Source of the DNA: Rebecca billardiae RCC1528
Lineage: Eukaryota > Protista > Haptophyta
Reading direction: 5' to 3'
Length of the DNA: 64,000 bases
NCBI GenBank assembly: GCA_965240325.2
Contig: OZ251242.1
Coordinates: 1,426,001 to 1,490,000 of the forward strand
Shown here: positions 1-64,000 of the stretch, one piece after another
How positions within the stretch are numbered: the stretch's first letter is position 1
Layout of the letters: the number at the start of each line of letters is the position of its first letter
Translations under genes and position numbers: made by a program
Notes under the pieces: generated by a model
Databases searched by the model: none
Seen by the model: the letters and a program-made list of their open reading frames with translations, nothing else
What the model was told of the DNA's origin: nothing

Positions 1-2690
1 AGCAGCGCGCGGCTGTGCCTGTGCCGCGCGCGGGCGCGGCGCGGAGAGGGCGGAGGCGCGGCGTGCCGGTGCGTGAGCGCGCGTGCCGCGCGCAGGCCGC
101 GGGCGCGCGCACGTCGCGTGCTCGCGCGCGCGCGCACCGGCGGCTTCGGCTTCGGCTTCGGGGCGGGAGCGGCTCGCGTCGAGCGCGAGGGGTGCGCGCG
201 CTTGGCTCGCTTCTTGGCGTCGCGCCGGCTGACGAGGCCTCGGCCTCCGTCGTCCGAGCTGCTGCCCGAGTCGTCCGCCTCGGCGGCGGCCGCGGCCGGC
301 TTGGGCGGCGCGCGGCGCGGCGAGCGCTCGCGCTTGCCGCCCGGCGTGCCACCGGCGTCGGCGGCGGCATCCGCGCCGTCCACGCCGTCCACGCCGTCCG
401 AGGCGAGAGGCGAGGGGTACGGCCGGCGGCGGCCGCTCGCAGAGCCGCCGGCCGTCGACGCGCGGCGCGCGGTGCCGCCCGTCCGAGCCGCCGAGCCGCG
501 CGGCGTGTGCGCGCCGCCGGCCGCGCGCGCAGAGGCGGGCGTGGGCGTGCCAGCGGGCCCGCCGCCGCCGCCGCCGCTGGCTGGGGGTGGGCCGCGGAGC
601 GCGCCCGCGGCGTGCTTGGTCGCGCCGCTCGGCGAGAGCAGGTGTGCTCCGCCGGCCGAGCGCGCGCCGCCCGCGCCGCGCGCCACGTTGGACACGAGGC
701 CGAACGCCGGCGGCAGCACGGAGCGCGTGAGCTGCGGCGGAGGGTCGTCGGCGGTGGGCGCGCGGAACAGCAGCGCAGGCACGTGCTGCTGCGTCGCGCC
801 GCCGTCCGCGCCGTCCGCGCCGCCGCCGCCCGCGCCCCACACGGTGTGTTGCGCCTTGGCCGTGAGCACCGCGTGCGCCACGTCGGCCGCGACGTGGATG
901 GGCGCGGGCGCGCCCGGCGCGGGCGGCACGCCGTGGCGGTCGACCGCGCCCTGCGCGGCGGCGCGGCGCGGCGCGCGCGGAGGGCGCGCGGGCGGCGCGT
1001 GAGCGGCCGCGGCGTTCGGGCGGGGCGGCGGCGGCTGGCGGCGCCGGCGGTCGCGAGGCGCCGCGCGCGCGCGTGCGGCCCACCTTGATGCCTGTGAGCA
1101 TGCGCAGCATCAGCGTCACGTCGCCGCACGAGCCGCCGCCGCCGGCGAGGCCGTCGTCGGCGGGCGCGGGCGCGAGCGCGCTGCCCGCCGCGTCCGCGCC
1201 GCCCGCCGCGCCCTGCGCCGCGCCGCCGCCGCCGAGCGCGGCATAGAAGGCGGCGAAGGTGAGCTGCGCGCCGTCGAATGAGCGCGCGGCCGCGTCCTCG
1301 TCCATCAGCGTCTCGTCGCGCGCCACCAGCCACACCAGCCACTGCGCAGAGGCGAGGCGCGCGGCGGCGGTGGTGCGCGGTGGTGCGGTGTGCGCTCAGC
1401 GGTGCGGCGCGCGACCCGCGCGGCGCGCGCGCGCGCGCGTCGCGTGCGCGTGCGCGTGCGCGCACCGGCAGCGCGGTCTCGGGCAGGTAGAGCGCCGCCA
1501 CGCGCGCCGAGACCGGCGCGGGCGCGGGCGGCGCCGGGCCGCCCGCGAGCACGAGCGCGCGCGACGCCGCGCCCTCGGAGTCCTGACGCGCGCGCGCCGC
1601 GACCGCCGCGCGCGCGAGCGTGGCGCGCGCGCGCCGAGCGTATGCGTGCAACAGCTCCTTGGCCGCGCGCTTGAGGGCGCGCGGCTGCGCGGCGGTGCCG
1701 AGGGCGAGGGCGGCGCAGAAGTACGCGGGCAGGTGCCGGCTGCGCGCGAGCACGCGGCCGAGCGGCCCCGCCGCCGCGCCCGGGTACGGCGCGCGCGTGA
1801 GCCGCTTGTAGCTCTGCGCGAGCGCCGCGCCCGCGACCGCCGCGTCGTCGTCTGCGCACAGCCACGCCGCGCGGTGCAGCCCGTGAGCGGGCAGGTGGCG
1901 CGCGCGCACAGAGTCGAGCGTGAGCGCGCGCAGCAGCGCGGAGTGCGCCGCGCGCACGAGCGTCGTGCGCGCCGCCGAAGGCGCCGCCTCCGAGCCCACG
2001 ACCGCGAGGAGCGGGCCGAGCACTCCGGCCGCCTCCTCCGCTGCCTCCTCCGCGCCCGCGCCGCCGCGCGCCGCAGCCGCCGTCGCGGCCGTCGCGGCCG
2101 CCCCTCCCTCCAACTCGAACGCGGCGTCGAGCTGCGCCATGGGCAGGTCCGGGACGGGCTGGTCGGCGGTGGCGAGCGTGGCCGCGGCCGCGCGCACGGC
2201 GACGGCCGCGCCGTACAGCTTGAGCCACGGCGCCGCCGCGTGCGCCGCGCGCTCGGCGCCGAGCGCGGCGGCGCCGCCGCCGGCCGCGGCGTCGGCCGCG
2301 CAGAGGCTGAGCGCGCGCGCGCCCACGCGCCGCGCGCGGTCGCACAGCGCGTCGCACCACGGCGCGAAGGCGGCGGGCGCGGCGAGGCCGAGGCGGCGCA
2401 GCGCGACCAGCGCGCCCGCCTGCGCCGGCCCCGCCTGCGCGATCAGCCGCTCGGCGGGCGCGTCGTGCTGGCCCGCGCGCAGCGCCGGCCAGCGGCGGCG
2501 CGCGCTCGCCGCCGTGCCGCCGCCGCCGAGCGCGGTGCGCGCGAGCGCCTCGCAGAGCTGCGCGTGCGCGGCCGCGCCGTCGTGCGCGCACAGCATCGCC
2601 ACGACCAGCTTGGGCAGCGCGCGCGCGCGGGGGGGCAGCGGCCGCCCGCTCGCCGCCGCGAGCGCGGCGGCGGCCGCGTCGTCGGCGCGA

Positions 2691-2721
<31 letters not shown>

Positions 2722-5700
2722 GTGCGCCGCGCTCGCACCAGCGGAGGAGAGCGCTCACCGCGCCGGCGGGCAGCGCGGCCGCGGGCTGCGGCGGCGCGCG
2801 CGTCGGCTGCTCGTCGCGGTCCGCCGCGCCCACCGCCGCGGCGAGCGTGAGCGCGACGCGCAGCTTGCGCGTCGAGACGGCGGCCGCGCCGCCGTGCGCG
2901 CCCGCGTGCGCGCGCGCCCGCGCGCGCGCGAGCGCTCGCGCGAGCGCGCGCGCGCCGCGCGGCCAGCTCTCCGCGACGAGCGGCGCGCACTCGGCGGCGA
3001 GCGCGGTGAGCAGCGGCCAGAGCGCGCAGGTGGACGCCTCGCGCGCGCTCGGCGAGGGCGGCGCGTCCGTGCCGCGCCGCGCCGCGCCGAACTCGAGCCC
3101 GTCCTCGTCGTCGGAGTCGGAGTCGGGCTCACAGCACGCCTCCGCCTCCGCCTCCGCCTCCGCCTCCGCCTCCGCCTCCGCCTCCGCCTCCGCCTCCGCC
3201 TCATCGGACTGCTCGTCGTCGTCGTCGTCGTCGTCGTCGCTGCCGCGGGCGGAGGCGTCGGAATCGGAGTCGTCGGAGGCGCCGCCGCGCTCCGAGCCGC
3301 CCTCGTCCTCCTCCTCGCCGCCGCTGCCGCCGTCGAGCGCGAACTCGTCGCGCGCGGCGCGCTTGGGCGCGCCGCGCTTGCGCGCGCCGCGCTCGGGCGC
3401 GGCGCCGCTCGGCCGCTTGAGCGCGCCGCGCGCGGCGGGGCGGAGGCTGAGCACCGGCCTGAGCGCGTGGCGCACCATCGAGCCCCAGAGCACGCTCATC
3501 GACAGCGCGCGCGTCGTGCTCTCGAGCGCAGCCAGCGCCTCCGCGCGCAGCCCGCCCTTGAGCGTGGTGCGCAGCTCGGCGCCGAGCGCGCGCCCCGCCG
3601 CCAGCTCGGTGCCCGGCGCCGCGAGGGCGCTGAGCGCGCGCGAGACGCGCAGGTTGCGCGACGATCCGACGGCGCTCCAGAGGTCGAGGTGCGCGGCGGT
3701 GGCGCGCGAGTCGGTCGGCGAGACGAGGCAGGCTGCGATCTCGCGCGCGCGCGCCGCCAGCGCGCCCGAGCCCGGCGCGGCGGCGCGCGGCGCGCCGCCG
3801 GCCGCCGCGTCGCGCGGCGCCATCAGCGCTAGCACCGTTCGGCCGCCGCCGGCGCCGCCGCGGCCGCCGAGCGCCTCCTTCGCGCCGAGCCACGCGCGCA
3901 CGGCGGCCTGCACGCCGAGCTTCGCGCGCACGAGCGCGCCGAGCACCTCGAGCGCGTGCGCGCCGTTCGCCGCGCCGCCCGCCGCCTCCGCGGCCGCGGA
4001 GTCGCCGCGCTCCTCGCGCGCCGCCGCGCGCGCGAGCGCCGCGTGCAGCCTGCCGAGCGCCTGCGCGCGCGCGCCGGGCGGCTCGGGGAGGAACTGGTCG
4101 AGCAGCGCGTCGGCGGCGTGCACGGACGCGGGGTCGTCCGTGCGGTGGCACGCGAGCAGCGCCGCCGGCACCCAGCCCAGCGCGGCGGCGCCCTCCTTGT
4201 CGGCGTGCGCGCGGTAGAGGGCGCACAGCCGCGCGCGCGCGCGCTCGGCCACGCGCGCGCGCTTGTCGCGCACGCGCGCGCCGACGTCGCCGAGCGCGGC
4301 GCCGAGCGCGGGGTCGAGCACGCCGAGCGTGCCGGCCAGGTCGCACAGGCACTCGACCGCGGCCTCGCGCACCAGCTCGCTCGGGTCGAGCAGCCGGCCG
4401 CGCACCGCGGCGAGTGCGCTCGAGCCCAGACGTGCTGCGGTCGCGGCGGGCGCGTCCGCGGGCGCGGGCGCGGCGCCACCCTCCGCCGCGCCGTGCAGCG
4501 CGGCGATGAGCGGCGCGCAGAAGCCGAGCGCCGAGACGCGCACGCCCTCCACCGCGTCGTTCAGCCGGCCGAGCCACACCTCCGCCAGCTCCTTGTACGC
4601 CACAGCGAGCGGGGGCGCGCCGCCGGCGCACGGCTGCGGCGGCGCGGCCGGCGGCGGCGTGGCCGGCGGCGCGGCGCGCGCGCGCGCGCCCTTCGACGCC
4701 GCGGGCGGCTTGGGCGGCGGCGGGTGCGGCGGCGGCGCGTCGGCCTCGCCGCCCTCGCCGCCGTCGGCGGCGCCCTGCGCGCGCCCGGGCACGACGGCGA
4801 GCAGCTTGCCCACGAGGCGCGTGGCGAGCGCGCGCGAGCGCTCCTCCTCCGCGCGCAGCTGCAGCTCGAGCCGCGGCAGCACGCTCACGAGGAGCGAGGG
4901 CGCGCACGTGGCGAGCTCGAGCAGCAGCGCGTGCAGCGAGGCGAGCCGCGCCTCCTCCACCGCCTCGGGCGAGGGGGCTTTGGGCGCGGGTTTGGCCGCG
5001 CCGGCCGCGCCGCCCGCCGCGCCGCGCGCGCGGCGCGAGCCCGCCGCCGCCTTGGCGCGCCGCCCGCCCTGCGGCTGCGGCTGCTCGTCGGCGCCCTCGT
5101 CGTCCGCGCCCTCGTCGGCGGCGGCGGGCGCGCCCTCCGCGCCGCGCAGCGCGCCGCCGAGCCCCTTCTCGCCGAACAGCGCCGCGTGGAAGTACGTCTC
5201 CACCACGGGCGCGAGCGGACCCTCGGTCGCGCGCACGATGCGGCGCGCGAGCGCATGCGCCGCGGCCGACTTGGCGCGCGCGGCTGGCAGCAGCCAGCTG
5301 AAGACCTGCGAGAGGATCTCCTGCGGCACGCCCTCCATCTCGTCGAGGAGCGAGAACGCGATGTCGTGCCTGCGCGGCGGCGGTGGCGGCGGCGGCGGCG
5401 CGCGCGCGCGTCGGCGCGCGGCGGCGCGGCGCGGCGGCGCGGCGGCGCCGCGCACGCGCTCGCGCGGCGCGCGGCGTGGCGGCGCACATGGCGGCCTCGA
5501 TCTTGACGGAGTGGTCGGGGCGGATGGCGTTGAAGAGCGCGTCGAAGAGCTCCTTGATCTCCTGCGTGAGGTTCATCTCGATCAGCAGCACGAACGCCTT
5601 GACGAGCGCGAGGCGCTCGAGCAGGTACTCGAGACGGCGCTGCCGCTCGCGCGAGGCGTCCTTCTGGCCGAGGCCGCGGAGCTGGGCGATGAAGAGGCGG

Positions 5701-6119
5701 AAGACCTGCTGCAGCATGTCCGCCTCGTACGGCGCGTCCGGCGCGTAGATGCGCAGCACGTCCGACAGGCAGCACGCCACGAGCAGCCGCACCTCCTCGT
5801 CATCGTGGTTGCGCAGGCCCGCGAGCGCGGCCGCGGTCGGGTCGTACGCGCTGTGGTCGTCGGACTGGTCGAGGTCGCGCAGCTTCTGCGCGAGCACCTG
5901 CGCGCACCGAGCCGGCCCGCGCGCGCCGCCGCCGCGCCGCGCTGCCGCCGCTCAGCGTGCGCGCGCGCGCGCGCGCGGCGGCGGGCGCGCTCGCATGCGG
6001 CGCGCGCCCGCGCGCGCGGCGCTCGGCACCTTGAGCCTCTCGACGAGGCGCTTCTTGTCGTGCTTCACGTCGGTGAGGTAGCGCGCCTGGAGGGCGGCGT
6101 GCAGCGTCGTCTCCTCCAT
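1..6119 (-). CDS. PDS5: Sister chromatid cohesion protein PDS5 homolog (multi-exon; 3' end probably runs off the window start)
   Basis: Exons ~6119-6030, 5897-5488, 5369-1466, 1341-1084, 950-138, joined by GT-AG introns. The N-terminus has RLK|VLAQKLRDLDQ...LRNHDDEEVRLLVACCLSDVLRIYAPDAPYEADMLQQVFRLFIAQLRGL...YLLERLALVKAFVLL, the PDS5 HEAT signature. The C-terminal LYLPETALP|WLVWLVA is also PDS5-like. Confidence 0.93.
3137..3238 (-). repeat. Coding microsatellites, (GAC)n followed by (GAGGCG)n, giving poly-Asp and Glu-Ala tracts inside PDS5
   Basis: On the + strand, (cgcctc)~11 and (gtc)~8 runs inside PDS5 exon 3. Confidence 0.9.
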
Positions 6120-6495
6120 CTCGGCGCGCGACGGCGGGCGCGGGCTCCGCGGCCTGCTCGCTGTGCGCGCTGTGGCGTGTGCCCGACTAGCAAGGGGCCC
6201 TTGGCTACTGGTGGCAGCCACCGTGCGCTCACACAGCGCCAACGAGCGTGCGTCGTCGCGAGTTGAGAGTGCGGCGAAGACGGTTGGCGGACGGCCATTG
6301 GGCTGACGAAGTTTCAAAGTTCCCCGGATTCGGCAGCGCCCGGACCCGCTGAGCACCTGTGGTGGTGGAAGTTGGGGGCAAGCGCTGCTCTGCGGCTGGC
6401 CATCTGGAGCCAGTGGAGCAGCAAGCAGGGCGGCGGGTGCTGTGCCGACGCGCCTGCGCCACCTCCTGCGCCTCGAACCTCGCGGGCAGGGAAGG

Positions 6496-8831
6496 ATGCC
6501 GGCGGGCGCGGAGCTCGTGACGTACGAGCTCGGCGCGTGCACCCGCTGCGCGCGCCTCTTCTTCGCGCACCGCCTCGACGCGCACGAGCGCGCGTGCGCG
6601 CGCGCGGCCGCGCGCGTCGCTCCGCCGTTCGACTCGCAGCTGCAGCGCGTGCGCGGCAGCGGCGCGGAGGCGTGGCTGCGCCGGCGGCGCGAGCGCTCGG
6701 CGTCGCTGACCGCGGGCCAGCTCGACATCGAGTCGCTCCGCGAGCGCATCGGCCGCCGCGAGCGCACGCGCCACTGGCGGCGCTCGCACGAGGCCTTTGT
6801 GCACGCGCTGCGCTCGCAGCGCGCGGCCGTGCGGCGCGCGCGGCGCACGGAGGCGGCGGCGGGCGGGTTCGTGCCCAGCGGGCCCGGGGACGTGCCCATC
6901 GAGCCCGTGCGCACGAGGCGCTCCGCGCACACCGCGCGCTCGACCCACCTGGAGCTGCCGCGCGGCGCGACGCCGCCGCACCGCCGACCGGGCGCGCCCT
7001 CCGCCGCGTCCGCGCGCGCGCGCGCGAGCATCGCGGAGGAGGGCGGCGCCGAGCGGCGGTGGCGGAGTGGCGGCGGGGCGGAGCACGCCGGCGTGCCGCC
7101 GGGCGGCCGCGACAGCTCGGAGCACGCCCGCGCACTGCTGGCCGCGCGCCGTGTCGCGGCCGCGCTGCCGCCGCCGCCAGCAGCCGAAGCCGCTGCCGCC
7201 TCGGACTCGGCCGGCGGCGGCGAGGGCGGCGCGGCGGTGGGCGGCGAGCGCGGTGGCGGTGGCGCACCCGGCGGGCCGCCCGCCGAGCACGGCGCGCCGC
7301 GCGGCTCGGCGCCGCAGCTCAGCGCGCGCTCGCCGCGGCGCACGCCGCCGCCCGGCGCAGCGCAGCCGCGCCGCGCGCCCGACGGCGGCGCGCCCGCGCC
7401 CGCCCCGGCGGCGGCGGCGGCGGCGGCGGCGCACACGCGCTCGCCTGCGCGCGTGCGCATTGCCGTCGCGGTCACGCCGCCGCCGGCGGCGGTGGCGGCG
7501 GCGGCGTGCGCGAGCGACGCTGCCGCCGAGCGTGGCGGCGGCGGCGGCGGCGGTGCCCAGGGCGGCCGCGGCGCGGGCGTGGCCGCGGCCGCGGCCGCGG
7601 GCGGTCCGGAGGCGGCTCGTCCGGAGTCGGCGCACGCGGAGAAGGGCGCGGACGGGCGCGTGCCGTGCCCGCACTGCGGCCGCCGCTTCGCGCGCGGCAC
7701 CGCGCAGGGCCACATCCCGGCGTGCGCGCACACTGTGCACAAGCCCACGCTGCTGCGCGCGCGCACGGGCGGCAACGCCACCACGAGCCGGGCGGTGGGC
7801 CTGGGTGCGGGGCAGGGGCAGGGGGCGCAGCAGGGGCACGCCGAGGGCGCCGCCGCCGGCGCCGGCGGCTCGGGCGTCGTCTCGCCGCGCACGCCTCCCA
7901 AGCACGCGCACGCACCCGCCGCGCGGCGCGCGGCGAGCGCGGGCCGCGCGCGCACGCGCTCGGCTCCGTTCGCTGCGGCCGCTGCGGGGCTGGGGCGGGT
8001 GGGCGAGGCGGAGGCGGAGGCGGGGGAGGGCGGGTGTGGCTCCGCCGCGGGCTCGAGCTGCGCGTCGGCTGTGCCGTCCGCGTGCGCGTCCGCGCTGCCC
8101 TCGCCCAGGCGGGGCGCGCCGCACGCGCGCCCACCCGCCACCGCCTCGGCCGCCGCGCCACCCGCCGTGTCGTGGGCGCAGGTGTCGCCGCCGCAGCCGC
8201 CACAGCCGGAGGGCGGCGCGGCCGAGCAGGCGCGGCCGGGCGGCGGTGCCGCGCGCCCCACCGCCATCCCCGCGCCGAGGCCCCCCTCGGCCGCCGCGGC
8301 CGCGCGGCCGCGCGCGCGCAGCGCCGGGCGCGTGAGTGTGCTGCCCCGCTCGGGCAGCAGCGGGGGCGGCGCTCTGACCGTGCTCTCGCCCCTCTCGCCA
8401 CGCCAAGGCGGGGGCTGCGCGCCGCCCGGCGCAGCCGCGGGCGCGGCCGCGGCCGCGGCCGGCCGCGAGCCGTCGGCCGGTGCGTTGAGCGCGGCCGCGG
8501 GCATTGCGCCGGGCGGGTGCGCGGGCGGCGAGCGCGCGCACGCCCCTTGGCACGCCCATGGGCGCGCGGAGGGCACCGGCCTGCCACGCCGCCGCTCTGC
8601 GCCGCTGCTCCGCCGCCGCCGCTCCTCCGACTCTGCGGCGGAGGAGGCAACCGCCGCGGCGGCCGGGGCAGCGGGGGCGGCGGCGGCGCTCGGGCCGCTG
8701 GCCACCGCCGCGCCGCGCCACGCCGCGGCATCGCTGCACCGCGCGCCCTCGGCGCGCGACGTGCGCAGCGCGGGCGCGACGCCGCCGCGCGCCGGCAGTG
8801 GCAGCGCGCTCGGCGGCGGTGCTCGGCGCTT

Positions 8832-8863
<32 letters not shown>

Positions 8864-9795
8864 AGGCCGCGGCCGCGGCCGCAGCCGCGGCGGCGCCGCC
8901 CTCGCCTGCCGGCGCGGGCGCGGGCGCGCACACGCCCGCGCGCGTGCTGCGCGCGGGCTCGCGCGTGGGCTCGCCGCCGGGCGCGCGCGCGGCGCAGGAC
9001 GCGCCCCGCTGGGGCGCGGCGGCGGCGGCCCGCTCGCGCGCGCGCTCGCCCCGCGCGCCCGCGCCCGGCGGCGGCGGCGGTGGCGCCGAGCTGGCGGGCG
9101 GAGGCGCGGCCGCGGCCACGCCGGGCGGCGCCGGTGCCGCGGCCGCGCAGTCGCCGCGCTCCGGGCTGCCGCGGCTGCAGCCGCGGCCGCCGCCGCCGCA
9201 GCCGCCGCAGCCGCCGGCGAGGGCGGCCGAGGCGCGCGAGCGCGGCGGCGCGGCCGAGCCGGGCGGCGCCAGCCACGCGCGCACGCCGCCGCCGCGCGCG
9301 CTCGACCCCGCGTGCAGCCCGCGCGCTGCGCACGCGCCGCCCTCGCCCGAGGCCGGCCCGGGCGCGCGCGTGCGCGCCGACGCCGCCGCCAAGTTCGGCT
9401 GGCGCCGAGGCTCGTACGTCTCAAGGCCGCAGTCGCCGCTGCAGCCGGGACGGAGCGGCGCGGCGCAGCACGCGGCCGCGCTGGCGGCGGAGGGCGGCGG
9501 AGGGAGCGCCGCGCCGCGCGCGGCCGATGGCGGCGGCAGCGCGGCCGCCGCCAGCGGCGCGCGCGCGGACGCGAGCAGGCCGGCCGCGCGGCGGCGCGCC
9601 AGCGCTGCGTCGGTGGCGGCGGCGGCGCCTCCGCTGCCGCCAGGCCCGGCGGAGCCGTCGTCGCACGGCCCGCTGGCACCGACGGTGGGCCGCAGCGCGG
9701 CGGCCACGACGCCGGCGCGCCGAGCGGCGGCGGCCCGTGCCGCCGAGGCGGCGGCGGGCGCAGGCGGCGGGCCGCTGCTGCTCGCGCCGTCCTGA
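6496..9795 (+). CDS. C2HC zinc-finger protein (ZC2HC1/FAM164-like) with a long low-complexity tail
   Basis: Motifs CTRCARLFFAHRLDAHERAC, PFDSQLQRVRG, HWRRSHEAFVHALR and RVPCPHCGRRFARGTAQGHIPAC match the zf-C2HC_2/FAM164 blocks. ATG at 6496 lies in ORF 6442..9795. Confidence 0.8.
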
Positions 9796-10748
9796 TCAGA
9801 CATCAGAGTGATATAGACAGAGTCGCAGTAGGCAGTAGCAGAGTACTACGACGACGAGTAGCAGTGATGCCGGGACTCCGCTCACAGCCCTCGGACCGAG
9901 TACCGCCATCATCAGCTTATAATAAATTATATATATTGGCAGCGTAGCGCACGCGCCCGCGGCGGCGGGCAGCTCTGAGAGTGACGAGCGGTCGGCCGAC
10001 CGCGCGACTGAGTCCCGCCGCGGCGCCGGGGCGAGAGGCACTAGACAGAGTGCAGCTCCCGCTGCCGGCAGCACGCTATAACGCGACTAATACGGGCCGA
10101 TGACTCAGTAGACGTGAGTTAGTGATGAGTATGTATTCTATTGAGTAGCTAGTCCGAGCTGCCGACAGCATGCGGACTCCCTAGTCGTCGTCCTAGAGTA
10201 CGCTACTCGCCTAATCGACTCGTCGCATGCCGGCGCCCGGGACCCGCCGCGGCCGGCGGAGCCAGTCACACGACGTGAGTCGTCAGCACTGATCGACGAC
10301 GACGACGACGTCGGTCGCGAACGACGGCGAGAGTACTCCGCCGCCGGTACTGCTCGGAGACGGAGTGCTCCGGGGCGGCGGACAGCTCGCAGGACAGCAG
10401 CGCTCTGCTGCCGTCGTATAGCTTGACACCCGCGTCAAGAAGTGCTTGGGCACGGTACCGTGCCGCGGCGCTGTGCGGGCTGTCACGTTGACACCGCGGA
10501 CTATACGCGGTCGACATTTCACGTTCGTACTTATACTTACACTGCTACTATACTACTATATATCTAGTGAGCGCATTCGACGACCGGTCCGAGCCGCATG
10601 GAGTCGCCATGCCAGTGATGATGATGACGATGATATGGCGCATGAATCCATGAATCATGCATGATATGAGTGAACTCGTCGGGCCGCGGCCTATACCGCC
10701 AGCGCCTGACGCGCGGGCTGATTAGTTAATGTCGTAGTATGCTGGTTA

Positions 10749-12378
10749 TGGCCCGCGGTGCAGGGCGGAGCGCGCAGCGTGGAGCCCGCACCAGCGGGCC
10801 CGAACCACGTTTCAAAAAGATCTTTGATCAAGAAAAAAGGGACGGGGGGCGATTTTTAGGGCTGGCGGAGACCGAGTTTCGAGTTTTTGAGATCGCATAG
10901 AGAGGTCTATTAGGCCGAAAATAACCGCGCCCAGCTGATTCCCTTAAGTAAAGTGCGATCTGGACGTCAGCTGGACGTGACATTAGTGTAACGGTTCGTT
11001 ACGAGCGCGATTTTGTGGGTAGACTCTCGTTCATGTGTGATAGTTTGCCTCCGCCTTGATGAATATGAACTTGGCTTCGCGGCGGTTGGTATCTAGAGTC
11101 TAAAACCCGCAAGCCTTATTGAAAATACCCGCGCAGCTATTCGTTGCCAGCCCATTCCATAGTCACTGACTTACCGAGCTGGCGAGCTCAAAACCTGCCG
11201 CCGTCGCAAGGACGACGTGCTGTGCAGGTTTCTTCTGGGGTGGCGAGCGAGCCGCGACGACTCTTGGTTGGTCCGCAAGGGGGCGCTCGATGGGCAGGTG
11301 CGCGTGGCAAGTGCCGAGTGGCGCCTGGAGCGCGCGTCTGCGGCGGGTCCCGACGGCCGTCGACATCGCGTTCGTGCCCGCTCACTAGTCACTCCGCACG
11401 CCCCTGCCGCGCCCTGTCGATGCCTGCGCGGCCGGCCGGCGCGCGGCCGCGCCGCCGCCGCCGCAGCCGCCGCCCTGTGTTCGGGCTCTCGCAAGCTCGG
11501 GGGCAGCGGCGCATGATGCCGGACTGATCGATCTCTGAGTCTCCGACTTCACCACACGCCCCCCTTGCCATGCCTCTCCGCCAGGGTCTCCCAGAACTCT
11601 TCTTCAGAGCAGGCGCAAGTCGAACTCGGAACTGGCCGCGGCCCCGCGCGCCGTCGGCTCCCCGTGGCTGTCAGCTCCGCGTGGCCTGGGCGCCTGGCGT
11701 GCCCAGAGCTGGCCGTGCCTCTGCGACGCGTGCCGAGCCTGACCGAGGTGTGTCACCCCGTGCACGCGCGGCGCGCGCAAGCACCGGTGCTGCATGGCTG
11801 CTCGCACCGTGCTCCCTGGCTCGCGGTCAGTCAGCTCGGCCGCGTGGTGCCTGGTGTGCACGTAGAGTCGCGCTCATGCGTCGCTCACGCCTCGCGCCCG
11901 CCTGTCGGCCGTCGCGCAGGCGCGCAGGTCGAACCCTACTGACCTGCAGATCATCTACTCCTGCGCTGCTGGCGTCGCGGCGACGACGGTCAGCGGCAGG
12001 CCCGAACGAACGGTCGAATCCGCGCGGTCCCGCGCCGTCCGGCTCCCTGGCTGTCAGTCAGCTCCGCCGGTGGCCTGGCGTGCAAGAGTCGCGCTCGTGC
12101 GTCGATCACGCCGAGTCGCATCCGCCTGTCGGCCGTCGCGCACGCGCAGGGGGTCAGGTAAGGGCCGTCTGTGATGAGGGCAGCTCGGCCGACGACCGAC
12201 ATCCACACTCGGCGCACGCCGGCGGCGGCGCGGCGCTGGGGCGGCGCGCCGCTGGATGGAGTCTAGTTACACGTGTACGGGACGACTGCGACGGAGGGTG
12301 CACCGCCACCGCGGGCCCCGAACTGCTACGTTCGTTCTACGGAAAAGGACCGCGGAACGCGGTCATATTACCGCGTAG
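10749..12378 (+). mobile_element. Non-autonomous Helentron/Helitron2 (DINE-1/HINE-like) element, copy 1
   Basis: 5' subTIR GGCCCGCGGTG (10750-10760), adjacent partial inverted repeat GCACCAGCGGGCC (10788-10800), 3' subTIR CACCGCGGGCC (12307-12317), 3' hairpin GACCGCG-gaa-CGCGGTC (12348-12364). It has internal degenerate direct repeats and no TSD. A homologous inverted copy lies at 48192-49833. Confidence 0.72.
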
Positions 12379-12468
12379 TATATATATATACATATAGGCC
12401 TCAGACGACTAGCCGCATCAGCATAGTCCTGATGGGAAGTAGCGTAGTTATATATCATATCCTACATC

Positions 12469-13317
12469 TCAGATCTCCACTGTGGTCTGGCCGCACTTGT
12501 GGTTGTGGATGTGAGCGGCGCAGCATTGCTTGAGACAGAGCTCCGCCTCGTCCTCGTCCTCGTAGTCATCCTCCTGAGTGATCCAGGGATCCTCCTCGAA
12601 GCGCGACTCGGAGCGGTCGTCGTCCACGTCGCGGTCGCACACCTGCAAGTGGTTCCAGCAGAACAGGCGACTCACCAAGTCCTCGTCGTACGCGTCGCGG
12701 TCCTCCCAGTCCATCGCCCCAACATCAATGTCGCACTCCACACGAAGACGGCACTCGGCGCACTCCCTAAGCTGGGCCCCACGTCGGTAGTGTGCCGGGC
12801 AGAAGGCGGCGGTGCAATGGCTCTCGCTGCAGCAGTAGCGCCCGGAGAAGACCATTTCGAAATCCTGGTACCTCCCATCTGGAAGAGAGCCCTCACCATT
12901 TCCGTGCAGCCGGCACACGCGCGCTGCGCACCCCGCCGTGTTGCACGTGCGGATCTCACAGCCCTCGAGTGCGCCCGAGCAGACGACACGCACTAGGCAC
13001 GTGGGAGTTTGCAAGATGCAGCGGCGCTCCCAGAGCTTGACGGCTCGCTCGATGGTCCTCAGAGGCTCATCCGGGGTCCCGAGGCCGCGGTCGTCGTCGC
13101 CCCGGTCCAAGTCCACGACAAAGGGCGGCGTGAGGCGCAGGGCCTTTGAGCGGCGTCCCGTGAAGCGCTCGTCATCCACAAGCGCGCGCCATCGGCGACA
13201 GACTCGGCGCGCGCTGACCAGATCGCGGTCGTTGAGAATGGTGAGCGCCAGACCCAGCGCGCGATCATCGTTCGCCTCGTCGTGGTCGTCGTCTCCCGCC
13301 ATCATCATCATCAGCAT
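12469..13317 (-). CDS. F-box protein with a DUF1565-like motif and a Cys/His-rich C-terminal region
   Basis: F-box-like LALTILNDRDLVSARRVCRRWRALVDD, then FVVDLDRGDDDRGLGTPDEPLRTIERAV, then many CxxC/CxxH pairs. Intronless. Start may be 13317 or 13302. Confidence 0.7.
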   Translation of the reverse strand: MLMMMMAGDDDHDEANDDRALGLALTILNDRDLVSARRVCRRWRALVDDERFTGRRSKALRLTPPFVVDLDRGDDDRGLGTPDEPLRTIERAVKLWERRCILQTPTCLVRVVCSGALEGCEIRTCNTAGCAARVCRLHGNGEGSLPDGRYQDFEMVFSGRYCCSESHCTAAFCPAHYRRGAQLRECAECRLRVECDIDVGAMDWEDRDAYDEDLVSRLFCWNHLQVCDRDVDDDRSESRFEEDPWITQEDDYEDEDEAELCLKQCCAAHIHNHKCGQTTVEI

Positions 13318-13632
13318 GCTACGACTATGAGCGGAATTTGCGCATGGCCGGACGGACGGCCGGAAAGCTCCAAAGCCCGAGGTCTCGGTGCGGGGCAACC
13401 GAAATCCAAAAAGGCGGCGCGCTCATTTTTCGGGGGCGCGGATTTCGGGATGAAATGTATTGATGGCGGTGGCCGCCCCAGCCGCTCCGCCCCGCCGTTG
13501 GCCGCCACCATGCGTCGGGGAGGCGCTAGATGGACACCATCGCCGCCAGGCTCGCGCCGCCATGTCTAGATCTATATATATCTATCTAGCTATCGATCCA
13601 TATGCAAGTTGCAACGCGACGACCGACGACGC

Positions 13633-13665
<33 letters not shown>
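13633..13665 (+). repeat. (GAT)n microsatellite
   Basis: About 11 tandem GAT units. Confidence 0.95.
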
Positions 13666-13771
13666 CCGAAGCGGGTCGGCGCTGCATTGCGACCGACGCC
13701 TGAGTCCTGACTACACTGCGCATGGGGCGCGCCGCACGCAGCTGAGCGCCTGCCAGCTGCGGCGGGCGCGC

Positions 13772-15922
13772 CTACCCCCGTAGGCGGTGGTACGCCTTGT
13801 GGTGGTGCTCGTGCTCGTGGTTGGCCGAGTCGAAGACGCAGCCCCGGGGGCACACGTGGAAGTGGCCGAACAGCAGCGAGCGGTGCGAGTCGAGCCGGCG
13901 CCGCCCAAAGTGCGAGCCCCACGCGTCCTCCTCGCCCGGCCCTGCGCGCACGCACCAGCGCGGGCACTCCACGCCCGCACGCTCGGGCGCGGGCGTGGGC
14001 GTGGGCGTGGGCGCGGCCGACGCGCCGACGCCCGCCGCCCCGGCCGCACCCGCCGAGCCAGCCGCCGCCCTCGGCCCGGGCGTGGGCGTCCAGCGCACGA
14101 TCTCGTCGAGGCCTGCGTCGTAGACGATGTTGTCCAGCCCGTCTGTGTAGATCACGTCGCGCACGCCGTCCTGCGCGCGCACGGTGTCCACGCCGCGCCC
14201 GCCGCGAATCTTGTCGTAGCCCTGCCCGCCGACGATCACGTCGTTGCCGGGCCCACCTGATCCCGCCGCGGGGCCGCGCGCGTGCACGCGGCGCGCTTTG
14301 GCCGTGAGCGCGCGCGGCGCGCGGTGCGCGGCAGATTGGTCGCGCCGCGCCGCGCGCCAGCGCGCCGGTGCGCGCGCACCGTAGAGGTAGTTGGCCACCT
14401 CGCCGCCGTTGGCGCCGCTGCCGTCGTCGCCGCCGGTGATGAGGTCCGCCCCGTGCCCGCCGAGGATCACGTTCACCGCGTCGCCCGCCGCGTTGTCCGC
14501 GCCGCCGAGCTGGTGCCCCGCGTTGCCTCCGCGCAGCACGTCCGCACGGCCGCCGCCGACCAGGTGGTTGTGCACGCTGCCGCCGCTCGAGCCGTCGGCG
14601 TCGACGTCGCCGCCGTCGCCGCCGACGAGCTGGTCAAAGTCGCGGCCGCCGAAGAGCCTGTTCGTCGCGTCGCCGCCGACGAGCATCGAGCCGCCCAGCG
14701 CCTCGCCCGCGTGCCCGCCCACGAGCGCGTCCGCGTGGTCGCCGCCTCTGAGCACGTTGCTCACCGCGCCGCCGCTCGCGCGCAGCCCGCTCGCGCCGCC
14801 CGCGTCGCCGCCCTTGAGGTAGTCGCCGTTCTGCCCGCCGTAGAGCCGGTTGAGCGCGTCGCCGCCGCGCACGTCCGTGCCGCCCGCGTCGCCCGCGTTG
14901 CCGCCGAACGCGTGGTCGTACCCCTCCTCCGCGCGGAAGACGTTGCGCGCCGCGCCGCCGTCCGCGTCCTCTCCGTACGCGTCGCCGCCGTCGCCGCCGT
15001 AGAACCAGTCGTACCCGGGGCCGCCGGACGCGATCGTCTCGGCGTCGCCCGCGACGACGCTGGTGCCGTCGGCCTCGCCCGCGTCGCCCGCGTAGATCAC
15101 GTCGCGGCCGTGCCCGCCGTCCACGTACGTGTACGCGTCGCCGCCGGCGCTGCCCGCGCCGCTCGCGTCGCCGCCCGCGCCGGTGAGCACGGTGTCCGCG
15201 CCGCCGCCCGCGAGCACGCGGCTGGACGCGTCGCCGCCGACGGCGCCGCCCGAGCCGGTGGCGTCGCCGGCGTCGCCGACGTTGATCGTGTCGCCGCCGC
15301 TCCCGCCGAACACCACGTTCGCCACGCCGCCGCCCGTCCCCGGCGCGGACGCGTCGCCGGCGTTGCCGCCGCCGACGTTGTCCGAGCCGTCGGCGGCGCG
15401 CACGACGTTGCTCGCGCCGCCGCCCGCCGCGCCGCCGGTGGAGATCGAGGCGCCGTCGCCGAGCTCGGCCTGGTCGGCGCCCTTGCCGAGGTAGGCCGTG
15501 TTGTACGCCGCGCCGCCCGCCGCGCCGCCGTCGCCCAGCTTGACGGCGTCGTGCCCCCAGTTCGCGTCGACCACGTTGGTCACGGCCGCGTCGGTCGCGG
15601 GGCCGGCCGCGTCCAGCCCGCTGATCGCGTCGTTGCCGCCGAGGCCGACGAGCAGGTTGCTCGACGAGCCGGCGCCGGTGCTCTTGCCCGCCAGCGTGTC
15701 CGCCGCCGAAGTGCCCGTCTGCACGTAGTCGTACTGGTCCGGGTCGAACTGGTCGCTCAGCTTGAGCGCGCGCGCGGGCCGCGCGCCATCGGCGCGCTCG
15801 CGCGCGCCACCGCGCGGCTGCTGCGCGGGCGCGAGCGCAGCGGGCTCATCGGCCGCCTGCTGCTGCGCAGCCGCGAGCGCGGCGAGCGTGAAGAGGCACG
15901 CCGCCGCCGCCCGCGGCACCAT
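13772..15922 (-). CDS. Secreted Gly/Asp-rich RTX-like (hemolysin-type Ca-binding) repeat protein, paralog A
   Basis: Signal peptide MVPRAAAACLFTLAALAAA; ~15 repeats containing GGxGxD; one in-frame 123-nt GT-AG intron at 14257-14379 (LYG|GPGNDVIVGG); PT-rich linker; Cys/His-rich C-terminus. Confidence 0.85.
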   Translation of the reverse strand: MVPRAAAACLFTLAALAAAQQQAADEPAALAPAQQPRGGARERADGARPARALKLSDQFDPDQYDYVQTGTSAADTLAGKSTGAGSSSNLLVGLGGNDAISGLDAAGPATDAAVTNVVDANWGHDAVKLGDGGAAGGAAYNTAYLGKGADQAELGDGASISTGGAAGGGASNVVRAADGSDNVGGGNAGDASAPGTGGGVANVVFGGSGGDTINVGDAGDATGSGGAVGGDASSRVLAGGGADTVLTGAGGDASGAGSAGGDAYTYVDGGHGRDVIYAGDAGEADGTSVVAGDAETIASGGPGYDWFYGGDGGDAYGEDADGGAARNVFRAEEGYDHAFGGNAGDAGGTDVRGGDALNRLYGGQNGDYLKGGDAGGASGLRASGGAVSNVLRGGDHADALVGGHAGEALGGSMLVGGDATNRLFGGRDFDQLVGGDGGDVDADGSSGGSVHNHLVGGGRADVLRGGNAGHQLGGADNAAGDAVNVILGGHGADLITGGDDGSGANGGEVANYLYGARAPARWRAARRDQSAAHRAPRALTAKARRVHARGPAAGSGGPGNDVIVGGQGYDKIRGGRGVDTVRAQDGVRDVIYTDGLDNIVYDAGLDEIVRWTPTPGPRAAAGSAGAAGAAGVGASAAPTPTPTPAPERAGVECPRWCVRAGPGEEDAWGSHFGRRRLDSHRSLLFGHFHVCPRGCVFDSANHEHEHHHKAYHRLRG

Positions 15923-16642
15923 CTCGACTCGCCGCGGCGCGCGGAGTCGCAGCGGGGCGGCGCCTGCGCTGCTCGCCGCTGCTCGGGCCACGCCCTCCCT
16001 GCGGCTGGGCGTCCCTCGCTGCTCGCTCAAGAAGAGCTCGCCGCCGCCGGACCGCACCGGCGCCGGGCTTGAACTGCTTCGTCACGGCGCATGGCGGGCA
16101 ATGGCGCTCATCATTGCGACACGTTCACTCGGCTTGAACCGCCGGACATTAGTAGTCAACTTACCCGCGCGAATAGCTCTGCTCAGTCCTTCAGATGATA
16201 GGGAATTAGGGATGCAGGGCCGGGCCGGCGCGTTGCCAGGCCGCGAGGGCAGTACACGCTCGAACGCGCGAGGTCAAGGCGGCTGCTCCCTGGCGAGATC
16301 GGCAGATCGCGCGGGGTGGACGCGCTACGCCCCCTCACATAGCCGAAATTTGGGCGGTGGGCGCACCCGGCTCTTTTACTAGGAGTTTCAGACTCCCGGC
16401 GGAGCTCAGGACTGCAGATGCAGTGGCGATGCACTTTGGGTCCGTGGCCTCTCAAGTTTTGAATAGGCGTGGAATGGGTCGTAACCCACCTGATGCGCGT
16501 CTCCAATAAGTAGGTGCGCCCGCCGCGCCGGCGCGACCAAAACTGTGCGCGCCGCTCAAGGTTTGCGCGGGCGGCGCAGAGGCGCAAAGCTCGGGGGGGC
16601 TCGTCCGGCGCGTTGGGGGCACCGCCAGACAAGGGGGCCACG

Positions 16643-19062
16643 ATGCTGCGAGTGGCGTGCCTCACGCTCGCAGCACTCGCGGCGGTGCAGGCCGCGGAGC
16701 CGGCCGCCGAGTCCGCGCGGCAGGATGCCAAGCACCACGATCACACGCACCACCGCCACAGGTACGGCGTCGACGCCCTGCGCGCGCGCGCGAGCACGAG
16801 CGAGCGGGCCGGCCGCGCGGGAGGGGGCGGGTCGAGCGCGCGCGGCGGCTGCGCACGAGCTGTCGGGCGCGCCGCGCCCGCGAGCGCTCACGCGCGGAGG
16901 GCACCCATTCGTGCCGCGCCCACCGCGCGGCCCCGCAGCTCGCACAAGTCGGCGGGCGCCTCGCGGCCCGCGCGCGCGCTCAAGCTGAACGACCAGTTCG
17001 ACTCGGACAACTACGACTACTACACGACCGGCAAACTTGGGCCGGACACGCTGCAGGCCTCTAGCACCGGGGGCTCGGAGTCGAGCAACTTGATCGTTGG
17101 CCGCGCCGGTGCTGACGACATCACCGGTCTGAACGCGGATGGCTGGAACGGGTGGGATCAATACGTGACAAACGTGATCGACGCCAACGCGGGCGACGAC
17201 CAGGTCAAGCTGGGCGATGCCGGCAAGAGCGGCGGCTCCGCGTACAACAAGGCGTACCTCGGGCAAGGCGCGGACCAGGTCGAGCTTGGCGACGGCTCGG
17301 GCCCCGGCAAGTACGGCGACGGCGGCTCCGCGCTCAACCTCGTCGTCGGCGGCAAGGGCGGCGACGTGTTCACCGGCGGCAACGCCGCCAACGGCGCCTT
17401 CAGCGGCGGGAAGGCGGGCGTCGTGGCCAACTACATCAACGGCGGCGGCGGCCGGGACGTGGTCAACGTTGGCGACGCCGGCGACGCGAACATGATCGCC
17501 TCGGTCGGTGGCAGCACGCTCAACGTGATCACGACCGGGAACGGCGACGACACCATCCTGGGCGGCGACGCGGGCGAGGTGACGGGCGGCCAGTACTCCA
17601 CCGCCGGCAGCACCGTCACGTTCGTCGACGGCGGCCGCGGCCGCGACGTGATCTACGCCGGCGGCGCCGGCGACACCCTCGGCGTGGGCACGAAGGGCGG
17701 CGACGCGACGACGTACGCCACGGGCGGCCTCGGGTACGACTGGTTCTACGGCGGCGACGGCGGCGACGCGTACGGCCTCCAGACCGAGGGCGGCACCGTC
17801 AAGAACGTCTTCCGCGCGGAGGAGGGGTACGACCACGCGTTCGGCGGCAACGCGGGCGACGCGTACGGCCAGGACGTGAGAGCGGGCGACGCGATCAACA
17901 AGCTGTACGGCGGGAAGAACCAGGACTACCTGAAGGGCGGCGACGCCGGCGACGTGGCGGGCAAGCAGGCCTTCAACTCGGTGGGCGGGTACGTGAACAA
18001 CGTGCTCGTGGGCGGCGACCACTCGGACGTGCTCAAGGGCGGCAACGGCGGCGACGCCACCGGCTTCACCGTCGACGACCCCATCAACGCCAACTACGGC
18101 GGCGTCGCGCGCAACGTGATGAAGGGCGGCAGAGACTTCGACAAGATCGTCGGCGGCGACGCGGGCTACGCCGACGCGCAGTACAACTACGGCGGCGACG
18201 TCCTCAACTACATCGACGGCGGCGCGGCCGCGGACATCCTCACCGGCGGCGACGCGGGCGGCGGCTCCTTTGGCGGGTATGGCGGCGACGCGCTCAACGT
18301 GATCCACGGCGACGGCGGCAACGACATCATCACCGGCGGTGACGACGGCACCGGCTCGACCGGCGGCGACGTGACCAACGCCCTCTACGGTGCGCGCACC
18401 GCGCGCACCCACCGCACCGCGCGCTCCGCGCCCTCGCGGCGCCGTGCTGACCAGCGAGCGCGCGCACGATGCCCCCGCTGGCCGCGCGCCCTCGCGAGCA
18501 GGCGGCCCGGGCGACGACGTGATCACCGGCGGCAAGGGCTACGACTTTATCAACGGTAGGGCCGCGGCGCGCGCGCCGGATGCGGCCCCGCGCGCGCGCG
18601 CTCACCCGCACCCCTCGCGCGCGCGCGCGCGCGCTGCCCCGGCGCGCAGGCGGGCGCGGCCACGACACGATCTTTGCGCAGGACGGCGTGCGCGACGTGA
18701 TCTACACGGACGGGCTGGACAACATCTTCTACGACGCCGGCCTCGACGAGATCCGGCAGTGGACGCCCACGCCGTCGCCCGTCCCGCTGCCGTCGCCGAC
18801 ACCGATGCCGACGCCCGCGCCCACACCTGACCCGGTCGACTGCCCCAAGTACTGCGTGCCCGAGCGGCGCCAGCTCGAGGAGGCGAGCGCGGACGAGCAG
18901 CAGTGGGGCGCGCCGGGCCGGCGCGAGCGCGGAGAGCGCGGCTACTCGCACCGCTCGCTGCTGTTCGGCCACTTCCACATGTGCCCCCAGGGCTGCGTCT
19001 TCGACACCGCCAACCACGCGCACGAGCACCCCAAGAAGACCTACCACCGCCGCCGCGGCTAA
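16643..19062 (+). CDS. Secreted Gly/Asp-rich RTX-like repeat protein, paralog B
   Basis: Signal peptide MLRVACLTLAALAAVQA; introns 16762-16938, 18390-18501, 18556-18649; collinear with paralog A and shares the LYG|G intron position; ends HRSLLFGHFHMCPQGCVFDTANHAHEHPKKTYHRRRG. Confidence 0.88.
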
Positions 19063-19551
19063 GCGGCGCGCGCGCCGGCGTGCGGCCGCCCCAGCGATGC
19101 CCCTCATCATGTCCTGCCTCGCGCAGCCGCGGCGAAGCGGCGCGACCCCGCATCGGCGACGGGCGGCGCCACCGACACGCCGCGCACCCCCACCTCGCGA
19201 CTAGACGCTCGGGCCGCGATGCACGTGAGCATCCCGGTCTCCTGGCACCAGCCGAGCCCGGACCTGAGTAAACGTCCGACGCCCGCGCTGCCTTATTACA
19301 TAACTCGATCCATCGGCGCGTGGTGCAGATTCACTACGTCCTGCACCGACTACCGCATGCCGCGACGATGAGCAAGATGTAACGACGCGAGGACTCTCGT
19401 CGGCCGCACCTGACTGACCTGTCAGTGTCGGCCCGGTCCGGTCGCAGGCTACGCTGGCGCACGCTGCGGGCCCTCCGCGCCCGTGGGCACTCGGCACCGC
19501 CGTGGCCTCCGCTTTGACAATGTCAGTCTGATCAGCAGTCGTCGATATGCC

Positions 19552-19583
<32 letters not shown>
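19552..19583. repeat. (TA)n microsatellite
   Basis: Near-perfect TA run in an intergenic region. Confidence 0.9.
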
Positions 19584-19975
19584 GTAGCGCAGTATAAACC
19601 CGCCGTGAGGTTGTGATCGTAGCTATATTCGTAGCAGTGCCATGCATGAATGCGCACAGGCCCGGCGCGCGCCGCGCCACGCACCGGCAGCCGCCAGTCC
19701 GGTTAGGGCGTTAGGCCAGTGGCAGTGGCCTGTCACTGACACGGTCACGGAGTCGCGTCCGAGTGAGTGCGACTGCGAGTCGCCGAGACGAGGTCGAGAG
19801 CGGCGTGATGACGAGACGACCGCCGTCAGACCGCGCCTGATGACGGACCGTCGAGCGCCTCCGAGCGGTAAGAGCAGTCACGGCTGCCACTCACCGGGCA
19901 GAGTCGTACGTGCTGATGATGAAGGGAACGACTACGAGATGCCGCGGCGGCGGGACCCGGCGGCGGGACCGCCGG

Positions 19976-20637
19976 TCAGCCCTCGCCGAGTAGCAGCTGC
20001 TTGTACGCCGAGAGCGCCGCCGCGAGCAGCGCGCCATCGGCGGGAGCGCCCGGGCGGCTGACGGCGTTGCCTGGTTGGCGACGGCGCGCCGTGGGCATCG
20101 CCGCCCTGCGGGCCGTTGCCGCGCCGCCCTCCCGCGCGCTCTCGCCATTCATCGCGCCCGCGGCGGCGACGCCAGCGTCGGCGGGCGGCTCCGGGCGTGG
20201 CGCGAACGCAGCTCGGAGCGAGCCGCGCTCAGGGTGCGCGCGCGGCGGCCGGGGCCGTGCCGCGGCCGCGCGCCGCCAGCCGAAGGCGACGCGCGCCTCC
20301 CGCGCCTCGGGGAGCGGCTGGCGTGCCTCCGCCTCCGCCTCCGCCTTATCCGCCTCCGCCTCCGCCTCGGCCTCCGCCTCGCTGCCGCTATCGGCATACC
20401 CCAGCGGGCCGCGCAGCCGCGCGCCGCCCGCGCCGCCGACAGAGATGCGCAGGGCGCCCCCCTCCGCGCCCTCCCCCGCGCCGTCCTCGCCCTCGCCCTC
20501 GGGCTGCCTTCCCCCCGGCTGCGTGCCGCCCTCTGCGCCGGCCTCGTCGCCGTCCTCGCCCGCGCCCTCGGCGCCACCCCAGCCGCCAAACACGCCGTCA
20601 GCGCACCCCTCACCCTCACCCTCGCCCTCGCCCTCCG

Positions 20638-20672
<35 letters not shown>

Positions 20673-21486
20673 CCCGTGTCGGGCGCGCCGTCCGCGTCCG
20701 TGTCGAGGCCCTCGTCGCCCCGCTCGGCGTCTGCCTCCTCCGCCTCCTCCCCCTCCTCCTCCGCGCCCTCCTCCTCGTCTCCGCTCAGCGGGCCGCCCTG
20801 CGGGCCGCGCTCCGCGCCCGCGCCGCCGCCGCCGTCGTCGCCGAGCGCGCCGCCCGCGCCGCCCGCGGCTGAAAGTCCGGTGAGAGAGAGAGTGAGCACG
20901 CCACTCAGCCCGCGCTTGGTGTACGGCGCCTCCGCGCCCTCCGCCTCATCCTCCGCCAGCACGGCGCCGCCCACCGCCTCGTCCAGCCCGGCCATCCCGC
21001 CCGTCTCCTCGTCCGCGCCGCCGAGCGCGCTGGCCGCGCCCAGGGCGCTGCCGCGCACGCTGCTGCCGCGCACGCTGCCCTCGCCCGCCACGCTCCCGGC
21101 CGCGGAGGGCAGGCCGAGGCTGGGCGCGCGCGCGGCGCGCGGGCTGGGCATGCCGAGCGCGCCGCTGGGCATCAGCGCGCCGCCCTCGTCCAGCGTCGAC
21201 TCCGTCGGCACCGGCAGCCGCCGCTTGGCGCCAGCGCCGCCGGGCGCGCCGCCGCCGCCGGGGCCGCCGGGGAGCTGCAGCCGCGGCCCGCCCGCGCCCG
21301 AGCTGCCGCCCGCGGCGGCGTCGGCGTCGGCGTCGTCGTCGGCGTCGAGCTGGACCGAGATGGGCGGCTGGGCTACGCCCGGCCAGAGCGGCGCGCCCGC
21401 GTCGTCCACGTCCATCGCCGCCTCGCCCCCGCGCTCCGCGGCCGCCGCCGCCTCCGCCTCCGCCTCCGCCGCCGCCTCCGCCGCCG

Positions 21487-21565
<79 letters not shown>

Positions 21566-22307
21566 GCGCCGCTGCCGCTTGCGCTCCGCCTTCTCCTCGC
21601 GCCGGCGGCGCGCGGCCTCCTCCGCCTCGGCGTCGGCCGCGCCGCCGGCCGCGCCGCCCTCCGCGCCGGCGGGCCAGCCGCCCGCCAGGCTCGTCCGCGC
21701 GCGCGCCAGCACGTCTTCCCTGGGCGGCCGCACGCACTGGAAGGCGTACACGCGCCCGTGCTGCCCGCCCTCCACGAACCGCACCTCGAGCTCGGAGTAG
21801 TCGGCGGAGACGGCGACGACCTCGGCGGGGTAGAAGGTGGAGGTGACCTCGCCCGTCTCCTCGTCCGGCCACAGCGCGAGCACCTCCTCGCCTGCGCCGC
21901 CGGGGCGCGCACGCGCCGCGCGGGCCGCGCGCGCGGTGAGCGCACCGCGCCGCGCGGCGCGTCGTGCGCGCGCGGAGGCGCCTACCGGGCTCGTACGGGG
22001 CGGCGAGGAGGTCGGGGTAGCGCGCGATGCCAAAGAGCGACACGAGGTGCACCTCGCCCAGCCCGACCGCCGGCACGCCCGCGCCCTCGGGCGACTCGTC
22101 GATCACGGCGTACGCGTCCCGGCCGCGCTCAAAGCCGACCGCGCGCGAGACGATCCAGTGCCACGAGCGCTCGCCCGAGCCGTCGTCGGCGGTGAGCAGG
22201 ACGTGCGCGGCGGCCGTGCGGCCGATCAGCTGCAGCGGGTCGTGCCACGCGCACGCCTCGAGCGGCTCGAGCCGCAGCGAGACGGCCGAGGCCGACGACG
22301 CCATCAT
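19976..22307 (-). CDS. SGF29-like tandem Tudor domain protein with poly-Gln and a long acidic C-terminus
   Basis: WHWIVSRAVGFERGRDAYAVIDE...PYEPG|EEVLALWPDEETGEVTSTFYPAEVV resembles the SGF29 (DUF1325) double Tudor motif GxxVLALYPxTTxFYxAxV; GT-AG intron at 21892-21985. Confidence 0.7.
21488..21562 (-). repeat. (CAG)25 coding repeat (poly-Gln)
   Basis: 25 perfect CTG units on the + strand, in frame in the Tudor gene. Confidence 0.95.
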
Positions 22308-22624
22308 CACGCGCGTGGAAGCCGAGGCCGCCGGCCGCGTCGCGCCGGGCTGGTCCTGCTCACCAAAAGCGCGGCGCTTTTCACTTTATTCGATCGAAGA
22401 TCGACCATCGAAATGTACACGCGACTAAAAACAAACTACGAATACAGTAAAGTTACGGGATCGCTGGATGCAGCGGTGCCCAATCCTGCTGCCAGACCGC
22501 TCGACTGCACACCCGCTCCCCGCCTGGAGCTCGCTCGCCCGGCGCGCTCTGGCAGCGCCCAGCCTCGCGAGCCCCGCCGTGGCGGCGCCGAGGCTCGTGC
22601 GCAAGCACCGCGCCGCGCGCGCGC

Positions 22625-26621
<3,997 letters not shown>

Positions 26622-26933
26622 TCTGATATGCCAAAGTGCACTGATGGGCCTGCTGCGCACAGCGAGGGCCCTTCGCCTGATTCGCGCACGCACTCGTCGT
26701 CAACGACTCGTCCGACGAGAGGCCGCAGCACGCCGCCAGGCGGCGCCAAGGCACGCGCGGCCAGCAGTCGTATACGACCGTACTAGTACCGCTTCAACGC
26801 AGCTGCTGCTGATGCGTGACGATGATGATGGCATAACGCGCGATGATGACGCGCGACTCTACTGCATGACGATATGTGAGACTGAATACGATATGACGCA
26901 ACGATGCTGCTGCCGAAGACAGACTCAGTCTCG

Positions 26934-27899
26934 TCAGAGCACGTCGAAGGAGGCGCGCACGAGCTCGAGCTCCGCCCACACGGCGCCCGCCTGCTGCTGC
27001 GCGGCCGCGGGGCCGCCCAGCGGCGCGGAGACGTCGAGCAGCCAGAGCACGTCCGCCTCGAGCCCGCCCGCGCCGCGCGGCTCGTACGCGCCGCCGCCGT
27101 CGAGCAGCGCGTCGCGGCCGAGGGCGGTCGGCAGCGCGCCGCCCGGCCGCGCGCCGCCGCTCCGCTGTGCCGCGCTCAGGCCGAGCGGCAGCCGGCCTGC
27201 GGTGAGGGCGCACGCGTGCCGCCGGCGCAGGTCGCGCCCGCCCGCGTCGCACGCGCCGTCGACCCACGCGGCGGGCGGGCACGCGCTCGCCTCGTACCCA
27301 AAGCTCACGTACCGGCGGGTCGCGCCCAGCTGCAACCCGCCGCCGCCGCCGCCGCCGCCGCCGTCGGCTCGGCGCGCGTTGCGCAGCTCGTCCGCCTCGA
27401 CGGCGCCGATGGTGACGCTGAGCAGGCGCGAGGCGGGCGAGGCGACCTGCGCCTGTAGCGCGCGGCCGACGGCGTCCACCGCGTCGCGCGCCGACGCGGT
27501 GGGCGGCCGGCTGAGCAGCGCGCCCGCCAGCTCGGTCTGTGCTCGAGCGTCGAGCAGCGGGCCGCCCAGCTCGGCGCGCGCGGGCGCGGCGCGCACGCCG
27601 GCGTCGAGGGGCACGCACGTGAGTCGCGCCTCGGCGCCCGTCTCCGCGCGCGCCGCGAGCAGCACCACCTCCGCGTGCGTGCCCGAGAAGGTGTCGAGCT
27701 TGCGCCGCACCGCCCAGCCCTCTGGCAGCTGCAGCCGCCACGCCGCGCCCTCGCCGCCGACGGTGGCGGCGGCGGCGGGGAGCGGGCGTGGCAGGAGGGG
27801 CGGAGCGGCGGGTAGGAGCTCCGCGCTCAGCAGCGCCGCGAGCGCCGACAGCGAGCGCGTGCCGAGCTCGCGCCGCGTCGGCGGCGGCGCGCCGCGCAT
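26934..27899 (-). CDS. PsbP-domain-like thylakoid lumen protein (N-terminus uncertain)
   Basis: Twin-Arg TRRE plus hydrophobic stretch plus AAA; WRLQLPEGW start and VRASFDVL end, both typical of PsbP/PPD domains. Confidence 0.6.
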
Positions 27900-28041
27900 C
27901 GTTGGGGCGTGAGAGACGCAAGCAGCGCGCGGCCGGGCGCGAGCTCGCCGCCTCCGCCTGCAGGGGCAGGACCGGACCTTCTTGCAGCAGAGGGTCGGCC
28001 GCCATCGTTCGGAGGCTGCGTCGCCGCCGCGTGTGGGCAAG

Positions 28042-29143
28042 AGTGCGCGCGCCCGGCGGCGCGCGCGTTGCGCACGCGGCGCGCGCGCGCGCTCCCCGCG
28101 CCTCAGCCTCGCTGCCCCGCTGCCCCGCGCCACACGCACGCGCACGCACTCACACACGCCACCTCGCGCGCGCGCCACGGTCCGCAGTGCCCAAGCGCTC
28201 GACGCACACCTACGAGTCTGAGAAGGATGGCTCCGCGCTGCCCAGCGTGCAGATGCACCCGCAGTACTGCCTCTCGTGCGGCGCGTGCTGCCTCGTCTCC
28301 GACACCCCGCTCGACGCGCTCCCGCGCCGCCGCTCCGACGGCGCGCACGTGCTCGAGCCGGGCGCGGTCGTGTTTAAGCTGATGGCCAAGGAGGCGGCCA
28401 TGGGGCCCGCGCTCGTGCGCCGGGGCGAGGCGGGCGTGGAGCGGCAGTGGCGGCTGGCGTGCGCCAAGTGCGAGCTGCCCGTCGCGTACCGCGCCGAGCC
28501 GGGCGCGCCCGCGTCCGCGCGCGTCTACCTGATCGACAAGGGCGTGGGGCTGCACCCGGCGCTGTCGGAGGAGGGCGGCGTGCCCAAGTGCATCCAGCCT
28601 GTCTCCACGCGCGCGGTGCGCGTGGCGTTCGAGGTGGGGCTGGGCGCGCACCGGCCGGGGATCGCGGCGATCACCGACACGGAGGTGCACGCGCACGTGC
28701 GCGCGCCGCACATGCGCGAGGGCGCCAACGCCGAGCTGCTCGAGCTGTGCGGGCGCGTGCTGCGCGTGCACCGGCACCGGCTGCAGCTCACGCGCGGCTG
28801 GTCGTTCAAGTCCAAGTTCGTGCTGGTGGCGGGGCTGGCGCGCGGGGAGGTGCACCAGCGGCTGCGCGCGGCGATGGACACGACGGACGGCTCGTACGCG
28901 CGCGCGCACGCCGGGCGCGCGCGCGCCGCCGCCGCGGGCGACGACGTCGACGGCGAGCGCGCGATGCCGCCGCCGCCGCCGGTCGGGCCGCCGGGCGCGC
29001 CCGGCGCGGGCGCCGCGGCCGCGCAGCGGATCGGCGCGGTCACCTCGTCGATTCGGCAGCAGTGGGAGGCGGGCGCGGGCGAGGACGACGGAGAGGACGA
29101 CCCGGTCGGCGCCGCCAAACGCTTCAAGGCGGGCTGGGCCTGA
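28042..29143 (+). CDS. STEEP1 (UPF0428)-like zinc domain plus DUF167/UPF0235 protein, like plant At5g63440
   Basis: [11 protein letters not shown]..., [46 protein letters not shown], then VPKCIQ...[14 protein letters not shown]...[14 protein letters not shown]. The ATG is assembled across intron 28043-28187. Confidence 0.85.
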
Positions 29144-29526
29144 CCGCGCTGCTCGACCCGTCGCGCGGACCGGTGGACGCCGGCTGGTCCGTGGTCGGGT
29201 TGGCCTGCCGGTGCAGTCTGATGCGCCGATCATACCGCGGGATAAAAAGGAACCATCGGAAAAGGGGCGAGATTTTCAGATTACCCTCGAAAGCGCGACG
29301 CTCGATCCTGACCAGAAGCTGCGGATCGGCGGCACCGGAATCTCAAATCTGCGCGCCGAATCCTGACGCTTCAGTTCACAGGGACAGCCTACGAGTCATG
29401 GGCACGCCGTGTCCAATAATATGTTGCGGCTCGCCAGTTGACGAGCTCTCCCGAGCAGGGGCCGTCCAAGACCGTGACCAGCCTGTGGCGCCGGTGGCAC
29501 GCAGCCGATTCTTCGCGCGGCAGGCG

Positions 29527-29922
29527 ATGTGGACGCCGACGCTGGCGGTGCACGACGCCTTCTCGGGCCTCGGCGCGCTGGCGCACGAGCTGCTCGGCGC
29601 GCTGGCGAGCAGCCTCGACGCGCTCCTGCTGCAGCCGAGCGCCGCGCACCCCGACCACTCGGCGCGCGCGGGCGGCGGCTGGCGCACGCCGCTGCTCGAG
29701 CTCGTGCGGCACGCGCTGGCGCCCTTCTTCCTGCACAACGTGGTGCTGGCGCACTGCGGCGGCGCGCTCGCGGGCACGCTGCTCGCCTCTTCGCTCTGCG
29801 TGCCTGACGCGCCGCACGGCGCGGGCTTGAGCCTGGGCGGCGCTTACGGCGGCGGCGAGGCCATACCCGGCCTGCTGGCGGGCGGTGCGCTGCGCATCGG
29901 GCAGTCGAGTGCCGCCTTGTAG
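29527..29922 (+). CDS. Small hydrophobic hypothetical protein (131 aa)
   Basis: Coding-like codon pattern from MWTPTLAVHDAF; no recognisable family. Confidence 0.45.
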   Translation: MWTPTLAVHDAFSGLGALAHELLGALASSLDALLLQPSAAHPDHSARAGGGWRTPLLELVRHALAPFFLHNVVLAHCGGALAGTLLASSLCVPDAPHGAGLSLGGAYGGGEAIPGLLAGGALRIGQSSAAL

Positions 29923-30437
29923 CGCCGGCACGCGGCCGGTGGCCACCGCGGCCACGGGCGCGTGCGCCGTCGAGGGCTGCGCAGCGGCCAGCGTACTGTC
30001 CTCGGCTGTGGCCGCGGCGTCGCTGACTACGACCATAACGATCGACGGACATTCCCGTCTCAGCATCATGGTTGAGCGCGTGCGCCGCCACGGCAGACGA
30101 ACGCGCACGATTCGCATAGCGACGATTATTGCTGACTGCTGATGATGTATAGATCGATATGATGATGCATGACCCGCGTCGTCTTACAGTAACCATTCTA
30201 TTAGTAAAATCATCTGCTGCCATAGCTTAGCGCACCGCGCCTGTCCCGTTAGTCCGCGCAGTGTCACCGTCGGCTGCGCCGCTGTCAGAGTGTCACATCG
30301 CATGCCGTCAGGAGTGACCTGACGGCGACGCATGAGTGCGTGCTGGCGGCGGGCGTCGGGGAGCGCACGCCCATCACACCGATGGCATGCCGCGGCGGCG
30401 CTACTCGCCGAGACCGCGGTGGCGCCGACAGCCGCCC

Positions 30438-31943
30438 CTACGCCTCCGGGCGTTCGCCCGTCACGTGTCGCACGAGCGCCGGCGGCGGCGTGTTGCGCGC
30501 GCGCGCCGCGCGCGGGTGCAGCAGCCGCCACGCCTGGCGGCGCAGCGCGCGCGCCGCGCCGTGCAGCGCGCGCACGCCGCCCCTGCGCGTGCCGCCGAGC
30601 AGCGCGAGGTACTCGGCGGTCGCGCCGTGCCAGTCGTGCCCCGGCCCGGCGGGCTCGACGTACAGCTCGTGCGCCGACAGCCTCCCCGAGCCGTCCGCGT
30701 CCAGCCGCCTGAAGTGCGCGCGCACCGCGCCCACCACCTCGTCCTCCACCGAGTACACGGCCGCCAGCACGTGCGAGACGAACGCGTCCTCGGAGAGCGA
30801 GTGGTTGGCGGCGGCGTGGAGGAGGGCGGGGAGGGAGGCGCAGCGGCGGAGGGTCCACTGCGCCGACGCGCGCGCGGCGAGCTCGCGCACCGCGCCCGCC
30901 ACGCACGTCACGCTCAGCGGCAGGTAGGCGCACGCCAGCGCGCGCCCGCGCGCCGTGCTTGGCGCCAGGTCTCCGAACCCGACTGTGGTCACCGAGCACG
31001 CGGCGAAGTAGAGCGCGTCGAGCGGCGCCCAGCCCTCGGCGCGGGAGAAGGCGGCGGCGCCGCCGAAGAGGCAGAGCCAGATCGGCATGGACGCGCGCGC
31101 GAACGGCTGCAGCGCCGAGGCGCGCGCGCCCACGGCGCGCGCGCCGCGCGCGAGCGCGCGCAGCGCGCGCCGCACGCGCGGCGCGGGCCGCGCGCGCCGC
31201 GCCGGCGCGAGCGCCGCGCCGCCGGCCTCGGCGGCGGGCTCCGGCGCGCGCGCGCCGGCGTCGGCGGCCTGCAGCCGCACCAGCCGGCGCAGCGAGCCCA
31301 CCGACATCCGCACCAGCGCCCTCTCCGCCGCGAGCTGCACCTCGAGCACCGCGGCCACGCACGAGGCAAGCGCGTACCAGAGCACGCCCACGGACGCGAG
31401 CGCAAACCCGACGGTGAACGCGCGGCACGCGGGGCCGCGCGGCGCGAGGTCGCCGTAGCCGACGGTGGTGACGGTCGAGGCGAGGAAGTACGCCGTGTCC
31501 AGCCACGACCAGCCCTCGTGCCGCGCGTACACGCGCGCGGCCGCCGTGAGCGCGGCGGCGACAAAGGCGAGCGGCGGGAGCGCGCGCAGCAGCAGCGCGC
31601 GCGCGCGGCGCTCGGGGCGCTCCGCGTCGGGCGCGGCGGGCGCGTCGGGGAAGGGAACGGGCGTGGGCGTCGCCAGCAGCGCGCGCGGCGCCGCGCGCGC
31701 GCCCAGCCGCGCGCCGCGCGCGCGCGTGGCCGACGCGGCCGCGCGCGGCCGCGCGGCGTACGGCACGCACGGCTCGGCGCCGAGCAGCAGCAGCAGCAGC
31801 GGCAGCAGCAGCAGCGGCGGCGGCGAGAGCACGCGGGCGCGGCCGAGCCGCCGCGCGTACGCGCGCGGGCGGTGGGCGCCCTGCGCTGCCCGATCCGCGT
31901 GCGCCTCCCTCGGCTTCGCGGGCGGGCGGCCGCCGCCGGCCAT
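30438..31943 (-). CDS. Two-pore-domain K+ channel (TPK/KCO-like) with an EF-hand
   Basis: Two pore loops (TVTTVGYGD, SVTTVGFGD), four TM helices, C-terminal EF-hand DADGSGRLSAHEL. Confidence 0.9.
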   Translation of the reverse strand: MAGGGRPPAKPREAHADRAAQGAHRPRAYARRLGRARVLSPPPLLLLPLLLLLLGAEPCVPYAARPRAAASATRARGARLGARAAPRALLATPTPVPFPDAPAAPDAERPERRARALLLRALPPLAFVAAALTAAARVYARHEGWSWLDTAYFLASTVTTVGYGDLAPRGPACRAFTVGFALASVGVLWYALASCVAAVLEVQLAAERALVRMSVGSLRRLVRLQAADAGARAPEPAAEAGGAALAPARRARPAPRVRRALRALARGARAVGARASALQPFARASMPIWLCLFGGAAAFSRAEGWAPLDALYFAACSVTTVGFGDLAPSTARGRALACAYLPLSVTCVAGAVRELAARASAQWTLRRCASLPALLHAAANHSLSEDAFVSHVLAAVYSVEDEVVGAVRAHFRRLDADGSGRLSAHELYVEPAGPGHDWHGATAEYLALLGGTRRGGVRALHGAARALRRQAWRLLHPRAARARNTPPPALVRHVTGERPEA

Positions 31944-32170
31944 CTCGGAGACTCGGACGGTGTTCGAGCCGCCTCGCCGCCTCGCGTGCCGGTTGACCCA
32001 CATCCAGACTCCAGAGCCCTCTCTTCAGACTTGAGCAGCGGCAGCCATCATTGTGCGACGAACGCCATCGTTGGCAGCGCCGTGTCCACGGTCGGCTCGT
32101 TCGCCGAGCTCGTCTGCACCCGCCCAGCCTCGCCCGCTCGCGCAACCGCGCGGCCCCAATCGTCGCAGCC

Positions 32171-32546
32171 ATGAGCGGGCGCGTGCAGAAAGTGATGACC
32201 CAGCCCATCGTACGCGCGCCACGCGGCGCGGCGACGCGCGGCGCCCTCGCGGCGCGCGCGTGCACGGCGCGCGCGCTGACGCGATCGCCTCGTCGCCGCG
32301 CCGCGCCGGCGCGGCCGCGCGCAGAACCTCATCTTCCGATATCTGCAGAACAAGACGAGGATACAGGTGTGGCTGTACGAGCAGACTGATCTGCGGATCG
32401 AGGGGCGCATCATCGGCTTCGACGAGTTCATGAACCTCGTGCTCGACGACGCGGAGGAGGTGAACAAGAAGAAGAAGACGCGACGAACGCTCGGGCGCAT
32501 CCTGCTCAAGGGCGACAACATCACGCTGCTCATGAGCGTCGAATAA
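32171..32546 (+). CDS. SNRPE: Small nuclear ribonucleoprotein E (SmE)
   Basis: [13 protein letters not shown]|[45 protein letters not shown]...[14 protein letters not shown]; intron 32210-32324. Confidence 0.97.
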
Positions 32547-33241
32547 TGAACCGGGCGCGGGGCGGGTGGCCCGCGGGCAGGGGCCGGGCCGGCGAGCGCC
32601 ACCACGATCAGCATGCGGCAGTGCCGCTGCGCCGCTCAGTCGCTGCTGCGCCGCGGGCGCCCGGCCGCGCCAGCGTGTGCTGAGCGCGCGAGGCATACGG
32701 GCCGCCAGCGCCGCGGCCGCTTACTCTGCTCACAACCGACTGCATGTGGCGCCGTGGGCCTTGCATCCCGCCATACCGGTTGCGGCTCGTTGGCTGGCAT
32801 CACCCGATGCCCGGAGTCACCGAGTGCCCCGGGACCCGGACCCGGCCGCGCGGCAGCCGCCTCGGGCCATTGCGGGCCACGCGCCCCTGGCAGAGTCTCG
32901 GGCTCGGCGCTGGCTGACGTTACCTCAGCACGACTGCCTCTGAATCGCGTCGTCACGCGAGTCGGGCCGTCGTCACGACCACTGTGTGTCAGGGATCGAC
33001 TCGTCGTGCATTCTCTCTGTCAGTGAGGACGGGTGCAGAGTCAGAGTGCAATGACTGTGCCGCTTGTCAGTGACTCTGTCACTGACAGCAAGTTGAAAGA
33101 CGTGTGAGTGGCCCGTGAAAAAACAAATTCGTAGTCGACGCGATATTCGTCGCGGAACTCGGAAAATCGTGGAGGAGTGGTGCGCTTTCCCGCCTGGCCC
33201 CCCGCGCTCGTCCGTCCACCGCAAGCACGCCGGCGGGCACA

Positions 33242-34276
33242 ATGGTGACGGTGGAGGAGCACGACGACTTTGTGGTGCTGTCCGCGCCAGCCATGGCGCC
33301 CACCGTCGACAACGCCCCGCCGACGCCGCCCGCGCCCGCCGCTCCGCCGACTGCGCATGCCGACGATGTGCCGGCGGGCAGCGCTTCGGAGCCGTCGCCT
33401 GTGCGGCCGCCGGTGGGGAGGACAGCCCCGGTGGCGTCTCAGACGGAGGCGCGGACGGGCGTGTCAGTCGCGTGGCTCTTTCTCATCCCCGTCGCACTCG
33501 CCATCTTCTGCGTCGGCGTCGACATTGGCTCCGCCCTGGAGGCGCACGCCACCAGCAGCGCCGAGCGCGAGCGGCGGTCTGCGGACGGCGGGCACACCCT
33601 CGCGGCAGGGCTGTCGGCAGAGGCCGAGGCCGAGGTCTCGACGCGCGCTAGCAGCCTGGCGCCAACGTGCGGGCCACACGCCGAGGATGCGGTGCGGGCA
33701 GCCGCGACCCGCTCCCCGCAGCGCGGCGCGTCCGCGCGGCGCGTGAGCTGGCGCTGACGCCCCTGCGCGCCGCCGCGGCGACCGCCGTGCCCCGTGCGCG
33801 TGCGTGCCCCCGCCCCCTCCGCCCTTGCTCGCGCCGCCGCCGCGCAGGCGGCCGCCGACGCCTGGATCGGCCTTGAGCCCCTCGAGCGCGAGCTCACCGC
33901 CACGCGCGCGCGCGCACAGGCCGCGGAGCGCGAGGCGCACGAGCTGCGCGCGCAGCTCGAGCAGCTGCGCGCGCGCTCGAGCGCGCTGGTCGCGCACCTC
34001 AACTACACGTACGCCGTGAGCGCCAAGTGGGAGTCGATCGCCCGCGCCGGGATCGCCGCGCACAACCGGTGGAAGGCGCGCGAGCTCCAGCGCAAGATGC
34101 TCTGGCGGCAGGCACAGATGCGGGACGCCGCGCGCGCCCGCGCGGCGGGCGTGCAGCAGCAGCTGGCGCGTGGCGGCCGAGGCCGTGGCAAGGCCGGCTC
34201 GGCCAAGGCCAAGAAGGTGGCCGCCGACGCGCGCTGCGCAGAGCGCGAGTGCCCGCCGGCGCCCAAGCAGCAGTAG
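33242..34276 (+). CDS. Single-TM coiled-coil hypothetical protein
   Basis: Exon 1 33242-33691 carries the TM segment WLFLIPVALAIFCVGV; GT-AG intron 33692-33847; exon 2 is heptad-rich ([30 protein letters not shown]). Confidence 0.6.
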
Positions 34277-34326
34277 CGCAGCTGTCGCTGCCCGGCTCAG
34301 TCCTCGGACGCACCGCCGGTGGCCGC

Positions 34327-34470
34327 GCCCACGGCCACCGAGTCGGGCGTGCCCCTCTGACAGGCCGCTCCCACCAAGGGCCTCGAACGGTCTGAGGGGC
34401 CCACGGCCACCGAGTCGGGCGTGCCCCTCTGACAGGCCGCTCCCACCAAGGGCCTCGAACGGTCTGAGGG
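34327..34470 (+). repeat. Perfect 72-bp tandem duplication (2 copies)
   Basis: gcccacggccaccgagtc...ggtctgaggg occurs at 34327 and 34399. Confidence 0.95.
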
Positions 34471-35193
34471 CCGGGAGCACCACCACGGCACCTCGGCGCC
34501 ATCTCCCGCCGAGCTGAGCGCGGCGTGCTGCGACGCTCGCCCCGGCCCTCCGTGGAGCAGCGCCGACCGCGCCGCGGCTGGCGTGGCGCCGTGCGCAGCC
34601 CTCGCGCCGCACGCCGCCAGGTCAGTGGCGCAGGAGCGAGGCAGGACTCCTGCGGCAGGACCGCCGCACCCCGTGGGGCGCCGGGGGCGCCGGGGCTCGC
34701 CATCACCGCAGCACCTGCACAGTACGTGCATGCACCCGTCGGTCAAGCGCGCCGTTCAGCATGGCCACCGTCGCGAGCTCACGCTCAGAGGCGGCCGTAG
34801 GCTGCGGCTGCCGACCCGGGCCGGACCGCCGCGGCGCCGCCGCGCTCCGCTTCCGCTGCCATGCTGCTCAGTGCTGCGCCGCTACTGGAGTCGCGGCTAC
34901 TGCGCGCGCTGATGCTGCGTGCCACTGCTGATATTCTATATTCCGATATTCTATTCCGATGCTATATCTGCTGCTGCGCGTAGGCGTGCCATCCTCCGCC
35001 GCGCTGACCCGCCTGCAATACACTACGCACATCGTGCGCCTTCAGCTTGGGCCCGCGCTCCAGCGGCGCTCGGCACCGGGCCGCGTCAGTGCGCCGTCAG
35101 GCCGTTCGCAGCCCGACCGAGCAGAGGCTCAGCGCGGCGGGCGGGGTGTGGGCGCAGCGGCGGCGGGGCGGGCTCTCCGGACGAGTAGCGCCC

Positions 35194-36006
35194 TCAGCTC
35201 GCGCGCGCCTTGGGCAGCTGCCGGCAGCCGCGCTTCTCGAACTGCTGCGCCATCTGCTTGGCGTCGCACAGCACGGGGAAGAAGTGCACCTGCCCGCGCA
35301 CGGCGCCCTGCGCCACCTTCTCCGCCGAGTTGGCGAGCGCGCCCGGCCCGGCGTCCCACTCGCTCTCGGGCGTCTGGTTCTCCTTGAAGTACACGAGGAT
35401 CGGCGGCAGCCCCGCCTCCAGCCAGCCGTCCGGGAAGAAGGCCCAGTTGACAAACGCGCGGTACGGCCAGCGGTTGGCGCCGCCCACCAGGATGTTCTCG
35501 CCGCTGGCCTGCAGCCCGTCGGGCGCGTCGTCGTCGCCCGGCAGCGACTTGGGCGCCATCTTCAGCTCGAACGCCTCGTCGTCGAACACGAAGCGGATGC
35601 GCGACGCCTGCACGGCGAAGAGCGCGCCGAGCAGCAGCCCGAGCACGCCCGGCCCCTCGAGCAGCAGGCCGACGTACGGCAGCGGCACGGAGCTGCCGGC
35701 GTAGAAGAGCGCGGTGCCCAGCGCGACGAAGATCGCGGCGAGCGTGTAGTCCTCGCGGATCACCACCGGCGGCTCCGCCTTTGCGCGCGTCGGCCTCGGC
35801 TGCGGCTTCTTGCCGCCGAACACGCCCTTGAACAGCTTCGCCACGCCCGCGGGCGCGAAGAAGTCGTCCCCCATGTCCTCGGGCAGGTTCATGCGCACGC
35901 GCGCGGGCGGGCGCGCCAGCGCGCTCGCACGCGCCGGCGTGGGCCGCACGCTCGGCTGCGCGTGCAGCCCGAGCACCGCGAGCGCCGCGGTCGTCGCGAG
36001 CAGCAT
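35194..36006 (-). CDS. DUF3119 family plastid membrane protein
   Basis: Signal plus transit-like N-terminus; QASRIRFVFDDEAFE, GENILVGGANRWPY...VNW, PILVYFKENQT, GQVHFFPVL. Confidence 0.88.
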   Translation of the reverse strand: MLLATTAALAVLGLHAQPSVRPTPARASALARPPARVRMNLPEDMGDDFFAPAGVAKLFKGVFGGKKPQPRPTRAKAEPPVVIREDYTLAAIFVALGTALFYAGSSVPLPYVGLLLEGPGVLGLLLGALFAVQASRIRFVFDDEAFELKMAPKSLPGDDDAPDGLQASGENILVGGANRWPYRAFVNWAFFPDGWLEAGLPPILVYFKENQTPESEWDAGPGALANSAEKVAQGAVRGQVHFFPVLCDAKQMAQQFEKRGCRQLPKARAS

Positions 36007-36250
36007 GCTGGCGGCCGACGACGCGACGATGTGCCGAGTCGTGAGCGGAGTGGTGTCCAGATTCGCGCACCGACGACGGAGGTACCCGCCCTATCGAGAC
36101 CGACCGTAAATCGATGACCCGCCGATTATCCGCGGCATATCAATTATTAACTTCACGACCGCGCGCCCACCGGGCTACCGATCGACAGGGCGGGTGCGCA
36201 TCAAGATCGCTGCGCGAGGTCGTCGCGCCGTCGCAGCACGCGCGCGAGGC

Positions 36251-37595
36251 CTACGCGGCGGCGGCGTCCGCCTGCTCGGCGGGCGTGGTCGTGAGCTCTG
36301 GCCTCGGCGGCGGATTGGTGGGCGTGCCGTCCGCGGTGACGACGAGGTACGGCCCCTCGTCGACCGGCCAGAGCGAGCAGAAGCACTGCAGCAGCCACGC
36401 CTCGGACACGACGCAGATGGGCTCGCGCCCCTCCTTGGCGCGCTCTGCGCTCTCGCGCGTCGCCTGCCGCACCTTTGGGCTCTGGCTCCAGTCGACCGGC
36501 CGCTCGCCTGAGCGGCCCGAGCCGGAGTCGCGCACGACGAGGTGCGTGGTCGAGGCGCGCACGCTGAAGGAGAGCGACGCGCCGAAGCGCACGGCCAGCC
36601 GGCACGCGGGCTCCTCGCGCATCGCCTCCGCCGTCGGGTGCTTGTACCCGGTGAGGGACAGCTCCACGTGCGCCATCAGAGGGCGGCACAGCTCAGAGAG
36701 GACGACGCGCGCGTCGCGTGCCACGCCGCCCACGGGCGCGGCGGGCGCGCCGGCGCGGATGCCGAGGCACGCGGAGTGCACGTGGCGCAGGTACTGCGGC
36801 AGCACGTGCAGCGCCGAGTCACGCCGGTCGCCCACGAAGCGCGAGATCAGGATGAGGTTGGGCACGTGCTCGCGCCTGCCGCGCGCGCGCCGCACGCGCG
36901 CCGCACGCGCGCGGCAGCGGTGTGGCGCGCGCGTCAGCGCGGGAGGGAGCGGGCGAGAGCGAGCGGGCGAGAGGGAGAGGGGCGCGGCGGCGAGGCGCGC
37001 GCGCGCGCACCATGCGTACAGCGCGTCGTCGATCACGAGCACGGAGCGCTCGTCCACGCCGACGCGCGCGAGCTCCTTGGTGGTGCGGTCGTGCTCGGGC
37101 GTCCACACGCACACCTGGCCGGGCGGGAACACCTCGCCCTCGGGGTCGAGCACGGGCAGCACCTGCGCGGCGGAGAGGGCACGAGGGCGCGGCTGGGCGC
37201 CGGCGGCCCCGTGCGCAGCGCGCCCTGCCGCGCGCGCTGGTGCGCACCTGCGAGACGTACTCCTGCGTGCCCATCGTGTACAGGAAGCACGTGTACAGCC
37301 GCGACATCTTGTGCAAGAACTCGACCGCGCCCGGGCGGAGCAGCACGTCGAAGCGCTCGTCGCCGAGCACGACGACGCATGACTCGAGCTCGGGCAGCCC
37401 GGGCGTCATCTCCTTCGCCGAGAGCACCGGCGGCGGCGTGCGGTCCTTCCGCAGCGCGTACACGAGCGTCTCGTCGAGGTCGATCACGAGGCACAGCTTG
37501 TCCGGCCGGGCCTCGACGCGCTGCCCGCGCGCGGCGTAGCTGCGCGGCGAGAGGATCTGCTCGGGGGGCACCGGCGGCGGCTGCATGCGCTCCAT
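36251..37595 (-). CDS. RNA polymerase II CTD phosphatase, FCP1/CPL3-4-like (FCPH plus BRCT)
   Basis: LVIDLDETLV, LRPGAVEFL, YTMGTQEY, VLVIDD; BRCT motifs TTHLVV...VSEAWLLQC; introns 37163-37247 and 36876-37010. Confidence 0.9.
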
Positions 37596-37779
37596 CCGCC
37601 CGCTGGCGGCCGCGCGCCGCGCGCGTGCTCCGTGGCCGCGCGGATGCGTTCCCGCTGCCGCCCTCGCAGCGCTGTGTCCTGAGCAACTCCCTGTCGCCAC
37701 TAGTCCTGCTGGCGTGGGCGTGCGCAGCAGCTGCAGTGGCAAGCAGTCCTGCAGTCCTGCTCATTCCTCGCAGCGCACA

Positions 37780-38775
37780 ATGGCGGCCCCGGGCGGCGAC
37801 GACGAGGCCCAACGCTTTGCGCGAGAGGGGTACGCGGTCGTGCACGACGCGGTGCCGGGTGGTGCGGTCGCGGCGCTCGCCGCGGAGTGCGACGCCCTCG
37901 CCGCCACGCGCGCGCGGCTCGCGCGCAAGCGCGCGCGCGCCCAAGAGCAGCGAGCGACGGAGGCGCGGCGCGGCCGCGCCGACGCCGACGCCGACGCCGC
38001 GTCCTCGTCCGAGTCGGACGAGGACCCGCTGCTCGACCCGTTCGAGCGCGTGCACGTGGCGGAGGACGATCCCGTGCGCACCGACGCGCGCGCCTGGCTC
38101 CGCGCGCGATCCGCCGCCGCCGCCGCCGTGGGCGCCTCCGAGTGCGCGTGGGCGCCGGACGGTCCGCTCGCGCGGCTCGTGCTGAGCCAGCTGCCCGAGA
38201 TGGTCGCCCGCCTGCTCGGCGCGGCGGCGCGCGCGGGCGGCGCGCGCGTGGTGCTGTTCAGCGAGCACTACGTGCGCAAGCCCGCGCGCACCGACGCCGT
38301 GTACGCGTGGCACACCGACGCGGCCGAGCAGCTGCCGCCGCACCCGACGCGCCGCGGCGTGTGCGCGCGGTCCACGGCTAGGTACGTGTCGGTGTGGGTG
38401 GCGCTCGACCCCGTGGGCGCGCACAACGGCGGCGTGCGCGTGCTGCCGCGGCCGGCGGCGCGCGAGCTCGGGCTCGGGCCGCTGGACGACGGCCACGTCG
38501 CCGCGGAGCGCGTCGAGGCCGCCGCGCCCTGCGGCGCGGTGCGGCTCTTCCCGCTGGCGCCGGGCGCGTGCGCGGCGTGGGGCAGCGACGTGTGGCACGC
38601 GTCCGGGCCCAACCGCGCGGCGGCCGCGCGGCGCGCGTACATGGCGCAGTACGCGCTCGTCGGCGCCGACGACGAGGCGGGCGCCGACGGCGGGGCGCTT
38701 GCGCCGCTGAGCCTCGCCGTCCCGCCGCTGCGCGCGACCGCCCGCCGAGCGGCGAGCGGAGATGGCGCCGAGTGA
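37780..38775 (+). CDS. Phytanoyl-CoA dioxygenase (PhyH) family Fe/2OG oxygenase
   Basis: FAREGYAVV, KP...WHTD, SVWVALD...NGGVRVLP, WHASGPN...RRA. Confidence 0.88.
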   Translation: MAAPGGDDEAQRFAREGYAVVHDAVPGGAVAALAAECDALAATRARLARKRARAQEQRATEARRGRADADADAASSSESDEDPLLDPFERVHVAEDDPVRTDARAWLRARSAAAAAVGASECAWAPDGPLARLVLSQLPEMVARLLGAAARAGGARVVLFSEHYVRKPARTDAVYAWHTDAAEQLPPHPTRRGVCARSTARYVSVWVALDPVGAHNGGVRVLPRPAARELGLGPLDDGHVAAERVEAAAPCGAVRLFPLAPGACAAWGSDVWHASGPNRAAAARRAYMAQYALVGADDEAGADGGALAPLSLAVPPLRATARRAASGDGAE

Positions 38776-39106
38776 GCCCGCCCGTGCAGCAGAGGTTCTG
38801 GGCCGCTGCGGTTTGTGTCAGCTGTGTGCTTAGGAGGAGTCTGATTCACTGTACCCGCACATGGGCGCGAACGAGTCAGGCGCCAACCGTAAACGCCATT
38901 CAGATTCGTCGTCCCCGGGAACTTGCCGGAACGGGCGCCTTAACGCCTATGAGACGGCGGGTACCGCTCTCCTCTCCAACAACGCGTCGTTGGGTTACTG
39001 CTACGAGCAAGCCGGGCGGGGGCGCACGAGGCTGATGAGGGGGCGCGACCACCCTTGGAGCCACCACGGCTGCGACCGCCCACCTGCCCGACTCGGGGGC
39101 GCGGGA

Positions 39107-41221
39107 ATGGCCGTGTGCGACGCCGCTGCGGACGAGCTGCCGCGGGCGGGCAGCCTCGAGTATGGCTTCTGGCGCTTCGCCGACCCGTCGGTCGAGCGCG
39201 CCTTTTGCGCGTGGCTCGGCGCGCGCGAGGCCGCGTGGGTACGACGCATCTCGCTGTGCTGCGCGCTGCTCGGGCTGTGCCTCGAGCTGATGGCGGGCGC
39301 GGGGCGGCACTACGCCGCGTACGTGCGCGCGGCGGGATCGGCGCGCGTGGAGTCGGTCGGCGCGTGGCCGGCGTACGCGCACGCCGCGCACCTGCTCGCC
39401 TGCGCCGTGCTCGTCGGCCGCGGCCGCGTGCGCCCGTGGGCGGAGCGGCTGCTCGTGGGCTGCGCGTGCGGCGCGACGCTGTGGGCGACCTTCATGGCGC
39501 TCGACGCGAAGCGCGACATGGCGCTGTCCGCGCTGCTGGACGAGGGCGGCTGCGCGCCCGGCTCGGCGTTCTGCCTCGCGCCCGAGTGGCGCGAGCCCGC
39601 GCTCGGCTCGGCGGGCGGGGAGGGCGGGGAGGGCGCGCTCCGCCCACTCGTGCGCGAGCTGCTGGAGCGCGCCGCGTTCGGGCGGCTCACGCTGGCGCAC
39701 GCGCTGCTCGTGGGCGCGCACTGCATGTACGCGGCGCCGGGTGTGCAGGCGCTGAGCGGCATGGTGGGCCTGGCGTTCAGCCTGACCGTGCAGCTGCTGG
39801 CGCACGGCTCGCTGCCGTGCAGCGCCGTGGGCGTCGCCATCCTCATCAAGGTGGCGGCCGCGCAGGCGTTTGCGCGCTGCGCGCGCGCGCTCCGGCTGCA
39901 GCCGCAGCGCGAGCTCTTCGCGACGCTCGCGGCGCTGCGCCGCGCGGAGGCGGAGGCGGGCTGGTGCGCGGAGGCGGGCTGGTCCTGGTCCGCGCTGCTC
40001 GAGCGCGGCGGCTGCGCGGCCGACGGCGCGCGCCGTGCCGCCGTGTGCGCGAGCACGCCCTCAGCCGGCTCGTCCTCGTGCGGCGCCCTCTCCAACCTCT
40101 CCGCGAGCTCAGAGGGGCCGGCCTCGCCGCACCAGCCGCACGCGCGGCTGCAGCTGCGGAGCGCGGCGGCCGCGGCCAAGCCGCGCTCGCTCTCGCCGCC
40201 CGCGCACACGCCGCTCGTGTCGCCGCCCGCCTCGCCGCGCGGCGCGCAGACGCCGGCGCTGCCCACGGCGCGCGCACAGCCGTGCGGCGCGTGCGCGGAG
40301 TGCGCGCTGCCCGCAGACGCGCTCCTCGCCGCCGCGTACGCTGCGGGCGCGCGCTCGGGCGCACCGCCGCCCAACGCCAACGCGCCGCAGCTGGCCGCGC
40401 ACGCGGCCGCCGGCTGCGCCGCCGCGCTGCCGCCCACGGCGGAGGGCGAGATCGGCGCGCTGGTGGACGAGCTGCTGCGGCAGGACGCGGCGTGGGCGGA
40501 GGAGATGGCCGCCGCCATCGCCGACGGCGCGGTGGACGCGGCGGTGGGCGAGGCCACGGCGGGCGCGGTCGCGCGCGCGCTCGCAGACGCGGGCTGGGCC
40601 GAGGAGGCGGAGGGGGGCGACGACGCGGCGGCGGCGCCGAGTGCGCGCCCGGGCTGGTGCGCGGCCGCGGGCACGCCCACGCCGCCGCCCGCGTGCGCGT
40701 CGTCCTCCTCCTCGCGCGACGACGGCGCCACCACCGCCGCCGTCTCCGTCTCGGGCGGCGGCACGCCCGACACGCGCAGCGCGGACGCGCCGGGCGGCGC
40801 GCCGCCCGCCGTGTGCCGCGCGCCGCTGCCGCCGCCCGCCGCCGCGGTGCGCGCCGCGCCGCTCGGCGCGCCGCCGCCGCCGATGCCGCTGGCGCCGCGC
40901 CTGGCCGACCGCTCGGTCATCCGCGTCGAGGCGGCGCCGGCGCGGCGCACCATCGCGACGGTGGGCTCGGCGCGCGTCGTGCGCGAGGCGCGCGCCGCGC
41001 CCGGCGGCGCGGCGGCCACGGCGGGCGCGGGCGTGGCCAAGAGGTCGCAGCAGCAGCAGCCGCCGCCGCGGCCGCACGCGGCCGCGGGCGCCGCCAAGGC
41101 GGCGGCGCGCAAGGGGCGGTGCGAGCTGTGCGGTGCGCCCAAGCGCGGCTTCGGCGCGGGGTACTGCGCGAGCAAGGAGTGCCGCGCCACCTCGACGATC
41201 GTCGTGTACCACGCGCGCTGA
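39107..41221 (+). CDS. Multi-pass membrane hypothetical protein with a C-terminal Cys4 motif
   Basis: FWRFADPSVERAF followed by several hydrophobic segments; low-complexity middle; terminal CELC...YCASKEC. Confidence 0.6.
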   Translation: MAVCDAAADELPRAGSLEYGFWRFADPSVERAFCAWLGAREAAWVRRISLCCALLGLCLELMAGAGRHYAAYVRAAGSARVESVGAWPAYAHAAHLLACAVLVGRGRVRPWAERLLVGCACGATLWATFMALDAKRDMALSALLDEGGCAPGSAFCLAPEWREPALGSAGGEGGEGALRPLVRELLERAAFGRLTLAHALLVGAHCMYAAPGVQALSGMVGLAFSLTVQLLAHGSLPCSAVGVAILIKVAAAQAFARCARALRLQPQRELFATLAALRRAEAEAGWCAEAGWSWSALLERGGCAADGARRAAVCASTPSAGSSSCGALSNLSASSEGPASPHQPHARLQLRSAAAAAKPRSLSPPAHTPLVSPPASPRGAQTPALPTARAQPCGACAECALPADALLAAAYAAGARSGAPPPNANAPQLAAHAAAGCAAALPPTAEGEIGALVDELLRQDAAWAEEMAAAIADGAVDAAVGEATAGAVARALADAGWAEEAEGGDDAAAAPSARPGWCAAAGTPTPPPACASSSSSRDDGATTAAVSVSGGGTPDTRSADAPGGAPPAVCRAPLPPPAAAVRAAPLGAPPPPMPLAPRLADRSVIRVEAAPARRTIATVGSARVVREARAAPGGAAATAGAGVAKRSQQQQPPPRPHAAAGAAKAAARKGRCELCGAPKRGFGAGYCASKECRATSTIVVYHAR

Positions 41222-42377
41222 CGACCGTGGCGCCCAGCAAACTCACGTATTCACTCAGCAGCAGCAGCCGCGAGCGGCGCGGGCTCCGCCTATGTGTAGT
41301 ATCGTATATACAAGGGCGTTCCCGGGATCCTGCCACACGCTCCGAACGGCATGCCCCCCGCCCTGGGGGGGGGGCATCGGCGCGGCCCGGTACTCCGCGG
41401 ACCGTGGCGCGGGCCGTAATTAATATATCATCAGCAAATAATAATATAATGTACCGCCCGCTTGAAATAGATCAGCAGAGAAAGCCAATAATTATTTCAA
41501 TAGGAACGCGGTAGGTTCGATTTGGCGTATGACCAGTGCGGGGAACGCCCCTGCTGTGGCGCCGCAGCGACGAGTCGTAGTCACTGGCACTGCATGCGCT
41601 ACTCGTCGTATCGGATATGCATGTAGTCAATATGAGTGACAGCAGCATCAGTAGCAGGCGGACCGCCGCCGTGTAAGAGGCCAGTCAGACTATACCGTCG
41701 GGGCGCCGGGCCCGGGGCGCCGCTGCGCCGCGGCGGTATACTCATCAGTACCGGCCGGCACGGCATCAGTTATTATTATGACGGCGGTCACGGTTGATTA
41801 CCTGCGGACCCGTAGTATGGCGACCGGTGCCGTGTCGCGTCTTGATATACTCTCTCTGCTCTCTCTCGTCTGTCTCTCGTTCGTCCGTCTCTCGAGTCTC
41901 TCTCAGTCTCACGCTCTCGCGGGCTCTCTCTCTTTGGCGCAGATAGTCGCGTACTATATAGTATATACGTACGTACATCAGCACAATTCTGCGGCAGCAC
42001 GCCATCCGTGACGACGCACCGCGGCACGGCCCCGGGCCGGCAGCTAGTACTTAGTTAGTGGTCGCCGGTACGTCCCTCGGGACCCCGGCGGAATGCCGAC
42101 CGATGGCACGGCGGGTACTATCTACCGCGGTACATTAGTCGCACCGGCACCGTACTACTCGTCCGCGCCGCCGTACTCGGTTCATCCGACTCTACTACTC
42201 GCGGACTGGCGGCCGGCGCGCCCTGCGTGCGCGGCGCCGGCTCGGCGCCGGCTCAGCCGGGCTGCCTGCCACGGGCCCGCAGGGCCGGCGGCGGGCGCAG
42301 TCAGTGGCCTCCGGCCGTGGCCGGAGTCCGATCCGAGCAGTCGTCGCGTAGCCGTAGATCGGGCGTAACGTCTAACG

Positions 42378-42502
<125 letters not shown>

Positions 42503-42932
42503 AAATATATATTAATCAGCATCATCACTAATGACGAGCTACAATTAATAACTACGCGACGACGATACGTATACCGCGGTAGTGTAGCAGCTACGTACGT
42601 GGACGAGGATGTATATTCATTGTATGGGCCCACGCGCCGCGCATATCAGAGCGGGCGCGCACTGTCGTCGTCGTCATCGTTTTTTGGCGCGCGCCGCGCG
42701 CACGCGGTCGTGCGCGCCGTGACGGTTTATTGGCGGACGACTGCTCGTCGGGCGGTCCCGCCACGTTCCGGTTGCCTGCCTGCAGCCCATGGTCCGCGCA
42801 TGTTCGCGACGTGATGAGGGCGCGCTCAGCATCCCGACAAAGATCGCGGCCGTGCTGTGCTGCGGCGCAGCCCGGCCGGGCCGACTCGGCGGCGGCGCGG
42901 CCGGCGGACGCGGCTGGAGCGCGCACGCTTGC

Positions 42933-44670
42933 TTACGCGCGCCGCCCGCCGCTGCGCGCCGCCGCGGCCGACGAGCCGGCGGGCGCCTCGCCGTCGCCGT
43001 CCTCGTCCTCGTCGGCGCTGAGCGTCGGGCTGCCGCGCCGCGCGGACGGGTGCGCCTCGTCGACGATGGCGCCCTCGCGCACGAGCTCGCGCAGCAGCGC
43101 GTCCGCCGCCGCCGCCGCCTCCGCCGCGTCCGCCGCCGCGTCGGCGTCCGCGCCCGCGTCCGCGCGCGCGCGCGGCTTCCGCCGCTGCCGCCGCTCGGCG
43201 GCGGCGGCGGCGTCGCGCGCGACGAAGAAGGCGGTGCGCCGCGCGTGCGCGTCCGCGGCGACGCCCTCCGCCGCCATCTGCCCGAGCAGCGCGGTCGCGT
43301 CCTTCCACGCGCGCTCGTGCCTGCACGCGGCGATGGCCATCGTGTACTCGCGCACGCCGGGGGCGCACGCGCGCCCGGCCGCGCGCATCTCGCGCAGCAG
43401 GGCGAGCGCGCGCGCGCGCTGCCCGCCGCGCGCGCACGCGGAGAGCGCGGCGGCGTAGGTGGCGCGGTTGCGCTCGTCCGGTGGCACGCCGTCGAACGTC
43501 TCGAGCGCGGCGCGCCACCGCCCCGCGCGCGCGGCCGCGGTGATGAGCGCGGTCGTGCACACGATGTCGGGGCGGAGGCGCGCCTCGCGCATCTGGCCCC
43601 ACAGCGAGAGCGCAGACGGCGCGTCGGACGTGCGGCCGCACGCGGTGATGGCGGCGGCGTACGTGTGCCGGTCGGGCTCGATGCCGCGCTCGCGCATCTC
43701 GCGCAGCAGCGCGAGCGCCATCTCCGACGAGCCCGCCCACTCGGACGCGGCGATGGCTGCGTTGTACGTGACACGCGTCGGGCGGAGGCCGAGGCGCGCG
43801 CGCATGGCGCGCAGCAGCGCGAGCGCACCCTCCGCGTCGCGCAGGGTGCGGTGCGCGCACAGCGCGGCGTTGCACGCGCCGACGGTGGGCGCGACGCCGA
43901 GCTCGGGCATCGCGTCGAAGAGCGCGAGCGCCTTGCGCGCCTCGCCCGCCCTGTCCAGCGCGACGAGCAGCGAGGTGAGCGTGTGCGCAGACGGCCGCAC
44001 GTCGGAGTCCTCCATCCCGCCCAGCAGAGACAGGCACGCGCCCAGGTCGCCCGCGCGCGCGGACGCGGCGATGGTGGCGGACCACGCGTGCACGTCGGGC
44101 TCGACGCCGGCGGCGCGCATGCGCGAGAGCAGCGAGACCGCCTCGTCCAGCCGCGCCGCGCGCGCGCACACCAGCGTCGCCTGGTTGAACGCGTGCGCCG
44201 ACGGCCGCAGCCGCTCGGCGGCCATCATGTCCAGCAGCGCTAACCCGTGCTGCCACGCGTGCGAGGGCGAGGCGGCGAGCGCGCGCACGGCGCCCACGGC
44301 GTCGGGCTCCGGCGCGGCGTCGGCGTCGGCCCCCGCGGCGGCGTCCGCATCGCCCGGCGCGGCCGCGCCCGCGCCGCCGCCCGCCCCCTCCGCGCCCGCG
44401 GCCGCCACCTGCGTGACGGAGCCGGCGGCGAGCGCGTCGAGCGCCGCGCCGTAGCACACGCTGTTGGGCGGAGCGGCGGCGGGCGCGCGCCCGCCGCCGC
44501 CGTCGGCCGGGCGGCGGCGGCGCGCGCCGCTCGCGCGCTGGCGCATGCGCACGAGCACGCCCATCGCCAGCCGCCAGTCCGCCGCCTTGGCGCACGCGCG
44601 CAGCACGTTGGCGTACGTGGACGCGCGCAGGGCCACGCGCCACGCGTCGCTCGCGCGGCCGCGCGGCCGC

Positions 44671-44711
<41 letters not shown>

Positions 44712-45614
44712 CTCGGCGTGCGCGCCCGCGGGCTTGGCGGTGGCCTCCTCGTCGGCGCGGCGCTCCATCTCGAGGAGCAGCTCCACCGCGCGCGCCGCCT
44801 CGCCCAGCTGCGCGCACGCCGCGATCGCGACGTTGGCCGTGACGGCGTTGGTCGCGCCGCCCACCTCCGCGGCCGCGCCGCCCTCCGCCGCCTCCTGCGC
44901 GCGGATCGCGTCGTACAGCGCGAGCGCCTTCTCGGGCTGGCCGCCGCGCTCGAGCGCGGTGATCGCGGCGGTGAGCGTGTACACGTTCGGCTCGACCTCC
45001 GCCTCCTCCATCGCGCCGAGCAGCCCGAGCGCCAGCCCCCAGTCGCCGCGCTTGGCGGTGGAGGCGATCGCGGAGGTCCACGAGACGACGTCGGGCGCGT
45101 GCCCCGCGCCCACCATCGCGGAGAGGAGGTCGACGGCGGTGTCGTAGTCGCCCGACGAGGCGCACGCCGAGAGGGCCGAGTTGTACGAGCGCACGTCCGC
45201 CGGCACGCCCGCCTCCGCCATCAGCCGCAGCACGCCGAGCGCGCGCGCGCGCGGCGCGGCGCGCGGCGCGGCCGCGAGCACGCCGTCAAACTCGCGCACC
45301 GGCGGCGCGCGCCCGTCGGGGCAGGCGGCGGCGTACTCGGCCCAAGGGCGGAGCGTGCCGCCGTCCGCGTCGGCGCGCACGCGCGCGAGTAGCGCCGCGT
45401 GCTCGCCGCCCGGCGCCGCCGGCGCCGCGGGCGCCGCGTCCGCGTCCGCGCCCGCGCCCGCGGGCGCGCGCCGCGGCCCGCGCGCCGCGGCCGCGCGCGC
45501 GCGGCGCGGGGCCGGCCGGCCGCCACGCCGCGGCGGCGCGCCCATCGCGGACGCGCGCGTCGCCGCGCCGAGCACGGCGAGGAGCAGCAGCGCCGCCGCG
45601 CCGAGGCGTGGCAT
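42933..45614 (-). CDS. Pentatricopeptide repeat (PPR) protein, probably plastid-targeted
   Basis: Many 35-aa repeats (DVRSYNSALSAC, PDVVSWTSAI, PNVYTLTAAI, PDIVCTTALI); N-terminal signal peptide plus Arg-rich transit-like region. Confidence 0.93.
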
Positions 45615-45781
45615 CGCGTGCGTCGCGCGCGGGGGTGCTGGCGATCGGGAGAGCGCCGGGACGCCGCCGCCGTCGTCGCCACACGAAGGTTCTCGAGGTT
45701 CGTCATCGGCTTATTATCGCGCTCGTTTTCACGTTTTCAGATCCGGAACATGCGGGGCACGATGGCGGCGCACGCGCTCGC

Positions 45782-46675
45782 TCAGCCGTCCGCGCCAAAG
45801 TAGTTGAAGGAGAGGGAGACGCGCACGCTGTCCGCGTCCTCGGCGAGCTCGGCGCGCGTGGCTTCTGCGGCCGCGCGCCGCCTCGCCGCCTCCGCCGCCG
45901 CCGCCGCCTCCGCCTCCGCCGCACGCGGCGGCGGCGCGTCGAGCGCCGCCTCGGCGCCGCCGAACAGCGGCAGCACGGCGTGCTGCAGCGCGCCGGGGAA
46001 GAGCACGCAGCCGCCCGACGTGGCGGGCACGAGCGCGTACGCGCACGCGCCGCCGCGCCCGGCCGCCGGCTCGCACGCCACGAACGCGCCCGACCACGGC
46101 CGCGCGCGCGGCGCGCGCGGCGCGTGCACGTGGAGAGCGCCCGAGAGCGCCGCGCCCGCGTGGTCGTGCAGCCGCAGAAAGTCGCCGTGGCGCAGCACGT
46201 TGAGCCACGCCTCGGGCTCGCGCGCCGCCGCGCCGCCGCCCACCGCGCGCGAGAAGCCGCACGCGCGCGCGCCCGCCTCGATGGCGCTGCGCGCCTCGCG
46301 CACCGCGCGCGCGGCCGCGCGCTCGTCCTCGTCGGCGCCCGCGGCGGCGCCGACGCGCTCGGCCGCGGCGAAGAGGTCCTTGCCGCGGTAGAAGCCGCAG
46401 AACGAGGCGCCCGCCGCGCGGCCCACGCGCTCGCGCGCCCCGTCGTCCTCGTCGGCCGCGCCGGGCCGCTCGCTCGCGTCCGCCTCCTGGTCCGCCTCCT
46501 GCGCGCGCAGCTCCTGCGCGAGCGCGAGGCGCACGAGCGCGCGCGCGGCGCCGGGCGAGAGCGGCGGCGGCGACGCGACTACCAGCCCGCCCAGCTCGGC
46601 ACGCGCCTCGAACGCCGCGTGCGCCGGTCCGAGGAGCGCGCGCAGGACGGCCTCGTCGACGGCGGGCGCCGCCAT
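45782..46675 (-). CDS. 2OG-Fe(II) oxygenase (TIGR02466/2OG-FeII_Oxy_5-like)
   Basis: AWLNVLRHGDFLRLHDH...LSGALHV, VLFPGALQHAVLP, RVSLSFN. Confidence 0.85.
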   Translation of the reverse strand: MAAPAVDEAVLRALLGPAHAAFEARAELGGLVVASPPPLSPGAARALVRLALAQELRAQEADQEADASERPGAADEDDGARERVGRAAGASFCGFYRGKDLFAAAERVGAAAGADEDERAAARAVREARSAIEAGARACGFSRAVGGGAAAREPEAWLNVLRHGDFLRLHDHAGAALSGALHVHAPRAPRARPWSGAFVACEPAAGRGGACAYALVPATSGGCVLFPGALQHAVLPLFGGAEAALDAPPPRAAEAEAAAAAEAARRRAAAEATRAELAEDADSVRVSLSFNYFGADG

Positions 46676-46852
46676 CCTGCGCCCGCCCGTGAGAACCGGG
46701 CTGTGCGTGATGTATGTATCTAGCTGTGCGTGATGTCAGTAGGGCTGCGCGGGTAATAAAAGCGGGTTTCGAAAACAAGCTGCTGATGATGCAGTGGCGC
46801 GGGCATGGGCCTTCGCCTGAGCGACTCTTGGCTTTGACGCGCGAGAGGCTCG

Positions 46853-47794
46853 ATGCGCGCGGGCGCGGCCCCGCCCGCCGGGGCGGCCGCGTCGAGCGTG
46901 GCGGTGGTGCAGCCGCGCGACGGCTCGTCGCCCCCTCTGCTCGTCCTCTTCCGCGGCATCGTGCGCGAGGACGTGCCCGAGCTCGACGCGATGCAGCGCC
47001 GGCTCTTCCCCGTGCGGTACAGCGAGGCCTTCTACAGCCGCCTCTTCGAGCCGGGGCACTACACGGTGCTCGCCACGGCGCAGACGGGCGAGATCATCGG
47101 GATCGCGTCGGCGCGCACGGTCGCGGACGACGGCGCGCCCCCGCCCGGCCGCTCCGACTGCGCGCCCGCGCTCGACGGCGGGCGCGAGGGGTACGTGATG
47201 ACGCTGGGCGTGGACGCGCCGTACCGCAGGCACGGCGTCGGCGCCGAGCTGCTGCGCCGGATCCTCGCGGCGCTGCGCGCGGCGTCGTGCGTGACCGCCG
47301 CGCTCCACGTCAAGGTGGAGAACGCCGCCGCGTGCGCCTTCTACGAGCGCCTCGGCTTCCGCCCCGACCCGGTGCTCGGGTACTGCGCCGACCACTACCT
47401 GATCGACGGCGCGTACTACGACGCGTACCGGCTGGTGTGCCCGCTGCAGAGCTCGTGGATGGGCTGGCTCGCGAGCAAGCTGGGGCTCGCGACCGACCCG
47501 CTCGCGCCGAGCACGCCCGCCGCCGCCGCCGTGCCGCGCCCGCTCGACGCGCGCGGCGGTGGCGCGCCGCCCGGCGCCGGCCTCTCGGTCGTCGCGCCGT
47601 CGGCGATGCCGATCGCGCACGCGCGCTCCGCGCACTCGCCCACGCAGACGCACCACGGGCACGGCGGCGCGCTGCCGCCGCGCTGCGCGCACGTCGTCGG
47701 CCACCCGATCTCGCCGCCGGCGCACCCGCGGCACGCGGGCGCGGCGCGCGCCGACGGCGGCGCGCTGCACCGCCCCTCGCCCGCCGGCAGATGA
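46853..47794 (+). CDS. GNAT N-terminal acetyltransferase, NAA60/NAA50-like
   Basis: LFPVRYSEAFY, YVMTLGVDAPYRRHGVG, LHVKVENAAACAFYERLGF, DHYLIDG..YDAY. Confidence 0.85.
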   Translation: MRAGAAPPAGAAASSVAVVQPRDGSSPPLLVLFRGIVREDVPELDAMQRRLFPVRYSEAFYSRLFEPGHYTVLATAQTGEIIGIASARTVADDGAPPPGRSDCAPALDGGREGYVMTLGVDAPYRRHGVGAELLRRILAALRAASCVTAALHVKVENAAACAFYERLGFRPDPVLGYCADHYLIDGAYYDAYRLVCPLQSSWMGWLASKLGLATDPLAPSTPAAAAVPRPLDARGGGAPPGAGLSVVAPSAMPIAHARSAHSPTQTHHGHGGALPPRCAHVVGHPISPPAHPRHAGAARADGGALHRPSPAGR

Positions 47795-48191
47795 GCCCCG
47801 GGCGGGCGCGCCACGACGACCCCGCCGCCGCCGCCGACTGCTCGGATGATGGCGAGCGCGATGAATATCGGCATCGCGCGCGCTCCGATTCGCGCGCGGT
47901 TGTTTGTCGGCCGCCGCGACTCTGACATGCATCATAGCATCATCAGTACCATGACGACGCTTATCGCCGTCATTCTCCGGCGCCATTGGCGCACTATACT
48001 GAGACTAGACTATACAGCTGGCCTCATAAATCTCATCAGACCGCCCGGGGGCGGGAGTGACTATATAGTATATATATATTATTACTGAGTCGTACTACTT
48101 ATTTATTATTATATTACTAATTTAGATTATTTATTATTAGGGCGGCCCTAATATAGTTACTACAATAAATAAATAGCGGCGCGATGCTGAC

Positions 48192-49833
48192 GTAGCGGTA
48201 ACTATATGACCGCGTTCAGCGGTCCCGCGTTTTCCGTCTCAGAACGAACGTAGTTCGGGGCCCGCGGTGGCGGTGCACCCTCCGTCGCAGTCGTCTATTG
48301 ACAGACCAGTTGCATGCCCGTACAACTAGACTCCAGCGGCGCGCCGCTGCGCCCCGGTGCCGGCGCCGGGCGCGGGCCCGCATCGCAGCCGCCGGCGCCG
48401 GCGCCCGGATTGTGTACAGGCGGATGCGACGAGGCGTGATCGACGCATGAGCGCGACTCCACGTGCACGCCAGGCCACGTGGAGCTGACAGCCAGGGAAC
48501 ACGGTGCGGGGCCGCGGATTCGTTCGGGCCGCTGCTGCTGACCGCGCTGTCTGTCGCCCACCGCGCGCCGCCGGGCAGCGCCAGGCCAGTAGATGATTTG
48601 CACTGGTCCGAGCAGTAGGGTTCGACCAGCGCCTGCGCGACGGCCGACAGGCGGGCGCGAGGCGTGATCGACGCATGAGCGCAACTCTATCTACGTGCAC
48701 GCCAGGCCACGCGGAGCAGACAGCCAGAGGGAGCACTGTGTGTGCCGAGGTGCGAGGGCACCGGTGATTGTTATTCACTCCGCACGCCGCGGTTGCACTG
48801 CACGGGGTCACGGGGTGACACACCTCGGTCAGGCTCGGCACGCGTCGCAGAGGCACGGCCAGCTCTGGGGACGTCGCGCACCACCGTCGTCCGCGCCGCA
48901 GCTCGTCCTCCTAGGTCCGCCCGTCCAGCGCTGCAGACAGACTTGCCGGCGCGGGCCGAGAGTGCCGGCACGGAACAGATCGATGGATTCGGGTTGGCGC
49001 GCCTGCTCTGAAGAAGAGTTCTGGGAGACCCTGGCGGAGAGGCATGACAAGGGGGGCGTGTGGTGAAGTCGGAGACTCAGAGATCGATCAGTCCGGCATC
49101 AGTCAGGCGCCGCTGCCCCCGAGCTTGCGAGAGCCCGAACAAAGGGCGGCGGCTGCGCTGACGCGCGGCCCCGGCCGCGCAGGCATCGACATAGGGCGGC
49201 AGGGGCGCGCGGAGTGACTAGTGAGCGGGGCACGAACACGATGTCGACGGCCGTCGGGACCCGCCGCAGACGCGCGCTCCAGGCGCCACTGGCCGCGCGC
49301 ACCTGCCCATCGCCCGCCCTTGCTTGGAGGCGAGAGTCGCGCGGCGCCCTCGCCACCTCCGAAACCCTGCTGCCTTGCGACGCCGGCAAGTTTTGACTTT
49401 GAGGCTCGCCAGCTCGGTGCATCGATCAGTGACTATATGAAATGGGCTGGCGACGTAAATAGCTGCGGGTATTTTTCAATGTCTCGCAGTATTGGAGTTG
49501 GTGAGAGTCGTTCTTGCGGCGGCGAGGCCCATATTTATTTACTATAGTCACACATGAACGACTGAGTCCACCCGTAATTACTCACCCTGGCACACTTGGG
49601 CGTGGGTTTCGTTGATTCCTCTGTTCACTATTCAAGACGGCGGACGCGCCCTTTTTCGACGAGGATGCACTACCTGTAAGGGAGTCTCAAAATTCGAAAC
49701 TCGGTCTCCTCCAGCCCTGAAAATCGTCCCCCGTCCCTTTTTTCTTTGCTGATCAAAGATCTTTTTGAAACGTGGTTCGGGCCCGCTGGTGCGGGCTCCA
49801 CGCTGCGCGCTCCGCCCCGTGCACCGCGGGCCA
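48192..49833 (-). mobile_element. Non-autonomous Helentron/DINE-1-like element, copy 2 (inverted relative to copy 1)
   Basis: The reverse complement matches 10749-12378 end to end, e.g. ccacgtttcaaaaagatctttgatca, gactgatcgatctctgagtctccgacttcaccacacg and cctctccgccagggtctcccagaactcttcttcagagcagg. It has the same subTIRs (49822-49832, 48259-48269) and a 3' hairpin (48208-48224). Confidence 0.75.
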
Positions 49834-49952
49834 ATATATATATGCATGCGTGTAGTATATATATCAGCGCCGCGCCGCGCGGCCCAGCGCCCTATTCGTC
49901 ATCAGCCAGCAGTCTCAAGTTCGACACGACGATACTTTTGTGTCGTTGCTCT

Positions 49953-50771
49953 CTAGCGGCGCCGCCTCTTGCCCTGACTGCCCTTGGTGTCCGCGTCGCA
50001 GCTCGCCGCGAGCTCGGCCTCGGCGAGCGCGAGCGCGCGCTTGCTCTCGCTGAGCATGAACCCGGAGAAGTCCTGCTCGCTGAGCGAGCCCGGCCGCGCG
50101 CTCTGCGCCATCCGGAAGTGCTGCGCCGCCTTGTCGTACTCGCCTCGCTTGTACGCGACCACGGCGACGTAGTAGGCGTTGCGCTGCGAGCGCGCCACGC
50201 CCAGCGCCTTCTCGAGCTGCTTCGCCGCCTCGTCGAGGTTGCCGTACGGCCAGGGCGCGACGGCGTAGAAGCAGCCGAGCAGCGCGTACCCCACGCCCGA
50301 GTCGTACTTGCGGTCGAGCTTGATCAGCCGCTCGGCGTTCGCCTTGAAGACCTTGGCGGCGCCGGCGAGCGCCTGCTTGATGATGCCCTTGGCGCTGCAC
50401 GAGAACATGTACGCGTCCGCGTACACCGCGGCGGCGCGCACGTCGTTGGGGCGCGCCTTCTGCACGCTCGTGGCGAGCTCGAGCGCGCGAGGCCCCATCC
50501 GCCCCCAGATCGCCTTGTGCTCCGGCGTGTCGAGCAGCTTGTCGATCACGATCGTGTTGGCGTGCGTCTTCACGCGCATCACGCCGTTCATCGCGTCCGC
50601 GAGCTTGAGCTTGAGCTCGACGTTGTCGGGCTCGTGCTCGAGGGCCTCGTTGTACAGCTTCATCGCCTGCTCCAGGTGGCTCAGGTCGCGGCGCAGCATC
50701 AGCGCGTCCGCGCGCAGCGTCGCGCCGGCGGCGGCCGCGAGCACGGCGGCGGCGGCCGCGAGCAGCATCAT
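49953..50771 (-). CDS. Secreted TPR-repeat protein (TatT/RMDN-like helical repeats)
   Basis: Signal peptide; TPR-like AMKLYNEALEHEPDNVEL, GYALLGCFYAVAPWPYGNLDEAAKQLEKAL, AYYVAVVAYKRGEYDKAAQHF. Confidence 0.75.
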   Translation of the reverse strand: MMLLAAAAAVLAAAAGATLRADALMLRRDLSHLEQAMKLYNEALEHEPDNVELKLKLADAMNGVMRVKTHANTIVIDKLLDTPEHKAIWGRMGPRALELATSVQKARPNDVRAAAVYADAYMFSCSAKGIIKQALAGAAKVFKANAERLIKLDRKYDSGVGYALLGCFYAVAPWPYGNLDEAAKQLEKALGVARSQRNAYYVAVVAYKRGEYDKAAQHFRMAQSARPGSLSEQDFSGFMLSESKRALALAEAELAASCDADTKGSQGKRRRR

Positions 50772-51019
50772 CGTGTTAATGACGACCGGGCGGGCGCGCG
50801 TGCCAATTGAGACACGTACGGTACGGCGAAAACGATGCCGGCTCGCACGATGGCGCCGCCGACGAACCCGCCGAATGGCTGGACGGCCCGTGCTGCCAAG
50901 CCCGGGGAGGGCGCCACTACACGTGTCGGTCAGGCTTCAGTCGTCAGAGGGGAAGCGGAGCAGGCCGCAGTCTGAGTCGTCCGCGTCCCTGTGACGACCG
51001 TGTGTGTGATGAGCCATCG

Positions 51020-52013
51020 TCAATCATCGTCAGCATCGGCCGGCTCCCACCGAGGCATGCCGCGCACCTGCCGCGCGCTCGCATCCGCCAGCCGCAGCGG
51101 CGGGAAGTTGAAGTCGTCCACCGGGCCGCGCCGCCCGGCGCCCGGCCGCTGCACGGCGGCGACGAGGTAGGCGACCGGCCTGTCCCTGCCGGCGCTGGGC
51201 AGCCCGCGGTGCACCGTGCGGTAGTCAAAGACGAGCACGCCGCCCGCGGGCACGGCCGGCGCCTCCATGCACGCCATGGCGGCCTCGTCCCACTGCAGCG
51301 TGGGGGCGAGCGCGGCGGCGTGCGCGTCCTCGTGCGAGCCCGGCCAGAACTGCGCCGCGCGCGCCCAGGCGCTCGGGGGCGGGGGTGAGCGGTGGCCGAG
51401 CGCGCGGCGCGCGGCGTGCGGCGCGCGCGGCGCGCCGCACCTGCGTGCCGTCGCCGTCCGCGCGCACGGGGAGCAGCGGCACGAAGACGCTGAAGAGGCC
51501 GCCCACGTTGCCATCGGCGTGGAAGGACTGCGCGCGCGCGCCCGGCCGGCTGATCACCACGCCGCTCATCGCCTCGCGCACGCGGCACGGCCCGGCCGCG
51601 CCGCCGCCGCCCGCCGCCTCGGCGATCGCCGGCGCGGCGAGCTGCAGCGCGCGCGCGCGCAGCCGGCGCCAGCTGGGCGTGTCGGGCAGGCGCACGTCCC
51701 ACCGCAGGCGCTGCCGGTGGCACACCTCCGCGAACGAGTAGCGCTGCTCGAGCACGTCGCCGCCCTTCGCCGCCACGCGCGCGAGCAGCTCGTCGAGCGT
51801 GCCGCGCGCGTGCGCGCCCACCGCGTCCACGAGCGGCGACTCCACCTCGCCGCGCACGAGCGCGAAGCCGCGCGCGCGGAGCTCGGCGCCACTCGCGCGC
51901 GCGTCCGCAGTGGCGCGCCTGGCCGCGGGCGGGGCGGCGCCGCCGACGGCGCGGATGAGCAGCAGGAGCGGCAGCAGCAAGCGACGCTGGCGGCGGACAA
52001 CGAGCGCCGCCAT
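51020..52013 (-). CDS. PhyH-like Fe/2OG dioxygenase with an N-terminal signal peptide
   Basis: QSFHADG, VFVPL...GTQ|FWPGSH, GGVLVFDYRTVHRGL...RPVAYL; intron 51350-51440. Confidence 0.85.
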
Positions 52014-52203
52014 CGTGGGCAGTACTTATCTCGCCTGCCTGAGCTGTGTGCGTCTCTTATTCTTAGTAAACTGTAGTATGATAGGGGTATTTATAAAATT
52101 ATTCGATCGTCGCGTCTGATGACAATGATGCGCTGCTGCTGCTACGCCTGCTAGCTATGGCGACGAATACCAATAATGCTGACGGTTGAATGTGTATAGC
52201 GTA

Positions 52204-52206
<3 letters not shown>

Positions 52207-52275
<69 letters not shown>

Positions 52276-52276
52276 G
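52207..52276. repeat. (TA)n microsatellite
   Basis: Near-perfect TA run. Confidence 0.95.
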
Positions 52277-52472
52277 TATACGTACGCGTCGCGATGACCG
52301 CCCAACCGCGGCGGCGCGCATCATCCCCACCGCGCCAACTACACGCGGCGGACCGGCCGCACTCACGAGACGTGTGAATGAAGTGCACGCCATCGCGGGC
52401 GCACTCGTGCAGTCTGTGAGCGCGGCGGACCACCCCGACGGCCACGCGCCCGCGCGACCAGTCAGCACGGCG

Positions 52473-55038
52473 TCAGGCGACGGCGGTGATGTCCGCCGGG
52501 TCCGTCGCCGCCTCCTGCTCCACGATGGCCGCCGCGCGCTCGGGCGGCAGCTCGCCCGAGTGCGCGAGCTCGGCGAGCAGCGCGCGCACCGCGTGCGCGG
52601 CCGAGCGGCTCTTGTCCACGCACGCGGTCAGCCCCGCGCGCTCAAAGGCGCGGCGCTCGTCGCAGTGCTTCGGGTCGCCCGTCATGCCCACGATGGCGCC
52701 CGCAAACCCGGCCGCGCGCAGCTCGCGCACCACCTCCGTGCCGGAGCGGTTGGGCATCTGCGCGCGCGCGCCGGCGGCGGCGTGCGTGAGCGATCGCGGC
52801 GCACGCGCGCGGCACGGCGCGCGTCTCAAGCGCGCAGATGCACACGCGCACGCACACACACCTGGTTGTCGAGCACGATGAGGTCGTACGGCGGGCACGC
52901 GCCGAGCGCGAAGCGCATCGCCTCCTCGCCGTCCGCCGCCTCGTCCAGCGCGAGGCGCGCGGCGTCGAACTTGCCGAACGTGCGTCGGGAGAAGGAGCGG
53001 CGCAGCACGGCGTCGTCCTCCGCGTACAGGCAGCGCGGCACGCGCGACACCTCGCCCACACGCGCGCACCCGCCGGACTCGTCGTCCACGCCCGAGCGGC
53101 CGAGCGCGGGGTGCGCGTCCTCCGGCGCGGGCGGCGCGGGCTGCGGCGTGGCGCTCGGCCGGCGCGGCCCCAGCGCGCTGAGGTGCGCGAGCGCGCTGGC
53201 GGCGGCGGGGTTGGCGTGCTCGGGCCTGAGGTTGGGCCTGAGGTTGAGGAGCATGTCAAAGCTCAGCCCCGCGCCCAGCCCTGCGCTGTGCAGCTCGAGG
53301 GCGGAGCCGCCGTGCAGGCGCAGCATCTCGCGCACGATGCCGAGGCCGAGGCCGGTGCCGGCGCTGCCCTGGTGCATGCCCGCGCCCACCTGCGTGAACG
53401 CGTCGCCGCTCCGCAGCGCGCGCAGCTCGGCGGCGCTCAGGCCCACGCCCGTGTCGCGCACGCGCACGCGCACGCGCCGCCAGCCGTCGGCCGCGGCCTC
53501 GGCGCCGCCCGGCGCCGGCGCGGCGGCGGGCGGCCCGGCCGACGCCTCCCCGCCGCCGGACCCGTCGCCGTCGGCGTAGCTCAGCTGCACGGTCACGGTG
53601 CCGCCGGCCGGCGTGAACTTGAGCGCGTTGGACAGGCCTGCGTGCGGCCGGAGGGCGCGCGGCGCGGCGCGGCGCGGCGCGGCACGCGGGCGGGCGGGCG
53701 GGCGGGCAGCGCGGCGCTGAGCGCGCGCCGACCGACGGCCGCGCGGCGCGGGCTGCGCGCGGGGGGTCCGCGCCACGCACCGTTGTTGAGGCACTGCGTG
53801 AGGCGGCGCGCGTCCCCCTCGAAGCACGCGCCCTCGAGCTCGGGCGGCACGTCGATGCGCAGCGCGACGGCTTTCTGCGCGCCCAGCCTGTGGAAGGCGC
53901 CGACCGCGTCCCGGAAGAGGTCGCTCAGCTGCACGCGCGCGTACGCGAGCGCCATGCGGCCCGAGTCGAGGCGCTCAAAGTCGAGCATGTCGGCGAGGAT
54001 GCCCTGCATCAGCCGCGAGCAGTGCTGCAGCGCGCGCATCTCCTCCAGCACGTCCGCCAGCGCGGGGCGGCCCGCCAGCTCGGCGCGCAGCTGCTCGGCC
54101 AGCTCGGCCGCGATCGACTCGACCGAGAGCAGCGGCGAGCGCAGGTCGTGCATCACGACGCGGATGAGGCGCGAGCGCGCCTCCTTCGCCTCGGAGACGC
54201 GCTCGAGCTCCGACGCCGACGCGCGCTGCTCGCCCTCGCGCGACGCCGCCGCGAGCCAGCGCGCGCGCCAGCGCGCGCGCCGCGCGGCTGCGGCTGCGAG
54301 CAGGCCGCACGCGAGCAGCGCGTGCGCGAGCGCGCGCGGCGCGAGCGGCGCGGCGCCGTGCGGCGCGTCCGCCGCGAGGATGGCGGCGAGGCCGCTCGCG
54401 CCCACCAGCGCGCACAGCTCGGCGCGCAGCGGCGTGCACAGCGCCGCGTACGCGAGCGTGGCCGCGTGGCGCAGCGCGCGCAGCTCGGACGCGTCCTCGA
54501 GCGCCGCCCGCGCGGACGGGCCGCACGGCGGCGGCGGCGGCAGGAGGCTCGCGCGGCCAAAGAGCTGGAGCACGACGAGGCCGAGCGCGCCGAGCGCCTC
54601 GGCCTGGCCCGCGCGCGCCCAGCCGCGCGCGCACGCCTCGGCCGCCAGCGCGAGCAGCGCGCACGCGGCCGCGAGCGCCGCGGGCGCGGCGGCGGCGGCG
54701 GCGGCGCCGCCGCCGCCGCCGCATGCGGGCGGCCAGCCCGCGCCGCCGTCGGCGTCGGCGTCGGCGGCGGCGGCGGCGTCGGCGGCGAGGCGCGCGATGA
54801 GCTCGGCGGCGGTGATCAGGCCGGCGAGCACGGGCGCCGCCGCGGCGAGCAGCCGGAAGCTGCGCACGAGCTGCGGCGCCGCGCGCTCTGCAACGTACGA
54901 GCGCTCGGCCGCGCCGTCGGCCAAGCGGCCGGAGCGCGTCGTGCGGGGCGCGGGCGCGCGCTCGGCGCCGAGCGCGCGCTGCTGCGACGGCGGGCGGCGG
55001 CCTTCGACGTCCACCGACGCGCCGCGGTCGAGGCCCAT
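52473..55038 (-). CDS. Membrane-bound hybrid histidine kinase (HisKA, HATPase_c and receiver domains)
   Basis: H-box VMHDLRSPL; N-box QCLNN|GLSNALKFT; G1 VRDTGVG; G2 GTGLGL; receiver LYAEDD...DLIVLDNQ|MP...GMTG...VDK; introns 53638-53780 and 52758-52861. Confidence 0.93.
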
Positions 55039-55565
55039 GGCGCGCGCGCGCGCAAATGAGGGCGGGTCTTCGTGATGTTGCCGATCGAGATAGGACCGCG
55101 GACCGCTGTCTCGGGACGGCCTGTGACGTCGTCGTCGGACTGACTCCGCGTAGCCTGATTGCGGCCTTGTGATGGATGTGGGTGCGCCAACCAATACTGC
55201 TCGTAGCAATCGTTGATGGATTCCCGCGAAGTCCGCGGGCCTTTTTACTCAAATTACCTGGAATGCGAGATCGATACCGTACCCGCAGTACGCACTCTCA
55301 ACTCTGAAATCGAGACACTGTTGGGCGCGCTTTGCTGCATCGGTGGACCTTGCCGGTCTTCGAACATGCCGTAGTATGCCTGTTCGTGATTTCACGCAAT
55401 AAACATTACCCAGCTACTTGGCGATGATTCGCGCGCAATCCATGGCGACATCGGAAGGTTCGAGCGCAAATAAACTGCTACTATGGGGGCTACAATAAAT
55501 TCGCAGCACCGCCCTTGCAGAGATCTTCATCAGGCACGTCCGCGCGGCAGCTGCTGGCCTCCGAC

Positions 55566-58500
55566 GCAGCACGCGGCGGTCAAGCCGAGCGCGAGGCGTG
55601 GAGCCCCGCGGGCCGCCCGCACGAGGGCGCACGCGACGCCCGCGAACCAGACTCGGGCTACGGCTGCAGCAACCGGGCTGCGTCCGGAGCCGTGCCGGCT
55701 GCACAGAGCGCGCGCCTGCAGGGGCTGCCGGCCGCGCTCGCGGCTCAGCTGGGCTGAGCTCGGACCTCGGCGCAGCACGCGGCGCCGCGGCCGAGGTCGA
55801 GGCGTGGCGCCCCGCGGCTTGCCCGCGCGCGCCCGCACAGTCTGACCGCGCCCCAGGCTCGTGCTATCGCGGCCGTGCCGACGCGCTGCGTCCGGGGTAG
55901 CGCGCGCGTGGCCGCCACCGGCAGTTCATCGGCTCATCCGCATCGCGCGCCCGCGCGGGCGCCGACGGCAGCGCGTGGCGCGGTGCGAGCCAGCCGAGCG
56001 AGCGCAGCGCATGCTGCTCGGCGGCGCGAGCGCGTCGCAACCGTGGCTGACCGCACGCACCAGCCCAGCTGCCCCCGCCCCCGCGCCCCCATCTCCCACC
56101 TCGTCCGAGCTGCCTCTGGTGCGCGCCATCACGGCAGCGAGCCGCCGATCCGCAGCTGCTGGATGCCGCTGCTCGCGCACGCGCCTCGCGTCGAAGGAGC
56201 GGCCGCCCCTTGCCGTGGCGCGTGCGCATGGCGGTCGAGACGAGCTCACTCGAGCGCTGCCAGCGCGGGTCGGCGCTGGCGCCCGCAGTAGCACGGGCAT
56301 TGCCCTGTCCCACCGCGGCGCTGGCCGCCCTCTCGTGGCTCCTCGCTCGGCGAGCTGGGGGGCCGCCGCGCGCGCGCCGCCGAGGGGAGCGACGCGCTGC
56401 GCGGCGTCGTGCGAGAGGTCGAGGCGCGAGTGCATTCATCCGCCGCGCGCACTCGACCGCTCCGCCGTGCGCGCGGCCGCACGCTGGCGGCAGCGCGTGG
56501 CCGAGCGGCTGAGCCGAGGGGCCGGCAGCGCGCTCGCGCCGCCGCGCACAGTCGCGAGGGCTACGGATGGGAGCGTGCGAGCCGGCAGGGTCGCGCTGAG
56601 TGCATGCTGCTCGACGGCGCGATGCCCCTCTTGCGCACCGCTGGGCCGGCGTGCGCGCGCACCCGGCAGCGACAGCGCGCGACAGCCGCACGCCCAGGGA
56701 CGCCATGCTGGCTTCGTCGATCGCGCCCAACAGCAGCCTTGGCTTTTCGCGATCGACGGCGACCGTTGGCAGCGGAATGACTACAGTTTACTATGATTTA
56801 ACGTGCACACTTGGTACTGGGCTTGCTGCAATGGCCGCCTCGATGAGGTGCGGCAACGCGCCCCTCACCTGCCTGCGCCGGTCTGTTTTGTGGCGGTGTC
56901 TTTGTGCAGTGTTGGATGGCGTCAATCACGCCTTAACCAAGTGTGCACGTTAAAACATAGTAAACTGTACGCGAATCAGCATGGCCGGGACGGCGTCTCC
57001 GCATGGGATTGCAACTCATGGCACAGCCGGGTGCAAAAGCGCATCGGCGACGTCGGACGGGGCTGTTGCGCGCCGAGAGCTAAGTACGTAGAGCGTTGCA
57101 ACCGCCTCCCCCGCGCCTCGTACCAGCCCAAGGTGGCCCCCGCCCCGCCCCGCCCCCCCGTCTCACTTGCCAGTGCGACCGCTGTCTCCTGCGAGCGCAG
57201 CGGGCCATCCTGCAGCCGCGCCGAGCGGTTTGAGCGGGGGATGAGCGATGACGGGTGTCTATATAGGCGAGCCGTCGCTGCATACTGCTCATCGTCTAGT
57301 CAGCGCCCGCGCCCGCCGCCGCCATTTGAAGTCTCAATGACAGCGGCCTGCGAGTGTCCAGCGGACCACTCGCTGCAAGTGCAACTGCCGCTGGCTTCTG
57401 CCTTCCTGGCTGGCGAGGCGCAGCACGACACGGCTGTGCGCGGGCAATCTGGCTCCTTTGATGGCCGAATTGGTAGGTGAACGGGCCACACCCGCGAGGG
57501 CATCCCCGCGTGCAGCAAGGGCGGCCCGGTCAGGGCGGGAGCGCCGTGCGCGCCGGGCAGCGCGCCACGGCGGCCGGTGGCACGGCTCTCGTGGTGTGTG
57601 TGAGCCCTCGCCCCGCCGCGCACGCTCCTGCTGCGCCGAGGCTGCCGCGCCGCGCCCGAGCTGATCGCGCGGCGCGCGCGGTGGCGCCTGCCAAGTGCTG
57701 CTGCTACCGCCGAGTGCTGCTGGCTGGGCCGACGCGAAGCCCGCGCCCGAGAGTCGGGCCGCGCGGCAGGGAGCTGCGGACGTGGAGCGCAGCAGCCGTC
57801 CCAGCGCCTCGCCCTGGTCAAAGCGGCCCCCGCCCCGCCCCCCCCCATCTTGCTCTTCGTCCAACCTGCACCGGGGACGCGTCGTGAGCGGCAACCACCA
57901 GGGCCCTCATCATCGCGCGTGAGCGCCCGCTCTGGACGCACAGCTGCCTCGGAGATGACATGCGCCCACTGCAGTGCTGCTGGTCGCGCGCGCGCCTCAC
58001 GTCGAAAGAGCGGGCGCGCCTTGCCGCGGCGCGAGCGCGTTGAGGTTGAGACGAGCGAGCACGTTCGAGCGCTGCCGTTGCGTGTCAGCGGCGGTGATGA
58101 GCAGCAGTCGCGCAGACGCCGCCCTGTCCCACCGCGCTGGGAGTCGCTCACGCCATCTGCACTCGCGCCTGGCCCTGGCTGGCCAGCAGCCCTCCGCGTG
58201 CAGTCGGACAGCCTCGAGGGGGCGGGTTGGGCGGCGGACGAGTGACGACGGGCGTCTGCTGGCGAGCCTTGGCCGCGCCGGGCGCATCGTCTAGTCCAGC
58301 GCAGCCATCGCCTACGCCCGCGCCCGCCGCTGCCATTTGTAGTCTCGGTTGCCGCGCGCTGCGGTCTGCGCCGAGTGCTCCGACCGTGCGGCAGCTGCTG
58401 GCCGCTGCCTTCTGGCTGGCGAGGTGCGATGAACCGCGGCGCAGCACGCGGCGGTCAAGCCGAGCGCGAGGCGTGGGGCCCCGCGGGCTGCCCGTTCGAG

Positions 58501-59345
58501 GGCGCACGCGACGAGCCCGGCTCGGGCTGCGGCTGAGCACCGATGCAGAGGCTGCGTCCGCTGCGCCGAGCGCGCGCCGCATCGCGCTGCCAGGCGCGCG
58601 CGCGACGCCGTGCGGCTCAGCTGGGCTCGTCTATCCTCGGCGCAGCACGCGGCGCAGCGGCCGATTGCGAGGAGTGACGCCCCGCGACTATGCCCGCGCG
58701 GGCCCGCACCGACTGTCTGCGCGCCACGGTCGGGCGGTTGCGAAGGTGCCGACGCTGCGTCGGAGGCCGCGCGCGCGTGGCCACCACCTGCTGCTCAGGG
58801 CGCGCTTGTGCGGGAGGGAGAGCCGCGCCGATGCGTGGCTGCTGGATGCCGTGTGGCCTCAGCTGACGGCGATGCGGCGGCCGCTCTGACTGGCGGCGTG
58901 GCCGACCGTCGAGGGGGTAGTTGACTCGGTCGGTCGGAACGCGTCTCTAGAGGCCGCCGATCCATCTAGCGGCCGCTAGGGCATCCCCGCATGCAGTGAG
59001 GGCGGCCCAGCCAGAGTGTGAGCGCAGTGCGCAGCAGCAGCGCCGAGCAGCGCATTAGGGCTGCCGATGGCACTGCTCTCGCGCTTATTTGGGGCGTAGT
59101 GTGAGCCCGCGTTCAGTCGCGCGCGCTCCTGCTGCACCGAGGCTGCCGCGACCGCGCCGCGCTCGAGCAGAGCGCTGCGCGCGCGTGGCGGCGCCCGCAG
59201 AGTGCTGCTCAGTGGCCCGATACAAAGCTCACGCCAGGAAGCTGCGGGCGTGGAGCTCCACAGCCGGCCCAGCGCCTCGCCCTGGTCAAAGCTGCCCCCG
59301 CCCCGCCCCCCCCATCTTGCTCTTCGTCCAAACTGCGCCTGGTGC
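55566..59345 (+). repeat. Patchwork of degenerate direct duplications (non-coding)
   Basis: 55566-55918 matches 58441-58788; 56180-56320 matches 57990-58140; 57230-57330 matches 58230-58340; 57498-57875 matches 58979-59340. Confidence 0.75.
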
Positions 59346-59739
59346 GCGAATAGTGATCGAGCGGCAATCGCCTGCGGCGCGCCGAGCGCGCGCGAGCTGG
59401 ATGGCCAACGCCCACCGACTGGTGGTTGCCCCCGCCGCGCATGCCAAGCACGCGCAGCAGGGCACGCGGCGGATGCGGTGAAGGGCGCGTGGCCGGGTGC
59501 GCACGGGAATGGTGGCATATACGCGCTCGTCTGACTCGCGACAGCCCGCATGATGCGCTGATCGTCGACCGCCCGTCTCAGATGGACCTGACGCGCCCTG
59601 CGTCGACCTCGCCCCGGCCAAAGCAGCCCCCACCCCGGGGCCCCATCGAACACTCCGTCGACCTGCCCTCGGCTTGCGCAGCAGCTGCTGCACCGTCTAC
59701 GACGACTGCTGCCGTGCGCGCTCGTGATCGTGTACGGTC

Positions 59740-59965
59740 AGATCTCGGGCCGCGCGCGCGCCCGGCGCTGCACCGAGGCCTGCCGCTCGACCGTGCTGAC
59801 CAGCCCCAGCTGGCCGCACTGGTTGCGGCCGCGCGCGTATACGGCGCCCGCCTCGCTCAGCGTGAGCAGGCGCGCGCGACCGGCGGCCGCGCGCACGCAC
59901 ACCGCCTCCAGCGTGCTCACGCGCGTCGGCACGAGCAGGCGGGACTCGGTGGCGAGGTAGCTGTG
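59740..59965 (-). pseudogene. Decayed RCC1-repeat gene fragment
   Basis: LLVPTRVSTLEAVCVRAAAG..LLTLSEAGAVYARGRNQCGQLGL resembles one RCC1 blade; flanked by stops. Confidence 0.5.
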
Positions 59966-61224
59966 CGACGCACGTGCGCACGCCGCCGTCCGCGGCGACA
60001 ACTAGGCAGAGCGGACCCTCGCGCGGCCTGAGATGGCGGTCGCTGGTCGACCCTCTCCAGCGGGGCGGCCGTTTGGGCGTCCTCTCGCGGGCGGGCGCCA
60101 CGCGGAGGCGCGCGGCGGCGCTCGCGCACCGCAGCGGTCGGCCCGCCTCTTCTCGCGTATGCCCAGTAGCGGCTGCTCGCGCACGGGCGCGCGTCTCCAC
60201 GCTGCCTGGCGCGGCGCGCGCGGCGCGAGTGCGCGCGCGAGTGCGCGCGGCGTACTTTGGCGGCGCGGGCCGAGTGGGCCACGGTTCGTGCGCTGCTCCA
60301 GACTGCACGTGAGGCTGAGCCGCCGGCGCTCGCGCCCGTCCCGCCGCGCGCCGCCGCGCGCCCCTCGGCGCGGCCTCACGAGAGCGCGTCGGCACGGGTG
60401 GTGATGAAGCGGGCTTTGTTGGACAGCGCGGTCCACACGCGTGCCTTTAGGCTTCGCGCCGCGCACCGCGCTCGCTGGAGCCCTCTCGTCCCGCCGCGCG
60501 GCGCACACGTCAGCGCGCTGGCGCGGGCGCGGGCGTGCTGTGTCAGGGGACTGGGTTGCTGCCCTCACGGTGTGTCGGCGTGCCGCAAGGCGGACCGCCG
60601 GTCGGGCGCGGCCTATCGCCTCGCCGTGTCTCGGATGGCGCGGCGCGTGCACGCGGCCCGCCGCCGCGTGCGCTCGACGCGGCGGCGGCGGGCAGCCGCC
60701 ATCGTGAGCTCGTCGCCTGCCGAGATCGTGCCGAGAGCTCGCGATCTGCTCGGGCGAGATTTGCAGAGCGACGCCGCTCAACAGTCAAATGCGATGGCGG
60801 CCGGCCCTCTCTTCCGGCGGAGCATGGTGTGGGCGTCATCTCTCGGGCGTGCGCCGCGCGGAGGCGCGCGCGGCGGCGGCTCGGCGCGCACTGGGCGCGG
60901 TGGCGAGCCCGTTGGATTTCGCGTGCGCGGTGCGACGGCTGCCTGCGCGCGGCAGTGGCGCGCGCTGGCGCCGCGCCCGGCCGCGGGCCGGCGCCTCCGC
61001 GCTGCCTCGTGCGGCGCGAGCGCGCGCGCGGCGTGCGGGGCAGCGCCGGCCGATAGTGTTACGATGTTTGCGCTGCTCCGGGCTGCATGCGAAGCCAAAG
61101 CTCCGGCGCTCGCGCCGCGCACGCCCTGCCCCGGCGCCGCCGCCGGCTCGGCCGTGCGCTCGGCAGCAGCGGCAGCCAGCGCGCTCGCGTCCGCGTCGGC
61201 TCCGCAGCTTGCGCTCGCCAACGG

Positions 61225-61830
61225 CGCTGCGCGAGCTTGCGCGCTGCCGGCCAGCGCCGCACGGGGTCCCGATGGGCCGTTCCCTCGCCCCCGCCACGAT
61301 CGCGCCGCGAGGTGGCGGCGATGATGCGCGCGCGGCCGTGCACTCGGCAGCAGCAGCAGCGGCAGCAGCAGCAGCGGCAGCCGGCACGCGCGCGGCCGCG
61401 TCGGCGCCGCGGCCCGCGCTCGCAGACTGCGCTGCGCGATCTTGCGCACTGCCGGCCAGCGCCGCACGGGGTTCCGATGGGCCGTTCCCTCGCCCCCGCC
61501 AAGATCGCGCCGCGAGGTGGCGGCGGTGATGCGCGCGCGGCCGGCTCGGCATTGTGCTCGGCAGCAGCAGCAGCAGCCTGCGCGGCCGCGACCGCACGCC
61601 AGCTCTTGCTCGCCTTCGGCTCGGCGAAAGGTGGTGTGCGGCGGCGCAGCGCCGCGCGGGATGCATACGCGCCGCTCCATCACCTCGCGCCGACCTGTCG
61701 CCGCAGCGCTCGGGCGAGGGCGCGCACGCGCGGCCGGCTCGGCCGCGCACCGCGCAGCAGCAGCCGCAGCGGCCTGCGCGGCCGCTGCACGCGTCAGCTC
61801 TCGCTCGCCTTCGGCTCGGCGAAAGCTGGC
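61225..61830 (+). repeat. Degenerate ~200-bp tandem repeats
   Basis: gctgcgcga.cttgcgc.ctgccggccagcgccgcacgggg... at 61225 and 61430; ...gctcgccttcggctcggcgaaag at ~61608 and ~61803. Confidence 0.8.
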
Positions 61831-61929
61831 GCGTGTCGGCTTAGTGCCGGGTGGTACGAGCCACACGCCCGATGGCCGTCGCGAGAATATGTGCTGGGCG
61901 CGGCCTCGTCGGACTCAGCGCCCCTCACC

Positions 61930-63985
61930 AGCCGCGCGCGCGCCGTCGGCGCCGGGCCAGTGGCAGTTAGAGCAAGTAGCCGCGAAGGGGGTCACGCAAG
62001 GCCCGCTCTCGAGCGAGCGCTCGCTGGCCGTCGAGACTATGTGTTGAACGGCTCCGAACCGCCAGGTAGAGGTGAGAGCGGCGCGTGCGTGGCCTCGCTC
62101 TTGTCACCTACCGGCCGCGCGCGCGCTCGGCGGGGCCGGCAAGTGCGGCAGTTACAACGAATTGGTGTCGTAGGGACGGTCACGCAGAGCCCGCTCTCGA
62201 GCGAGCGCTCGCTATAGCCGTCGAGCATATGTGTCGGGCGGCACCTAACCGCCAGGTGGAGGCGAGAGCGGCGCGTGCTTGGCCTCGCTCTGGTCACCCA
62301 CCGGCCGCGCGCGCGCTCGGCTGTGCAGTCGAGTTGCAGTTATATCGAATTGGTGTCGTAGGGACGGTCGCGCAGGGCCAGCTCTCGAGCGAGCGCTTGC
62401 TGGCCGTCGAGCATATGTGTCGGGCGGCTCCGAACCGCCGGGTAGAGGTGAGAGCGGCGCGTGCTTGGCTTGGCTCTGGTCACCTACCGGCCGCGCGCGC
62501 GCTCAGCTGCTCAGGCGGGTGGCAGTTACGGCAAATAGGCCGCATAGGGACGGTCGCGCAGGGCCCGCTCTCGAGCGAGCGCTTGCTGGCCGTCGAACAT
62601 ATGTGCTGGGGGGCTCCGAACCGCCGGGTAGAGGTGAGAGCGGCGCGTGCTTGGCTTGGCTCTGGTCACCTACCGGCCGCGCGCGCGCTCGGCTGCTCAG
62701 GCGGATGGCAGTTACGGCAAACAGGCCGCATAGGGACGGTCACGCAGGGCCCGCTCTCGAGCGAGCGCTCGCTGTCCGTCGAGCATATGTGCTGGGGGGC
62801 TCCGAACCGCCGGGTAGAGGTGAGAGCGGCGCGTGTGTGGCTTGGCTCTGGTCACCTACCGGCCGCGCGCGCGCTCGGCGGGGCCGGCGGGTGGCAGTTA
62901 AGGCAAACAGGCCGCATAGGGACGGTCACGCAGGGCCCGCTCTCGAGTGAGCACTCGCTGTCCGTCGAGCATATGTGCTGGGGGGCTCCGAACCGCCGGG
63001 TAGAGGTGAGAGCGGCGCGTGCTTGGCTTGGCTCTGGTCACCTACCGGCCGCGCGCGCGCTCGGCTGCTCAGGCGGGTGGCAGTTAGGGCAAACAGGCCG
63101 CATAGGGACGGTCACGCAGGGCCCGCTCTCGAGCGAGCGCTTGCTGGCCGTCGAGCATATGTGTTGGGGGGCTCCGAACCGCCGGGTAGAGGCGAGAGCG
63201 GCGCATGCTTGGCTTGGCTCTGGTCACCTACCGGCCGCGCGCGCGCTCGGCGGCTCACGCGGGTGGCAGTTAATGCAAACCGGCCGCATATGGACGGTCA
63301 CGCAGGGCCCGCTCTCGAGCGAGCGCTTGCTGGCCGTCGAGCATATGTGTCGGGCGGCTCCGAACCGCCGGGTAGAGGTGAGAGCGGCGCGTGTGTGGCT
63401 TGGCTCTGGTCACCTACCGGCCGCGCGCGCGCTCGGCGGGGCCGGCGGGTGGCAGCTAAAGCAAATAGGCCGCATAGGGACGGTCACGCAGGGCCCGCTC
63501 TCGAGTGAGCGCTCGCTGTCCGTCGAGCATATGTGCTGGGGGGCTCCGAACCGCCGGGTAGAGGTGAGAGCGGCGCGTGCTTGGCTTGGCTCTGGTCACC
63601 TACCGGCCGCGCGCGCGCTCGGCTGCTCAGGCGGGTGGCAGTTAGGGCAAACAGGCCGCATAGGGACGGTCACGCAGGGCCCGCTCTCGAGCGAGCGCTT
63701 GCTGGCCGTCGAGCATATGTGCTGGGGGGCTCCGAACCGCCGGGTAGAGGTGAGAGCGGGGCGTGCTTGGCTTGGCTCTGGTCACCTACCGGCCGCGCGG
63801 GCGGTCGGTGGCTCAGGCGGGTGGCAGCTACGGCAAACAGGCCGCATAGGGACGGTCACGCAGGGCCCGCTCTCGAGCGAGCGCTTGCTGGCCGTCGAGC
63901 ATATGTGTCGGGCGGCTCCGAACCGCCGGGTAGAGGTGAGAGCGGCGCGTGCTTGGCTTGGCTCTGGTCACATACAGGCCGCGCG
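61930..63985 (+). repeat. 186-bp tandem satellite, about 11 monomers, with a 558-bp higher-order repeat
   Basis: The gagcatatg anchor recurs at 62223, 62409, 62595 (variant gaacatatg) and 62781, a period of 186; the outer monomers are more diverged. Confidence 0.97.
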
Positions 63986-64000
63986 CGGCCGCGCGTGAAG

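Follow-up and report, generated by a model that had tools for sequence, protein, structure and literature searches.

A head-to-head pair of predicted RTX-like beta-solenoid genes in the haptophyte Rebecca billardiae and the genomic family around it

Introduction

Do two neighbouring algal genes that face each other across a short spacer and resemble bacterial RTX proteins form a special calcium-binding system, or are they members of something larger? RTX beta-rolls are considered a bacterial device that goes with type I secretion, and proteins with this repeat (PF00353, HemolysinCabind) in Gram-negative bacteria include the RTX blocks of CyaA, the C-domains of serralysins, and RsaA. A preliminary description of the window, the 64,000-nucleotide stretch of Rebecca billardiae RCC1528 DNA whose coordinates are used throughout, proposed that genes A and B encode secreted, RTX-like proteins and act as a co-regulated pair. 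We have analyzed the gene models, the repeat architecture, the predicted structure, and the distribution of related genes in the genome.

Results

Gene models

Genes A and B are located head to head, with the start codons facing each other across exactly 720 bp (15923–16642):

13772..15922, minus strand: gene A by ORF and translation, ATG at 15922 and stop at 13772–13774; exon 1 at 14380–15922, exon 2 at 13772–14256, in-frame GT..AG intron at 14257–14379
15923..16642: divergent spacer, 720 bp, GC content 0.68
16643..19062, plus strand: gene B by ORF and translation, ATG at 16643 and stop at 19060–19062; exons at 16643–16761, 16939–18389, 18502–18555 and 18650–19062; introns at 18390–18501 and 18556–18649, both required to restore the frame, and a further, putative intron, in frame, at 16762–16938

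With these introns removed, the products would be 675 aa (A) and 678 aa (B) long. The two frame-restoring introns of gene B are in phase 1, within a Gly codon, and their positions recur in paralogs L005 and L021. The GC content at codon positions 1, 2 and 3 is 0.78, 0.59 and 0.98 in A, and 0.66, 0.49 and 0.96 in B. GC3 of 0.96–0.98 and the conservation of the GT–AG intron positions mark A and B as real eukaryotic genes. The proteins share 52% identity over 553 aa (E 1e-124), a strongly conserved central block reaching 71–81% and the C-terminal parts 51%. Coordinates and identity bear out the divergent pair of paralogs with a 720-bp spacer seen in the preliminary description, and the GT–AG introns present in both genes agree with its view of them as intronised.

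Domain architecture

The features of the two products are as follows:

15866..15922, minus strand: A, signal-like N-terminus MVPRAAAACLFTLAALAAA, with A-x-A preceding QQQ
15665..15865, minus strand: A, variable acidic/basic stretch defined by the A/B alignment, ending RPAR-ALKLSDQFDPDQYDY
14399..15667, minus strand: A, 14 long coils of 25–32 aa, mode 31
14090..14257, minus strand: A, nonamers GGPGNDVIV, GGQGYDKIR and GGRGVDTVR, and cap QDGVRDVIYTDGLDNIVYDAGLDEIVRW
13967..14089, minus strand: A, Pro/Thr/Ala/Gly linker, from the translation, pLDDT <50
13775..13966, minus strand: A, 4-Cys, His-rich, basic tail (CPRWCV ... SHRSLLFGHFHVCPRGCVFD ... HRLRG)
17081..18370, plus strand: B, 14 long coils of 25–38 aa, pairing one-to-one with those of A
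18501..18762, plus strand: B, cap and three classical nonamers, the latter split by the intron at 18556–18649
18841..19059, plus strand: B, 4-Cys, His-rich, basic tail

Residues 1–19 of A (Kyte–Doolittle value 1.69) are its sole hydrophobic segment, with homologous N-termini in B and in paralogs L003, L014 and L021; B likewise has one hydrophobic segment, at the N-terminus, and none elsewhere. Both proteins look secreted, as suggested previously, each having one hydrophobic N-terminal segment and no second one. In B the string HHDHTHHRH follows the signal peptide. The conserved part of the stretch at 15665..15865 in A is modelled as short helices (model residues 2–9 and 12–14) at the N-terminal end of the solenoid, and RPAR could correspond to the R-x-x-R motif of dibasic proteases.

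The long coils follow the consensus A-x-N-x-(L/V/I)-x-G-G-x-G-x-D-x-(L/I/V)-x-G-G-(D/N)-A-G-D-A-x-G-x(3-11)-G-G-D, with a layout of roughly 9+9+4+9 residues. Scaffold positions N3, G7, G8, G10, D12, G17, D/N18 and G20 are conserved in A and B, while x and loop positions vary between them; strict GGxGxD is seen in only 6–7 coils per protein. Asp12 is retained in 27 of the 28 coils and position 18 is D or N in 24 of 28, a conservation compatible with Ca2+ binding as far as the residues themselves can indicate. The solenoid is very acidic, with pI about 4.1 and net charge –43 in A and –34 in B.

PF00353 detects only the last three nonamers, with 27.3 bits on residues 556–586 of A, where the cut-off is 23 (33.2 bits in the six-frame search), and with 20.3 bits on the equivalent exon of B alone; the main exon of B has zero Pfam matches at E ≤ 1. 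In ESM feature space, the closest clusters are RTX families (0.90–0.92). The RTX-like character proposed earlier is supported by both the above-threshold match on the terminal nonamers and these clusters. Of the approximately 15 expanded repeats of about 31 aa described initially, the long coil stands, and the count is corrected to 14 long coils followed by three classical nonamers; that the array is not a run of classical 9-mers is confirmed by the 14 coils with mode 31, to which the Pfam RTX model is blind. The cap, PT linker and Cys/His tail are all present as described.

Caps similar to those of A and B are found in bacterial Ca-binding proteins, Actinomycetota among them, as had been supposed; they come from Thermoleophilia, Chloroflexota, a Cyanobium, and Planctomycete-like proteins, the phylum being recorded for a minority of matches. 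In the cap tree, P0019, P0027 and P0045 cluster with an algal family member (support 97/91), and on its 43 columns, which bear on the possible acquisition from bacteria raised in the preliminary description, a single algal clade is not rejected (AU p 0.44), with Planctomycete-like proteins nearest.

In the tail, S-L-L-F-G-x-F, C-P-x-G-C and F-D are invariant in 10 of 10 sequences, and the upstream C-P-x-x-C is present in at least 90% of these ten. In the model, the two segments that hold the Cys pair up as strands (pLDDT about 76–78). The tail parts of B and of paralog L036 have zero Pfam matches, and the PDB sequence search gave no match to the tail of A.

Predicted structure and comparison with known proteins

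The AlphaFold (AF2) model, built with a 51-row alignment, is a confident beta-solenoid (mean pLDDT 75, most coils >90), with one poor coil, the very one that A and B conserve best. The solenoid expected from the sequence is thus recovered, as a predicted rather than solved structure, with a coil longer than the RTX turn. Among solved structures the best match is 3p4g (Z 21.7, rmsd 3.2 Å, 278 of 312 residues aligned, 20% identity), region IV of the Marinomonas primoryensis ice-binding adhesin MpAFP, a Ca2+-dependent beta-helix. All subsequent matches have Z of 17 or lower, including CyaA RTX (Z 13–17) and RsaA (Z 16–17). As beta-solenoids of unrelated families also reach Z 12–17, the fold alone is no proof of RTX ancestry or Ca2+ binding. 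A Foldseek search yielded zero matches at E ≤ 0.001. An enzyme or tailspike with the pectate-lyase-like right-handed parallel beta-helix was considered and rejected, with only generic Z of 12–16 at 5–10% identity and no Pfam or NCBIfam match.

Like the RTX proteins of Gram-negative bacteria, A and B are Gly/Asp-rich, have GGxGxDxUx units and three canonical nonamers followed by a C-terminal cap, and their modelled parallel beta-solenoid matches those of CyaA and RsaA. However, the classical roll has an 18-residue turn, whereas the main body of A and B consists of coils of about 31 residues; the bacterial proteins have an uncleaved C-terminal type I signal, and A and B, instead, a eukaryotic N-terminal signal-like segment. 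They differ further by spliceosomal introns and by the Pro/Thr linker and 4-Cys module at the C-terminus. The introns, N-terminal hydrophobic segment and Cys/His C-terminus do not fit type I secretion.

MpAFP has a 19-residue coil, xGTGNDxuxuGGxuxGxux, with a flat Thr/Asx ice-binding face. Its region IV is an RTX-like solenoid with one Ca-type turn per coil, as in the model of A and B, but only about 19 of 31 residues superpose, the remainder in A and B forming an extra variable arc.

Short secreted RTX-like Ca-binding proteins of Thermoleophilia/Solirubrobacterales, Chloroflexota, Cyanobium and Planctomycete-like origin (P0019, P0045, P0042) share the terminal unit with A and B, that is, two to three nonamers and then D-x-(I/V)-x-A-x-D-G-x-x-D-x-I-x-x-D-G-x-D-x-(I/V)-x-x-D-x-x-L-D, with 41–55% identity between bacterial and algal proteins over 44–56 aa. 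Unlike A and B, these proteins consist of 9-mers throughout and lack the 31-residue coils, PT linker and Cys tail.

The family in the genome

The repeat has at least 80 matching places across the 72-Mb genome, and the cap, about 30. Other RTX-like proteins of the genome share with A and B the coil of 27–31 aa, the intron after N-Y-L-Y-G, and the three nonamers with the cap; some versions are joined to LRR and FG-GAP-like parts, and at one paralog locus a hydrophobic, transmembrane-like stretch is encoded after the cap. A and B differ from these other proteins in having no second hydrophobic segment and appear to be soluble. They are part of a subfamily of six genes whose hallmarks are the 4-Cys/His basic tail and a common signal sequence of the MLRV...AAVQA type, the other four genes residing on C12 (at 0.90 Mb and 1.93 Mb), C11 and C33. 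An environmental relative is 78–79% identical to two of the tail-bearing genes; given this and the six genes, the tail is under constraint. Beyond the organism's own reads and that one environmental relative, no close relative was found among 1.84 billion representative proteins, and a literature search found no paper on the family.

Discussion

We consider it probable that A and B are diverged paralogs which arose by an old local inverted duplication within a large, lineage-expanded algal family of extracellular proteins, each a solenoid rod made rigid by Ca2+ and carrying a Cys tail in the cell coat. The N-terminal signal sequence would direct each protein to the ER, and the Gly/Asp-rich region would fold into a straight, very acidic beta-solenoid of 14 coils of about 31 residues, each coil combining an RTX-type turn GGxGxD, a near-RTX turn GGDAGD and a variable arc of about 12 residues, with three classical RTX nonamers and a bacterial-type cap at the end. 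Judging from RTX beta-rolls and the Marinomonas antifreeze protein, Ca2+ ions most likely line up in rows at the turns, which would yield a rigid rod in Ca-rich seawater. The Pro/Thr linker is probably extended and glycosylated and bears the small 4-Cys, His-rich, basic module, whose most likely function is to fasten the rod to a partner or to the acidic cell covering, or else to bind metal. A structural, adhesive or recognition role in the cell coat is likely.

Other explanations have been weighed against this one. That the genes are dead, or their reading frames artefacts of GC-rich low-complexity DNA, seems very improbable. The genome is about 75% GC, and long ORFs also occur antisense to both genes (14282–16072 on the plus strand, 16556–18535 on the minus strand), although these are themselves by-products of base composition; the NG86 dN/dS of A versus B is 0.95, a ratio whose dS is unreliable under the extreme GC3 bias. 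Against it, GC3 of 0.96–0.98 compared with GC2 of 0.49–0.59 is frame-specific, the frame of B is restored by GT–AG introns at positions shared with paralogs, variation falls on the x positions and spares the scaffold residues, and the tail is conserved in another species. We give as little credence to ice or crystal binding in the manner of the Marinomonas antifreeze protein: 3p4g is indeed the best structural match and the fold is similar, but the coil has 31 residues rather than 19, the Thr/Asx ladder is absent, and the outward turn positions are mixed (G, K, D, R or A at position 9; A, G, Y, R or S at position 11) and differ freely between A and B. Extracellular handling of Cu, Zn or Ca, with the His-rich 4-Cys tail and the N-terminal His stretch binding transition metals and the acidic solenoid as carrier, is somewhat less improbable, yet still rather unlikely. 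The tail of A has 10 His and 4 Cys in 72 aa, the His string of B comes after its signal peptide, a DUF305 protein with Met/His/Asp-rich repeats (L041) ends in the same Cys module, and paralogs L036 and L037 carry Met/Pro/His-rich linkers. However, the tail His positions are not conserved in the subfamily, where only S-L-L-F-G-x-F, the Cys and F-D are; the four Cys of a secreted protein could equally form two disulfides, and no known metal-binding family was matched.

The reading closest to the preliminary description, a dedicated two-component system with a shared bidirectional promoter, co-expression and a heteromer, also appears unlikely. It is favored by the divergent orientation across 720 bp, the one-to-one order of coils in proteins of nearly equal length, and the strongly conserved central block. 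Still, none of the other four tail-bearing genes has an oppositely oriented family match at its locus, elsewhere in the genome the family forms same-strand tandem arrays, and the spacer contains no shared elements and no internal inverted or duplicated promoter-like symmetry, except for the flanking homologous signal-peptide codons. Together with the at least 80 repeat places, these observations speak against a dedicated co-regulated pair: A and B belong to a large family of this genome, and a special two-gene system is not supported.

The value of the observation accordingly lies in the family and its soluble tail-bearing subfamily, the claim of a two-gene system adding little. RTX chemistry is seen here in a eukaryotic alga, with the coil lengthened to 31 residues, a predicted ER signal placed in front, and dozens of genomic places. 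A bolder proposal, offered tentatively, is that the 31-residue coil represents a distinct, eukaryote-evolved class of Ca2+-stabilised beta-solenoid, and that, with C-P-x-x-C ... S-L-L-F-G-x-F-x-C-P-x-G-C-x-F-D as an anchoring or metal module, it defines a new haptophyte (Pavlovales-type) cell-coat family; its members could account for unknown proteins of the cell covering or of the knob scales, and the variable arcs could act as surfaces for recognition. The conserved Cys module stands apart as a domain that has no name yet. Protein engineers would also gain a new type of scaffold if the coils bind Ca2+. To our knowledge, the surface proteins of this marine alga are essentially unknown, and Ca2+ binding by the coils would mean that its cell coat contains abundant Ca-dependent rods.

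Gene structure of the divergent pair

The window has a GC content of approximately 75% and is located on contig 25 of the assembly (72 Mb, 41 contigs). Two genes, A and B, are transcribed divergently here, their ATG codons being separated by exactly 720 bp of DNA with GC content 0.68, that is, lower than in the surroundings.

13772–15922, minus strand: gene A (ATG at 15922, stop at 13772–13774); genomic frame unbroken
14257–14379, minus strand: in-frame GT..AG intron of A, 123 nt, at the first of the two phase-1 positions of B
16643–19062, plus strand: gene B (start at 16643, end at 19060–19062); reading passes through three frames
16762–16938, plus strand: further in-frame GT..AG interval of B, putative intron
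18390–18501 and 18556–18649, plus strand: GT..AG introns of B, each in phase 1 within a Gly codon

The two phase-1 introns resolve the frame shifts of B; A has no intron at the second of these positions. The interval 16762–16938 is probably also an intron, and with it removed B comprises 678 aa, compared to 675 aa of A. At codon positions 1/2/3, GC content is 0.78/0.59/0.98 for A and 0.66/0.49/0.96 for B. This strongly marks these particular frames as coding, and, given this pattern, the long antisense ORFs are composition artefacts. The A-versus-B dN/dS ratio of 0.95 was discarded as uninformative, given a GC3 close to 1 and a compressed dS. A scan of the spacer for sigma-70 promoters and terminators, whose models are not applicable to a eukaryote, yielded none. 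Hence the frames, the GT..AG borders and the ATG spacing bear out the preliminary description of an intron-bearing divergent pair with a 720-bp spacer.

The neighborhood has several features of its own. A perfect (GAT)11 microsatellite lies at 13633–13665, approximately 110 bp downstream of the A stop. Adjoining A, a 309-aa ORF (12469–13398, minus strand) encodes an F-box-like stretch (LTILNDRDLVSARRVCRRWRALV) and then a region rich in Cys and His. Downstream of B, a 685-aa ORF (19976–22033, minus strand) is Tudor-like at its N-terminus and contains approximately 28 Gln in a row and long, acidic repeats of Ala/Glu/Gly.

Protein architecture

A and B are paralogs with 52% identity over 553 aa (E = 1e-124), and 51% in the C-terminal part. 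The sole hydrophobic segment of both is a signal-like N-terminus (Kyte-Doolittle 1.5–1.7, 19 residues) with a plausible cleavage site having Ala at –3 and –1, which suggests that both proteins are secreted. The following variable stretch ends in the conserved segment RPARALKL(S/N)DQFD.D.YDY, which in the AF2 model folds into short helices where the rod begins, and might be processed at its R-x-x-R motif (RPAR).

Each protein then contains 14 long coils of 25–38 aa, mostly 31, with one-to-one order between A and B, a final N-Y-L-Y-G strand and three canonical nonamers (classical RTX 9-mers). The expanded repeat of approximately 31 aa reported earlier is thus retained, while the count of approximately 15 is replaced by 14 long coils plus three nonamers. 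Next come the cap, QDGVRDVIYTDGLDNI(V/F)YDAGLDEI, a Pro/Thr linker, probably glycosylated, and a tail of 64–73 aa with four Cys, many His and a basic cluster at the end; translation and alignment located the previously described cap, PT linker and Cys/His tail in both proteins. The solenoid part of the mature protein is very acidic, with pI 4.1 and net charge –43 in A and –34 in B; the tail is basic, with pI 8.6–9.3.

Positions conserved over 28 coils are A/V1, N3, aliphatic 5, G7, G8, G10, D12 (kept in 27 of 28), aliphatic 14, G16, G17, D/N18, A/G19, G20, D/E21, G24 and the final three, G-G-D. Written in nines, the coil reads GGxGxDxLx, GGDAGDAxG, 3–11 variable residues and GGDAxNxLx, and so looks like three nonamer-derived units plus an insertion.

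Sequence-family searches

Exons were searched separately, and A was used as a continuous genomic frame. Pfam detects only the terminal nonamers, with 27.3 bits in A (cut-off 23) and 20.3 bits in the small exon of B; the 638-aa main frame of B has no Pfam match at E ≤ 1. NCBIfam gave chance-level matches only, and the PDB sequence search, none at E ≤ 1. In a word-index protein search with A residues 50–716, none of the 8000 low-complexity candidates passed scoring. Of 1.84 billion representatives searched exhaustively with phmmer, 63 matched at E ≤ 0.001, four of them at ≤ 1e-10 and none at ≤ 1e-30. The bacterial matches are classical 9-mer RTX proteins aligned mostly to residues 555–608, and the 31-residue coil was found in none of them.

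The top phmmer matches are short fragments without names. Three Logan matches (P0001, P0005, and P0066) were rejected as independent relatives and taken as reads of the same organism, because P0005 and P0066 match this genome at 100% identity and the P0001 contig has an exon stretch identical to the paralog L014. Three JGI metagenome proteins (P0003, P0064, and P0065), with 78–79% identity to two contig 12 paralogs, belong to a related species. A JGI contig (L011, 3300009563, 1381 bp, GC 0.51) carries an environmental ortholog of the contig 12 tail genes; as a transposase-type HTH ORF and DNA of lower GC content lie upstream, the contig may be a chimera or represent a quite different genomic setting. 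Metagenome contigs scanned with the tail alignment gave 82 pattern matches, none confirmed.

Literature searches on scale proteomes, and on haptophyte or algal repeats of the RTX or hemolysin type, found nothing relevant. The genome paper of Diacronema lutheri (73% GC, 43.5 Mb) does not mention RTX or calcium (PMC8379373).

Modelled fold and coil conservation

A was modelled from the uninterrupted genomic frame, with 41 in-frame intron codons included. AF2 from the single sequence was unusable (pLDDT 38); an alignment of 51 rows, in which A and the B exons were joined by paralogs and environmental pieces, gave a mean pLDDT of 75, with 277 residues at ≥ 90. Each modelled coil consists of a 6-residue strand, a 6-residue GGxGxD turn, a 3-residue strand, a 6-residue GGDAGD turn, a 2-residue strand and a loop. 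Of the AlphaFold and Foldseek check proposed in the preliminary description, the first gave a solenoid for A, and Foldseek of this model against PDB retrieved nothing at E ≤ 0.001.

In VIA-align comparisons, the clear first was 3p4g, the Ca2+-dependent beta-helix of the Marinomonas antifreeze protein MpAFP (Z 21.2–21.7, rmsd 3.2 Å, 275–278 residues, 18–20% identity); the curli subunit 8c50 had a higher Z of 24.7, yet with rmsd 8.4 Å. Autotransporter passenger domains, RsaA, CyaA RTX and tailspikes followed at Z 13–17. As approximately 278 of approximately 500 model residues are aligned, about 19 of 31 residues per coil follow the MpAFP coil, whereas in the AF2 model the remaining residues of each algal coil form an extra arc. 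In the ESM atlas both protein halves are nearest to RTX clusters (0.90–0.92), a weak lead.

Among the 14 A/B coil pairs, scaffold positions are kept in 11–13, and x positions and the arc, in 2–5. The coil most conserved between A and B, residues 325–355 of A (NVFRAEEGYDHAF...), has 81% amino acid identity.

14991–14899, minus strand (A), and 17801–17893, plus strand (B): most conserved coil, NVFRAEEGYDHAFGGNAGDA, from the A/B alignment

Its first turn has no Gly-Gly, and it is the sole coil with AlphaFold pLDDT < 50.

Family in the genome and the Cys/His tail

In a six-frame search of the genome, the A coils matched at least 80 places, spread over many contigs; the nonamer-plus-cap unit matched 30 places, and PF00353 was above the cut-off in 34. 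Architectures vary, and contig 1 has tandem arrays. Two loci stand out, L008 with a composite architecture and L041 encoding an unrelated protein.

G000:C13:2080011–2083721, minus strand: L008, open frame of > 6800 aa combining LRR repeats and a PPSPP spacer with 27-aa RTX-like coils, which carry a GGW motif, and with FG-GAP-like repeats
G000:C12:2226528–2229650: L041, frame at locus positions 1069–1788 (plus), DUF305 (PF03713) with 29.6 bits (cut-off 27)

At the paralog locus L013, a hydrophobic, transmembrane-like stretch is encoded downstream of the cap.

The tail defines a six-gene subfamily that shares an MLRV...AAVQA-type signal sequence and an intron after N-Y-L-Y-G. Besides A and B, its members are two almost identical contig 12 genes and single genes on contigs 11 and 33. 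All ten tail sequences compared have S-L-L-F-G-x-F, C-P-x-G-C and F-D unchanged, and the upstream C-P-x-x-C is nearly invariant. L041, which also has long Met/His/Asp/Gly-rich repeats, ends in C-P-x-G-C ... R-R-L-L-F-G-x-F-x-x-C-P-x-G-C, the same Cys module as in A and B, so this module moves between secreted proteins that are otherwise unrelated.

Among the six tail genes only A and B are arranged head-to-head; at the loci of the other four, the six-frame search with A coils found no opposite-strand family match. The earlier suggestion of a dedicated two-gene system thus has no support beyond adjacency.

Origin of the terminal unit

A scan of prokaryotic genomes with the nonamers-plus-cap pattern identified Thermoleophilaceae, Solirubrobacterales, Limnocylindria and a Cyanobium, with 41–55% identity over 35–56 aa; the first two agree with the previously noted similarity of the cap to actinobacterial Ca-binding proteins. 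Three bacterial RTX proteins from the phmmer matches (P0019, P0045, and P0042) have an almost algal cap (..IHARDGEVDTIFTDGFDRIVADDNDEI) and an N-terminal motif like ..LE.R.LLSA, of a type that we take to be typical of Planctomycetota. In the cap tree (43 columns), 27 algal caps are on one side with four non-algal rows, and the AU test does not reject one clade for all algal caps (p 0.44); the protein matches P0019, P0027 and P0045 join one algal gene with support 97/91.

Recent bacterial contamination or transfer was rejected in view of the introns, host-like GC content and placement on a multi-megabase contig. The cap sequences fit a single ancient acquisition of the terminal unit, or its common ancestry, with later expansion within the alga; they neither prove transfer nor name a donor.

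Possible function

With an antifreeze protein as the closest structural match, ice binding might be considered for A and B, but is unlikely because the coils have no regular Thr/Asx face. By analogy, the coils would bind Ca2+. The Cys/His tail may serve for tethering or metal binding, with metal handling as its task being a live, minor alternative. The reading with most support is that A and B are diverged paralogs of secreted, acidic, probably Ca2+-stiffened solenoid rods, each with a conserved knot for tethering or metal binding at the C-terminus, and that these rods are part of a large family of cell-surface proteins.
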